A stretch of 64,000 nt of DNA, taken from contig OZ241826.1 in assembly GCA_965202585.1 (NCBI GenBank), positions 30,690,001 through 30,754,000 on the forward strand, written 5' to 3'. Each line of letters opens with the position of its first letter. Within the stretch, counting starts at the first letter, position 1. The stretch is from Thalia democratica. Lineage: Eukaryota. Below the pieces are notes generated by a model. It was not told the DNA's origin. It saw nothing but the letters and a program-made list of their open reading frames with translations, and did not search any database. Shown piece after piece: positions 1 to 64,000 of the stretch. A program made the position numbers and the translations under genes.

Positions 1-813
1 ATGCTTAGTCATTCTTTGAAAATAATTATAAATTTTTTACTTCAATTAGTCGATAAAATCAAGTTCTTCAAAAAAAATTACAAAAATTAAAGGTAAGTTA
101 AATAAACCTCATTCAAAAAACTGTCCACAGATTTCCAAGATCCTTCAAACTATTACTAATTCACTATCCGAAATAAAACCTGACCTGAGTTTTCCGGAGC
201 TTTAAATAAAGGCCTTAGTATCACATTTGTGGGCTTTGGATGTTGGTGGTCCAACATCTAAAGCCTCAGTTGGGTCAGGGTGACTCACTGTGGGCAGATA
301 GTCGACCTGACATTTTTGTTCATACCTTTTCTGCAAGCGGGGTGACCTTCTAACAGGCTTATGTACAGAACCCAATGCAGGCTACTTATCATCAATACTA
401 TCTAAATTTGACATAATATCTTTAAACTACTTGTAAGTGCTAACTTGTAAATTACCAGTGGATTCTATCTACAAAATACTTAATGCTACTCTAAGCTATT
501 TTATATAAATTAGACAAGATAGTTTTGAGTGATGAATCTTTATATAAAACACAACAAGAAATACAAGCATATACAAAATTATAAATTACTATTATAACAA
601 TATACAACTGGAAGCTATTTAAATCTATATCAAAAGACTTAAAACATAAAAGTTAAAGAAAACTTTTAGTAAACAATAAACTGTAAAAGGTTTAAAAAAC
701 TATTAAACTTTAAACATGGCTAAATATTTTAATAATCAAACACCAATTGAAATATTAACTTTAAAACAAAATGATACTTACAATAAGCATTCAAAAAATA
801 GTTCAAGATATTT

Positions 814-1008
814 TGTTGCTTCCACCTGCACACAAAACAAACTGACTCACTGCTTACATGACACTGCCTGTCACGCCTTGACACCCTGTTGCATCAGTAT
901 TTAGTTTGAAACATTAAATCAGATGATTCTCATTGGCTTGTGCATTCAAGCGTATCTAACTCTAAATACCCTCCAAAACAATGCAAAGAATTTTGCACTT
1001 TCATTACA
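814..1008 (-). repeat. 3' LTR of CSD-carrying element
   Basis: Direct repeat of 2951-3150; TG/CA termini; PPT immediately adjacent. Confidence 0.8.
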
Positions 1009-1592
1009 CTTCCTCTTCTTCCTCTCCCTTTTGGAAGAGGATATTTACTCTACCTTCTTCTCTTCTGCTAGAAGAATTCTAAGATGGTGTTCACATAAAC
1101 CTAACTGGTAAACAGCATAAAAAACAAAATAAAAGGAACAATGTAAAGCATAAATAAATTCAAACTAGTCATTTTAAAGTCAATTTTAAAGTCAAATTGA
1201 AGTAGAATACTAATAAGAGAGAGAAAAAAGTCAAGTATTTGGCTTTCTCATATCAAGAAAATTTTATAAGAACATAAGTTTTATCAGAATAATTAACTCA
1301 GTAAAATTTTTTTAGACAACATAGTAAAAAAAACTGTTGTTAACATTTTAGTATTTACAAAATAAATAAAATAAAGTATCAATAAAATTACGGTTACAAT
1401 TCAAAATACTATTATCGCTTTTAACAACTTTAATAACAACTTTTAATTAAAATATTAAACTCAAAAAAATATTTGGCAATATAGTATCTATTGGTTAAGA
1501 TCAAAATATTTTCACAAAAAAGAAATATTTGTTAAGTCATATTGAAACATATATTAACTGTTATGTCTAACTAAACCCTGTAATACTATTAT

Positions 1593-2690
1593 TTACATTG
1601 GCCTTTCTAAAACTTTATTTCTTAATTTCTCAATTTTAAGTTTAATACTCTCAACATTTTCTTTAATTTTTAGACCTTCTTTAATCAACTCATCTTTTTC
1701 TGAAAGTAGTTTCAGAATTGCACTCTGAGGTTCAACCATTTTTTTTTCATTACTAAAAGGTTGATAGCCTGTAGAGCTAATTTTTAATAAATTCTTTGGA
1801 GAATCAGTATGGGTGCTTTCTTTTGCAAATTGTCTATCATCAGTTGCTTCAACCTAATGGGTTAATTGCTGTATTTATGTTATAACTGTTTTGCTCTTCT
1901 CTTTGCTGTTTGTCTCTTAACATTTTTGTTGAGGCCTCTTTTGCCTGTTAAACCTCTGGTTATAGCATGCCCACCTGTCTTGGGCATATTTGGAACCTTT
2001 AACTGGTTTGTTATTAGGACCTGTTACGTTCACAGCCTGTGGTAAATTTCTTCCACTCATTACAACATTAAATTGAACAGCCTCACTTTGCGCAAGTGAC
2101 CTTATCAACTTGTTAGGGTTGTTTTTGGTAATTTCAGTGTGATGAACAAAAACATCACTGTCCTTATTATCACAATGAATGAATCCATAGCCCTTTTTAA
2201 CATTAAACCACAAAACTCGGCCTCTTACTCCAATGTTATAGTTTTTCTTAGAGCTTTAAGTTTAAATTTTTGTACCTTTCTGGTTGAATGAACTGAAGGA
2301 GTTTTGTGGTTGCAAAATTACAGTGTTTTACTTTTCTATCGTTTTTTCCATGTGTTTTGGAAAAACTTTGGTTTTGATAGCTTTCATTTTGTTTGTTGTT
2401 ATAGAGGTCTCTGCCATTATATGTACATTGGTTGTCTCCCAGCCTATAGTACTCTTGATTAGGCTGGTTACTACTGTGGTTATTATAAAACAAATTTTGA
2501 TTTTGCTGCTGACCTACATTATTGTGTCTCTTACTTCTGTACCTACCATAGTATGGTTTGTGAGGTTCATATGAAATTTTTTTGGATTGCTCAATAACTC
2601 TCTGTTCTTCTATTTCAAATATTGACTCTGTGTGCCTTAGAAATTCCTCATACCTTAACCCAAAATGACAATTTACTGCTTTAGCCTTCT
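1593..2690 (-). pseudogene. Frameshifted ORF: gag-like segment, N/Q-rich linker, Y-box cold-shock domain, coiled-coil tail
   Basis: CSD translation KKNYNIGVRGRVLWFNVKKGYGFIHCDNKDSDVFVHHTEITKNNPNKLIRSL...AVNVTGPNNKPVKGSKYAQDR matches YBX RNP1 (GYGFI), RNP2 (VFVH), the NNP-K insert and the GSKYA-DR extension. Upstream frame reads KAKAVNCHFGLRYEEFLR... then NQ-rich sequence. Downstream reads ...LLSEKDELIKEGLKIKENVESIKLKIEKLRNKVLERPM*. Frameshifts near 2245 and near 1850-1920. The gag assignment is weak. Confidence 0.75.
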
Positions 2691-2718
2691 ATAAATTTTA
2701 AAAAATTAAAATACGTTC

Positions 2719-2761
2719 CAGGCACGTAGCTAGGTAAGTTTCGACAAATCTGCAGAAACGT
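2719..2761 (+). repeat. Terminal fragment of an interspersed repeat (CAGGCACGTAGC...CTGCAGAAACGT), second copy at 14567-14608
   Basis: Both loci start CAGGCACGTAGCT and contain ATCTGCAGAAACGT at the same spacing; no partner TIR found. Confidence 0.5.
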
Positions 2762-2950
2762 AAACATTTGTGCAAAAAAAAACTCTCTTTTCTTTCGATT
2801 ATTCAGCTTTTAAGACCTTGTTTCTTTAACTCCAGTTATTCGTTTATGCTTAGTTTTGCTTTCCTTAGAAATAATTTTATTTTTACGGTATTCTCTAGCA
2901 TTTTTAGTGTCGTAAATATTGATCAAATTGATTACATCTAAATCGTATGT

Positions 2951-3150
2951 TGTTGCTTCTAGCTGCACACAAAACAAACTGACTCACTGCTTACATGACA
3001 CTGCCTGTCACGCCTTGACGCCCCGTTGCATCATTATTTAGTTTGAAGCGTTAAATCAGATGATTCTCATTGGCTCGTGCATTCAAGCGTATCTAAATCT
3101 AAATACTCTCCAAAACAATGACAATGCAAGGAATTTTCACTGTCATTACA
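2951..3150 (-). repeat. 5' LTR of CSD-carrying element
   Basis: Direct repeat of 814-1008 with an extra 6-bp ACAATG duplication; left boundary may be 2948. Confidence 0.8.
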
Positions 3151-5451
3151 AGTCATATTGAGTCAAATTTTAGTTTTCATGAATTTCAAAATATCCTGAG
3201 TTGTCTTGAACGTGTGACAACTCTGCTAAAGGTAAGACTAAAGATAATAAATAGCATTATTGTATTAATTTAAAGTTATCTTATAATTACTAATGAAATT
3301 GACTTAAAAATATAAGCAGTAATTTTTAATAATCATGTGTAGATAGAGCGAAATTGACACAGTACTAATACATTTTTCTTAAGTAACCTTAAACAGGTCA
3401 GAGTTTGTTTTAAAATCTGGCAAAAAGTTACAAATAACTAAAGAAAAGTCAAAGAAAAATTATAATTTTAAATATCAACATCAAAATTTGTTTTTAAAAC
3501 ATCATAGTATACGAAATCTGGGTTTCTACTAAAACTAAATGTTTAATTGCAAAGTAATAAAAATATTAAAAGCTTGATTGTAGATAGAACTATTTTTACA
3601 AGAAACTAAGCGTAATTAAACTGTAATAACTAAAAATGAACTTTTATAAATTAAATTTGTACTTCTAGTTCACAAACAATCCAAACCCATCATTTTTTTT
3701 AATTCCACAGAAAACTTAATTTAAAAGCTTTGTACGATTTAGCAAGAACATTTCTTTGATAAAAAATATCTCATAAGTTATAAATTTATCTTAACATCAC
3801 AATAAGTTTTAATTTTAAATCTATCTGTTCAATGAAGTGTTAGGATATCTCTAGCAAAATCTGAAACTATAAACAATGTCTTTATTTATGACTTCATCAA
3901 TCATTATTTATAAAATTAGATGAAAAAGCGTAACCAAATATTTTAACTTATGTAAAGTTTCTGGTAAAAAAAAGTTTTAAATGAATATTCAAAATTTTTA
4001 CAGGGGAAGCAACGGCTCCAGGAAAACAGTCAAAATTTTCCAAAAAAGACAAATTTATTATATTAAATTAGTTGGTGCAGTTTTAAAGAGTGACAAACTT
4101 AGATCAACTATTAATAAAATAAGACTTTTAGTTTTCACTAGATAAGTTAAATTTTTACAAAACCTTCTATAAAAAGCTTATTTTATTGAACAGTGACATT
4201 GACCATGCCAGCAAATGGTTGCTACATGCTTGCAAACCTGTTTGTTAACTGAAGACTGCAAGTTTTTCGGTTTTCGCTGACTGATGAGTCTAATAACCAG
4301 TCTCAGTCTACAGAAAGCTTGTGATCTGATGATCGAATTGGTATGATCAAACCTCGAAGAACTCATTTATTTTACAGTTTACTAATTTGATTTTATAAAC
4401 TACATTACTTATTACTTAGACTTTAACTTAACTATATTAGATGCGATTATGAAAAGCTTCAAAGCAGTGATGCTAAACCAATGCAGAAATATTGCATAAA
4501 AATGCTAATGTTTCTGCACCAACCTAACACCAAATACTTATAAAAAGTTTCTTTTATTTTAATAAAAAACCAAGCTTAACTAATTATTGTAAGTGTTTGA
4601 GTCTTTGGACTCTTGGACTGAAAAATGACAAGCTTGTTTCTAAAAATAAATAAAACTAAAACTATAAAATTATTCAAAAAAGATTCTTTAAAGCCAAGAA
4701 CAAAATTACACTTTAAACATAAACTAAAAGTTAGTGAGAGAATGAATGCAAATTTAAATTTTTAATAGAATAGAAACAGAAGTTTTATAAATTCAATAAA
4801 AAAATAACAATTTTTAGTTATAATACAGTTTACAAAAACACTACAAAACACTTAAAAACCTTTTTGTAGTAATATTTGCAAAAATTAGAGTCTATTATAC
4901 TTGCAGCAGCCATTTGTGCTAAAATAAAAAGTTTATTTTTGATTGTAAAAAAATAAATTAAATACAGTTAACTACAGTTTGAATAAAACATTAGAACTTT
5001 TTATTGAAATAATTATACCCCAAAATGGGTAACTACTTCTATTTAGGGAAATACAACGTTAGTTTAATAGCAATTATCTGTCCTGTTTATTTTTTACTTT
5101 TGCCTACATTCTTACCTCAAAATACCAGATTCTTTTGGCTGTTTTATTTTTCAAGCTCATTTCATATGTTATTTTGACTGGAGGAATCATATTTGTCCTG
5201 GCTATAATAAGTAGGAATAATGACTTTGTATCATTAAAATAAGAAAAAAAATTAAAATAGTTTTAGCCAGCTCTTTACCTGAATTTTTTTTAACACCAAT
5301 GCTTTTATCTATTTTTTGCTAAATTTTACTACATTTTACCATAACTATAAGATAAAACTTTAGCACCATAAACTGATTAAATTTGTTGATTTAAATAACT
5401 ACTGTGACTACCTTGTATATTAAACAGCTTAATTACACTACAAAGTTCTAC

Positions 5452-5873
5452 CAGGGTTGCCACTAATTTTTGAGTGATTTCTTTATTGTTTTCCAAATTT
5501 TCTCCAGTTTATTCAAGGTACACATTTTTGGTCTATTTTTAGTTTAAGGTTAAGTTAAAGGTAAAAGAACTATGTAAAAAAGTATTACAACATTGAAAAT
5601 ATAATGTAAAGGTGCTTTAAGAGTAGATTTAAAAATAAAAACATTTCAATTATGACAAAACGTAGTTATCTAAATGATAGATTTTTCGCGTCAAATCAAA
5701 GTTTTACTGCTTGCCTTGTACAAATTGTTTAAAATTCCAGGCTTTTCTAGATTTTTCAGTGATGTTTGTTAAAAATTCTAGGTTTTTCTAGATTTTTTCA
5801 AAATTTCTAGGTTTTTTTAGCATAAATTGTCAAATTCTAGATTTTTATAAACTTCCAGGTTTTTAAAACCCTG
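5452..5873. mobile_element. Degenerate MITE, CAGGGTTGCCA family (hAT-like)
   Basis: Starts CAGGGTTGCCAC, ends AAAACCCTG; internal TTCCAGG/TTCTAG repeats; related copy at 35078-35489. TSD not preserved. Confidence 0.55.
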
Positions 5874-8590
5874 TTTAACTAACAGTATTGTTAAAACAAA
5901 AAAAAATTAAGTGTTCATGATTTTTTGATCATCAATATCCTATTATTTTGAAAACATTTAAATATCTACAGCTCTAAGTGCTACCTACACATTCCACAGC
6001 TAAGACTGCTTATGGTTTAATTACCTATTATATTTTCTACCTGGATTAGTTAACTATTATCTACTAAATTCTATGCTGTAATACAGTGTTCAGTAAACAT
6101 TAAGTGATTTGCTCACAAAGGCTTTAAAAATTTACACTTGGCTGAGCAATTTCTATGATTCGAAATTTTAAATAAGCAGGGCTATAATTTTATTTTTGTA
6201 AAAAACATTAAGTCATTCGTATTTCTTGAAAGTAGTTGCAGCGATTTAGTGGTTTAAACTTAAACAACGTTATTAAATTTCAAGAAAATGTTCAATTAAA
6301 CCAAAGTGAACTAAAATCTTTGTGAATTCAGGTTATATATTTCTACAAATGACAAATTATTAAAACTGATCAAAAGTTAGTTCATAAGAACCTAAAATTC
6401 CATGATCGAGTAATTTTTTTTAATTGTTTGCAATCTAGCAGGAAGGAAAGTATGTGTGATTAAAAGAAAGAACTAAAAAAAAAGAACTAAAATATAACAA
6501 AAAATGTGAAAAACTAATTGATAATATTAACAAATAATAAAATTGTTGTATATCACTTACAATATTTAAATTCTTAAAATTAATTAAATTCACATTAATC
6601 ACATTAATTAAAAACCTTTTAACATTTTGCAAACTAGCTAAAGATTTTAAATAAATAAGCAAAAACTCTTATAGGTAAGGTTTTGTTTTTGCAAAACTGT
6701 TAATTAAAAATAACTATATTTTATCGTTTAATAAGCAATCTATATAAACGGGTGTTTTGAAGAATATAACTAAAAATATATAACTAATTTGTCTCCGATT
6801 ATAATTTGCAAATTTATCTACAAAATATTTTTTTCAACGTAGCTTCTTGTTTAAATACATTATAAAAACTTAAAGTATTATTTTCCTAAACTAACAGGGT
6901 TGCCAGAACGCTGTTATTTCTTTGTTAACTGAATAGTGAGCACTTTAAAAAGCCTTGGTTTTTTAACTTTTAATGTCAAGCTTGAATTAATCTTTTTAAC
7001 AAATAAATCCAATGTTGATCTTACTGTAATAGCACTACTGAATTCTGCACAAAAAGTTGGTAAGTAGTAAGCTACTTAAAAAAATATGTACACTTTTCAA
7101 AATTTAAGCAAGTGTTTGATGGGAGTGTAAAAGCTACACATACTGTCAGTTTTCTTATTATTAAATATTGGTTTTATATTATAGTACATTAGGAAAGAGT
7201 TTTACTAGCTATGTACACTAGTGGTTTAAGATGTAATCGATAAAAATGTTCGAGCTTAAACTTTTTGATGGGTTCTTTATAAAAAAAAGTTTAAATGTAG
7301 AATAAATTTTGTAAACTTCGATACGCTTAATTTTTTATTGAATACTCTTAGATTTTTGAATGTGTTTAAATTTGCAAACCGTCGAAAAACTATTATTTGG
7401 TTTTAATTGTTTTTCTGTTTAATAATGTTGAAACGAAAAACTATGAAAATTATGTTGAAGCTGAACAAGCTACTAAAGTTATATTACAAAATTTGTTAAC
7501 GACTGTTTACTTCACAAACTGTGTGAAATACATACAATACAGATTATATATTAAATAAACAGGTTTTAAATTTTTTAAAAAGGTAGCTGTAAACATAAAT
7601 ACTAAATTATTAGAGTAATATTTATAAAGCAGTTATTATTTATCTCAAATAAACCACAAGTAAACTAAATTAAACTGTTTACTCTAAATACATACAATAA
7701 AGTATATCATTACACGAAAAACAACTTAAACTAATTTCATAACGTAGCTTAAAAAGTTTACGATAAATTGACAAAAAAATAAGGAAAGTATTGATAAACA
7801 AATTAACCACTTGTTTTGAATAAATACACAAAAATGGTTATTAGTATAAAATTCAAACTATTTCGTATAAAAACTAATTTAGTTACAGTTTTTTCAAGTT
7901 TAAGAAAAAAATCTATAATTAAAGAGTATTTTTATACATATATTTTACAGATTTTAATCATTGTTTATAATTTGATGTTAGTATTAAACAAATACTACTC
8001 ACACACATAGTAAGTCTACAAACATAGTAAAACTTACTAAAAAAAGTAAAAGATTAAGATATTAATCAAACAAAAGAAAAGTTCATCACCTTTAAAGCTT
8101 TTTGTTTTTTTTAAACGTAATAACTTAAAATAGCTTATGCAGCAGTTGTTTGGTTAGAGTTACTTATTTTACAGTTTTAAAATAAAGTTTTTGAAAAATT
8201 TAATAAACTACTTGAATAAAAAGGTTACAGATAAAACTTGAAATTAGTTTTTGTTTGTCAAGTTTTGTGCATCATCTTATTTAAAATAGATTAATAGAAA
8301 CAAGTTTGACTAAATGCTTCCTAGCTTTTAAATGTACATTACAAACGCGTACGGTGAAAAATCAAGTAAAAACCTCATGTCTAATGATAAACTTTTAAGC
8401 ACCAGTGTTCGGCAAAATCTAAGAGAAGCAAAAATTTTACGCTGTTTTAGTTGTAGTTCGTTGCTTACTTAAACATTTAAAAGTGTTAACTAAACTTTAC
8501 TTTTATATACAATTGAAATTGTATTCTAACTACTTTATGCAACTTTTATTAACTACTCTTAAACAACTAAAACCATATTGTAATTAAAAA

Positions 8591-9154
8591 CTAAAAAAAA
8601 ATTATTTTAAAATCAAAACTTATTTCAATAGAACTGTTGTTGTTGTTTCTTCTTCTTTTAAGAACACACAAGGTAATAATTGTTATTAACACCATAAGAA
8701 ATAGAACCGCTAAAACTACTAGACAAATAACAAGTGTTTTGTTGTTTGATGTGTTCATGATTTGTGTTATGGCAGTCATTGTAGTATAATTATCACTTAA
8801 ATTTTTTTTTCTCACACAGACTTTCAGTTTTCAATGCATAATACATATTGCTTTCACATATTTCTTGAATAATCACAGAATTGAAAGGTTTCCTTAGCAA
8901 TTCATAGCATTCAGATGTTGAGTTTAGTTTAACTTTTTTATTAAAAAGCTTGAGATTACTAAAATTAAAATCAAAATACTTTTTTTTCACAAAATCAACT
9001 TCTTTTTCTGACAAAATAGCTAGTTTGTAACCTTGGTCTAAATAAGAAACTTTAGCTCCATTTAAGTGTTTCTTTTCTTTTAATCACAAGATAGGCTTTC
9101 GAGCCATATTTAAATTTAATGAAATCCGACATAATTATAGCTCTTACTATGTTC
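8591..9154 (-). pseudogene. Divergent C-type-lectin-like domain plus transmembrane receptor exon with two +1 frameshifts
   Basis: Acceptor TTTTATAACAG at 9155. Reading ...KYGSKAYLVIKRKETL / GAKVSYLDQGYKLAILSEKE...ECYELL...EICES...ESLCEK / NLSDNYTTMTA...TLVICLVVLAVLFLMVLITIITLCVL KRRR. CTLD-like N- and C-terminal motifs, a 20+ residue hydrophobic helix and a basic stop-transfer. Breaks fall in A runs at about 9061-9063 and 8802-8810. Confidence 0.6.
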
Positions 9155-11506
9155 CTGTTATAAAAATTTAATTCTTTACTCAAGCTTTTGATTTTAATTA
9201 TCAATACTTAGAAATTATATAGCAGGGTAATTTATTTTAAACCTTGAGTAAGTTACTAAAGTGCAATAAAACAACAGTCAAAATTGCACTTTTATTCTAC
9301 AATATTAGATAGCTAATACGACTATTGTAGCTAAACTTCTATATTATAATTTTTGTTTTAATTTTAAAAAGTATTGGCAATATTTGCCTAAACTTTGAAT
9401 TAAGTGTTAGTTAAAGAATAAAAATAAAATTTATTGTGTCTATTACACAAAGCTATATGTTGTGTTAAAACTTAAAAAAAATTCAACTCAAACAATTTTT
9501 TAGCACTTTTTTATCTTACGCTTTTCTTAATAACAATAAATATTTTGTGTTGTTTATAGAAAACAAAGTTGCGATGTTAAAGTATTATACACTAACTTTT
9601 TAAAACACTTTTTTTTTAATTTCAAAATACATTAACCAAAAATATGATTTAAATATTAATTAAAAATATAACTACATAATAATCTTAAACATAAAACAGC
9701 AACTAAATAAGTAATTATTTTTAATAATAAAGAAAATCAGCAATAAACTGTTGTACTTAATTAAAAAGTTTCTGTGAGTTTTTTTGTTAAAATTATAATT
9801 AATGTTAAATATGTAGCGTCATTTAGCGGTTATAGAAAAAAGTTCAAGTTTTCATACCTATTTTGATGTACTTTTTTTAAAATATTAAAATGCATAACAA
9901 CTTAAAATATATATAAAAAATAAATGTTGATAGTAATTCTCTTGTTAGATTAAATTTTAATTTAATTTTTTTATTATAAAATAGTAAAATATAAAACACC
10001 CTTCAACGATAGCTGTGGTTTACAAAATTATTTTTCTTTACAATTTTTATTCTCAATTACAATTGCTAACTATATATGTTTATTACTTAATTTATACTTA
10101 AAGTATTTCTTATTTATTTCCGTTTAAAATCATTAAAAACACTTGCTATTTTAATTCTTCAATTTTTAATTTTTAAATTTTCAAAACGTGCGAGTATATA
10201 TTCAAAAAAAAAACCTGAACTAATTAATTAAATCTAGTTTTTTTAGCAACCTTAGTCTAAGCAAAAAACCAGTAGACATTCTCTTAAAGCATAAACTATT
10301 TCAAAACACAATTCAATGTTTTAGTTACAAGTACTCGAAATTTGTTTCAAAATTTGTGTTTAATGTTAACAAAACCTTAAGCAATAAATTAATCTTACTA
10401 TTTACATATCAAAAAACCTAGTCATAGTTTTTTTACTTTGTGTTAGATAAAAAGATACATATAAGGTTAACATTTACTGTGAATACCAACTACTTCTTAT
10501 AATAAGTTTACATATATACAATTCTAATATATTTTTAGTTTATAATAGCAATGATATTTTTAGTAAACAAACTGTTAAAGTTTGTGGCAGCTTTCCGACT
10601 TTTCAGCTTTTTTGATACATAAAACAAATTTTTTTATACTTTTACATATTAAACTATTTGTATATGAACTAGATAAAAAATGTTTGTATATTCTAGTTTA
10701 CATGCAACTGCTAATAAAAGTTAAATTTAGCTTTTAAAAAGAAAGTAGCCAAGGTTTTGAATTTATAACTTAAAACAAAATGAATGAAATTAACAAATAC
10801 AAAACATAGAGCAAACTAAGTGGTTATTGTTTAAATTATACTTCAATATACATAATAAAATAAAATTGATGATAAACAAATAACATTAAATAACTTGTTC
10901 AGCTTTAAAGCATTTTTTACATTTTACAACTATAGTAATATATTCAAAAAACTTGTTAGTTAAGTTATTTTAGGATTAGAAATTCAACTATTTTAAATAC
11001 ATTTATTTTATTCTTGCAAAATATAATCTCTATTCTTAACCACAATTACATATGAGTATAGTATATACACATATAAACCTTAGATTTAGCAACTAGTAAA
11101 TAAGATATTTACTTTTTTTAGTAATTTTATTGATAAACTTATATGATTAAAATCTTAAGTACATGGCTGATAATTTTTGTTCCAAACAAATGTTTTAACA
11201 GGTATGAATATTTTGATAAATTCTTAGGGGATTCTTTAAAGTTTTGGTTTTTAAATAATAGCATTTATTTTTGCTTTGAAACATTTATATCAAAACAATC
11301 TTAAACCTATTTTAGTGTGATTTGTGACCAGTGTGTATTTTTGATGAGATGTAGAAAAAAAAATTACTGTAGTTAATAAATTTATTTTTTAAAACAAAAA
11401 ATACCTTGCTTAATTGGTGAATAACGTTTTAGTTTAACTAGTTTGATTATTTTAATTTAATACAACTTTTGTGACAGGAAGTTTATTACACAACTGTAAA
11501 TAATAT

Positions 11507-11999
11507 TTAGTTACAAGTTGTATTGTTAGTAGACGGGTTTAAACAAATAAACTCATTTACTATTGGATAGCAAGGTCCGTTGTAGTTAGTGTGCATTCCT
11601 CTTACGCTTTCTGGATAAGTACCAAAGTAAGTATTCCAACAAGCAGGTAGTTTACCTTTGCTATTGAAAACGTAATGAAATGAACCGTGAACTTTTTCGT
11701 CATAAACAACACCGTTTGTGAACCATCTCGTTTCAGGATCGATCATTTCCAATCCAACAAAATAGCTTCTTCCAATGCCAATGTTTGTACAACCGCTGGC
11801 AAACTTGTGCAGGGCTTCCAAGTCAGCCCTGTTTGTTATTGGAGCTAAAATTCCGCCTTCCTTTTTGCAAAACTTTTTAGCTTCTTTTCTTGTCACCATC
11901 TTTTCCGGGTAAAAAGTAAACTTACCGCTGGTAGTTGTAACTGATGTGTCATCACAGTGTTTGTTTGCAGTCCATTTAGTACGACGACCCATATTATTG
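11507..11999 (-). CDS. C-type lectin-like domain protein (single large exon; 5' exon not located)
   Basis: 161-aa ORF with KFTFY...EAKKFCKKEGGILAPI, YFVGL, C...C...FICL pattern. Acceptor TTTTTTTTTCAG at 12000-12001. No EPN/QPD or WND calcium motifs. Confidence 0.8.
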
Positions 12000-13441
12000 C
12001 TGAAAAAAAAATAGATACTTACTTTGTTGTAGTAAAATTTTAGTATTCAGAAATAAACTTTTGTTTCTACAATTTTATTTCAAGCTCTTAAAAATTTTAC
12101 TTTAATGTTTAATATTTTGTTTTGTAATTTGAAAACACTATATGACGTTTGTTTAACATAAGCAACAACTCTTTTTTATACAAAAAGTTTAAAGAAGTAC
12201 AAACTAATTAAGTATTATCATAATTTTTATTGCTTTTTAATGTCTTTAGCTTTTTGTATATTATACAATTTATTTTCTTTTTTTTGAATTCCAAATTTCT
12301 TTACCGAAAAAAATATTTTCAAATTAATTATCTTTTGTTTAAAAAAAAAAGTTTAAATAACTTTTTTTAAATAGTTTTGAATTTGGCAATTTAACGTGTT
12401 TAACGATTTAAGAGTAGATCATGAAAATTAAACAGAAATTCAAATGTCCAAAATTATAAACTATTAAATAATAAAGTTATTAACAGCAAAGTTAAGGATT
12501 TACTACAATAAATTGAACATAGAAAATTTTATGTTATTAAACATGTTTCATTGTAACTTAACTTTTTTAGAAATAAAAAAAAAAGTTTTTTTTTTTAATC
12601 AGGCGGTTATAACTTTACTGATTTTATGTTAAAAACCGGGTTTTTTAAAGTTTGTGCGTAATTTTAGTTTATTTTGAATTTTATTTTAAAGATTAATATT
12701 GCTAATTAAGTTTGTTTTGAATTGTTTTTGGAGTGCTTAAATAGCACCAATGTATTTTGTACTAATTACTATATTTAAAAAAAAATTAAGAAAAAATAAT
12801 GTTTTTATAAAACTAAGTCTTATGATATTTGCTGTAAAATACTAAAAAATTCGTAGTATTATTATATTTATCACTTGTTTAAACAATCTGGTATTTGTCT
12901 TGAAATTATTTATACAATATTTAAAGCTTTCTTATTACATATAACATTTTTTTCAAAAAACTGTTTATAACAAACATATTTTAAAAGTTAAAAGTTCTTT
13001 GTTCTAAGTTTTCTTTAAATAAAAAGAAAACAACTAACTTTGATAAATAATTAGTAGGATACATTTGTTTTTAGGGTTAAACACAAAGTTTTTTTTTCCA
13101 CAAATTGTCTAATAGTTGCCAAATAGTTTGTGCTAAGCGGCAAATTAAAAAACGAACCAAGTAGTTTATATCATAACAATTCTAAACAAAGTTATTTCTT
13201 AAGTACACAGTCTAAAAAATATGTTATAATAACACCGAATGTTTGTTTATACAGCACATAAATACAGCTTAATAAATATTCTCACCATTTCTCAAAAACT
13301 CTAAAATAACATATATATAGTTTGTATTGTTGTTTAACATACTCAACAAATATTTCTTACATAGTAAACTAAACTCTGTGCAGAATATATCCGATTAATT
13401 TAACACTCTAATCACTTGATTAAGTCAAAAGCATTTGGAAC

Positions 13442-13459
13442 TATATATATATATATATA
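13442..13459. repeat. (TA)n microsatellite
   Basis: Directly visible TA dinucleotide run. Confidence 0.8.
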
Positions 13460-16204
13460 TTACTTTTAACAGTGAAAGACAATGAGTTTAATCTTTTTTT
13501 ATTAAAATTAACGTAAAAAAAAAATAAACAAAGCACTGGATTAAGGTTAATCTTCAGCTTTGTTTGATACAGTTGTATTAAAATAAAAGTTTTTGTGTTT
13601 AAGCTAGATCATTGAGTGGTAAAAAATGGCACTAAGATTATGAGCAATTAGTATTATTACTTAAAATACTGTTCAAATACTTAATACACTAAATCAAATA
13701 AATTTATATGAGTTACTAAGATTAGTTTATTACTTTTTAGTAAGTAGTTAGTTTATAATGATATAATCAAAAATAACCTTACTTTTTTAAAAATTTAGTT
13801 TAATAAAAATGTAATTAACATTAAAATATATTTAAAAAAATTTTATTAATTTTATTTTGAAATATTTAGTATAAACTAAGTTAGTATAAAATAACTTGTA
13901 TTTTATTATAATTTCTATTAAGCAAACTTTAAAGGATAGTTCAGCTTAAAAGTTTTTGATAAACGGTTGTACTTCTTTCAAACAACAATCAAATATCGTT
14001 TAAAAAGTTTGTACTATCATTTTAATATAGGTTTTAATCTTTTTTTTTCGGTTATTACTCATTTGTAGTTGTTTAATTATATCAATAAGTTTTAACTTTA
14101 CATTTGTATTTAAGACATTTGTAGTAAACCTATAAAATTATAAACAAAAATAAATTGAAAATTTTACTCAAGTTGCATCTATATTGAAAAAAACTAAAAC
14201 AAACATCAAATTTTTTAAAAGTAATTTTGAAGAAAAAAATTCTAAAAGTAGTCTATATTCTGTTTTAGGTCTATTTAATGAAGAATTTAAATATAATTTT
14301 TCAGCAACAGTTGAAAAAAAAAGCTTTGCAAATTAAATAGGTCTGCAAATGTTTTAATTTTTAGTTTATACTGCCCTAAAAGTTATTTCTTGTAAACCTG
14401 GCTTAACAACTAGAAAATTCCCGATCAAGTTAAAATGCAATACTCTGAGATAACAAGCAACTTAAATCTTTAAATCTTTAAATCGATAGTTTTTCATTTA
14501 AACAAATTAGTTCATCGTTTATATGCAGTAAAGCTTTTTGAAAAAAAAAAAAATTAATACACACAGCAGGCACGTAGCTTGGTACTTTTTGCATATCTGC
14601 AGAAACGTTTACAGTTTTATTAATTGTTTTTTTTTTACTATCACTAATACCCCCAACCCTTACCTCATTATCGTCATTAAGTTATTATTGATTTTTGAAA
14701 ATGTTTACAAAGTCGGTTGTTATAATTTGCCTATATATCATACTCTTTGTATATTTAATTAAACATTTATACCTTCAAAGATAAATTTTATATGCTTAGG
14801 TTTTGTTATATTAAAGTGATTTAATAGTTATAAAAAATAACACATGTAAAAAAATTTGCAATCAATTATGTATTATAAATCAAATTATATATTTGATTTA
14901 TGTTATTTTTCGATTTTTTAATATCAATATATTAAAGAACATAAGAATTGTAGTTTTTCTTTTAATATTTAGGGAAATTTTTTATACTTCCGTTGTGTTA
15001 AAGTACCACGAAAACACTCTGCTACTTTTTACACTTTTTTCTCGTTTAACCTATTAAACCTTCATAGATCAAGATACTCTGCGGACAAGCACGGGATATA
15101 TATTTAAAAATCTATAGATTTAGTAATTACTGTTTTGAATAAAGTTATCAAACTGTTTTGCACAAATTAGCATACAATATTGAAAAATATTTTTTTTGCT
15201 GAAATATATTTTAAAAATACCCTAAAAATCTTACTTCTTAAATGTTTATTAAGTAAATTCAATTAAAAATAGTCCTTTTTAAAAAGAATCTATTTAATAA
15301 TGAAAACCAATTGTAGCATATAAAAAATAGTTTGTCTAATATGAAAGTCAAATCCTTAAAATATCAGCGAAAGTCTGCAGTGCAGAAGCTTGGACTTTCG
15401 TTTGCCGTGAGACAAGCTCAAGTTAAACAAAAGGGTTGATTATACCAATTCGATTATCTGATCGTAAGTTTTAATTAAACCTTAAAAATATTTATATATA
15501 TATGTTTATAAAAAGCCTAAAAGAAAAATTTTTAAATTTAAATTACTTTAAGTCTATTTTCGCCCAGAAAATATTAAAAATATTAAAAAAAAATAGTTTA
15601 AAAAAAGTTTTCAGGAAATAAAATATTTAAAGTGCTTATTTCAATTTGAAAAAAAAGACATTGTGTACAGTGCAAGGTACGTACCACAAGTATTGAAATA
15701 CCTGTACAAAACAAAAACCATAATCAAAGTGCAACTTATGCTAAAAATGTAGAATTACAAAAACTTATAAATATTCTTATAAAACAAATGTCAACAAACT
15801 GCGGCCCGCGAGTTACTTTTCAGCATAAAACAAACCTTTTAAAAACACTAATAAGAAAGTCTTTTCTAGAACAACTAGGTTTTTAATTTAATATTTTTAG
15901 TTACAAGTCATCTACTGGCAGCTATATTTTATGTTACTAAATACAACTTTATACTCAAAGTTTTACTTCAAAAATCACTAAGTTTAAAACCATAAGTAAA
16001 AAGTTTTTAAGTACTATAGCAAGAACATTTCTAAATATCACAGTTTCAAACTATAAATAATAGTTTTTATGACTTGTGAAAACTTAAAAATTATTACAAG
16101 AATATTTCTTTAAAAAAACTTTTAACGGTATGTAAATGCTATATCTAGTATACAATATTTCTAGTAAACTTGAATAATATTTTACTCTATTTTATCTGAA
16201 AAGT

Positions 16205-16690
16205 CTTTTTTTTTAATTTATCTTAATATATCTATGTAAGTTTCTATAAAAAAAAATAAAAATAAAACTCTTAGGAATTAAAAAAAATATGTTAGAAATT
16301 TATAGTTTTGTACTTTATCAGCTTAATTGACGTAAACTTTGTAGAAATAAAGGTAGTTTTTAAATCTAGAAAAGAAAGTCAAGGGAAAAGATAAAGTACA
16401 TTTATTAATTTAACTAGAAACAGGCAAATAATAATAAGAACTTTAGATCAACGAATTTTTCGAATATAAAAACGCATTGTTTATATGCGGAGGTATAAAT
16501 CATAAAATAAAGAGCAGCATTCAACTGGAATGTTTTAAATTTATTAGGAAAAAATAAGACAATATACTAAAAGCAAATAAAAGATCGTTAATCAAATAAT
16601 CTAATAAATGTCGTTTTCCACAAAATTTTTGAAAAGCTTCAAGTGCTCAATCTTTAATTTTTATTCCTAAGTTATGCTTTAATTTAAATA
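16205..16690 (-). repeat. Degenerate paralog of the EYA-like last exon and 3' region (matches about 19040-19515)
   Basis: Shared blocks ATCAGCTTAATTGACGTAAAC and CAAATAATCTAATAAATG. Residual coding LKLFKNFVENDIY* versus LKLFKSFLETNIY* in copy B, with upstream stops. Confidence 0.7.
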
Positions 16691-16947
16691 CTGTAACAAA
16701 TCACAAATAAAAATAATAAAGCTAAAGTGAAAAACCATAAAACAGTTTCAGATATAAAAATATAAAAGTCATAAAAAGAATCTTCCGTCAACGAATTTTT
16801 AAAAATTTTAAGAAGTATAATTTTCAAGCTATGTTTTGGAAATAGAGTACTTTATATAACTAAGTAAATAAAAAGTTTTAGAAAATTTTGAAGTAATATT
16901 TGAAGATTGAGGGTGTTTTCAAAGGAAGAAAAATATTTTACAAGCAA

Positions 16948-18698
16948 TCAGATTCCCAAACACTGTTTGGCCGAACTCAAGTGTGACATTTTATTAACTT
17001 CGAACATACTTGTGTTGCTCTGTAAAATAAAAAAAACGGTTTATTTATTTATACACTATAAACATAAGTAACTTAAAAAATGTAGTATTATGTAAGTTAA
17101 ATGACTAATTTTGTTGTTGCTTATAAAAGACTATTTTAAACTAACATTAACTATCATAATTTTTATAGGAAATAAATAATTTACAAAAACCTTAGATTTA
17201 CAACGTTTTTACTTTTTAGTTTGTTAGTAAGTAAGTATGTATCATTTTTAGCTTTTAATACTCGAAAGAAATATATGTTGTAGTAAAATTTGGTAATTAA
17301 ATTTAAAAAATAAGATACTTTATTGACTTAGTTGTAAAATATAAACAGCTCTAATTGTAAAATTCCCAAAAATATGCTTTTTTTACCTCAAGTAAACCTG
17401 ATCTTTTAAAGTTAATTTCAAATTTACAACTTTATAAAACTTTTTCAGTTTATATAAAAAACTGATAAGTTATTTTGAAGTTTCTGCTAAAACACGTAGA
17501 TGTCTTTTATGTACATTTACTTTAATTATGTATACTTGTTATTTGAATTATACTTTAATATTACTATATACTTTATATATAACTAAATTTACTAACCGCA
17601 CGGGCATGCTGCCGAGTATCACCGCTTCCAATCACGACATACGAAGTGTTTTTGTTTCCGTATTTCCCCTTAATGCGGTCGTACAGTGAGCTCTTGCCCA
17701 CCTTGTGAGAGCTGTACACGTCCGCAATGTCCACGTACCGGTCGAGACCGAACACTACGAGCTTGGACACCGCCTCCACCAATTTGCTGTTCGTACAAAT
17801 CACTATCTTGGCTCCTAGTCTGTTTAGATTTTTTTTTTGTTTTCGCAGCAGTTTAAAAATTTAGTTTTTTGCAGTTTGTTGTATAATGAGCTTTTGGAGT
17901 TTTAGAAAGTAGTTTTTCTTAACAAGTTTACTAAACTTATTTATTATATTTAAACAGACGGTTTCTATTTATTGCATTTTTTGTATGACAAGGGTACATG
18001 TATGGCCTTTGATTTGGGTCCATTATTTAGTTTTTAAAATCACTAAGCAAGTTGTTATATAGTTTTTAAGCTAAAAGCAAAACATAACCTTAAAAATATT
18101 TCACAAGCATCTTTCACACTAATTTGATTTGTCAACAAAATTTTCAAACTCACTTCGAAACTAGTATGTCCAATAATGCGGCGGACATCTTCAACCACGT
18201 CTTGCTCGGACCGGTCATCTTCTGGTTGTTCTTCTCCAGGGTCCTCTTGGCCGTCAGCACCCCGTCCCTTTCCCCTGTCGGCCCTTGAAGTTGTTGTAAG
18301 TATCCCGGATGTGACGGTATCTGTGATGGTAGTTTTAAAATGGTTGCCTGCGCTAAACATTAAAAACTTTAAAAGTGCACGTGAAATGACTTCCGGAAGT
18401 GTTCATGAAACTAAGTTTCATAATATTTTTACGTTTCATATAAATAAAAACCATAAAAAATAAAAGGTTGTGAAAATTTAAAACCACAAAAAACCACTAA
18501 CGTCAGCTAAAATATTTTTATATCAGTTTTAAAACACAGATCGAGCAAACTATACTTAAAAAGCTTTTGTTACTTTTAAATTTGACATACTTTTACTCAA
18601 AGTATCTACATAAGTCAATAAAATAGAAAATTATACAAATAGCTACAAGTTTTTACCTGAAAGCCATTTTTCTCATCCAATCAATGCTATTTAATAGT
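16948..18698 (-). pseudogene. Tandem partial duplicate of EYA-like gene 3' exons (copy A), one frameshift
   Basis: Exons 18698-18657 (LNSIDWMRKMAFR fragment), 18320-18154 (YRHIRDTYNNF...TGPSKTWL; 167 nt, one base short in the GGGGAAAGGG run), 17819-17597 (LGAKIVICTNSKL...YVVIGSGDTRQHARA) and 17019-16948 (SNTSMFEVNKMSHLSSAKQCLGI*). All have GT-AG boundaries; exon 5-7 phases match copy B. Confidence 0.8.
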
Positions 18699-19432
18699 CT
18701 TCAATTTAAATTACCAAATTATTGACAGTTGTGTTTTATGTTATTATATACAACTCTATATTTAAAGTTTTAGTTCGAAGCTTATTATATTTAAATCCAG
18801 AAGTAAAAAATGTAGAATACAATAGAAAGCATATTGTTAAACATCGATATTTTAAATATTAAGCTACTTAACTTCTACAAATAAAATTTATTATAAATTA
18901 TACAAATAAACAATGTCTATCCAGGATATTTATTACAGAATAAATCTTTAAATTGTATGCAACTACTACATCTAGTTAACAATATCGTTTGAATTATTTT
19001 TAAAACTTGAGAAATAATTGTTATTATATGTTCTCTAATTCTTTTTTTAAATTGATTATTATCTATCTGTGTAAGTCTCTATGGGAAAAAACCAAATAGA
19101 AAATAAAAAACTCAAAATTATTTTGTTCTTTATCAGCTTAATTGACGTAAACCTTAAAGTAATGAAGGCAGTTTTAAAGTTTATGACAAAAATCAATAAA
19201 AAACAAGTACCTTTATAAATAAATATAAAATAGGCTTATTATAATAAAAACTTAAGTTCAACGACTTTTTCTAATTTAAGAACGCAAAATTTTTATGCAA
19301 ATGTTTAAATTATAAAATAAAAAACAGCGTAGTTAATGTTTTATATTTATTAGTAAAAATGAAGCATATAGATCATGTACTAAAAGATAATAATAGATCG
19401 AGAAACAAACAATAGATCGCGAGGCAAATAAT

Positions 19433-22400
19433 CTAATAAATGTTGGTTTCCAAAAAACTTTTGAATAACTTCAAGTCTCCCATCTTGCGTATTGGAACGA
19501 AAGTTGTGATGCTCTGTAAAAAGTAAGTAAATGTTAATATTAATAAGACTACTGAATATAAAACGTTTTAAAATATTACAAAATAAACGTACAACACTTT
19601 TTGGGTTTACATTTAAACTAATAAATTGTATTTTTTCTAGTAACGTTTTACTTTAACTTGAGTTAGGTGTCATCTAAGTAAGAACAAATATGTTATGCAC
19701 TAAAAAGGTTTTTTAGAAATTAAGTTATGAAATAAAAATTTGAGTACCTTTACTTTTAGCCTGTTAAGACCACATCAGTATATAACAAACTTGAAAAATT
19801 TCGGATTTAGAAAATGCTTCTAACTATAATTTTCAGGTTTAATGGAAATTAATATGAAAATCTAACCTGTTGGGCGTGCTCTTTGCTGTTCACAGTCCCA
19901 ATAACCACATACGAGTTGTTGTCTCCGTACTCTTTCTTGATGCGTGCGTACACGGAGCTCTTGCCCACCACTTGAGAGCTGTACACGTCTGCAATGTCCA
20001 CGTACCGGTCCAGACTGAACACCACAAGCTTGGACGCCGCATCCGACAATTCGCTGTTCGTACAAATCAAGTTCTTGGCTCCTGGTCTGTTGAGAAAAAA
20101 TACAATATCTTGGTGTCTGATCTAATCAATGAGTTATAACTTTATTTCAAACTTAAACTACTTGTTAGACCAAGGCATATAGAATAGAAAAAAAAAAGTT
20201 AATAAAAGCAACGTTTATAAGCAAAATGTTTAAATAAAAAAATCTATTATATAAATTAATAGTTTATGATTGATTTTAGTTAGTAAAAAGAAGATCAAAC
20301 TTGTTAGATATAATATTGAGAACGGCTGTGGACGCATCCAACCACTTCTTAGCCGGTCCGGTCATCATCCGTTCCTTGTTTCTTGCACATTTCTCCTTGG
20401 CGTCTCCCACCTCGTTCGGTTCTCCTTGCCAGCTCTGGAACTTCTTGTAGGTGTCACGGATCATGCGGTACCTAAAATGTTGTGTGGACGAGTTTTTTTT
20501 TTAAACTCACTTATGAATGGTACAATAAAACTTTCTTGATGCTAAACTGTTTGCACATATTATTGAGATTTTTATTTAGAATAAAGGCAACAGTAAAATT
20601 AAATATGAAATGAAAGCTGTTGATACTTTTAATCGAAACAAAATAAAAGTGGATGCCAACCTGAACGCTAATTTTTGTAGGAAACCAGTTGAGTTTTGTT
20701 CTAAATGAGTTTCTGGGGCATGGAGAGCAGTGTTGTTAAATCCATCTTGGAAGAAATCGTAATTGGACAGGTCTATGTTAAAGTTGTCGTCTTCCGAAAC
20801 ATCTTCTACATTGGGCTGGCCGTTATTCTGAACAAATAGTTTTTTTTTTCAAATATATTTATTTTTATGATTTATCTTGACGAATATTTTTACAACTCAA
20901 AATCTATAAAGTTTAGTTTAATATAATTGAGCCTATAATTACACCAATTAAAAAAAATTGAGTCATAAAATTGATATTGAAAAATGTTGCAGTATTTAGT
21001 TATTTTAACATAAGTGATGCATGATATAAAGCTAATGTTTATTTATTAGCGCTTCATAGCATTTACAGCACTTCTTTTTAATAAATAGTTCTTTTGTCTA
21101 ATTATTAAAAGTTCTACCTTCAAATGTTTTTTTGTCCGCCTTACATTAATAACATATTAATTGTAATGAGTTAAAAACGTAATAAAATCTCAACACAACA
21201 TAACTTCTTAAAATTTAATTAAGTGAAAATCGTTCTAAGATGTCAATTAAACTTCTAATATTTATTATTTATTATTTAATATTTATAAAAAATTCTTTTC
21301 TAACACTTAAAAACACTTGAAATGGTTTATATGCAACATAATGTATTTATGTTACAGGATTTGAATTGATTAGGCAAACAATTGTTAATTTGTTTTTATC
21401 AACATTTTACTGTTGCTTTAAAAAAAGATGTTGTTTATACTAAGTTTATAGCTTTCTTTTAGTTTAAAGGCAATCTTAACATTTACATTGGTATAACATT
21501 ACATATTTTGCAGTTCATAATTGATTTAATATACATAAAGGATGTCATGTCACAGATTAATATTTTTACATATAAAGATTTAAGTACAAATATGTGCTTA
21601 GATAAAAATATAAATTTAATGTATGAGTTTAGAATGTTTTTATTCAAATTAAAAGGCAGCTCTTTGAGTAAATTCTTTAAAACAGTGTGCGTGTTAAAAG
21701 ACATTTTGACGCTGCTATTGTATTATACGAACAACGAAAAAACTTATTATGTAAACAATACTAGACACTCTGAAACAAACTTCAAGATCGTTCTTGAAGA
21801 AGAAGTTGTGTCCGATGTAGTTTATCATGTCAATTGACCACTCCAACAACATTTTGGTGTCATTCTGTTCCTTATAACTCAATGCAAGCGTTATTGCTGC
21901 TCCAAACACTTTGTTGTCCGGTATAAGCACGTCATTTAAGTCGAATATGTACACTCTCTGTATATAACATGTATTTTAATACAACTGATAAATATTTAAT
22001 ACGTTTTGTATATCTTTATTTATTAACGATGTTATGTATATGTTGAGGTTGACTAATTTTTGAAATACTCCTTTTCGCTGAAAAGATAGGCAATGTTCAA
22101 CTTTAAATAATCGAATTATAAGTAGCAAGTTGATCTTAGCAAAAAGTGTATTCGATAAAACCACCTTTTTTTTTATGTTTGAGAAAAAAAACAAGCATAC
22201 TTATAACATCCGTTGTTTATATTCATAATAGTTTTTGATACGACAATGTCTACTAAAGGCAGTATAAACTATGGTTTAGAAAATATGATCAATAATTGTA
22301 TTAAACATTAGTTGAAAAATTATAAACAGCTGTTATAAATAGCGTAGCATTTTACTCTTTAGTAGTTACTTCAAACTAGTAAAACTATTTTTCTTTGCAA

Positions 22401-23768
22401 ACCTCAGCAAAAAAACTGCCCTTAAGAAACTTAGCTAACAAGTGTTAAGTAGTGAACTACACTTAACTAAACAACTTCAGACAAACTTTTTTAGAGGGAG
22501 GTACTATGGGTTGCTGGGTACCATTCCTTCTTTTTCTTGCTTTCTTGTTAAAATACGTTGATGGGTACCTCATCTCAAAACTCATAAAAGTTTGAGCTGA
22601 AAATGATTGATTTATAAACTTATTGTTTACTTTCTTATGTTAAAATTATATAATAAAATTATTAAAAATATCTATTACAAGCTCTCTTGCATGTATGTAT
22701 ACAATAAAAATAAACTAAATGAATGCTATTGACATTTATTAAAGAACTTTTTTAGTGAATTGAAGTGAAAATAAAACTGTTAAACTCAGACACAGAAAAA
22801 AGTATGCAAAAAAAACATTGCAAATGTACGTGTTTTAAAATATTTAAAAGCCAAAACTTAAAATTAAACTACAAACCTTCAGCTATCGGTAACATCGTAT
22901 ACTTTTTTATTTGTTGTGGTACCAAATTAACCGTATTGTTCAAAGTAGTCATTTGGTTTGAAACAGCTGGCGGGTTAGAATTGGCTTGATGGTCCATACT
23001 ACCTTGATTGTAAACCATCGAACTGTTACTTGCTTGGGGCTGATCAAAGTTTGCCAGCTGGGGGTAATTTGTACTTGCCTGAGAGTAAGTTGGACTTCTT
23101 ACCCGGGAGCCATTTCGGAAGCTTAATTTATGGTTATTGGAGACAGATACTTGGGGTTGAGAAACCCGAAATTGGTTAATCACCGAATTGTTGCTTGCTT
23201 GAGGTTGATTCACACTCACATCAGTCACCAACAGGTAATTAGATGTGCTCGCTTGAGAGTGAATTGGACTTCTTGCTTGGGAACTACTTGGCACGCTTCC
23301 CTGAGGGTTATTTAGGACAGATATTTGGGGTTGAGGAACTAGAGTTTGGTTGAACACCGAACTGTTGCTTGCTTGAGGTTGATTGGCATTCACATCAGCC
23401 ATCAGGTTGTAATTGGATGTACTCGCTTGAGATTGAATGGGAATTCTTGCCTGGGAGCTACAAAGGGCGCTTATCTGAGCGTTGTTTGGCATCGAGGTGT
23501 TATATGGGGGAGGTATCAAGGGTATAGGAACCCAAAACTGAGGTGGATAGGGGTATAGAGGGTAAATATATTCAAAAAAATAGGGCTTGAATAGGCCGGG
23601 TGCTACGGATAATGGTGACGGAATGTATGAAATCTTGTGGCGACTCACTGTAAAAAAAGTGGACAGCTCTTTGGATACCAACTTGACCTCGATAGGCGTC
23701 TTTAAGGACAGAACAGGAAACAGGCGATCTAATGTGTAAAACGACAGGTTCATCGTGGATTGCCTCAT
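19433..23768 (-). CDS. eya: Divergent Eyes-absent (EYA)-like protein, 7 coding exons, 605 aa, degenerate HAD motifs
   Basis: Exons 23768-22877, 22596-22487, 21957-21781, 20827-20661, 20471-20301, 20086-19867, 19513-19433 sum to 1818 nt, are phase-consistent and stop-free, all GT-AG. P/S/Q/T-rich N-terminus, basic KKARKRRN...PP linker, then RVYIFDLNDVLI (EYA RVFIWDLDETII), FFKNDLE, NVEDVSEDDN, QKLAFR|YR, WL, YSS...GK, YVVIGT, F..I....DL. The start codon is inferred from an in-frame upstream stop. It is probably a paralog rather than the canonical ortholog. Confidence 0.9.
23004..23459 (-). repeat. Intra-exonic tandem repeat, 174-nt (58-aa) unit, about 2.6 copies
   Basis: SSQARIPIQSQASTSNY...NQPQASNSSV, SSQARSPIHSQASTSNY...NQPQASNNSV and SRVRSPTYSQASTNY...DQPQASNSSM at aa 104, 162 and 220. 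Confidence 0.85.
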
Positions 23769-24985
23769 TAAATATTAAAAACATTTGCCTAGGAATCGCA
23801 AACAAGTAAGTTTAAATACTTTTATAATTAAATATAACAGACGTTTATATAATTTCTAGTAAGATAAGAAAAATAATAACACCTTAATAAATACATTTTG
23901 TTTTGATTTTTAAAACAATATACAAAAATATCTAATATTAGACTTAGGTTTGATTTCCAAAGTTTATAGTTTATTAGTTTAGATTTTAGAATGATCAAAT
24001 GTTTCTCATAAAACATTTTTTTAAGTTCAATATTAATTTGATATGGCCTATATAAAACCAAAATTTGTTTAATTTTAAGTTATAGTAAGTCTTAAATCAC
24101 TAAATTTAATGTTTTTTTTTAAATTTTATGAAGTAATGTTATTAAAAAAACATCATATATAAAAATCAGATTATATATATATTAACAATATAAAAAATAA
24201 TTAATTTTAGTATCGTTTACTAAGTTTCAATGTTTACCAAATATCTTCAGAACGATTGAAGTGCATGTCAGAAATTTTTAAAAATCACACAAGTAAAATT
24301 GAATAATTCAAAAACAAAAATACATAAATGACTAAAATAATATATACATATATATACATCTAGATATATGCTTGAAAAGCTTCCACAAGTCTTATTATGT
24401 TGTTAAATTACTACTTAGTTTTATGATAGCTGTTAATTAATATTGTGTATAAATTGCCCTATGAATGTTTTGTCAAAGTAGTGAATTTAAACTTATATTA
24501 AGTCTAAGTAGATTAACTTTAACTAAGCAAACTATTTATTAAATTTAAACATGGTACTAAAAAATGTTAGACTTTATTGCGACTATTTCAAAATAAAATC
24601 ATTTAGTGATACTGTAATTTAATTATTTAAACAGCTATAAATAAAGATTTTTAACTTTTATTTTAAATGTATGATTTTATCATTGATAATACTAATAATT
24701 TTAAAGATTTATTTACTTTTAGTTTTATTATAAGTTACTTAATATTATTAAATATTGCAATTTATTGATTAGTTTAGTCAAGAAAAGTATAAACAAAACG
24801 TTTAAAAATATTTTATATTTTATTTTATTTTGAAAGATATACAAATAGTAAAAAACAATAAACAATTTTATAGTAAATTAACAAGTTTACGACATGACAA
24901 ATTAAACTTAATGAAAGTAACTTTAATAAGGGGCCTTATCTTAAAAAGAAACCTATGTTTTAAGATATAACATGTACATCTAAAT

Positions 24986-25329
24986 CAGGGTCGGCAAACT
25001 GCGGCCCGCGGGCCAAATGCAGCTCTCAATGACCAAATCTGCGGGTCGCGAAATATATTTTAGTTGAAAACATTCTTTTTGTAAATAATTGAAAAGAGTT
25101 TTTGTGTTAAAAACTTACAATTAGGGTAAAAATCAAGTAATTATCAGTTCTAGTGATGTTTTATAGGTTATTTTGTCCCAACTTCTGGTTTAAAAGTGTT
25201 TTTGTATTGTTTTTTACAACAATTTTTTATAAACTGCGGCCAGCGAAGACATTTTTCTGTATAGTGTCGCCCGCGAGCAAAATTTTGCAAGAAAGTTAAC
25301 TTGCTAATTTTTAAGGCTGCTGACCCCTG
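24986..25329. mobile_element. hAT-type MITE (about 344 bp)
   Basis: CAGGGTCGGCAAAC...GCTGACCCCTG termini, GCGGCCCGCG subterminal motifs, flanks ATCTAAAT / ATCTTAAC (6 of 8). Confidence 0.75.
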
Positions 25330-28300
25330 ATCTTAACAATAAGACTTTTGTACTTATTAAATAATAAAAATAAATAAAAAGATACTAATTGAAATGTTTT
25401 TTTTTATATTTATTAAAAACAAACATATTTTTTAACTAATTTTAGCAATATATTAAAAATATATTTTAGAGAATGTAAAGTTTCACAAAAACTTTATTTT
25501 ACGATGTATGCTTTATATAAAGTTAACAAATATACTATTTGTTCAATAAAATAAAGTTAAATAACGAACAATATGCATAATTTTTGAATAAAAAAAGTTT
25601 TGATAAATAGTTTAACAGATTTTAAAAGTGTTTTTTTTTTTTGCTTAAGTTTTGTATCAAAATTTGGGGTAGTTTACTTAATACTAACGACTGTGCTAAA
25701 ATTTTGATCATAAAGCTGTAAAATTTCACAAATATGCATTTTATTTACCTTTTTTATCTAAGAAATAAAAATTCATTATGGTAAAGGTCATTTAGAAAAG
25801 GTTTTAAGAATAAAGAGTAGTTAGAGTTGAAAAATAAAGATAGTTTGCATAAAATCCGTTGCTTTTGATAAAATCTAAATTTTCACAACAATCACTTTGT
25901 TTATAGGAGCAGTAAATAAAAGTGTTTACATGGAAATCACACAAAGAATGCTTACCGTTAATAAAAGCTGTACTTGAACCTCCAAGTGGTTGTTTTTTAG
26001 TATAATAATTATTTCTGGTAAGTTTTCTTGTTGTTAAATCATTTACTATGAATTGGTTGTTGTATTGTACCTTCTGGTTTGACAATTTTGTCTCTGATTA
26101 TAAAAAGTGGTACTGGTAAGTTGTTGTTGCCCGCTTAACCTTTTGTTTAGGTACTAAAAAAAGTGTTTTTAGCAATTTTTTTGAGAAACTTATTATAAAC
26201 TTATGTAATTTTTTTACTTAATTTAGATATTAAAAAGAAAAACAACGTGTATATATAAAATTAAATTTAATTTGCATTAAATTATGTAAATTTAAACGTA
26301 ATCACGTTTATACGTTTATTTTTTAATATCAATAAGTTTTACTAAAGGTTTTAGTTTATATAAAAAAACATATTTATTTAATATTGTTTTTACTTAAGAG
26401 ACTTTTTGTTTTGTTTTATTTTTTGTCAATAGAATATAATGGTATGATAAAATTTAATTTTGATTTTTAATAATTGCATAAAACGAATAGCTATTTCAAT
26501 TTTTCAAGGCTAACTAAAAAACATTTTCAATCTAAAACAAGATAACGTTTTTTTTTTATTGATTAACTTTTTTAAGTTTAAAATTAATGAAAAAGCAAAA
26601 TTATAGAGTTTATAAATGTTAAAAATTGTTTTTTCAAAGTTGAAGATATTATGCTGATCGTTGTAACATTTATCCATTTTTTGTTTAATTTTTATAAAAA
26701 CAACCGTTTGTTAGAAAAATATAGATAAAAAAAGAATGTATTAATAAAAAGACATAAGTAATCCAGTTAGTATAAAAATAAACTATTTCAGGTTAACGAA
26801 TACAATTTTAAATTAATTATTTTGCCTACTAAGTAAAATTTAACTTATGAGTTCAGCACAATTTCTTAACAGAGTATAATAGCAACTGTTTTATTTTCTC
26901 GTGCGTAAAAAAAATCCTGTTTGTAATATAATAATAAAAACCTATATACTTATACTTAGAATATTTGATTATTGTTTAAAGTCAACAACAGTCACTAAAA
27001 CCGTTATAGTGTTAAAAATATAAACTAAGCCGACCAAGAAACTTATTTGTACATCTATTGATTTTTTATTAACCAAGAACAATAAAAAAATACTTCAACT
27101 TTAAGTTTATAATTGTAAATAAAAAAAATTTAATTGAAAAAAATATTTATTTCATCTTATTCAAAAAGTGATTTTTCACACTTTTAAACAAAATTTATTT
27201 AATTAAAAATATTTTAGATAAATTTTGCTGTTCTATAGTTTTATGTAGCTTCTAAACGTATTCTTTATTTCCTTTTTTTTTACTTTTGAGAAGTATTTGT
27301 GAGTTTTATGGTTGCTGTGTAAAATTGTATATTCAATTTAATGAACCTAGTTTTCTACCAATTACTAATTTTAATTTGTTTATACACATTTTTTGACACA
27401 TTTTTGTTATTTAATGTATTACCAGCTAAAAGTTCTTTTTAACATTTTAAACTTTTACCATGTTTTCTATAAAAAGTATTTTTTGGTATTTTTTGCATGA
27501 TTTATAAGTTTATGTAGCATTTGTTAAATATGATTTTTATTAACCAATTTTGTTATTTAATTCTTAACAACAATTAAAGCTATCACATATTTTATACTGT
27601 GCTTTGAATTTACGTAGTTAAAATTTTATTCGTCACAAAACTTTCTTTATTTTGTTTCTTTATTAAACTGAATTTCATTAACAACTTGTTTTTTTGATTG
27701 TAGTTTATTATAAAAATACCATGTTTGTTAATTTTATAAAGAGCAAACTAGAAACCACTTTAAATCTAAGATTTAAAATAATATTAGTCTTACGTTTTTA
27801 AATGACAAGTAAAATTTATAAACTAGTTTTAGTTTAAACACTACAATATATTTAATGGTGTTAAACAAAATGTTTTATTTTTAACGTGTTTTTATTCCTC
27901 AGTTAGATATGTTAGAAATATCTAGCTTTTAGTATTTTAAGAATGTAACTGAACATTAAAATTATACAACTAAACATTTAAAAACATTTGCTTTGTTTAC
28001 TATTTCAAGAAGGTTGTTATTCAGTTTAAACAATAACTTAACGATTAAATAAATTTTAAATCAAAGCTTTGACAGGTCTGTTATTGTAGCGTAAATTTTT
28101 AATTGTAACAACCTTTTAAAGCAAACAAGTTGACCTTTAATAGCAAAAGTGACTTTTGAAAACAAAATATGTTTTTCAATATTTCAAACTAGAATCAAGA
28201 TTAGAATCATCAAATACATATTTATTTATTTTTGTTTAAAAGTTTGATAACTTACACAAAGTTTATTTTAGAGAAGAGGATTTTGTCTGAAAATACTTGG

Positions 28301-29131
28301 ATTTAAACGTAGTTTTTCAATACTGTAACTAAAACTAGTTTAAACATTCTATTCAGTACTTTTAGCTATCAACACGTAGCTTTTACAATATAAATTGGTA
28401 TAATATTGTTACTTTTAAATAGTTCAGGTTAATAATTTTTTTCATATGCTTAAAGTATAAAAAAGTTTTGTAGTTGAATAAAGATATTTTTATAAATATT
28501 TTCAATAGGAGTAAACCTGACTAAGTTAATAAAATTTGTTTTATACTTAGGTTTAGTAATACTAATAAACATCACTCTGATTTTACTAATAAACAAATTT
28601 TATCTAAAGTTGGCATAACTAAGTTTTTATTTTAAAAACTGTTTGTACTTCTTTCGGTAATAATTTAATTTTAAACTTATCAAATTTTTGATTTTTTATT
28701 TTAAAAACAACTTAAAATACTCACGAAAACAATAAATACTGTTTCCAAAATTAGTATAATATACTTGACAAGTTGTAAAAAATTAAATAATTCAAATACT
28801 TCTATTATCTTTTTGTAGTTAAATCAGGTTTTAGATTCGAAGTGGAATTTTAGAACATTTCTGTTAATGTTTGACATTAAAAACCAAAAGTTCGTCGAAT
28901 TTCATAAATGGAGAAAAAACAAAGTTTATTTGAAAAAATACAGTTTTTCTAGCACTGTAAAGCATATGACGTGATTAGGTAGACTGCATTTCAGAACACT
29001 GTGTGGTATTAATGATCTCAATATACGCTTTAATATAACATTTACAAGTTTTATATTAGGTTAGTATAATTTAAAGGTATTGTAAAAGTAAACTAATAGT
29101 TATAAATATTTCGTGTATGTGTCACGTAAGT

Positions 29132-29245
29132 TGTAGGATAATTAGACTATAGCTCATTTTAGTGTTTATGTTTATACTTGTTTTCTTTTCAGATTTTACA
29201 ATGTTAATAAATTATTAAACTAAATTGACGAGGAGTTATTCTTCA
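29132..29245 (+). repeat. 5' LTR (114 bp)
   Basis: Matches 34183-34296 at 112 of 114 positions; contains AATAAA at 29206-29211. Confidence 0.97.
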
Positions 29246-29279
29246 TGTAAAATCTTATCAACAACCTGAGAAAAGTAAA

Positions 29280-32200
29280 ATGGTTATTGTAAAGTGCCCA
29301 ATTCGTAGATGCGAGTTCCAGACGCCAGGTCTATCCGGTGATGTTGTGAGTAGCCTTCTTAACCTCCACAAAGTGGAGCATCAGCAAAATTCTGAGTTAT
29401 CCAATAATGGAGTAATGCCAAATGCACCTAAATTGATTCGACCAAGGGTTGACCGGGGGATCAGCCAAGAGACATGGCTTGCTTTCATTCGAAGGTGGGA
29501 GGCATTCAAGATTGGTTCGAATATAAGCAACCAAAACGCAAGCATACAGCTTTTTCAGTGTGCGCAGGACAAACTTGGCGATCTTATGTTAGCAAGTGAT
29601 CCTCGACTGATGGCCAAATCAGAAAGTTACGTTGCTAAACTGATGGCGTCGATTGCAGTCATAAAAGTTGCTATTGGTGTAAAGAGAGCAGAACTTATGA
29701 ACCTACATCAGGACCATGATGAACCATTTAGAACGTTTGCCACACGTGTACGAAGCAAAGCAGAAACCTGCAATTTCACTACAGTCAGTGAGTGTGACTG
29801 TGGGAAAAGCAATGTGACGAGCTACACAGAAGAAGCAATAAAAGACGTGATGCTCGCTGGCGTTGGGGATGATGACATAAGAAGAGAAGTTCTCAGTACT
29901 GAAGATATCTTATCAAGGTCATCATTTGATATAATTTCCTTTATTGAAAGTAAAGAAATGGGACGCAATGCAACTGAGAATTCGCGGACCATATCTGCAG
30001 TCTCTTCCTTTCAACGTCAGAAGAAGGGACGTGTCAATATAGGAGATAAGTCCCAACATGTTCCGTGCCAGAACTGTAAAAGACTTTTCTATCCTTTCAA
30101 CGAAAAAGGTAACCAAAATAAAAAGCCTTTCAGATATTGTCTATCTTGTTGGCGTAGTCAATCAAAAAGGGTTAATGCTGTTCAAATCCAAGCTGATCGT
30201 TCTGATTTTATGCAACAAGATACTCAAATAATGTCACTACACGCAAGTAAAAGAATTATGTTGAATAACACCATATTCAGCAAGAAGTCCTTGCGTAAAG
30301 CCAAGGCAACGACTGATCATCCTCGTGCATCAGTCAAGATTGCTAGACATGGCACAAACAAGTTTGCATGGGTAAGTGCTTTAGCTGATACTGGAGCACA
30401 GTCGAACCTTTGGGGCTGGAAAAACTTTCAGGAGGCTGGTTTTTGTAAGAAGGATTTAATGCCTGTATCCATCACAATTCGGGCTGCCAATAAAATTCCT
30501 ATTAACATTCTAGGGGCTTTTAAAGCGACTTTCAGCGGAATGTCTCCAAAGAAGGAGGTTATCAGATGTGATGGAATTGTTTATGTAAGCGATTCAGTGA
30601 CCGGATTCTTTCTCTCCTATGAAACCATGGTTGACCTCCTGATTATTAATAAGGATTTTCTCACCATTGGATCTCAACTGCCTCATCAGCATTCTGAAGT
30701 TGCTGTAAGTTCAAATGAAAATGATCCGAATAAACTGGACTCGCATAAAGATGTGACCTGTGATTGCACGCCAAGGAGTAGAGTGCCAGACCGACCAAAC
30801 AAACTTCCGTTTGAGGCAACAAATAAAAACGTGAGCAAAATGCGTGATTGGCTCTTACAAAGGTACGCAACTTCAACGTTTAATGTATGTCTACATAAAT
30901 TACTCCAGCAAATGAGTGGACCTCCACTTGAGATACATTTGGAGAATGATGCTAAACCACGTGCTTGTCATACACCAGCTCACGTGCCAATTCATTGGCA
31001 GAAACAGGTTGAAGCAGATCTCATTCGAGATGTGAGGTTGGGTGTCTTAGAACGTGTCCCATTTGGTGAACCTGTAAGCTGGTGTCACCGCATGGTGGTC
31101 ACCAGGAAACAGGATGGGTCACCTAGGAGGACAGTAGATCTCTCACCACTTAACAAGTATTGCAATAGGGAGACGTGCGCTACAGATACTCCGTTTAAAC
31201 TAGCGCGCAGAATTCCAAAGGGAACGTTCAAGACTGTAACAGATGCATGGAACGGGTATCATGGAGTTCCACTGAGAGAAAGTGATAAACACCTCACTAC
31301 ATTTATCACTCCGTTTGGCAGGTTCCGATATACTAGAGCACCTCAAGGCTTTGTATCATCTGGTGATGGTTACAATCGACGATTTGCAGCTATTTTATCT
31401 GATTTTGAAAGAAAGGAGAGGTGTGTTGATGACACCATATTTTTTGATTCAGAATTAGAGTGTCACAGATGGCGAACAATAGATTTTCTGTCAAAAGATG
31501 GTAATGCAGGCATCATTCTAAATCCAAAGAAATTCCAGTTTTGTCAAAAGTCCGTTGATTTTGCTGGATTTAGAATTTCTGATGAACGTATAGAACCTCT
31601 GCCCAAATATCTGGATTCCATTCGCAATTTCCCAACCCCAAAGTCTGCCACAGATATACGCAGCTGGTTTGGTCTGATAAATCAAGTCGCAAATTATGCC
31701 AAACTTCGTAAAGTCATGGCACCGTTCAGAGATTTTCTCAGTCCAAAATGTAAGTTTATGTGGACAGAAAAATTAAACCAATCATTTAATGAATCAAAAG
31801 AGATAATCATTGACGCAATAAAGAGCGGTGTTCAAAGTTTTGATCTTGGGAAACTGACTTGTCTTAGACCAGACTGGTCAAAGCAAGGATTGGGCTACTT
31901 CCTTATGCAGAAACACTGCAAATGCAATAGCCGGTTACCAGATTGCTGCACCACCGGCTGGAAAGTGACGCTTGCAGGTTCAAGGTTTCTGAATGGGGCA
32001 GAAAAGAATTATGCTGCCATAGAAGGGGAGTCGCTTGCTATTGCTTGGTCATTAGAACAGACAAAGTATTTCACTAAGGGCTGCAAAGATCTTGTGGTTG
32101 TTACGGATCATAAACCACTGGTAAAGATTTTTGGTGATCGCACCTTAAACGAAATTCACAACACGCGCATTTTTAGGCTCAAACAACGTACTTTGCCATG

Positions 32201-33854
32201 GCTTTTTCAAGTGCATTACATGCCAGGTAAAACTAATCTAGCGGCAGATGCTGCATCGCGTTATCCAAGCTCGATTAATGAAGTTAATTCACATGATAAT
32301 GATTTGACTAACGAATCACTTCTAATTGCTTCATTGAGTAATGAAGTATGCCATTCAATGGCAATCACTTGGGAGGAAATTGTAGAAGAGACACTAAATG
32401 ACAAAGTTCTTTCAAGAGTATCCAGGTGTGTTGAGGAAGGTCGAAGCTTGAAACATGATGAGTCTTTGTCAGCGTATTTTAGATACGATGATGCATTGTA
32501 CTTAAGTGATGGGGCTATACTTTACAAGGACAGAGTAGTAATCCCCGTCAGTTTACGATATCGGGTCCTCAACAAGTTACACTCGGCGCACCAAGGAGTC
32601 ACATCAATGCATACTCGTGCCCAACAGATTGTCTTCTGGCCTGGTATTACACAAGACATTGAAGCAATTCGGGCCAATTGTAAAAGCTGCAACCGCAATT
32701 CACCTTCTCAACCATCATTACTACAAGAAGCATCTGATCCTCCTACAAACCCTTATGAAAAAATATTCGCAGAATTTTTCCAGTTTGCCGGAAACAATTT
32801 TTTGGTAGTCGGTGACAGGTTGTCAGGTTGGTCGGAAATATTTTCCACACCCAGCGGAACCTCTCAGGCAGGTTCACGTGGGTTGATTAAGTGCCTCCGA
32901 GTTTTGTTTTCCAGGTTTGGAGTACCTGAGTAAATATCGAGTGATGGTGGACCGGAATTTACGTCCAGTGCAACAAAGGAATTCCTTAAAACCTGGGATG
33001 TCACGCATCGAATATCTTCAGCTTACTATCAAAGATCAAACGGCAGAGCGGAAGTAGCCGTCAAACAGGTAAAAAGGTTGCTAAGATCAAATGTTGACGC
33101 TTCAGGAAGTCTGGACAATGACAAGTTTTTAAGTGCGTTGCTCCATCTGAGAAATACTCCTAATAGCGATTGTCAAGTGTCTCTAGCCGAGATCATATAT
33201 GGACGTCAGCTGCGAGATAGTTTCTCATTCTTGAACAAACTTCACAAATTCTCCAATCCTAATGTGCGACCCATGTGGAGAAAAGCATGGAAGCTTAAAG
33301 AAGAGGCGCTCCGTACAAGGTTTGTTAAGAATTCAGAAGTACTTAACCAAAGAGCCAGGGATTTGCTGCCTCTCTATGTTGGCAGTAGGTGTTTACTACA
33401 GAACCAGAGTGGCACTCATCCACGTAAATGGGACAGAAGCGGAGTGATAATGGAGGTGCTTCCACATGATCAGTATGTAGTCAGAGTTGATGGTTCACGG
33501 AGACTTACTCGGAGGAACAGAAAATTTTTAAGGATGTACAACCCAGCCTCAACAAGCATTGAAGCAAAAAATTCCCATGGTTGGAGCAGTAATCTACCAA
33601 GCTCACATGAGTGCAATGTTGGTCCTCAACGTCCTGATTCTACTGTAAAGATTACAGAGGATTCCAACAGTGCCAATAGTGGTAAAACCAGTGAGGTTGA
33701 AGCGGATCATGAAGAGGTTGAGGAAGAGTACATTCCTGCTCCTATAGTTCACAAAAAAAATAAGGTGCCGCTTGCTTTGCGTAGGTTGAAAGACTTCAAT
33801 GCGCCAGGGAGGCTTGAAAGTGGAGTACTCCAAAGTAGAAATCACCGTAAGTGA
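29280..33854 (+). pseudogene. Single gag-pol polyprotein ORF interrupted by one in-frame TAA (32931-32933) in integrase
   Basis: Protease ADTGA; RT ...TTFITPFGRFRY...PQG...CVDD; RNase H DWSKQGLG...YAAIEGE...TDHKPL; integrase HHCC (LHSAHQG...CKSC) and FGVPE*ISSDGGPEF...SNGRAE. The 33078 ORF is in the same frame as the 29280 ORF. Confidence 0.95.
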
Positions 33855-34182
33855 AGTCTGTTTGTTCCTGTTTATACAAAAGTTTGTGCTGAGTGTTCTA
33901 TTGATGCTGATAGTGATGATTGCTGAGCCAGGAAGGATTCAGAGTGGAATAGCATGAATTTGTATTGTTGTGGATTTATTTAGTGCGTTTTATTGCAGTT
34001 TTGATTTTTTTCAAATAAACCCCTAGTTTAAAGATTTTTTATTTAAGTCAATTGAGTTTTTTTTTAATGCATAAAATTTAGTTTCATCTTAGTAAAATAT
34101 TTTTGTTACTTGTTTAAATCCCCTCTTGACGAGCTATGTCATTGCTTTAAACTTGTTATTATCTTTAATGAGCTGGAGGGGA

Positions 34183-34296
34183 TGTAGGATAATTAGACTA
34201 TAGCTCATTTTAGTGTTTATGTTTATACTTGTTTTCTTTTCAGATTTTACATTGTTAATAAATTATTAAACTAAATTAACGAGGAGTTATTCTTCA
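34183..34296 (+). repeat. 3' LTR (114 bp)
   Basis: Preceded by PPT, followed by TSD TAAGT. Confidence 0.97.
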
Positions 34297-35077
34297 TAAG
34301 TTTAAACGACAATGTCACAAATTTTGAAAGAAAAAGAAACAACACTAGAATCTTTACAATTATTGATCAGGTCAATTCTTAATACCTGAAAAAAAAGCAA
34401 TGGTAGATTTATTTTTAATTTTCATTAAAATAAACATTGCTTTTTTTGTTTGATTCAAGGAATACAACAAATTATCAAACATCCTTCAAATAAAGTGTGA
34501 GCACAGTAATTAAAAAGCATAGTGAGATTTTGTAACCTATAAAAGTAAGAACTTAAAAAAAAATAAATAATATTTTAGAAGCAAACACAATAACAAAAAG
34601 TGTATAAGAGGCTACTATAATAAAACCACATTTTTTTGAAATGATTTTTATTTTAAGTAAATGTTTGTTGAGCTGGTACGTATAAGTAACTCAGTGTAAC
34701 AACATAACATAGCATGGATCATTTTAAAACTTTTGTTTTGGTATCTAGATTAATAATGGAAAAGTCTGAACTTATTTGGAATTAGTAAAACATTTTTCAA
34801 TGAAGGTTTTGATCAAGTTAGTGCAAGGCTTTGGTTTTTGGTAAATTGTTATTAAAACTAAATCTACATGTTTCATAATAAATACTTAATTACTTGCTAG
34901 ATTTTATCTGACGTACTTAATCAGTCAATGATTGTTAAAAAATCAAATGTTTTGAATTTGCAAAGTATTCGTTTCAATAATTTTTGAAATTAAAGGTATA
35001 ATTTTTCATTCTGAATTTGAGTTGTAGAAGTTAGTAATGAAATTCGCTCTCAAGTACTTATAGCTAAGAAAGTGTCC

Positions 35078-35489
35078 CATGGTTGCCAACCTTTTTTTAG
35101 GAATTTTTTCGAGGTTTTCTAAATTTATTTCAGGTTTGTAAAGGTGCAAGTTGTTGAGTTTTTGTTTTAGTTTAAAAAAACTGTCTTAAATAGTATAAAA
35201 AGATTAAAAAGATACTGTAGAGTTACTTTACATGAGGTTTTTAATAAATAAAAGATTTTTGTTATGTGTAAAAAAACTCTTAATGGTTGATTTCTGTGTC
35301 CATTCGAAATATTTTTACGATAAATGCAAACTTTGTTTAAATTTCTAGATTGTTCCAGGTTTTTTAGTCATTTTTGTTTATAATACAAGGTTTTTTTCAA
35401 AATTTTCTAAATTTCAGGATTTTCCAAGTTTTTTAGCCTAAGTAGTCAAATTCCATATATTTCAGTATTACAGGATTTTAACAACCTTG
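35078..35489. mobile_element. Degenerate MITE related to 5452-5873
   Basis: CATGGTTGCCAAC...ACAACCTTG termini, similar length and internal TTCCAGG tracts. Confidence 0.5.
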
Positions 35490-36129
35490 AAACTCTGCTG
35501 GTCTGACTACCAAAGACAATCTTAGACTATACTGAGTTATCCTGAAAGACCTGAGTGTAGGAAAACTCTGATACTATTAGTCACTTTTTAGTTTTGAACT
35601 TATTAGAACTATATTTATTTGTGTTTATTATATTAAATTGATTTTGTATTTTAAAATATTTTGGAGCTACTGATTTATATATTATATATTTTATCATAAT
35701 AATATTTCTTAATTTTAGTCGTAGCATAAAGCTTAAACTAAAAGGTTTCATAAATTAGTTTATAAGTTGTATACTAACCTTTTCTATGTGTAAGTTAATC
35801 AAATTTACTTTGAGAAGACTTTTTAAGAGGTTTTCAAGAAGTCAAATTTTACATTTTTAATTTGTTTATATTTAAAGTATTAAAAAGTAAAAAAATTGTC
35901 GTTTAAAACAAAACGATCAATAGAATAAAAAGTATCAAAGCTATCAAGACTTATTATAAGCTTTAATGTCAAATTTTGTCGCAAAAAAAATTTAAACTAA
36001 GTAAAAGTTTAGATTTTTTATCAGCACCACCTGAAAAACGTATGCACCCAAAATTGAATTTCGTGTACACTAGTGTGCACCAGTGTACACCTTAACGACA
36101 GCTGCTTTATATTTAAGCAGGGCTGCGAA

Positions 36130-36647
36130 ATATACTATGAAGCTAAAGATGGCTTTTTTGCCCTGTTTAAAAAACACAAATCAGCTTTTGAGTCTTTGCC
36201 AGTAGGAAATATAGCTGAGGCTTCAAGTCTTTAGTTTCGGCAAATGTAGCAATTTAGTTTGTCCAAATGTAGCAACAACTATTATATTTTAATTGGTAGT
36301 AATTGTGTTGACGCTCAACCACCATTGTTTCCAATAAGAATTTCAAACGTTTATGAAAGAATGTTAAACAACTATTTTGGACTGTATATTGTGTTGAGGG
36401 TTTTAAATCTTTTTATGCAGTGTGCCAACTCTGGGAGGTTCAAAAATGTTACGACCATATTGAATTAGCAATATCTCAAAGTGTGCAAATAGAAATAAAT
36501 TATTTGGGTGAATCTCAAAATATGATAAAGAAAAAATCACAAAGATCTAGTCTACTTAATAGATTAAAATAAATAGTAACCGAGCGCTATCATAGAAATA
36601 CTATGGAATTACTAAGAGGGTTCGCATATAAACTAAATAAATCATAA
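36130..36647 (+). pseudogene. Decayed MULE-type transposase C-terminal fragment
   Basis: With a frameshift and a stop: PPLFPIRISNVYERMLNN...CVEGF...LNRLK*IVTERY...MELLRGFAYKL. This follows the PPxFP..WNVY.R...TNN..EG.H...YLRGIAHNL pattern I recall for animal MULE-like transposases. Confidence 0.65.
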
Positions 36648-39600
36648 GTTATGTATGTGTTTTAGCTTTGGTTTATTTTCTGAAAATAATTATTGTGTTA
36701 ACTAAGTTATATAATAAAAAAATTAATAATCAATGTATAATTTATTTTTATATTCGAATTTTTTTGCTTATATAATTTTTTTAGTTGTGTTAGAAATGTA
36801 ACACACATTGTTCATAACACGATTTTAATAAAATATATTTTAGTCCATAACTTCAACTTATAATTATCTGGTTTTGTTTCTTATGAAATATGTTTTTATC
36901 TGATTTAGGTCAATAACTTCTATAAATATAAATCTTTGTTAAATACATCTTTAAACTAAGTTAATAACATTGAAAACGTAATTTGTATAACTTTGAAACA
37001 TATATATTCAACAAAATAATGTTTATAAGGCTTATAGCGGTAGTTATTAAGTTAAATTAGTTTATATGAGACGTTTTGAAATCAGCTTGGAAGAAAATTA
37101 ATAAACATGTATTTAAACAAAATTTAGAATATTTAGGTTTTATCGATTTTAAAATATACATTTTGACACACAAGTGTCTTTGTACTTATATTGTTAAACC
37201 ACCTTCAACACCAGTCTTTGTGTAACTGTAAGCTTTTAAATGTTGCTTGAAGTTTATTTTAAGCATCCTCCATTTTCACGTAAATAACAAAGCATATTGT
37301 TTTGAATAAAACTATCTATATAGCTTTAAAATATCAAGCTTATTTTTTGCTAAAAATATTACATGTAAATTTTACATTTATAATCAGGATGTGGTAATCA
37401 GATTTTTAACAACAAACTACTCGATAATTATTTAAAAACAACTACCCGAAATAATAGCCAGAAGACTAACAAAACTATTTAACAATTATAATTTTTTTAA
37501 ATGTAAAAAAGGGTTACTAAACAGCATTAATTTCAGCCCATCACAAAGATATCTTAAACATCGATAAGTCAACTCTATCAAAAATAAAAAAAAAAACAAA
37601 AAAAAAGGTATAAAATTTTTAAACCCACCGTATAGTCTAAACCAGGGGTCGGCAGGTAGTTGGTGCTCGCGGGCCAAATTTTCAAGTTTTAAAATCTTCG
37701 CGGGCCGCAGTTTTAGTTTTAGTGAAATTTGAATAATCTATTTGTTTTAGTCGCAGAAAAATAAATAAGTTTTAATTTTATTTACTTTATGAGTTTAAAT
37801 GACTCTTAGCTACAAATAGATGGCCTCTTAAAAATGTATATATTTTTATGACTTAAACTTACAATAGATAATGTACTTAAATTTTGAAAAAATTTCTATT
37901 TTCAATACACTTAGTAATTTTATTTTGACAGCTTTAAATCGAATTACCTCTTAATTTTCAATGAAAACTAAGTTTAAAAAACATTTATGAGTCATTTATA
38001 TATTTATTGTGTAAACAACCATTTATTCAAAAACTATTAAAAATATTAGTTATTAAAAATAATCTTGACAAACTAAACAACTTGCTTTTATTGAAAATTT
38101 CAGAAATATTTTAACTAATTATTAAAACAAATTCATTTCCGTCTTTATTATGAAAATAAAAACAAGTTTTCAATATAAATAATGCTTAAATACGCTAGTA
38201 ATTACTTATTAATAACTAATAAAGTCTTATACATGGTTGCCATTAAAAATGCCTGACTTACATCAAACCAGCCTAAGTTTATTAAAATTTAAAAAAGCCA
38301 AAAACTTAAAGACTTACTATTAACCAAGCTTAAATACCTAAAATACAATCTTCACAAAAAATTACTATAAATGTAGCTGGAGTTCTGGACTATAAAAATT
38401 ATAATTTATAAACTACAATTTTGAAAAATAATTTATTTATACGAATATTTATTCAAAGTAGTATAAATAGAAATTTCTAAAATACTTAGATTTTTTAAAG
38501 TGACTAAAAATTTACGAAATAAAATAATAACGAAGTTTGGTAAGTATAACAGCAAAGACAAAAAAGTGTAGTTATCATAAGTTGACTTTGAAAAGAGAGA
38601 TAAATTTATAAAATTATTTTTATTAAAGTATAAAAAACTATTAAGTCATTAATAAAAAAATTAAAATATTGAGCTTTATGGCAATTCTTTTAAAAAAGAA
38701 TAAGTTTAAACTATCTTAACTAACAGTATACAAACTTAATAAATTTAACATACCTAAATGAAGTATACATTAAGATGTTAACTCATAAAATGTGCATCTG
38801 TGTATGATAGTGTGCAATATGTAGGAATTAAATTAGTTTGTAAAAAAACATTATTAAAAACGAATAGAAAATGTATAGTATATTTATATAAAATAGAAGC
38901 AGGGGCGTGTTTTGACTAGTTTCCTGTTTCCTGTGAACCCCATGAAAAAAAAGAAAAATGAAAAAAAGATTCTTAGAATATCACTAAAAACGTTGTTTAT
39001 TGACTTTGTTTTAGTTAATTTGATAAACTTTGAATAATGAAAGTTGAATTTATAACACTGAAAGATAAAAAAGTTTCCTTAACAAAAAATGCTCTTTTTT
39101 GCCCAGCTGAAATGGATTTTAAATAAAATTTCAATGGTGACGTCATAATAAGTAAAAGTTTTAAAGTAGCATTTTCTTTCAAGGAAACTTTTTACTAAGA
39201 TGCTCTTAGTTCTAACTATAAATTGTTACTTGGTGTAAATAACTTTTTATACAGTATTATTTTTGAACTAGTAAGTTCAATTTTACTTAAAAAATGTCCA
39301 ATATAATCACTTAAATTTTATTTTATTTACTTGGTTGTATATAATAATGTGTGTGAAGCTTTTGTACTTTAAAATTTATATTTTTTGTTTATGTGTCAAC
39401 CAACTGGGTTAAAACCTTGAAAAGTTTAATTTAGAGAGTTTTCAAAATTAACTTTAGACCAATACACCACCTACCAATTTATTCTTTTATCATTTTATGG
39501 TATTTTAATATTTTTTTATTTAATTTGTTTTATTTTTGTATATCTGTTAGCCACAAATTTTGTTCTTGATTTTTTGAAATTTTTAACTCATAGACATTTC

Positions 39601-39692
39601 GAAATCATTATCAGAATTCCTGCACCACCAGGCAAACTTTTAATATAATTTAAATATTTCTTAATTTAGTTGTAAAAGTCTAAACATTTTTT

Positions 39693-40110
39693 GGTAATTA
39701 CCTAGGATGATGTCGCACCAATATCAAGCTGAAATTATAATGTGTTTAATATCTTTTTGAACCATAATTTTTGGCTTAAAATCAATATTTTAAGCCTTGT
39801 ATGTTTGATCTAAAATTATACTTTGTTTTAAACAAGCTATTTATATACATAGTTAGAATTAAATTCATTTGTTATAAACTAATATACTTAACAGATTTTA
39901 TTTTACAGTATAGTAATGTATATAAGTTCGTATCATTTGCTTTGTTTTAAATTAAAAAGGAAGTAAGTTTTTTGTTGGTTTATAATAAATAAGTTTTATT
40001 TATGTATTTAAAAAATATAAGTTTTAAGCTTATAATTATAGTAAAAAACAACATTGAACTTAATATAATTTAGCTTGATATTTGTGCGACATCATCCTAT
40101 GTAATTAACC
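39693..40110. mobile_element. Long-TIR MITE nested in 38900-40811
   Basis: About 35-bp inverted repeats AATTACCTAGGATGATGTCGCACCAATATCAAGCT (2 mismatches); absent from the sister copy at 51185-52347; TSD unclear. Confidence 0.8.
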
Positions 40111-40219
40111 ATTATTTTTAGTGAAATTTAAATTTTTATAGATTAAATTATTTGAAAAAATATTTTATTATAGATATATTTTTTCTGGCTCTTTTAGTTT
40201 TAATTTATCTAAATATACA

Positions 40220-40590
40220 CAGGGTTGCCACTTTACCTGGAAACCTGGAAAAACCTTGAAAAACCTAGAATTCGAAAATTTGTGCAAAAATAACTTGGAA
40301 AAACCTGGAATTTTGATCAAAAAACCTTGAATTTTTAATAATTTTAACATTTTCAGTACTAAAATTTCATTTTGGCACAAAAAAATCTATCATAAAATAA
40401 GATTTTTTAGTCATCATCAAAAAAAAATTTTTGTTTAAACACTTTTGAATGTTTTTGTACTATTTAACACAGTTTCTTTTGTAGAAATTAACTTAAAACT
40501 AAAAATAGACCCAAAAATGTTCACTTTTCAAAACCTGGAAGAAATTTTGAAAACCTGGAAAAAATTTGGAAAAAACGAGTGGCAACCCTG
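40220..40590. mobile_element. hAT-type MITE (CAGGGTTGCCAC family) nested in 38900-40811
   Basis: Perfect 12-bp TIRs CAGGGTTGCCAC / GTGGCAACCCTG, AAACCTGGAA subterminal repeats; empty site in the sister copy near 52135. Confidence 0.9.
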
Positions 40591-43500
40591 AATACAGTAT
40601 AATAAGTAAAAATATATAATATTTTCCCATTACTACTTATATGTTTTTTCTTATTTATAAACAGAAAAAAGCATTTTAAACACACACTTTTTCGGCTAAA
40701 TATTGCGTACTTGGCTAGCAGTGCATACCTTAGAAATGCGTAGTTAAACGGGGAATTAAGAACTATAAAAGATTATGAACTCTCTTTGAAAAAAGTCTAG
40801 ACACGCCCTTGAATAGAAGTTATACAATCATAAAACTAAAATTTATTAATTTTTTTACATTTAAAGTTCTTAGAAAAAACATTTATGAGATCATAAATAA
40901 AAAGTATATATATTTTTAAAAAAATACGTATGTTAGTCTTATTAAAATCTACAAGTCGTTTTATCTTTTTTGCAAAAATGTTAAATAGTTTTTTAGATAT
41001 TTAAAAACTACTAAGAATTACTATATTCTGAAACTTGTTTTGGCTAGATCTAAAAAAAGTAATTTAATACTTTGAAAAATGAATAAATAGCCTGTATATA
41101 TTAAAGAGACCTACATACGTTTTATTTTTATTTTATTTTTATATAAATTAATTTTTGATTTAAAATTTTCTTTATAATTTTAAGTTGTTGGAATTTTAAT
41201 TATTCTAACTTAAATAGCACCCAAAATGTAACACTTCACAAACTATTTTTTCTTTAACTTATATCTTATATTATTTTCAATGTGTCTGCATACAATTAAA
41301 CATTTTATGGAGAAAAAAAATATAATAGAAAATTGTGCTTAAATTACACTTAATCTAACTTAAGTATTACTATATGGTTAATTTAAGTCAAAAAACTGTT
41401 CTGAGCTACCTTAAAATGTCCTAAGTCATCTGTATTTGGTTTTTAATTCTAAAAAACAACTATTTCACAATAGCAATAAAATAAGGTTGTTAAATTATTG
41501 GTTTGAGAAATAAAATCGAGAAACCAACTGGTCTGAGATATTTTTAAATCTTAAAATTGTCCTGAGCATTTAAAAAAAAAAACTTGCCTAGTCATCCTAA
41601 GTTTTTAGATATTCTTAATATCCTATTTCATCCTGATATTTTCAGAAGTTTTAAAATATCCTGAGCTTTTTGGTAGTGTGGTAGCCCTGGTATTAGTTAA
41701 AATTATTTTCATTTATGAGTATCACAGTAGATACACTAATGTGCATATAAATTGACTTAACACTGAAATTTTAATTTTAAAAGTCGAGGATGTATTCTAT
41801 AGAAAAAAATGTGTTACCTTATGTCATATGTTTACTTTTTTTGTAAAGATTATGTGCACAATTAATTATAGTAAGCATATATGTACATTAGTGGTTACGT
41901 AAAAAAAGAAAAAAATGTTCTATGAACCCGAAAATGTTCTATGTTTATATTGTTTAATTTTCTTTTCATTTTACTGAATTATGTCTGTAAAGATTTAGAT
42001 AAACATAAAAGTGAATAAAGAATTATAATTGATAACTGTGCTTGTTAACTTCACATTCAAACTAAATTAATTAAACGTTAAAAACGTGAAAGTGAGCATC
42101 TGTGTACATTGATACGCATATAAATTAATTTAAAGTTCACAATAAATTTTAAAAGTGAAAGTAGGTTCTGGAAAATAACTTTTTAATCGTATATTATTTT
42201 CTATGTTTGTTTGAACACATTTTAATACAATTAAAGTGAAAAAATAATTGTAATAGAGATAATTTAGGCAAAGATAAAACTTAACTAAATTTTAGTATTA
42301 GTAAAAAAAGATTCAAAAAATGAGCGTTTATGGTGTGCATATGACTGAATTTAAAGTGCGCAGAAATCAAAAAGTGTCAAAACCAAAAGAAAACTTCTAC
42401 CTTATGTCTTATTAATATGTTTTTTCAAAAGTTTTTCTGTACACTGAGATTAAAATATGGTGATAAAACGTCTATAAGAGAAACTTAGGTACAGATTACA
42501 TGTTTAGAAAATAATTAAGTTGTAAATAAATGATATAATTACTATGTATTGCTTTTTTACACAATTGAATACATTAGCACTAAGTTTATCTATTTGTTAA
42601 GTATAAAATTTTTTTTTAGTTAGCCAGTTGCTATTGTAAGAAGTAAGTAATTATCTAAACAGAGAAAAAAAATTCTAGAAAGCTAAGCTGTCTTTTTCAC
42701 ATTTTTAAGCCTAAGCAATCTAAATATTGATGATTTTAGAATGTTATACACGGACTTAAAACTCAATTAATCAAATTACAACAAATCACCAAAAAAAATC
42801 AACACAAATATATTTTTATCGGCGGGCCACATTTACATGCTCGCGGGCCGCAGATTTTTCTTTCGCGGTCCGCATTCCATTCAAAAAAACTGTACTCGCG
42901 GGCCGCAGATTTAACCTTACGAGAGCCGCAGTTGGCCCGCGGGCCGCAGATTGCCGAACCCTGGTCTAAACATAAGTTTTAAAATAGACAAACAATTTTT
43001 AACCTCATTACCACACACTTTGATTAAAATTATCCATATTATAAAATATTCAATCGAAACACAATTAAAATATTATACAGTTGTAAAAGTAATTTTAGAA
43101 TCAAATATAAGCACACAACAACGTTATAAACGATAAAAGCAACACAAAAGATAAATTTTGCAACTACCGCAAAGAGCCTTGCCCTTTAAACAATTAATGC
43201 CTATTTTCAAACATAATATGTAGAGCAACAATAAAATCCGACAAAACAACCAAACAGTACTTAGGATCTACAGGAAATATTACAAACAAAGGTATAACAG
43301 TCACAAAACTTCATTCAACTACATTAAAAAAAGACATACAACAGAACAATCAAACTATATTTGGAAGTTAAAAGATAACAATACAGACTGTAAACCTAAA
43401 TAAAAATTGTAAACAGGACAAATCTAAATTCAATACTAAATTCTGTTGCAAACTTTGCAACTTAGAAAAAATAAAAATAGATAAATTAAACAAGTACATA

Positions 43501-44229
43501 AGACTAACCAAAAAATGCGAAAAACGAAACATATGCATTCATTATAAAAAACATTTTTAGCAAAACTAAAACTAACTAAATATTAAATCAAAGCAAATAT
43601 AAGCCGCGAACAGGAATAGTTTAAAAACTTTTTTAATACAGTTTAAAACATTTGTCTGTTACAACCGTTGATAAATTTCAAAATGCATAAATTTTTCAAC
43701 TAACAAGATCAGCGTATTTTTTCAAATTTAACTTACTGTACAAAAACTTTCATTGTTGCTACGTCACATTAGTAATAAAGTTTTCAAATTCTAAGTTTCT
43801 GTTAAACATTGTAAATAAACTTTAGCTTTACTGATGAGTATATGTGGTAGTATATCTCATATACGAAGCGGTCGTAAAGAACTATTTTTTATATAATCAA
43901 ATAAATATATAAATATGTACACATATGTACATATATTACAGCTTTGATTCGAAAGTTTTTAAATTATCAACATTAAATACTTGAAATATAATAGTAAACA
44001 GTTAAAGTTGTAAAACAGCTTTACGCACAAAATTTTTAACAAATAAATTCTCAAACAGTAAAGAATTACTTTAATTCATAATAATACTTTATTCAGCAAT
44101 AAAAACAAAACATTCTAAAAAAAAATTAGTCATTTAGGCAAGCGCAATATGTTTCGAGGCTTTAACGTCAAAGATAATTTGCTTTTGACTTGCTTACGAG
44201 CGTGCGCGGAAAGTTACTGTAAAAATATT

Positions 44230-45665
44230 TTACCAAGTGTTCTTGCAACCAAACGGTGCAGGAACTTCTACGAACGCGTACTTCGAGAAAGTGGTGGCTG
44301 TTACGTCACAACTTTCAACCGACCAATCGCGTGCTTCCACGTCGTAAATCGCCTTTTTCTGGCAGCATTTTAAAAATACAACCAATTGGCTTCCCCGAAT
44401 CGAAACGGCGCACGCGCGCCGACCGAGGTCAACTTTCACGGGCGGCGTTCTCAGAAACACGAAGTGGTCGCAGATGGAGTCGAAGAGCTCGCAGGTCGCG
44501 GGCCCGCCGCCGAACACGAATAACTTGTTTCCGATCGTAGCTAGCTGACAGTCCGTTCTTTGCTCGATCATTCTCGGCATGAAAGTCCACTCGTCGGCTG
44601 CGCTGTCGTACGCTTCCACGCTCGACAAAATCCTCCTGTTTTGGATGTTGCCCTGATCCTGCAATCCGCCGCACACCACAACCTTGCCTCTAAAAACCGC
44701 GCTTCCCGCTTGCGCTCTCGACTCCTGCAGCCTACCGACTTCCTTTAACCCGTACCTTTTCGCATCAAACCTGACGCAGCGAGCCTCTGTAAAATTTTCA
44801 AACATGTCACACCACCAGCCGCCGATTACGTAGATGTGGCCCATGAAGGCGCACAAGCCGAAGTAGTCCGCAAATAGGTCCAGGTCAGGCAGGTCTTGCC
44901 ACTCTTGTTCGCCAAGCGGCAATTTTTTAACCTGGATGTTCTGCGTGTTGTTTTCACTGCCGCCGAAAACGTAAATACAGCCGTCCACGCACGCCGAAGC
45001 CCAGAACTCCCGGTATTGAGGAAACTCCAAATCTGCGCATTTCTTCACCGAGCCATTTCTCCCGTAAATTCGCTGCACGGACTGGGTCATGCTGCATATG
45101 TTCCTGCCGCCGACGACCACTAGGTCCAAGTCGTCGCAGCGCCTCGGCTTAATATCCTTGTTTCGGGTTTTCCCCTTCAAGACGTCGTCGATCAGCGAGC
45201 TGCAAGTTTCGCATCTCCGAAACGCCAAAGACTCATTTAAAAATTGATCCAGTTCGCGATTGGAAAGCAGAGGAAGACGGACTTTCACGAGGAGGCGTGT
45301 TGAATACTTGCGCCTCTCCGCGCCTCCGAAGCTCACCCAGCGGTCGGCGACGCGAAGCACCTCCATCTCCGACGTGACTTTCAGCTTTGAACTGGACAAA
45401 ATTGCGCTCAACAGCGCGAAATCGAGATGCAGGAAATTTTGGCTTCCGGCAACTGCGACGAAGAAGCGCTCAATGCAGCGCAATGTCGCATTTGAAAATG
45501 AGGGCATGCCGAATGTTTTCGCCACCTTGTGGTAAGTCGCCACGTTTTCGAGGTTCATTTTGTCGCTCATGAGCTCGACGATGTCTCGTTTCACGCTTTC
45601 GTCTAAAATGAAATGTTCGGGATCGAAAGGATGAAACGTTTTACTCCGGTCGTTTCTCGTTGTTC
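44230..45665 (-). CDS. Kelch-like protein: BACK domain plus about 6 Kelch blades (large exon; upstream exon not located)
   Basis: Acceptor TTTTCACAG at 45666, 1436-nt open exon. BACK motifs (FLHLDFALLSAILSSSKL.V.SEMEV...W, VRLPLL) and Kelch GG motifs (VVVGG, IYVFGG, IYVIGG, VVCGG, LFVFGG) with VEAYD...W. Markedly GC-rich versus flanks. Confidence 0.9.
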
Positions 45666-45919
45666 CTGTGAAAATGTTTTAAAAAAGATTATTTGCAGCT
45701 GTACGCTATAGTTTTAAGCCAAACTTAGTCGTTGTTAAGCTTGGTAAGAGTTTTTCTGAATAAATATTTGTTGAGCCATTTAACAAAAGAAAAAGTTACA
45801 AAAACAAGTTACGCGAAAAAAAAAAAAAACATTAAAAATGCTACCAAAAAAAATCGATTTAAAGTCTAAATGCTGTTTTTTGTAGTTTTTTTTTGTAAAC
45901 AAACAAAAAAAAAGAGTTA

Positions 45920-48198
45920 CGGCCTCAAAGAAATGCACTTTGTTTGTAACCTTTATTTAGATATAAATGCATGTATGAAAACAAAAATATACATGCAAAA
46001 AACATTTTTAACTTTTTGACTAAACTTTAATGAAATGTTATAACAATTATAAATTATAAAGTTAGTAGATTTTAAATCGATTAATTTTATCTATTCAGTG
46101 AACTTTTATAAAATTTTTATTCTTAAGTTATAATTACAGAAGAAAAGAAATTTAACTCGTACTTATGTACTAATAGTTTTGAAGTTAAGATTTTTAAAAT
46201 TTGTCTATATTATATGTTTATTAAACGAAAAAAACAAGCGCTAAAATATATGGTCCAAGGACCTGGTGTATAAAAAAGCTATTCGGCTATCGAGTCATAC
46301 ACCAGGATACATTTTAAAGTCATGTCCAGGACAAAACTTATAATAATAATACTTTATAATTCTTTATATAACTTATTAACATCTACACCAGGGTTTCCCA
46401 AAGTAGGTTATATGGCCCCCTTGGGGTCAAAGAGAGGTCGTGACTAGTAAAGAGGATACAGAAGCATTCAAGGCCAAAATTTGAAACTTACATTAAACAT
46501 TCTTGATTTGTCGATAAAGAGCAAAAAAAAAGTCATTAGCGTATAGAAGGAGGCCATAGCATTTTTTATTTTTTCAGAGGAGACATTTTAAAAATAGTTT
46601 GGGAAACCGTGGTCTATATATTGATACCATAAAACTGCTTCTATATTCTAAACATACTTTGTTCGTAATTTTTTTTAGTTAAAAATATATTTTATTAAAA
46701 ATAATATTATTAAAGAGATGTGTTCAGGTAAACTAGAGTACAAATAATTTTATTTAAACTATATACTTGCATTTTGTTTAAAACAAACTTTTTAATAGTT
46801 TATAAGCTGTTCATTTTTTACATAATTAAAACTAAAAACTAGTCATAAGGGGTTTAAAATATAATTTTTGCAAACATTTTTTGCGTGTTTTTTTTTTAAA
46901 GCCAAGTTTAAACTGTATAATAATTAAACTATGTACATTAAAATTTATTATGCAGTTCAAAGTAAATTTAAATGCTCAATACAAAACTTTAAATATCGTT
47001 CAGTGTAGTCTTATTTGATAATTAAACAGAATAACATATTTTATTATATTCATTTAGTTTATTGTAGGTTATAAAGTAGATTTATTTACCTACACTCATA
47101 TAAAAATATCATTAAGATTTACTTAGCTAAGTTTGTGAATCCCATGCTTTATCATAAAATCAAGCTGTGTGTCGGTTATCTTTAGTATATATAACAAACC
47201 AACGTTTATTCGAAAAATTCTTTTTTTAAGCATAAAAAATATAAACTATCTAACAAAATTTTCTAAATTTACAACTTTCTGTATATCACTTAAATGATAT
47301 TGTTGAGCCTTACATGCATTCTTTCGTTTTTTTGGTACTAAAAGTTTTAAGTTATTATTAACGCTTTTAGGTTATCTAACATCTACACAATTCGAAAAAT
47401 CATTAAAAGAAACGTTTTTATCTTTGCTGTCAACTATTACAATTCCCCGAGTAAATAGTTTAACTGTGCTTACTAAACTAACAAAATGGTTCGGCTCTTA
47501 ATACTTGTTTGTGGCAAAAGTTATTGAAGACTATTTGATAATAATACAGATTTCGTTAAAAACAGTTTTACAATTAAAAATTGCATTTAGTAGCTTTGTT
47601 TTTGCACTACACACAATATGTACAAATCAAATAAATCTAATTTAATTACTTTATAGTTAAAATTTAACTTTAAAGTAAGAGCAAGTATAAACTTTAAACT
47701 ATTTTTAATTATAGTTTAAAAGCTTACTGGGTTTTTGTTTATAAACAGAATGCGAGTAGACTCTTTAAGTTTAGTTTGAACTTAAATTAATAATTTTTAC
47801 TCGTTTTTACATACCTAAACGCATCCCTTTAATAACTCTATTAGTTTATCAAATGTGTTTTGAATTAGAAAATCATATTTACTAAATATAATCATAACAT
47901 CGAAAACGTCTATGGTATCATTGTAGGTAATTTTAAAAATTATAGTTTTCAAAACCATAATTTATTAAAAATAAAATTTATTTTCTTCTGTAATCGTAAA
48001 TTAAAAGTAAAATGTTTGTAAAATTATGCATAGTTTAAATAGAATTACACATTTTTTGATCGACCAATTTTATAATTGTTATTACATATTATTAAATGCT
48101 AATAAACCAGGGAAGAAAATTTGTATATTTGTTTATATGCATGTAATTAATTTGTTTACAAATAAAGATCGCAAACAAAGTGCATTTCCTGTAGGCCG
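45920..48198. mobile_element. Degenerate long-TIR non-autonomous element (about 2.3 kb)
   Basis: CGGCCTCAAAGAAATGCACTTTGTTTG at 45920 and its inverted counterpart ending 48198, with patchy similarity extending about 80 bp inward; no TSD recovered. Confidence 0.55.
46389..46611. mobile_element. hAT-type MITE (CAGGGTTTCCCAAA family)
   Basis: TIRs CAGGGTTTCCCAAA / TTTGGGAAACCGTG; flanks ATCTACAC / GTCTATAT. The same left TIR recurs at 56731. Confidence 0.75.
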
Positions 48199-49687
48199 AG
48201 ACGCTTTTCTTAAATGTTTACAAAAATAAGGCTCCAGAAATTAGCAGAAGGACTTTTAATGGATCCATTTTTTAAATTAAAGATATTTGATTTTTGTTTT
48301 CAGCATGACTTATTTTTTAGTGATAATTTTTAGGGATTTTTAATATTCGGTACTTTCAATTGCAGCAATTTTGTAAAATAGCACACAATACTTTGATGAC
48401 GTCATTAAGTTTACTTTAGGTAGTTTTTAAAGCCTAAACTTAGTAAACAAAACATATTTGTTGTCTAGTCCTATGATATATTATTCACTTTGTTTCTTTT
48501 TTCTTATTAAGAATAAAAATAAGCAATAAAATAATACTAAAAATATTATATGTTATTAAAGTAAATTATATATAGTGTTTGAATTATCTGCTCGTTAGTT
48601 CACAAAAGTTCACTTTTTTGTTTAAGTTAGACATTTATATAAAAACGCAATATAAGCTATTAATTTCTTTAACTTTTTTATTTTAATTTTTGGTAGCTTT
48701 AAGTCATAAAATAAATTTAAACTATTAATAAAAAAAATATTAGTTTCAATTCCATTTTATTATTCAGAATAAAGCTAACAGGGTGGTCATTAAATATTAA
48801 TATTATTTGATATATTGTAGTTTTGAAAAAAATCATGATACAAATTAGAATTTTTATCACTTGTGTTTCTTTAAAATAAAATAATACTTGTGTTTTAAAG
48901 ATATCAAAAATTTAGAATACTTCTTTTTTTTTCATAAAACTTTGGTGGTAGCCACATAGAGTTAAGTAAAATTTATTAATTATATAATGTTAGTAGCTTT
49001 TGAATTCATATTTAAGAGAAACATTTTTGTACAAAAATCTTATAACTTTTTTTAACTGAAGTTTTTCTATTGTGTTTAAAGCCATTTGACGTATACAGAT
49101 AAAGTGTACACTTTAATTAAATCTGTATTTTAATGTTATTCTACACTTTGTGGTCTAACCATGTATTAGTTTAACAAAATACTCCTACTATCAGTTTAAC
49201 TATAACCTCTCTCTATTTGTACATCGATATGTTTATAGTTATACAAAAATCATTTTTTGTACATGTGTCGGTACTGATTTTCAACATTAAAAATTTTAAA
49301 TTATAAGCATTTTTAAGCAATCATTTTGACTCATACGGACCTGGCCACTGTTATCTAAAGCAAAAACTTTCAGAACATTTATTGTAACCTATTTTACTAA
49401 ATTGCTGCAATTACACACATAAAAAGTACAACTCGATAACAAATTAACCATTAAAAGTTCCTACCCTCATTATTTCAATTATTTTACAACTATTTTGTGC
49501 AACTTTTACCCTAAATAATTTATGACGTCGTCAAATTTAGAGCATTATTTTTTGGCAAACTTGCTGCAACTATAGACATAAATAAAACATCTTATAAATA
49601 ACCTCATAAAAAATTCACTCCTTTGTTTTACTTTGACTATAGCAGTACATATCAGCAATGCAATTATCAGTAAGCTCGATAATATTT

Positions 49688-49963
49688 TTAGGGAAAATAT
49701 TTATAGAAAAATGAAAATAAATAAAAATGGTAAGTTTTTAAACTAGCGCAACCTGCTTCAAAGACGTTTTTAACATTTTCCGTTTTTTTCTTTGCCAAAA
49801 CTTTTTCAGCAGTACTCTTGCACAATTTCACAAAATTATTGTTTTCAGGCCTTCCAATAGCTTTACCACAGTCGAGTAAATTTCCAGTTCCTTCCACAAA
49901 TGCTTTTTCAAAGTGACCGAGTTCGCATCTTTTTGCTGGTACGTCTTGGTTTTGTTTAGACAT
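49688..49963 (-). CDS. Possible small uncharacterised coding exon or ORF (91 aa)
   Basis: ATG-initiated, protein-like composition and higher GC than flanks; the C-terminal 15 aa look like intron read-through; no recognised domain. Confidence 0.35.
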   Translation of the reverse strand: MSKQNQDVPAKRCELGHFEKAFVEGTGNLLDCGKAIGRPENNNFVKLCKSTAEKVLAKKKTENVKNVFEAGCASLKTYHFYLFSFFYKYFP

Positions 49964-51184
49964 TATATTTAAATGTAACTACTTTAAGTCTAAAAAAAGT
50001 TAATGAAACATGGATGAAAAACTTGATTTAAAATTAAAAAAAAAACAACTTGGTTTACCCAATCTAGTTTGAAAAAAAATTACTAATACGTTAAGAATAA
50101 TGAATAATACATAACATTCAATTTCAATAGTGCTTATATATTTCATAGTGCTTTAATTAGTTTAATGCAGTTTTACAGTTTTTTGGTAATTTTTAGTTTA
50201 GTTTTGGAAATTTAAGCAATGTAGAGATATCTATTACAAGTCTGCTCCGTTTTTTTCTGGTAAAATTATCCCACTGAGTAGAAAAGTTGCCCACCATCGG
50301 CATAATACATTAAAAAATGTGACAAAATACAAAATCAGTCTACTTTAATCGTGTGCACGACAGTACAAATTCAGACAATTTAATTTGTTAAAAAAAATTT
50401 TAATGGTCACAACTAAAAAATTAATGTATATTTATCAAATATAAAAATAGATATCTAGTACCTATGGTTATCTAAAAGCTTTTTTTTTTCTTTTTGAAAA
50501 ACATTAAATATTTTTTTAGATATTGCTAAAATAAAGTAAAACCCATATTTTTTCTTAGTAATTTTAAAATATCTTAAAAAAATTCAAGATTTTGCAAAAT
50601 ATTATAAGTGACTTATAGATTTTAATAAGGTCTTTTATGTTTTTTTTTTTCAAATTTATATTAGTGTCTGAGGTATAGTCTTTTAAATACTTCTTTTGAA
50701 TTTGAATTGTCAGAATTTGAGTTGTCCTAATTTGAATTTTCATGCAACCATTTTAATCTAAAAAGTGTAAAGCGAGACTGATGTATGACTATAAAACAGT
50801 TAAAAAAGAACATGTGTAATATAAGTAACTATTTTGAAGTAATTCCAGGGTTTATTTTTGTAAATATTTAAATACTTTTATGATTTTAAAATTTTCATAG
50901 TTCTTTCTACATTGTGCATTAAGGTGCATCTGTTCTTCCTCAAAAAAAAAATTATAGTTACTTTGCTTTTTTTGTACATGGCAAATTACATTAACAGAAA
51001 ACACAAAAAAAATAGCTTCCTAGTTATAAGCCTTTTAAAGCAGAACATTTTGGAAGACTATATCTGTTATATATTAGAGATTATATTTATATCAGTATAT
51101 TTGAAAAGGTTTTTAACCATAAATGAAGGTTACCTAAGTATTAAATTTTATAATTTTAATATACTTACTAATCATACTATAAAC

Positions 51185-52347
51185 CAGGGGTGTGTTTTGT
51201 CTGGCTTCCTGTTTCCTGTGAACTCCGTGAAAAAAAAAAGAAAACAAAAAAGTTCTCTATAAGTTCTCTAAAACAAAAAAAGAATATCACTATAAACGTT
51301 ATTTATTGACTTTCATTTGTTTATTTGAAAAACTTTGAATAATGAATGTTGAATTAATAACACTAAAAGATTATAAGTATCCGTAACGAAAAATGCTCGT
51401 TTTTGCCCAGCTGAAATAGATTTCAAATAAAATTTTAATTATGACGTGATAATAGGTAAAAGCTTTTAAAGTACCATTTTTTCCTGGAAAACTATTTACT
51501 AAAAAGCTCTTAGTTCCCATGAAAAATTGTTACTTAGTGTAAACTACTTTTGATTAAGTATTGTTTATTAACTTGTAAGTACAATTTTACTTAAAAATTG
51601 TCCAATATCATCACTAAAGTTTTATTTTACTTAGTTGATTGTGTACAATAATGTTGTGTTAAGCTTTTAAACCTTGAAAAGTTCAACTCAGAGAGTTTTC
51701 AAAATCATCTTTAGATTACTACACCACCTAGCAATTTATTTTTTTTTTTAAATTAATGGTATTTAAATATTTTTATTTAAGTTATTTTATTTTTGTATAT
51801 CTGTTGGCCACAAAGTTGAATCTTGATTTTTTGAAATTTTCAACTGGAGAGATTTCAAAACCATCTTTAGAATCTCTGAACCATCAGGCAAACATTTATT
51901 GATAATTTAAAGATATTTTATTTCATTGTATAAGTCTAAACAATTTTTTTAGTTAAATTTTAACTTTTATACATTAAATTTGGAAAAACTAATTTTATTA
52001 AAAATAGATGTATATATGTTAAGAGTTTAAAGTTTAAAAGAAAAGTTTGTAAAAGCTCCATCTATACTAACATTTAAATCAAAATTTGTAAGTTCATAAC
52101 TTTTTTTGGTTCTTTTAGTTTTAATTTATCTAAATTTAATACAGTATAATAAATAAAAAATATAATAACTTTCTATTACTTTTATATGTTTTTTCTAAGA
52201 AGAAAAAAGCATTTAAAACACAGAGTGTTTCAACTAAATATTGCGTACTTAACTGTCAGTGCATACCTAAGAAACGCGTACGTAAGCGGCAAATTAAGAA
52301 CAAAAAAATTGTGAACCCACTTTCAAAATATTCTATACACGCCCCTG
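51185..52347. mobile_element. Non-autonomous hAT element, sister of 38900-40811 without nested MITEs
   Basis: TIRs CAGGGGTGTGT / ACACGCCCCTG, perfect TSD CTATAAAC (51177-51184, 52348-52355). Confidence 0.92.
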
Positions 52348-55300
52348 CTATAAACCATGATAAGTAAATTATAACATTAACTTGACCGAATGATATATAA
52401 TACTGTATGATAACTAATGTAGACATAACATGGACAAACATATGTTGTATTTAAAAAAAATGCAAATACTAACAAATAAAAACTTTGAAAATACATTAAA
52501 TGTGGTCAAAACTTTTACACAACATTAAATCTTAGGAAACATTCTTAAAGACTGTATAATTGAATTTAAAATAACTACATGGAACCATAACCATAAAATA
52601 AATTATAACTGATAAAAAATATCTTAAAAAATAACTATACAAAAAACAATAAATTAACAAATAAGTTTAGTTGTGGAACTACATTTGGAAGGTTTTGATT
52701 AGAATATCACTTCAATCACACTGTGGCTGATTTATATGCTACACCTTAAAAATGTAAACCTGATTCAGATCAACTTGCTTTCTGGTTGACTGATTTTATA
52801 TTATTTGATGTTCAACTAAATGGGACTGCAGTAAAGCAGTGTTACATTATTTTTCCTTTTTAGCAAAGAGAATGGTGAGGAAAAGTGATTTTTATTGTCA
52901 AACAGTGCAACTTCCCCTAGTTCTTTAAAGTTATAGCAGAAAAAATTACAAAACATACAAAATTTTAAAAATTTTTAGAGCTATTTAAACAGGAACCTTT
53001 TTAGTAGACAAGAATGATAATATCAAATGTTTTCAAAAAATTTATTAAATCTTTAACTTTTATGAAAAAAGTACTCAGGATTCACTAAAACTGATAAATA
53101 TTTAAATGGTCTGTAGCTTATTCTTATTTGGAATGGTGTTTATTTTGTTTTCATGAATGGTGTATAGCATACTTTTATTACTAGTGGTATATGTATTTTA
53201 TTTCTATAAATATTGGTATTATTTAACTGTTTTTTGAATAATTTGTTGTTCTACTCTAAAAGGACACTATTTAGGAATGGATGTTGGTGTAGTCAATTCA
53301 TTGGTAATAATCATAATCAAATCCTACCTCATCTAATTATTACCTTGTATTTACTGTATGCTGTTGCAGTCTACTTTAAATGAATAAGAAAAGACAGTTT
53401 CAACAATGTATCCTTATACAAACAATCAAAAAAACTCTTTTATAAAAACATTACTGCAAAAAATACAAGTTACTTTTATAAATCTTTAGGAAATAAATAA
53501 AACTTAAAAACAATCTAGCTGATTTATCCTCAAATTTAAACTATCTTTAGTTATCCTGAGTATACTTATTGTGTGGAAAGCCTCTATTGTAGTGTTACAT
53601 AAACTAACTAACTTAGAATAAATCAACTTGTTTTTTAATTAAGCCATTTTTGTTTGTATATTTTCGTAGGTCCTTTTTGTAAAAATCCATTATTCCTCAC
53701 TAATTTGACATTTTTATAAGTCAGTTTTGAGCCATTTTGTTCAATTTGACATTCAACAAATAAAATGCATTTGCATTGCACACAAGGAGGTTGGAATTAT
53801 TTACTTTACAAAAAAAAAATCATATATCTTCTAAGAGAACATAAGTTTCAAATGAAGTAGTCTTTTTGCTCTTTTAGTTTGCTGCTATTACACGAAACCA
53901 ATGAAATTACAAACTTTAGTTGTTCATAAAAATAAGCTTAAATTTAAACAACTGTTTTAAGAAACTTAAGACTACAAGTTCTACAAAACAAAGTTAACCT
54001 AGAAAAATACCACTCTTCTTTAACTTATTAAATTATGATATAGAGAAGAGTGTTCAAAAGTGTTTTGCTCTAACATGCTTAAAGCTAGGAAGACAATTAT
54101 TTTCTGTGCTGTCTAATTGTGTGATTTACCAATACGAACAAAAACGCTTTGCAAAATTTTCAGGTCAAGGCAACAGATTTTAATCATGTGTATACTTAAT
54201 TTGTTCACTTCTGAAACCCTTTTGATATTTTTTAACGAAAATAAGATGCTCTGCAAAGTATTTTGTATATTAATTTTATGCAGTCGGTTGCTTATAAAAC
54301 ATTGCTAAATCCTTAACAACACTGAAAACCATATTTAAATTTTACAAATTATCTAATTTAATGTAAAAAAGCAAAATATAGGGAGCAGTAAGTTTTTAGT
54401 TTTTCTAACATAAAGAAATAATTTTTTTGAACTAAACATGACTAAAATACAAACACTCTCAAAGGTTATAAGAAAAAAGATTCCTGTGTAATTTAGTTTT
54501 TTGATTTAAGTTTATATAATTGTTTGATTTAAGGGTTTTTTTATTTATTCAAAATAGATAACTCCATTTCAAGTAGTATGGTTTATACCCAAGAGATTAC
54601 AACAGTGAAAGTTTTAATATATTCATAAACTTGTTATAAATACTAAAAGCAAATAAAAAACTAAAAAAAGTATATGGTAGTGTTTAAAAAATGTCTCTTT
54701 TGACTTACTTCTTGCACCTTCTTGCTGGTCACTGACTATAAACTCAAATATGTAACAGATAAAACCCTAATGAAATAGGTAAATAAAATTTATTTAAAAA
54801 ACTTATCTGCAAAGTTTAATTAATTAATAATTAGTACTGATTGCATAGTAACAACATACACAGTAGCCTAGAAATGTGCATAATTGTATCAACCAATAAA
54901 GTCAAAAATTTGTAAACTTGTGTTAGTAAATTAGTTGAACTTTTAAAGTGTTTATAGCTATTGTTTTAAAAAGTATCTTTAAAAACTCTCCTTTAGTAAT
55001 AATTTTATTTTTTTAATCTTTTTCATATTCATAAACTCAAGAAAAAACTAATTTAATGTTATACTGCTATAAAACATTTTTACACTTTTTTTAGCACTTA
55101 ATAGTAAATATAATGTTTTCTATTTAATGTTTAACACTTATTTACTTAAATAAAACATTTTTCCATAGATTCTTAAAACAGTTCTTTTTTTATTTGATGA
55201 ACAGTTTTTTGTTTTAATTTTGGATTTAATATACAATGTTTTCCAAATTTTATAGAAGTCCATGAGTTTCAAATCCTAGTTTAAATTTGTACAAGTTTTT

Positions 55301-55358
55301 CAAAAAACAGTTGTGTAAATTAAAAATCTAATTAGTTTAACTTTTAATTAGTATAAAC

Positions 55359-55600
55359 TAGGGCTGGGCAACGTAAATTGTTGACGCGTCGGATCCAAAA
55401 AAACATTAGTCCTCAGCGAGCCGGATTTCGAGTAAGTGATCTACTGGATTCAGCTGGATCCTATTTTAGATACGGATCCTGATTTGAAAATATTATCCTT
55501 ATCCGGCTAAATACTAATTTCAGACAAAGATCCGGATCCGAGTGGAAGCTAATTTGAAAAAGATTTGGATCCGGCTGGATGCTAATTGATCGCGTAGTTC
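55359..55600. mobile_element. End of a hAT-like element with GGATCC-rich subterminal repeats
   Basis: TAGGGCTGGGCA terminus followed by multiple GGATCC/CCGGAT motifs; partner TIR not found. Confidence 0.55.
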
Positions 55601-56599
55601 AGAATTTTGAATCAATATTTTAATTACCAAGATTCTCAAGTATGAAAATTTGTGTTAAATTTGTTCAAACTTTGGTAATTTTATATTTTTTAACTCTGGA
55701 ACGAATTAATACTAGTTAGTCTTATAAAAGCAATAATTTACTTACTAAAAGTACTCGATCCTAATATTTTAAGCTATAACATTAATTAATTATTAACTAT
55801 TCGAAATTATCTAATTTTTGGAATTCATGGCTGGAGTTTTAATTAATAATATAATTCGAAGTGTACTAACATATCAATTGTAAACTACCGCCTTTTAATT
55901 TAAACAAACTAATATAGATTCATTATATCTTTTTGCACGTACAAAAGAAACAAAACAACAAATAGCTCTGATATAATAAACTGTTTTACCATAAAAATCG
56001 AAAAAATAAAATTCAAAGATCTCGATGAAACACTTAAAGTTAATCATATATTACAGTTGTTTAAATCTAGTTGCATTATGGTTTGGGAAAATCTGCAAGT
56101 GTACTGAAATATTGTTTAGATTTGAAATTAGCTTATACTTGTTAATGTTTATGGTTGGAAATGTTAGTTTTCAAATGTGTGGAGTCTCGACCAAAACAAC
56201 TAGTTTCATGGTCATCTTTAGAAATTGGAAACTTTGGGTCGTTCAATAATACGTAAAGTCTAAAAAAAATCTACTAAAAGCAACGAAAATTATATCTTTG
56301 ATTTAAATTTTCATATCAACATATTTAAAAAACATTCAATCCTAGATAAAAAAATACTTTAGCTTAAAATTTTAATAATTTACTTACAAAATATCAAACA
56401 GTAATGATCAACTTATGAAACTTAACTCAGTTCTGTACTTTAAAAATTATATTATTGAACAATGATAACCATATTAGCTTAATAGACTTTTAGATTAAGA
56501 TCAATTACACTAATTAAGATATTAATAAACGAAAAACTTACATATAAAATGTCATATTTTATCTTAAATGTAAAGTTTAAAGAGTTTAGCAAGAATAAT

Positions 56600-56730
56600 T
56601 AAACTAAAAAGAAGTCAATGAGACATTTGTAAATCATCAAATTTTTTAACAAGTTGTTTAAAATCTGGAAGTATGTTTGAAGTAGATATTCTCAGTAATG
56701 ACTGCAGATTGTTATCAGTAAGATTTAAAC
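56600..56730 (-). pseudogene. Second copy of the hAT transposase extreme C-terminus
   Basis: 56661-56730 matches 58800-58869 (65 of 70) and continues LTDNNLQSLLRISTSNILPDFKQLVKK. Confidence 0.7.
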
Positions 56731-58799
56731 CAGGGTTTCCCAAACTCATTTACTAAATCGCCCCCCCCTGATTTCACAAAGTAGTTTTTCTTTTTAGTAC
56801 AAACTTTTGAGGTAAAAAAAGTTGTGCTCGAAATGTAATTTAGTCTGGTACTTCTTATGCACGCATTTTTGTGTTCAAAGTAGTTTACAGGGCTTAAGAA
56901 AATAATTTACAGTTATTTTTTCGGAAGCCCAGTAAAGTGTATTAAAATACTTAATTATTAAAAAGCCTTGTGTTATATGTAATAAATCCTGTTTAAATAT
57001 GAACTGTTTTAAAACTTATAAAACTTTTAGGTCAGTAGTGGACAACTTTGTAGTCAGCAATTCATATTTACTAAAAAAATCTTTTCTAGTTTCAACTCGT
57101 TAAAAAAATGTAATTGCGAGCTTCATGATTTTAGAAAAATATCAAATAAGAAAATTAAAAAACTTGAGCAAAATTGTAACAAACTCAGGTAGTATTATTG
57201 TGATCTAAGAAATAATATTCTGAACTGAATACGAAATAAAAGCGTATTTTAAAATATTAAGTCTCAAAAAACTAAATTTTATTTATTGTGCACAAGTAGT
57301 TTTCAATTTACTTAGCGGGTCGAAATTCGACTGGATCTGAGCCTTACGTTACCCATCTGAAATCTTAACTTAAACGTGACATTATAATAATATCTCATAT
57401 AACAAATTTTGAACATTTAGAAGTTAATACTAAGTATCTTATTTAAGCCGCACAAAATACTTAAATTATTTTATAAATAGGCATATTATAAAATAACCAT
57501 ACCAGAGATTAAAAAAACTAAAAAAATGAACAATACATTATACACATAATAAAAAAAAAATAAAAATTAATATCTGATCTAGTTTGAGGAAGTTTGACCG
57601 AATGGTTGATTATCTCACATGAAAAGTGGTTTTATCAACAGCTTCAGTTAATGCAGTAAATTTATTAACTTCAATACTAAGATATATTGTAAGCAAGTTA
57701 GTTGTAAAATTAAAAAATTAATTTTAAAATTTTTAAACTATTTGTTTTGTAGTAGAATACCATAAAATAGTACTTAACTTGGAATAATCTTTAGGGAACT
57801 AAACCTTAATTCTAACATTTTTTTTCTTTATTTAAATTCAAAAAAAATCCAATGTTTTACACTTAATTCTGTGAACAGTAAGTAATCAATTAAAAAAAAC
57901 TTTTAACTAGGTTTAAATTTTGTTTTGTAACTGTAGCAGTCTTTTTGATGACTTTTTTAGTTCTGTTTAAAAAATTTTTTTTTTCTAGCTATTAGCCCAT
58001 AATAATATAACAGAGGAAAAGAGTGAAAAACTAAAAGCTAGTGTTGAAGTATTAAAATAAACTAAGTATATTCAAATTGCTAATATAATTGAATTAAGAA
58101 AAAATAAAAAACAGTTGTATTAATAGTCTAAAACTCCTTATATAATAATAATTTTTCTAACAATAATAAATCAAGTTTAAAAACAAAATTGAGTTTAAGA
58201 AATTTTAAATGAAAGAGTAGAAGTCATTTAAAGTAGAGATCTCAAATTTATACTATTTTAAAACCAAAACATTCATTTTAGAATTTAAAACTTTAATGGT
58301 TATCAAAATTTTACAATCAGATAATATTTATATAGTTATTAAAGTTATATACGGATTAAACAAGTAATAACAAAAACCTGTCAAATAAAGGTCTTTCAAA
58401 CAAATATTTTAATTTTATCGCTATGCTATAAAAACTTTTAGTGTAATGTAAAACGACGAATATGAACTACAAAATTAACCAGGTCAAAATAAAACTATCA
58501 ACAACTTTAAAACATAAACCTTTTAATAAACATAGTAGACTTCCGCTTAAGTTCGCACTTTGAAAAAAATTAAAAAGTGCAAACTAAAAAATTTATTACC
58601 ATATTTTTTTTTACAAAATGAAAAATTTCAATATGTTATATGCAATAATGTTATGAATAAACATGAAATCACTTAGACATAAAACAAACTTTCATTAAAA
58701 TAAAACAGATCTATAAAAGCTAACAAATACTATATACACTTTGTTTTATTAATATTTGGTTAGTAGTAGACTTTACTTTAGTTATATATAAGAAAATAT

Positions 58800-59280
58800 A
58801 AATCTGGAAGTATATTCGAAATAGATAGTCTCAGTAATGCCTGCAGATTGTTATCAGTAAGATTTAAACGCAACATACTTTTGTTTATATACATGGTTGA
58901 GAATGTTTGTTCGCAAATGTATGTAGACCCAAACAGAATAAGTATCTTTATTGTCATCTTTCCTAAATTAACAAACTTTGACTAGTTAAGTAGGGCATAA
59001 AATCTGTCGAAATTTCAAGTTTTGATATTTTCTTTTAGTGTAGTGTCACATTGAAGTTAAACAGTTCTAACTGTATATTACTAGGTGCACCTTCGGTGTC
59101 AAAAGTCAACTATGATGATACAATATATAATTCTTCTATTGAAAGTTTGCAAAAAAAAGACCAAACTCATTATCAAGTGAAACTATTGTCATCAATTGGT
59201 CATCACTAAACTTAACCATATAATTAATCAGAAAGTCATTAATAAAAAAATCAGTAAGAGAAAAGAGTGCAAATTGTAGT
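58800..59280 (-). pseudogene. Decayed hAT transposase C-terminus (GTF2IRD2/SPIN-like)
   Basis: Across frameshifts: SLDNEFGLFFANF...APSNIQLEL...LFGSTYICEQTFSTMYINKSMLRLNLTDNNLQALLRLSISNILPD, the hAT dimerisation-region motif FGSTYxCEQxFS. Confidence 0.85.
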
Positions 59281-62200
59281 CTCAACTTGAATTATTTTAC
59301 TATAATTTCATGTTGAACAGTTTGAATTTGAATTAATTGTCAATGTTTTTTTATTCTAAACAAGTATAAAAACAACCCACTACACATCTGGAAAAGACAG
59401 AAATTTTTACATGTTATTTTTTATGAAAGTCATAATGATAAGTATGATCATCAAAGTTTGTTCAGCAATCAATTATTTTTCGAAAATTTGAGAAAAGTTT
59501 ACATCAACTGACTCGAAACGGAAAAAGATACTTTAACAAAAGAGTGTCTTTATCATCACAAAAATAAAAAGGCAATTTTAAAAACGTTTTCAGGGTCAAA
59601 GTTTTTCATTTTTGTTTTGTGAAAGTAATTCTAAAAAAGTTTTGTACAAACTTTGTAATATTTACATTGGCTGGCCGCATTTCATATAAATTTTTAAAAA
59701 GCTTAGCGGGCTGGATCATCTACTCGCGGGCCAGGACCATTTTGTCCGAAGGCCGGTACCTAATTAAATTAAAAAAAAAAGTTTTTAAAGTAAATAATTA
59801 AATAATTGGTCTGGAAAAACTAATTGTTAGAATTATAATTGCTTATTGAACAAAAACAACGGCTCTTAAAAAGTTTCGTCAAAGGACCTTGGGGTCCGAT
59901 TTTAAAGCAAAGGTATTTCTCCTAAAATTTGCTGAATCATTAATATTTTTTTTAAATATTTATACCCATAACCCTAACCCACCATACCAAAAATATTTTT
60001 AGTTTTTTATTTATACCCTTAACCCTAACCCACCTTACAAAAAACATATTAAAACTAATTAAAAACATAAAAACATAAAAACTTTTTATTTATTTTATGC
60101 TGACTCGGCAAATATTGGGGGATTTCCGTCAAATCAAGAAAAGAACTCAGGACTAGAGTATGAAATGACTCTTTGGTTGTCGAATCGTACACCATAAAAA
60201 GCATAAAAAAGGAGTCATTAAGAAGAGTTATAATGAAAAATACAAAAAATCATTAAAAGAAGATTGACTTTCTTTAAGAGAAAAATTATCAACTTACATT
60301 TCGTATAGCCTACATAAGTCACATAAGTGAGCCAAAAGTGAAACCTGTATTTTTAAAAAGATCGTACATTACTTTCTGATTAAAATAACAACTTTTAAGC
60401 AGAAGTTAAAATGTTGCTATTGTAGTCGGGGCAGTCATTTTGCCTGTTAACCTGGAATTGAAAAATTTAGGTCAAGTATAAGTAAAAAAAAGCTTTATGA
60501 AAATAAGACCTGGATTTTTAGAAAAAATTATTTAAAATAACACACTTACTTACAATATTGAACTTTTTATTATTTATATTAACTTAATTTAAACCCGGTA
60601 AAAATTAACTAATACGATATTTTAAGTTTTATAATTATAAATTATATTAGTACTAACGATTTTGGTGTGTATAATCGAAGTATGCCTGTTTTGGACATGG
60701 CGTTAAACTGTTCTGGTATATGACTCGATAACCAAAAATTTTTTTGTGCACCAGATCCTCGGACTAAACATTTTAAGCGTTTTTCGTCGTTCGATAAACA
60801 ATATCTATATTTAGAATTGTAAACTTAATGAGTTTAAGGATTAGTGCACAAGAATAGATATTTTAAGTTTAGTATAGTGCAAAGTTAAGGGTAGCCATTT
60901 TATATCGAAAACTGTAGTTTTGTTTCAATAACTTTAAACAGCTACTTATTTAAAGTTAAAGTAATTAATACTAATAAGAAAAAAGTATAAATGTGTAAAA
61001 TATAATTTTTTTTGAGTTAAATTTAGTAAAAACTACTTTTAAAGTAGTTGTACAGTATGTACCAGTGGTTTTAATTTATCAAAAAATGGATGAAAGGTGT
61101 GATAAACAAAAAACGTTTTTATAACAAAATTTCTGCATTAATGTTTTTAAAAATTAATATATTTACTCTTAAAGAGTTTTATTAACAAACTTGATCTGTA
61201 ACACAAAGTCTTTATAAAACTTACATACGTTAAACTTGTGATTAGCTTATTTTTTCTTAAGTTTATTTAAACTGATAAACATTAAAATCACTTAAAATTT
61301 CTAAAATATTAGATATAATTAGACAAATGTTTATGCACTGCTTCGGTTTATTACCTGGCTTCGGTGAGCGTTAGCTGACCTTGTCAAATAAATTCAAAAC
61401 AGTAAATAACTTTTAGACAATGGTAGTTATTTGAATCTGAATTCAGTGCTGCGTAAAAACATGAACAAAAGAATTTTTACATTAAGTATTCAAATTTAAA
61501 TGAAAAATGCATAATTGGGTGAGCTTAATACTGGTATTAATCATAAAATACATGATATTTGTCCATGATGTTTTATTTAGGTTTTTAAACATGTGTTGAC
61601 AATTTTTTTTTTTTTTTTAAATATCTTAGATGTAACTTTTATTAAATCGACATGAAATAATAACAAAATCATATAAATTTTTAGTGATAGCTCTATAATA
61701 ATATAATATATAATATATGTTATATTATAGTATATATATTATTATATATTATTATTTATATTAGTTATACATTATAAACAATAATAATAACAATAATTCA
61801 TTTAAACAAAGTGCATTGCTTCGGCAAATTTTTAAGTTGAAAATACTATGTAATACAAATATAATTTTTTGTTTACATAAATCTTGTATTGCATTTTTAA
61901 AATATTCAACTAGAATAGTTTTTTTATACTGACTTTTATAAAACCATTATTTTATTGAAAATAAATCTAGTATCACAATCTTTGTAGTTAATTTTAATAA
62001 ATAATTGAACGATGACTTTTCTAAAGTATTAGTTAGAATGAGTAATTTTTAAACAAACTTTTGGAATTTATATATCATTTAAGATAACTCAACTAACAAA
62101 TACAATATAAACTCGTCTACAGACAGAAGTTTAAAAAAATGTAAGGTTTGGTTATCATTTTAATTGTCTAAATAGGAGTTTTCATAATTTTACTAACGAG

Positions 62201-63127
62201 TTTTTTATAAGTTTATATTTTCAAATTGTCTGTAGTAAGAAAATTAAATATCTTTCTCAAGCTCATTTATATTATATGAAAATGTAATAAACTCACATAT
62301 GTTTTTAGTAGTAAAAGACAAAAAATGTTAAAATAGCTAGAATAAATTTGATTATAGCCCGAAAGTTATACTTATTAATTCATTTAAAAAAAAACTAACA
62401 ATTTAAAGAAGTTGTTTTCTAAAGTGTACAATAGTAGATTAACCTTTGATAACAATTTAGTTTACAAAAAAAAAAGCAATATAAAACGGTAAAACTCACT
62501 TAAAATACTTTAGCTAGATCTGATTGAAATCAACAAAAATATATACATATATATACTAGGTATTAACAACTATCGCCTTAGTAAAAATATATAGCTTAAA
62601 ACTTTTTTTAAGGACTCTAAGTTAAAAGTTCTCATATATTAATATAATAATCTAAGAAATTTTCTTTAATCTTCAATTTGAATTAACAAAGAATTGGCAC
62701 TTGTGTTTTATGTTATTATATATAACTCCATATACAAAGCTTTTGTTCAAAACGCAATGAATTCTTAACCATAAGTAAAGCATTTTAGAATACTATGACA
62801 AGAATGTTTCTAAATATCGAGGTTCCAAACAATATACTAGTTAACCTCTACAAAAAACAGCTTTTGTAAATAAATAAAGTAAACAATTTATATTTGGAAC
62901 ATTTATTAAAAAAAACACTTTAAATAGTATGCAACTGCATTATCAAGTATACAATTTTTGTTGAGAATTTTCTTAAATTTGTGCAACATTTTTTACTCTA
63001 TTTTACTGAAAATTGTTTTTATAAATTTTATTCTATCTGTGTGTATTTTTTTATTCTATCTAATTTAACTTGTATGTTTGATTGACTGAGATAATGGTTG
63101 ATTTTCGGATGTAATCGATTCCAACTA

Positions 63128-63949
63128 CAGTACACTACCGCTTAAGTACGCAAATTGAACGCGACCAAAAAGTGCGTACTTAGCACGGGTAGTGCGTACT
63201 TTTTGACGATATAGTATAATATGAAATTTAGTTGTTTGTTTTCTTTCTTACAACTAGCCACCAAATAATTAAGCCAAATAAACAAGTCATTTATTTTAAA
63301 TAACATTTAAAACATAATTCTATTTTGCAAATTTTTTTAATAGATTTTAAAATGATTTGTTTTTTCTATAAAAAGCTTCTACATAATTAATACATACATT
63401 TAATATAGAAAGTCAATGATTTAAAAAAAAATATTAAGCTACATTTTGTTTTGTTAGAGGGAAAGTACCAAACTGCTTTGTGTTTACCAAACATTTTCAA
63501 AACATCAATGTATGTATATTTAAATTAAATTATGACTTAACTATTTTGTATGTGTAGGTTTTTTTAACTTTGTCATCTAGATTTATTTATTTTATAGCAT
63601 TACAGCTCAAATATCATTATTCTTTTCACTTTTCTGCAACCAATACATAAGTATTTAGTTTGTTAACATTTAATAACAGGACTGTCTCAATCTCAGGCCA
63701 TTTGGACTACTCAGGATTACTCACCCTAGTTTAAAAGTTGTGAAAGTATCAGGCTAACTCAGCAGGTTGGCCATTCTACCTGGAAACATAAAATAATCTG
63801 GAAAAACTTGATGATTGAAAGTTTAGGCAAAAAAACTGGAATTTCTTGAAGTTCTAGTATAACATCCTTTACTTTGTCTTTCTGGATAAGTGCGTACTTA
63901 AGGCGTGATGCGTACCAAAAAAAGTGCGTACTTAAGCGGTAGTATACTG
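63128..63949. mobile_element. Tc1/mariner-type MITE (822 bp)
   Basis: 25-bp TIRs CAGTA(C/T)ACTACCGCTTAAGTACGCA, TA on both flanks, AGTGCGTACTT subterminal repeats, no ORF. Confidence 0.88.
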
Positions 63950-64000
63950 TAAATTCTTTTAAAGTTTGCCATACATAAGTATTTACTAGAACTAGAGTGT

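Follow-up and report, generated by a model that had tools for sequence, protein, structure and literature searches.

An intact Eyes-absent-like gene with replaced catalytic residues, a member of an amplified family in the genome of Thalia democratica

The window analysed here, a stretch of 64,000 nucleotides from Thalia democratica (assembly GCA_965202585.1, contig OZ241826.1, positions 30,690,001 to 30,754,000), carries on its minus strand an intact gene with similarity to the Eyes-absent (EYA) co-factors, hereafter copy B, which extends from position 23768 to 19433. Its open reading frame of 1818 nt starts with the ATG at 23768, ends with the TAG at 19435-19433 and encodes 605 amino acids in seven exons (23768-22877, 22596-22487, 21957-21781, 20827-20661, 20471-20301, 20086-19867 and 19513-19433). 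All introns are bounded by GT..AG, so that none of the 12 splice sites is damaged, and the 605-codon frame is unbroken. A previous reading of the same DNA from its letters (the sequence-only reading) had proposed a full ORF at this place, and the spliced seven-exon model reproduces its coordinates exactly, together with the two motifs that it had singled out, FDLNDV in exon 3 (RVYIFDLNDV) and YVVIGTV in exon 6 (YVVIGTVNSKE).

The first exon (22877-23768, minus strand, as all the features of this gene) encodes 297 amino acids, among which P, S, T, Q, N and Y abound, and is followed by the donor GTTTGT. A Pfam search with this exon gave no match; the region is probably the counterpart of the N-terminal activation region of EYA proteins, and part of it (23142-23461) is a tandem repeat with a unit of 174 nt (58 aa), 1.8 copies and an 82% match. 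Exon 2 (22487-22596) contributes a basic stretch, KKARKRR, directly before the EYA domain, and the paralogs described below keep this KKARKRR exon. The EYA domain itself begins in exon 3 (21781-21957), which holds the HAD motif I (FDLNDV, 21928-21945), where the nucleophilic Asp is present and the general acid/base Asp at position D+2 has been replaced by Asn. Exon 4 (20661-20827) encodes an acidic block, VEDVSEDDN..DLSNYDF, which aligns with the canonical SSDDNGQDLSxYNF, and exon 5 (20301-20471) reads RYRMIRDTY.... The three remaining HAD motifs lie in exon 6 (19867-20086): motif II reads CTNS (20053-20064) in place of the canonical VTTT and keeps its Thr, motif III keeps the Lys in the Gly-Lys pair (19960-19965) of VGKSS (canonical TGKES), and motif IV, YVVIGTV (19891-19911) as opposed to YVVIGDG, has lost its metal-binding Asp. 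Finally, exon 7 (19433-19513) encodes the C-terminal helix SITTFVPIRKMGDLKLFKSFLETNIY, with F-L-E instead of the canonical A-L-E, followed by the TAG codon.

Downstream of copy B, on the same strand, lies a second piece of similar sequence, copy A (16601-18688), which the sequence-only reading had compared with copy B for the GSGD variant of motif IV. The GSGD is indeed there, but copy A is a mere fragment: a 5′-truncated, frameshifted piece of a different, A-type member of the family, made up of the tail of exon 4 (18656-18688), exon 5 (18154-18320), exon 6 with the GSGD (17597-17819) and exon 7 (around 16601-16654). The exon with motif I is missing, and exon 5 is frameshifted by a 1-bp deletion near 18270, whereas L035 and L045, two A-type genes that are intact, possess these exons free of the deletion. 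A conserved BACK-Kelch ORF is also present in the window, and its only matches were marine-metagenome proteins.

When exon 6 of copy B alone was compared with the structures of the PDB, it matched EYA3 and EYA2 chains with E values of about 5e-6 (4e-6 to 6e-6), and the next match, an aspartokinase, came with an E value of 0.9. The same exon was recognised by the NCBIfam profile for the EYA conserved domain, TIGR01658 (3e-11, 43.5 bits), and exon 4 showed a weaker match to it (1e-3, 18.8 bits), whereas exons 3 and 5 showed none; exon 3 alone had no match in the PDB, NCBIfam or Pfam. Scored in this way, exon by exon, copy B adds up to about 62 bits, which does not reach the curated cut-off of the profile (195.3 bits). 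In the opposite direction, a profile of exon 6 retrieves canonical EYAs of many phyla. The similarity is significant and specific to EYA structures, with no other HAD family involved, and on these sequence matches the C-terminal 270 amino acids of copy B descend from an EYA domain. The gene structure agrees with this ancestry, as the sequence-only reading had noticed from the exon boundaries. Of the five introns that interrupt the EYA domain, four lie at positions of introns of the eya gene of Clytia hemisphaerica (upstream of RV[FY]I, downstream of DLE, and upstream of the motif II exon and of the last exon), including both introns that flank exon 3. Three of these positions are exact, and the boundary of exons 5 and 6 agrees to one or two residues. 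The fifth intron is shifted, and four of the Clytia introns are missing in the family.

EYA proteins are among the most conserved developmental co-factors of animals and are normally encoded by a single gene outside vertebrates. Compared with them (Drosophila Eya, vertebrate EYA1-4, TIGR01658 and the structures 3GEB, 4EGC and 9N0Y), copy B shows the same architecture, with a low-complexity P/S/T-rich N-terminus preceding a C-terminal HAD-type EYA domain of about 270 amino acids, and the family shares with them the Thr of motif II, the Lys of motif III and the blocks DDN.QDLS.Y.F, RK.AFRYR and YVVIG. On the other hand, the EYA domain of copy B shows just 24-30% identity with canonical ones, which are 58-84% identical among themselves from cnidarians to mammals, and in the alignment the helices that follow motif I have been almost entirely rewritten; the A-type copies retain the canonical blocks SSDDNGQDLSxYNF and VDWMRKMAF. 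In the phylogenetic tree, the family is monophyletic with a support of 100/100, is not placed inside Hydrozoa and sits on a stem branch of 2.77 substitutions per site, which, together with the low identity of the domain, justifies its previous description as fast-evolving.

Copy B is not the single extra paralog that had been supposed. A search of the whole genome revealed at least 35 loci of the family (35 with exon 6 and 31 with exon 3), as opposed to the single locus of canonical EYA, and copy B is a B-type member among them. The loci are strongly clustered: 32 of them map within about 1.2 Mb of the chromosome that carries copy B (C1:29.72-30.89 Mb), in two convergent blocks. Among the 29 loci inspected, most of them at exons 4-7 only, 10 are broken by stops, frameshifts, truncations or bad splice sites; gene birth and death govern the evolution of the family and, with about one third of the inspected copies being pseudogenes, decay could be under way in any one of them. 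The coding sequence of the family shows constraint. The dN/dS ratio is 0.03 between two intact A-type genes, 0.17-0.35 for most of the other pairs and 0.45 for one pair, with Fisher p values for purifying selection across pairs from 1e-10 to 3e-16, and copy B itself gives 0.26-0.30 with its nearest intact paralogs, at dS values of 0.44-0.55. Moreover, copy B has a twin 520 kb away (C1:30.19 Mb) with 98.5% identity, and the differences between them affect 2 of 639 exon columns versus 43 of 2265 non-exon columns (p = 0.002). These substitution patterns indicate that the coding sequence of the family is under purifying selection.

In copy B and nine other copies, the ten whose motif I exon was read, motif I is D-L-N-D-V, the one exception being a broken copy with N-L-N-D-V. 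The canonical motif is WDLDET, with WDLDDV in Hydra, and one marine-metagenome EYA has Glu at D+2. The replacement of the D+2 Asp by Asn is common to all the copies read and constitutes an old trait of the family, not a peculiarity of copy B. Copy B lacks in this way one half of the pair of aspartates that defines HAD motif I, whereas the nucleophilic Asp, the Thr of motif II and the Lys of motif III are nearly invariant across the family. Motif IV has also changed: in place of the acidic G-D-G-x-x-E-E, copy B has G-T-V-N-S-K-E and its paralogs have GTVDSKQ, GTADSKE, GNANSKE or G[SC]GDTRQ, so that the canonical G-D-G is missing from all the copies of exon 6 read. Not all of these differences are peculiar to the family. 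Hydrozoan EYAs (Hydra vulgaris, XP_047125632-type, P0020; Cladonema, P0108; Clytia, P0166) share the Val at the fifth position of motif I and a G-S-G or G-N at motif IV, as in the canonical Hydra protein (WDLDDV, GSGRDEE), and a Y-D-Q-S block of the A-type copies also resembles Hydra EYA. These single-copy hydrozoan genes keep, however, both Asp residues of motif I and an RDEE or EE acidic cluster, and are 58-66% identical to other EYAs, which leaves the change of D+2 to Asn and the loss of the acidic residues of motif IV as the catalytic changes specific to the family. As far as residues are concerned, two of those needed for the tyrosine phosphatase activity of EYA are absent, as previously proposed. 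Copy B presents, at the sequence level, the combination typical of a pseudoenzyme, with catalytic residues gone and purifying selection kept, and its activity has presumably been lost.

The sequence-only reading had imagined copy B alongside a canonical eya located elsewhere in the genome. Four queries, one profile (TIGR01658) and three EYA domains (from Hydra, a marine-metagenome EYA and sea urchin), were searched against the whole 802-Mb assembly, a single assembly in which the search scored first-look candidates only and some stretches may have been out of its reach. They recovered just the family described here, the best exons scoring 46-59 bits, and no match at all for the region of the motif I exon. 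The same search recovered exons of SIX, Ski/Dach and T-box genes at normal strength, which demonstrates its sensitivity. No canonical copy was detectable, and the genome appears to have no EYA-domain genes other than this family, which is one half of the condition that the previous reading had regarded as contrary to its proposal, the other half being a retained activity. A near-intronless EYA from marine metagenomes (P0038/P0371, with WDLEDT) was considered as the missing gene and discarded, given that its contigs have a GC content of 36-37%, the genome has about 25%, and no close match to it exists in the assembly. As to the databases, a search of 1.84 billion representative sequences with the exon-6 profile yielded canonical EYAs with scores no higher than 56 bits and four metagenome fragments of 73-116 amino acids, and no full-length protein of the family.

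The potential partners of these proteins have also multiplied. Around 37 matches to exons encoding the C-terminal half of the SIX domain exceeded the cut-off, arranged in tandem clusters and corresponding to about 35 or more loci, whereas neither Ski/Dach (about 4 loci) nor T-box genes (about 10) are amplified. The genome papers on salps and tunicates that were consulted, and a literature search, yielded no report of an amplification of EYA or SIX in these animals. In canonical EYA proteins, the C-terminal A-L-E contains an Ala that we take to be the site of A532 in human EYA2, where the A532R change disrupts the binding of SIX1. This Ala is a Phe in copy B (F-L-E), which suggests that its binding to SIX proteins may be altered or even lost. 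In general terms, these co-factors bind SIX proteins through their EYA domain, and their N-terminus is the activation domain (PMC8286820).

Altogether, the reading that we favour, somewhat more probable than not in our opinion, is that copy B is an intact B-type gene of an amplified EYA-like family, whose EYA domain would no longer be an efficient tyrosine phosphatase. At most, this domain could generate or retain a phospho-aspartate, or capture a phosphorylated substrate, and it would act as a protein-binding module, while the P/S/T/Q/Y-rich N-terminus would provide the function of a transcriptional co-activator. The likeliest partners would be the putative SIX-type homeodomain proteins, themselves present at about 35 or more loci, and copy B would be one part of a diversified repertoire of SIX-EYA partners. 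The previous interpretation survives as regards an intact, fast-evolving gene with lost catalytic residues, and finds no support as regards one extra paralog that would accompany a canonical eya. A more ambitious extension, which we offer tentatively and consider rather doubtful, is that the single and extremely conserved eya gene has been replaced by dozens of non-catalytic, rapidly evolving EYA-like genes co-amplified with dozens of SIX genes, resulting in a combinatorial code of partners, perhaps tied to the alternating body forms of the animal. The animal would then be a natural demonstration that the EYA phosphatase is dispensable.

An objection to a non-catalytic role is that the nucleophilic Asp, the Thr and the Lys are near-invariant under purifying selection, which would be difficult to account for in a pocket devoid of function. 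The proteins could still be active phosphatases, with the Asp that follows the Asn in D-L-N-D-V, or another residue, acting as the acid/base and shifted acidic residues of motif IV binding the metal. Such shifted residues do exist, as GTVDSK in many paralogs and GSGD in the A-type ones, and the canonical hydrozoan EYAs that lack the Asp of G-D-G (GSGRDEE, GNRRDEE, GNGKSEE) imply that motif IV is flexible. However, the Asp at D+2 does not vary among the listed canonical EYAs, save for the marine-metagenome protein with Glu, copy B has Asn at the shifted position of motif IV (GTVNSKE) with no conserved Glu after it, and the single substitutions D493N and E728Q are reported to abolish the activity of fly or mouse EYA (PMC3595212), all of which makes a retained activity unlikely.

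Two other readings seem more improbable still. Copy B might be a functionless young duplicate in a decaying array, with an ORF that stays open for lack of time, as the broken loci among those inspected and the nearly identical twin 520 kb off would allow; the three public sequencing runs that match the locus are, in addition, all DNA contigs, in which the introns are covered and no splice joints appear, with no RNA run among them. A gene of that kind is at odds with the dN/dS of copy B against paralogs at considerable dS, with twin differences that avoid the exons, and with its unbroken splice sites and frame, and we give this explanation little credit. To a similarly small extent we believe that a canonical eya was missed, through an assembly gap, a stretch out of reach of the search or the search filter, in which case the family would be an accessory set of dominant-negative proteins or of competitors, the latter as the sequence-only reading had proposed. 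The scoring of first-look candidates and an assembly of 1833 contigs with haplotig-like duplicates leave some room for it, but none of the four canonical queries gave an exon above 59 bits or touched the motif I exon region, the search had no difficulty in retrieving conserved exons of the SIX, Ski/Dach and T-box families, and the dN/dS of 0.03 of the A-type genes reflects the very strong constraint expected of an essential gene.

Pseudophosphatases such as STYX and the inactive myotubularins keep a phosphatase fold, have their catalytic residues replaced, are maintained by selection and act by binding. The family described here resembles them in the replaced catalytic residues, in the selection that maintains it and, presumably, in acting by binding, and differs in that they belong mostly to Cys-based folds; to our knowledge, no pseudophosphatase of the HAD/EYA type has been reported, nor any that has taken the place of the active enzyme in a genome. 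In Drosophila, phosphatase-dead Eya (D493N, E728Q) fully rescues development from a genomic construct, so an EYA without catalysis is able to serve as co-activator (PMC3595212). As in those engineered proteins, otherwise intact, acidic residues of the active site have been replaced in the family, but here the change is natural, old, family-wide and located at D+2; the nucleophile persists, and the remainder of the domain has diverged massively. The role of the EYA phosphatase is a matter of debate, since dead alleles rescue flies (PMC3595212) and, even so, nearly all EYAs keep the catalytic residues. The family also bears on the co-diversification of co-factors and transcription factors, as well as on the rewiring of a core developmental network in fast-evolving pelagic tunicates. 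In any case, it offers material for testing which functions of EYA need catalysis, and the genome can be regarded as a natural experiment, in which the only EYA-type genes found have Asn in place of the acid/base Asp wherever motif I was read, are under purifying selection and number at least 35, with SIX genes amplified in parallel.

The EYA-like gene under study, copy B, consists of seven open segments on the minus strand (23768..19433) that yield an ORF of 1818 nt and 605 aa once the introns between them, all with canonical GT..AG ends, are removed. The window is strongly AT-rich, with a GC content of 20-30% away from exons and transposons. The sequencing runs found to cover this locus, three in number, are all DNA, and none is RNA. 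Exon 1 (23768-22877) encodes 297 aa, among which P, S, T, Q, N and Y abound; it yielded no Pfam domain and includes a tandem repeat of 174 nt. It is followed by exon 2 (22596-22487) and by the exons of the EYA-type domain, exons 3 (21957-21781), 4 (20827-20661), 5 (20471-20301), 6 (20086-19867) and 7 (19513-19433). Exon 6 matched EYA3 and EYA2 chains in the PDB (E 4e-6 to 6e-6, the other matches not being credible), and the NCBIfam profile TIGR01658 (EYA-cons_domain) matched exon 6 at 3e-11 and exon 4 at 1e-3, while exon 3, queried alone against PDB and NCBIfam, was too diverged to be recognised. The motifs read F-D-L-N-D-V (I), C-T-N-S (II), V-G-K-S-S (III) and Y-V-V-I-G-T-V-N-S-K-E (IV). The coordinates, ORF and motif readings of the sequence-only reading are correct, and the EYA-type exon boundaries that it reported are supported by the introns inside the EYA domain, four out of five of which lie at intron positions of the mapped eya gene of Clytia hemisphaerica, three exactly and the exon 5/6 boundary within 1-2 residues.

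The same reading regarded copy B as one paralog beside a canonical eya, which is wrong. A six-frame search with exon 6 in the 802-Mb assembly of T. democratica detected 35 loci (69-100% identity), of which 32 map to C1:29.72-30.89 Mb, two to C1:95.36 Mb and one to C1:15.80 Mb, and the 31 family matches of exon 3 fall at the same places. The main cluster forms two convergent blocks, one of 10 plus-strand loci that reaches 30.11 Mb and one of 22 minus-strand loci that starts at 30.17 Mb. Four canonical queries against the whole assembly (the TIGR01658 profile, the EYA domains of Hydra vulgaris and sea urchin, and a canonical-like marine-metagenome EYA) recovered only the family, with best exons at 46-59 bits, and no canonical eya was found in this candidate-filtered search of one assembly, which may not have covered every stretch of it and in which none of the queries gave any match to the region of the motif I exon. 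SIX-domain, Ski/Dach and T-box exons were readily recovered by the same method at 44-73 bits; an ordinary eya exon would have been expected to show up clearly. Very distant EYA-domain genes occur at C1:85061215-85061478 (minus strand, with in-frame stops) and C1:85213002-85213241 (plus strand), which keep both aspartates in motif I (FDLDDLVVP) and read FGAKEENE in the motif IV region, and extremely diverged EYA-like genes with the motif I FDLEDV[LM]VP lie at C9:34031879-34032046 and C9:34095010-34095177, both on the plus strand. Small contigs (C1615, C445, C223 and C331) duplicate loci of the large chromosomes, such as Ski/Dach and SIX matches, and probably represent haplotigs, for which reason copy numbers across the genome have to be read with care.

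Reading of 29 family loci, most of them for exons 4-7 only, revealed three or more subtypes, among them A-type, B-type and an intermediate one, with splice sites conserved across paralogs. The A-type comprises five loci, including the fragment in the window, and keeps canonical blocks, among them SSDDNGQDLSMYNF and VDWMRKMAF. Ten of the 29 loci are broken by stops, frameshifts, truncations or damaged splice sites, and family copies undergo birth and death. Copy A, the fragment directly downstream of copy B on the same strand, retains 11 codons from the end of exon 4 (18688-18656), an exon 5 (18320-18154) frameshifted by a 1-bp deletion relative to the intact gene L035, an exon 6 (17819-17597) that carries GSGD, and exon 7 (about 16654-16601). 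A motif I exon is missing, since the end of copy B lies just 745 bp upstream of what remains of exon 4. Copy A is a truncated pseudogene fragment and no alternative cassette.

The EYA domain of copy B shows 24-30% identity to canonical EYA domains and that of the A-type 31-35%; cnidarian and bilaterian EYAs share 58-84% with each other. An IQ-TREE phylogeny recovers the family as monophyletic (100/100); its stem branch measures 2.77 substitutions per site and the median terminal branch 0.05, and the attachment point of the family is affected by long-branch attraction and not fixed by the tree. Despite this divergence, the family genes are constrained by purifying selection. Two intact A-type genes, L045 (C1:30113709, plus strand) and L035 (C1:30174997, minus strand), face each other at the strand switch of the cluster, and their dN/dS of 0.03 (27.5 synonymous versus 3.5 nonsynonymous differences) suggests that they stem from an inverted duplication that is old and strongly constrained. 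Other pairs mostly gave 0.17-0.35, and one 0.45 (Fisher p 1e-10 to 3e-16). Moreover, copy B and its twin at C1:30.19 Mb, 98.5% identical over 2.9 kb, differ at 2 of 639 exon columns and 43 of 2265 non-exon columns (p = 0.002), which indicates that constraint is still acting on copy B.

Among the 10 family copies in which the motif I exon was readable, motif I is F-D-L-N-D-V, the exception being F-N-L-N-D-V in one broken copy. Motif IV varies (GTV[DN]SK, GTADSK, GNANSK or G[SC]GDTRQ), and hardly any variation affects the Thr of motif II or the Lys of motif III. When 1.84 billion protein representatives were searched with an exon 6 profile, the close relatives recovered were just four single-exon fragments of 73-116 aa from ENA marine metagenomes (one from Tara Oceans), and there was no annotated full-length member. 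The canonical EYAs in that search show almost uniformly WDLDET and GDGxxEE. However, Hydra EYA has WDLDDV and GSGRDEE, sharing with the family the position-5 Val and the missing motif IV Asp, and the hydrozoan EYAs P0020, P0108, P0130 and P0166, Hydra among them, lack the G-D-G Asp (GSG, GNR, GNG), with GN..EE in the hydrozoans other than Hydra. Even conserved EYAs thus depart in places from the textbook motifs, and these two changes alone are no proof of inactivity; the family-specific hallmark is the Asn at D+2, the position of the general acid/base Asp. A nearly intronless canonical-type EYA on ENA metagenome contigs of 36-37% GC (P0038/P0371), with WDLEDT (Glu at D+2) and GNARDEE, comes from a marine organism other than T. 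democratica.

The SIX domain (PF16878) gave 65 exon matches, with about 37 C-terminal-half exons over the cut-off. These matches represent some 35 loci or more, grouped in tandem at C6:37.45-37.69, C4:67.36-67.41, C4:70.46-70.74, C4:75.43-75.52, C5:65.03-65.11 and C6:63.17-63.33 Mb and at further places. Invertebrates usually have three SIX genes, a number that is greatly exceeded here. Control families are not amplified (about 4 Ski/Dach and about 10 T-box loci), so transcription-factor genes in this genome do not in general share the amplification seen in parallel for EYA-like and SIX genes. Published thaliacean genomes are AT-rich and span 743-903 Mb (PMC13746493; PMC10686999), and the salp and tunicate papers checked do not mention eya or six amplification.

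A better description of the finding is that of a strongly diverged and amplified EYA family, constrained by selection and without key catalytic residues. Alongside the SIX amplification, this family seems to have taken the place of eya in a genome like that of a pelagic tunicate. From the earlier interpretation, a degenerate and probably non-catalytic EYA is still likely, but not a single paralog beside a canonical eya. The family proteins may be EYA-type adaptors, with very slow catalysis or none, in which the old pocket still serves for binding, as the retained nucleophile, Thr and Lys suggest. They could be co-factors for the amplified SIX proteins. In the fly, an Eya that carries D493N and/or E728Q, reported as inactive in vitro, fully rescues development as a genomic construct (PMC3595212). 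Known EYAs contact the SIX domain through their EYA domain and activate transcription through their N-terminus (PMC8286820), and one amphipathic helix of SIX1 is inserted into a hydrophobic groove of EYA2 (PMC11252760). An unchanged SIX interface is argued against by the rewritten helices after motif I and by the C-terminal A-L-E, which is F-[LV]-E in all copies. The Ala of this motif is the residue on which human EYA2 A532R bears, a change that presumably breaks SIX1 binding.

Elsewhere in the window, an intronless 454-aa ORF with BACK and Kelch repeats (44233-45594, minus strand) has as closest relatives, at up to 72% identity, only unnamed marine-metagenome proteins, which makes it a possible member of another amplified family. 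At 29280-32933 (plus strand) lies a Gypsy-type polyprotein ORF (1217 aa; RT, RNase H and integrase domains), and a 161-aa ORF at 11510-11992 (minus strand) shows a borderline match to a C-type lectin domain (22.9 bits versus a cut-off of 22.6).

Follow-up and report, generated by a model that had tools for sequence, protein, structure and literature searches.

To our knowledge, self-priming of reverse transcription has been demonstrated experimentally only for Tf1 of fission yeast; elsewhere it has been proposed in silico, largely for elements of the Tf1/sushi group and two plant lineages. Where the same type of complementarity is seen, the mechanism established for Tf1 has been inferred for Tj1 and the Tf1/sushi group as well (PMC4600332; bioRxiv 10.1101/2022.12.06.519325). 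This group is a monophyletic, chromodomain-bearing sublineage of Ty3/gypsy elements in fungi, vertebrates, and some plants, with self-priming as its common feature, and the RNA of Tf1 forms a three-duplex "pretzel," in which the pairing of primer and site is accompanied by two duplexes of site-adjacent and LTR sequences downstream of the primer (bioRxiv 10.1101/2022.12.06.519325; PMC4600332; PMC6317226). For the vertebrate members (sushi-ichi and its relatives), self-priming was predicted because LTR and primer site are complementary, according to the summaries of Butler et al. 2001 given in PMC4600332 and PMC6317226. In silico predictions for the plant elements Tcn1 (Ty3/gypsy) and TAR (Ty1/copia) have the mechanism recurring outside fission yeast (PMC6317226).

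The Ty3/gypsy element in the window and its primer site

The DNA analysed here (the window) is a stretch of 64,000 nucleotides from Thalia democratica (assembly GCA_965202585.1, contig OZ241826.1, forward-strand positions 30,690,001 to 30,754,000), numbered from its first letter. It contains a complete LTR retrotransposon of 5,165 bp at 29132-34296 (Table 1), which is also present in assembled contigs from marine plankton libraries. The features by which Ty3/gypsy (Metaviridae) elements are recognized are all found in it, namely, LTRs with TG...CA ends, a target duplication, a polypurine tract, the characteristic order of pol domains, and a reverse transcriptase (RT)/RNase H nearest to that of Ty3. 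The Pfam domains of pol follow in the order RVT_1, RT_RNaseH, Integrase_H2C2, and rve (the last scoring weakly), with a zinc-binding domain in the integrase. In a profile search, the RT-RNase H region had its best solved relative in the RT/RNase H of Ty3 (4ol8, E = 4e-39), and the element is therefore assigned to the Ty3/gypsy type; the AlphaFold model of the same region has a mean pLDDT of 52. Gag-pol of the window copy is interrupted by one in-frame stop (32931-32933) and otherwise forms, in tblastn comparisons with the full-length relatives P0001 and P0020, one frame to 33818. The window copy is apparently a young retrotransposon.

Table 1. Features of the retrotransposon in the window (positions are those of the window)
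Feature	Position	Strand	Basis or remark
Left target-site duplication, TAAGT	29127-29131	.	Same 5 nt after the 3' LTR at 34297-34301
5' LTR, 114 bp, TG...CA	29132-29245	+	Direct repeat of 34183-34296 with 2 differences; limits set by target duplication and polypurine tract
Inferred U3	29132-29190	+	Part of 5' LTR
Inferred R-U5	29191-29245	+	Part of 5' LTR; only ~55 nt
Predicted self-primer (presumed first 11 nt of the RNA)	29191-29201	+	Reverse complement of 29245-29255
AATAAA polyadenylation signal, within inferred R	29206-29211	+	Read directly
Predicted hairpin with AAUAAA across its 5' arm and loop	29203-29229	+	Minimum-free-energy folds; a similar one predicted in most relatives
Predicted U5 hairpin GAGGA / UCUUC, abutting the primer-site duplex	29230-29244	+	Folds
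Primer-binding site ATGTAAAATCT (last LTR base and next 10 nt), no TGG	29245-29255	+	Complementarity
Single gag-pol frame: protease DTG, reverse transcriptase CVDD box, RNase H, integrase	29280-33854	+	ORF list, translation, Pfam, tblastn
Polypurine tract GAGCTGGAGGGGA, adjoining the 3' LTR	34170-34182	+	Read directly; relatives have ...GGACTGGGGGGA there
3' LTR; its copy of the primer sequence (34242-34252) reads AGATTTTACAT	34183-34296	+	Direct repeat of 5' LTR
Right target-site duplication, TAAGT	34297-34301	.	Matches 29127-29131

Directly 3' of the 5' LTR, the 10 nt TGTAAAATCT (29246-29255) contain no TGG and are the exact reverse complement of AGATTTTACA at 29191-29200. This was the starting observation of the preliminary description, and it was confirmed by re-reading of the sequence, as were its statements that the 3' LTR variant lengthens the pairing to 11 nt and that an AATAAA lies just downstream of the primer. 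Since the limits of the LTR are fixed by the target duplication, T29246 lies outside the LTR and the 11th pair is made by the last LTR base, A29245. The sequence found in the 3' LTR is also the commonest form in the family, in which 29245-29255 are exactly complementary to 29191-29201 over 11 nt; the 5' LTR of the window copy reads AGATTTTACAa, and its 10-nt pairing is the result of one later change in that LTR. In 29 independent insertions of the window family that were sampled from the genome, the 11-nt pairing is perfect in 24, is broken by a single mismatch in 4 (the window copy included), and shows a double change in 1. In the window family as in its relatives, gag starts 11 to 35 nt after the LTR with no TGG in between, and so there is no space for another primer site.

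Short A/T words recur often in a genome of ~25% G+C, and the complementarity could be read as a chance inverted repeat in very A+T-rich DNA. When complements lying within a few bases of the LTR end were counted in 20,000 dinucleotide-preserving shuffles of the LTR, the probability was 0.0026 for a complement of at least 11 nt and 0.011 for one of at least 10 nt. Against the chance reading thus stands a probability of about 0.003 for a single element, to which the comparisons described below add further evidence.

Gag and protease, both in the window copy and in the full-length relatives, have no Pfam match, and the integrase core scores weakly. The Gag N terminus (29280-29380 in the window) and those of the relatives share a conserved pattern, MV(I/V)x(K/E)C..P.C.F.T ... 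H....H, that resembles a CCHH zinc finger; the usual retrotransposon Gag family of Pfam does not match the proteins that bear it. Elsewhere in the window, a host-like exon at 44230-45594 (minus strand, 454 aa) encodes a BACK and Kelch-repeat protein and occupies the only other G+C-rich stretch, and a host-like open reading frame at 11507-11992 (minus strand) has a weak C-type-lectin match. These frames, like the occurrence of the element in plankton libraries, accord with a marine animal as host.

Covariation between primer and site

The RT-RNase H region of the window protein has more than 2,300 homologues that are 69 to 74% identical to it, from the sea anemone Nematostella, the coral Oculina, the fishes Festucalex and Synaphobranchus, and many marine metagenome contigs; across 27 members, the mean column identity of this region is 86%. 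LTRs were sought in eleven foreign elements (L092 to L102; L097 and L102 come from the Tara metagenome and L094, L098, L099, and L100 from ENA assemblies), and nine of them have the same arrangement, each with a sequence of its own. The LTR sequence and its partner (the last LTR base and the following nucleotides) are GACTTCCTCAT and ATGAGGAAGTC in Nematostella (L092), GGCTCCTTCAT and ATGAAGGAGCC in Festucalex (L093), GGCTCTTTCAT and ATGAAAGAGCC in Synaphobranchus (L095), TGTGATTCTTCAT and ATGAAGAATCACA in L094, ATGATGATTTTCAT and ATGAAAATCATCAT in L098, AACGATTTCGTCAT and ATGACGAAATCGTT in L099, GAATCATTTATCAT and ATGATAAATGATTC in L100, AGATTTAACAT and ATGTTAAATCT in L102, and AGAGGAACAT and ATGTTCCTCT in L097. 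No LTR was found in the short contig L101, and no post-LTR complement was found in the copy from Oculina patagonica (L096), which is shortened and defective. In the latter, the LTR still contains AGAATGATTCCTTCAT, and the expected complement is replaced by three tandem copies of the 9-mer TGGTAATCA (L096:3111-3140), possibly the trace left by aberrant priming or strand transfer.

Eleven elements (the window family, its L025 variant, L092 to L095, L097 to L100, and L102) were aligned by anchoring them on the last LTR base, a MAFFT alignment of the segments from R-U5 to the site having misplaced the primers. In all 11, the element's own pairing is perfect for 10 to 14 nt counted from the last LTR base. 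The first three pairs (primer CAU opposite AUG) are invariant, positions 4 to 10 are Watson-Crick paired in all 11 elements and position 11 in all but one, and each of positions 4 to 11 is occupied by two to four different Watson-Crick pair types. Not one G-U wobble occurs among the 87 pairs at these eight variable positions, and the primer of one element pairs with the site of another over 6 nt at most. Such strict Watson-Crick pairing with zero wobble fits the copying of one partner from the other in each replication cycle better than it fits selection for folding alone.

A second family in the T. democratica genome (family B, L104 to L106) has 104-nt LTRs, in which AGATTTTATCAT pairs with ATGATAAAATCT over 12 nt; one example is found on contig 7 near 58834709, and several copies have long open gag-pol frames. 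With family B added to the 11 aligned elements, 12 lineages keep a perfect complement of 10 to 14 nt at the same anchored place, each with its own sequence. DNA searches of the T. democratica genome with the two closest foreign elements gave no useful matches. Within the window family, both LTRs of one copy on contig 8 (L025/L031) read AGATgTTACAT, and its primer site reads ATGTAAcATCT, a variant absent from all other copies compared in the genome; since the change is common to both LTRs, it predates the insertion. From a single-change rate of 4 in 638 sites, a Watson-Crick-preserving double change is estimated to arise by chance in any of the 29 copies with a probability of ~0.004. Thus, the complementarity of the two 10-mers described for the window copy is conserved and covaries among the 12 lineages, with Watson-Crick pairs throughout and a compensatory double change in one natural copy.

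By these comparisons, the chance inverted repeat is effectively refuted: the unrelated and partly G+C-rich 10- to 14-mers occupy the same anchored position in 12 lineages, and one copy has a compensatory double change. The same data bear on a host tRNA, tRNA fragment, or other host RNA acting as the primer, with the LTR match being secondary or coincidental, for which there is a precedent in the half-tRNA priming known in Ty1/copia elements (PMC6317226). Of the five host tRNAs recovered, none matches the site, itself devoid of TGG, beyond 6 nt; these were the real tRNAs in an RF00005 search in which 63 of ~69,000 candidates were scored, most of them being one repeated tRNA-like match. The site differs in every lineage and always matches the element's own LTR, as it does in both families of this genome, and the L025 copy has changed LTR and site together. 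A tRNA conserved in the host cannot be what pairs with sites that vary from lineage to lineage and between two families of a single genome. Priming by a host RNA is accordingly considered very improbable.

Several observations concern the genomic setting of the copies. L002 (contig 1, 30199126), 520 kb upstream of the window copy, has the same flank and differs at 7 of 3,199 bases, and the window element therefore lies within a recent segmental duplication. On contig 8 (65.10 to 65.49 Mb), the copies L033, L036, L037, L038, L051, and L052 lie on one strand within 400 kb and have the flank attcaatattct in common, a sign that the block was amplified locally. In L037 and L038, at the least, there is also a partial LTR ~570 nt inside the element; it joins the R-U5 of the window family to unrelated upstream sequence and may represent the nested LTR of a sister family whose U3 is different. 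On contig 6 (~22.75 to 24.12 Mb, L064 to L091), ~60 matches to the same tRNA-like stretch recur every ~16.03 kb, first on one strand and then on the other; the pattern is that of a very large array in which a 16-kb unit is repeated in tandem within two oppositely oriented blocks, and the unit could be mitochondrial-DNA- or rDNA-like.

Among the relatives, identity in pol and kinship of the hosts are discordant, with ~80% identity between the coral and pipefish elements, ~78% between those of Nematostella and the eel, and ~69% between those of the two anthozoans (P0009, P0020, P0023, P0038). This pattern suggests either horizontal spread among marine animals or very old paralogous lineages; RT/RNase H identities of at least 70% across phyla may likewise reflect horizontal movement between marine animals.

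Predicted transcript, RNA fold, and priming

The distance from the A of a YAG motif to the end of the LTR is 53 to 72 nt across lineages, and the length of U3 varies from ~40 nt (family B) to ~540 nt (L100); a constant distance combined with a variable U3 is the pattern expected if this A is the transcription start and the rest of the LTR is R-U5. In all lineages checked, the A either opens the complement or precedes it by no more than 5 nt, and AATAAA or ATTAAA follows the primer in every lineage after ~5 to 15 nt. The window primer begins at the A of TCAG, and TTCAGATT fits the YYANWYY initiator pattern with +1 at 29191, the start predicted in the preliminary description. A start at exactly this base is, on these sequence features, slightly favored over other positions. 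A TATA-like motif upstream is unconvincing as promoter evidence in DNA of 25% G+C. Assembled RNA-library contigs from Logan span the whole element, including the LTR, at 90 to 99% identity, one of them ending at 29170 and others running through the whole LTR, although assembled contigs of this kind cannot show the start or prove transcription.

The RNAs from R-U5 to the primer site are predicted to fold with a closing stem formed by primer and site, and their z scores against shuffled sequences are -1.9 to -4.4. In most lineages, the predicted structure is a three-way junction of this stem, a hairpin with AAUAAA, and a GAGGAG...CUUC hairpin that abuts the site; in the relatives, the latter recurs as a stretch of purines and, after it, a stretch of pyrimidines that reaches to the LTR end. 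Any duplex using sequence downstream of the site scored no better than shuffles in the 10 validly scored elements.

From its anatomy, its conserved and covarying complementarity, and the absence of a tRNA-type site, it is highly probable that minus-strand DNA synthesis in this element is primed by its own RNA, as in Tf1; we infer the transcription start, the cleavage of the primer, and its extension as the steps of such a process. Transcription would begin at or within a few bases of A29191, giving an R-U5 of ~55 nt. The first 11 nt of the RNA would fold back onto 29245-29255, or pair there in trans with a co-packaged RNA, and this duplex would close the three-way junction, with the AAUAAA hairpin and the U5 hairpin abutting it. 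RNase H of the element would then cut after the invariant CAU (the cleavage of an RNA duplex being assumed by analogy), and the freed 3' end of the primer would be extended through U5 and R. Copying of the RNA primer during later plus-strand synthesis would rewrite the primer site in each cycle and so keep the complementarity strict.

The pairing between LTR and post-LTR sequence could instead be a conserved RNA structure that serves packaging, dimerization, translation control, or masking of the 5' polyadenylation signal, with an unrecognized primer in use. The stem of primer and site does close a structure that holds AAUAAA in a hairpin, reminiscent of the poly(A) hairpins of retroviruses, and the case for self-priming at this element is built on sequence comparison. 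This alternative is nevertheless improbable: no other candidate primer site lies ahead of gag, the duplex is in every case anchored exactly to the final base of the LTR, where the 3' end of a primer must sit, and the lack of G-U pairs at the variable positions fits copying better than folding selection alone. Self-priming, the preferred reading, is what the preliminary description had proposed, with the mechanism and geometry of Tf1. The covariation and the compensatory change speak for the mechanism; the geometry is close to that of Tf1 without being identical to it, since the last LTR base takes part in the duplex and no third duplex like that of the "pretzel" was found.

Comparison with known self-primed and marine elements

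The description of the window copy as an animal element with no evident chromodomain stands, none having been found in it or in four full-length relatives. Pfam searches gave no Chromo match at E <= 1 in these four relatives and no match at E <= 0.01 to the integrase tail of the window copy, and in the Atlas the C-terminal 300 aa have integrase C-terminal families, and no chromodomains, as neighbors. The literature searched, to which neither Butler et al. 2001 nor the original papers by Levin belonged, yielded no account of a nonchromoviral animal Ty3/gypsy lineage that self-primes.

The sequence comparisons support an extension of the Tf1 type of priming to animal elements that form a large, compact, and widespread group, for which they supply natural compensatory-mutation evidence. 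On a broader view, which is put forward tentatively and at somewhat less than even chances, a large chromodomain-less Ty3/gypsy lineage of cnidarians, fishes, and marine zooplankton could self-prime independently of the Tf1/sushi chromoviruses through a simpler three-way-junction RNA, the mechanism having either arisen more than once or been ancestral in LTR retroelements. If such independent self-priming is true, these elements would escape host silencing aimed at tRNA primer sites. An abundant family with LTRs of 104 to 114 nt, an R-U5 of ~55 nt, and many diverged relatives that keep the pairing offers natural covariation data in a very compact system. It raises the questions of how RNase H recognizes and cuts an RNA duplex, of whether self-priming evolved repeatedly or is ancestral, and of the evasion of small-RNA defenses that target tRNA primer sites (PMC7472051). 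Annotation pipelines that define primer sites by tRNA matches will mislabel the whole family.

Steamer-like (Mag-type) elements resemble the present family in their size (~4.8 to 5 kb), single open reading frame, short LTRs, and marine animal hosts, and the primer site of MchSLE1, an element of that type with a DSG protease and a YxDD box, corresponds to tRNA-Asn (PMC11046912). Identity with the Steamer-like/Mag elements is ruled out, as the present family has none of these three features. The plant elements Tcn1 and TAR are similar in that their self-priming was also deduced in silico from an LTR-internal complement of the post-LTR sequence, but they belong to other hosts and lineages, Tcn1 being a chromovirus related to Tf1/sushi and TAR a copia element. 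The vertebrate Tf1/sushi elements are, like the present ones, animal-hosted Ty3/gypsy elements with predicted self-priming, and relatives of the present family occur in fishes as well; however, the former are chromoviruses by their chromodomain and monophyly (bioRxiv 10.1101/2022.12.06.519325), whereas no chromodomain was found in the latter.

Compared with Tf1, the present family, known here from sequence alone, resides in an animal host, has no detected chromodomain, has an unusual CVDD box in its reverse transcriptase, and encodes a Gag and a protease that have no Pfam match. Its duplex takes in the last LTR base, and the predicted RNA has two local hairpins, one with the poly(A) signal and one in U5, in place of the three-duplex "pretzel." Tf1 and Tf2 of Schizosaccharomyces pombe, Tj1, and Tosmo likewise have no tRNA-type primer site. 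The family further resembles Tf1 in having a single gag-pol frame in an element of ~5 kb, a predicted stem beside the primer site that is formed with U5 and appears analogous to the stem named U5-IR in Tf1, and, at the presumed 5' end of the RNA inside the 5' LTR, ~11 nt that are complementary to the downstream edge of that LTR.
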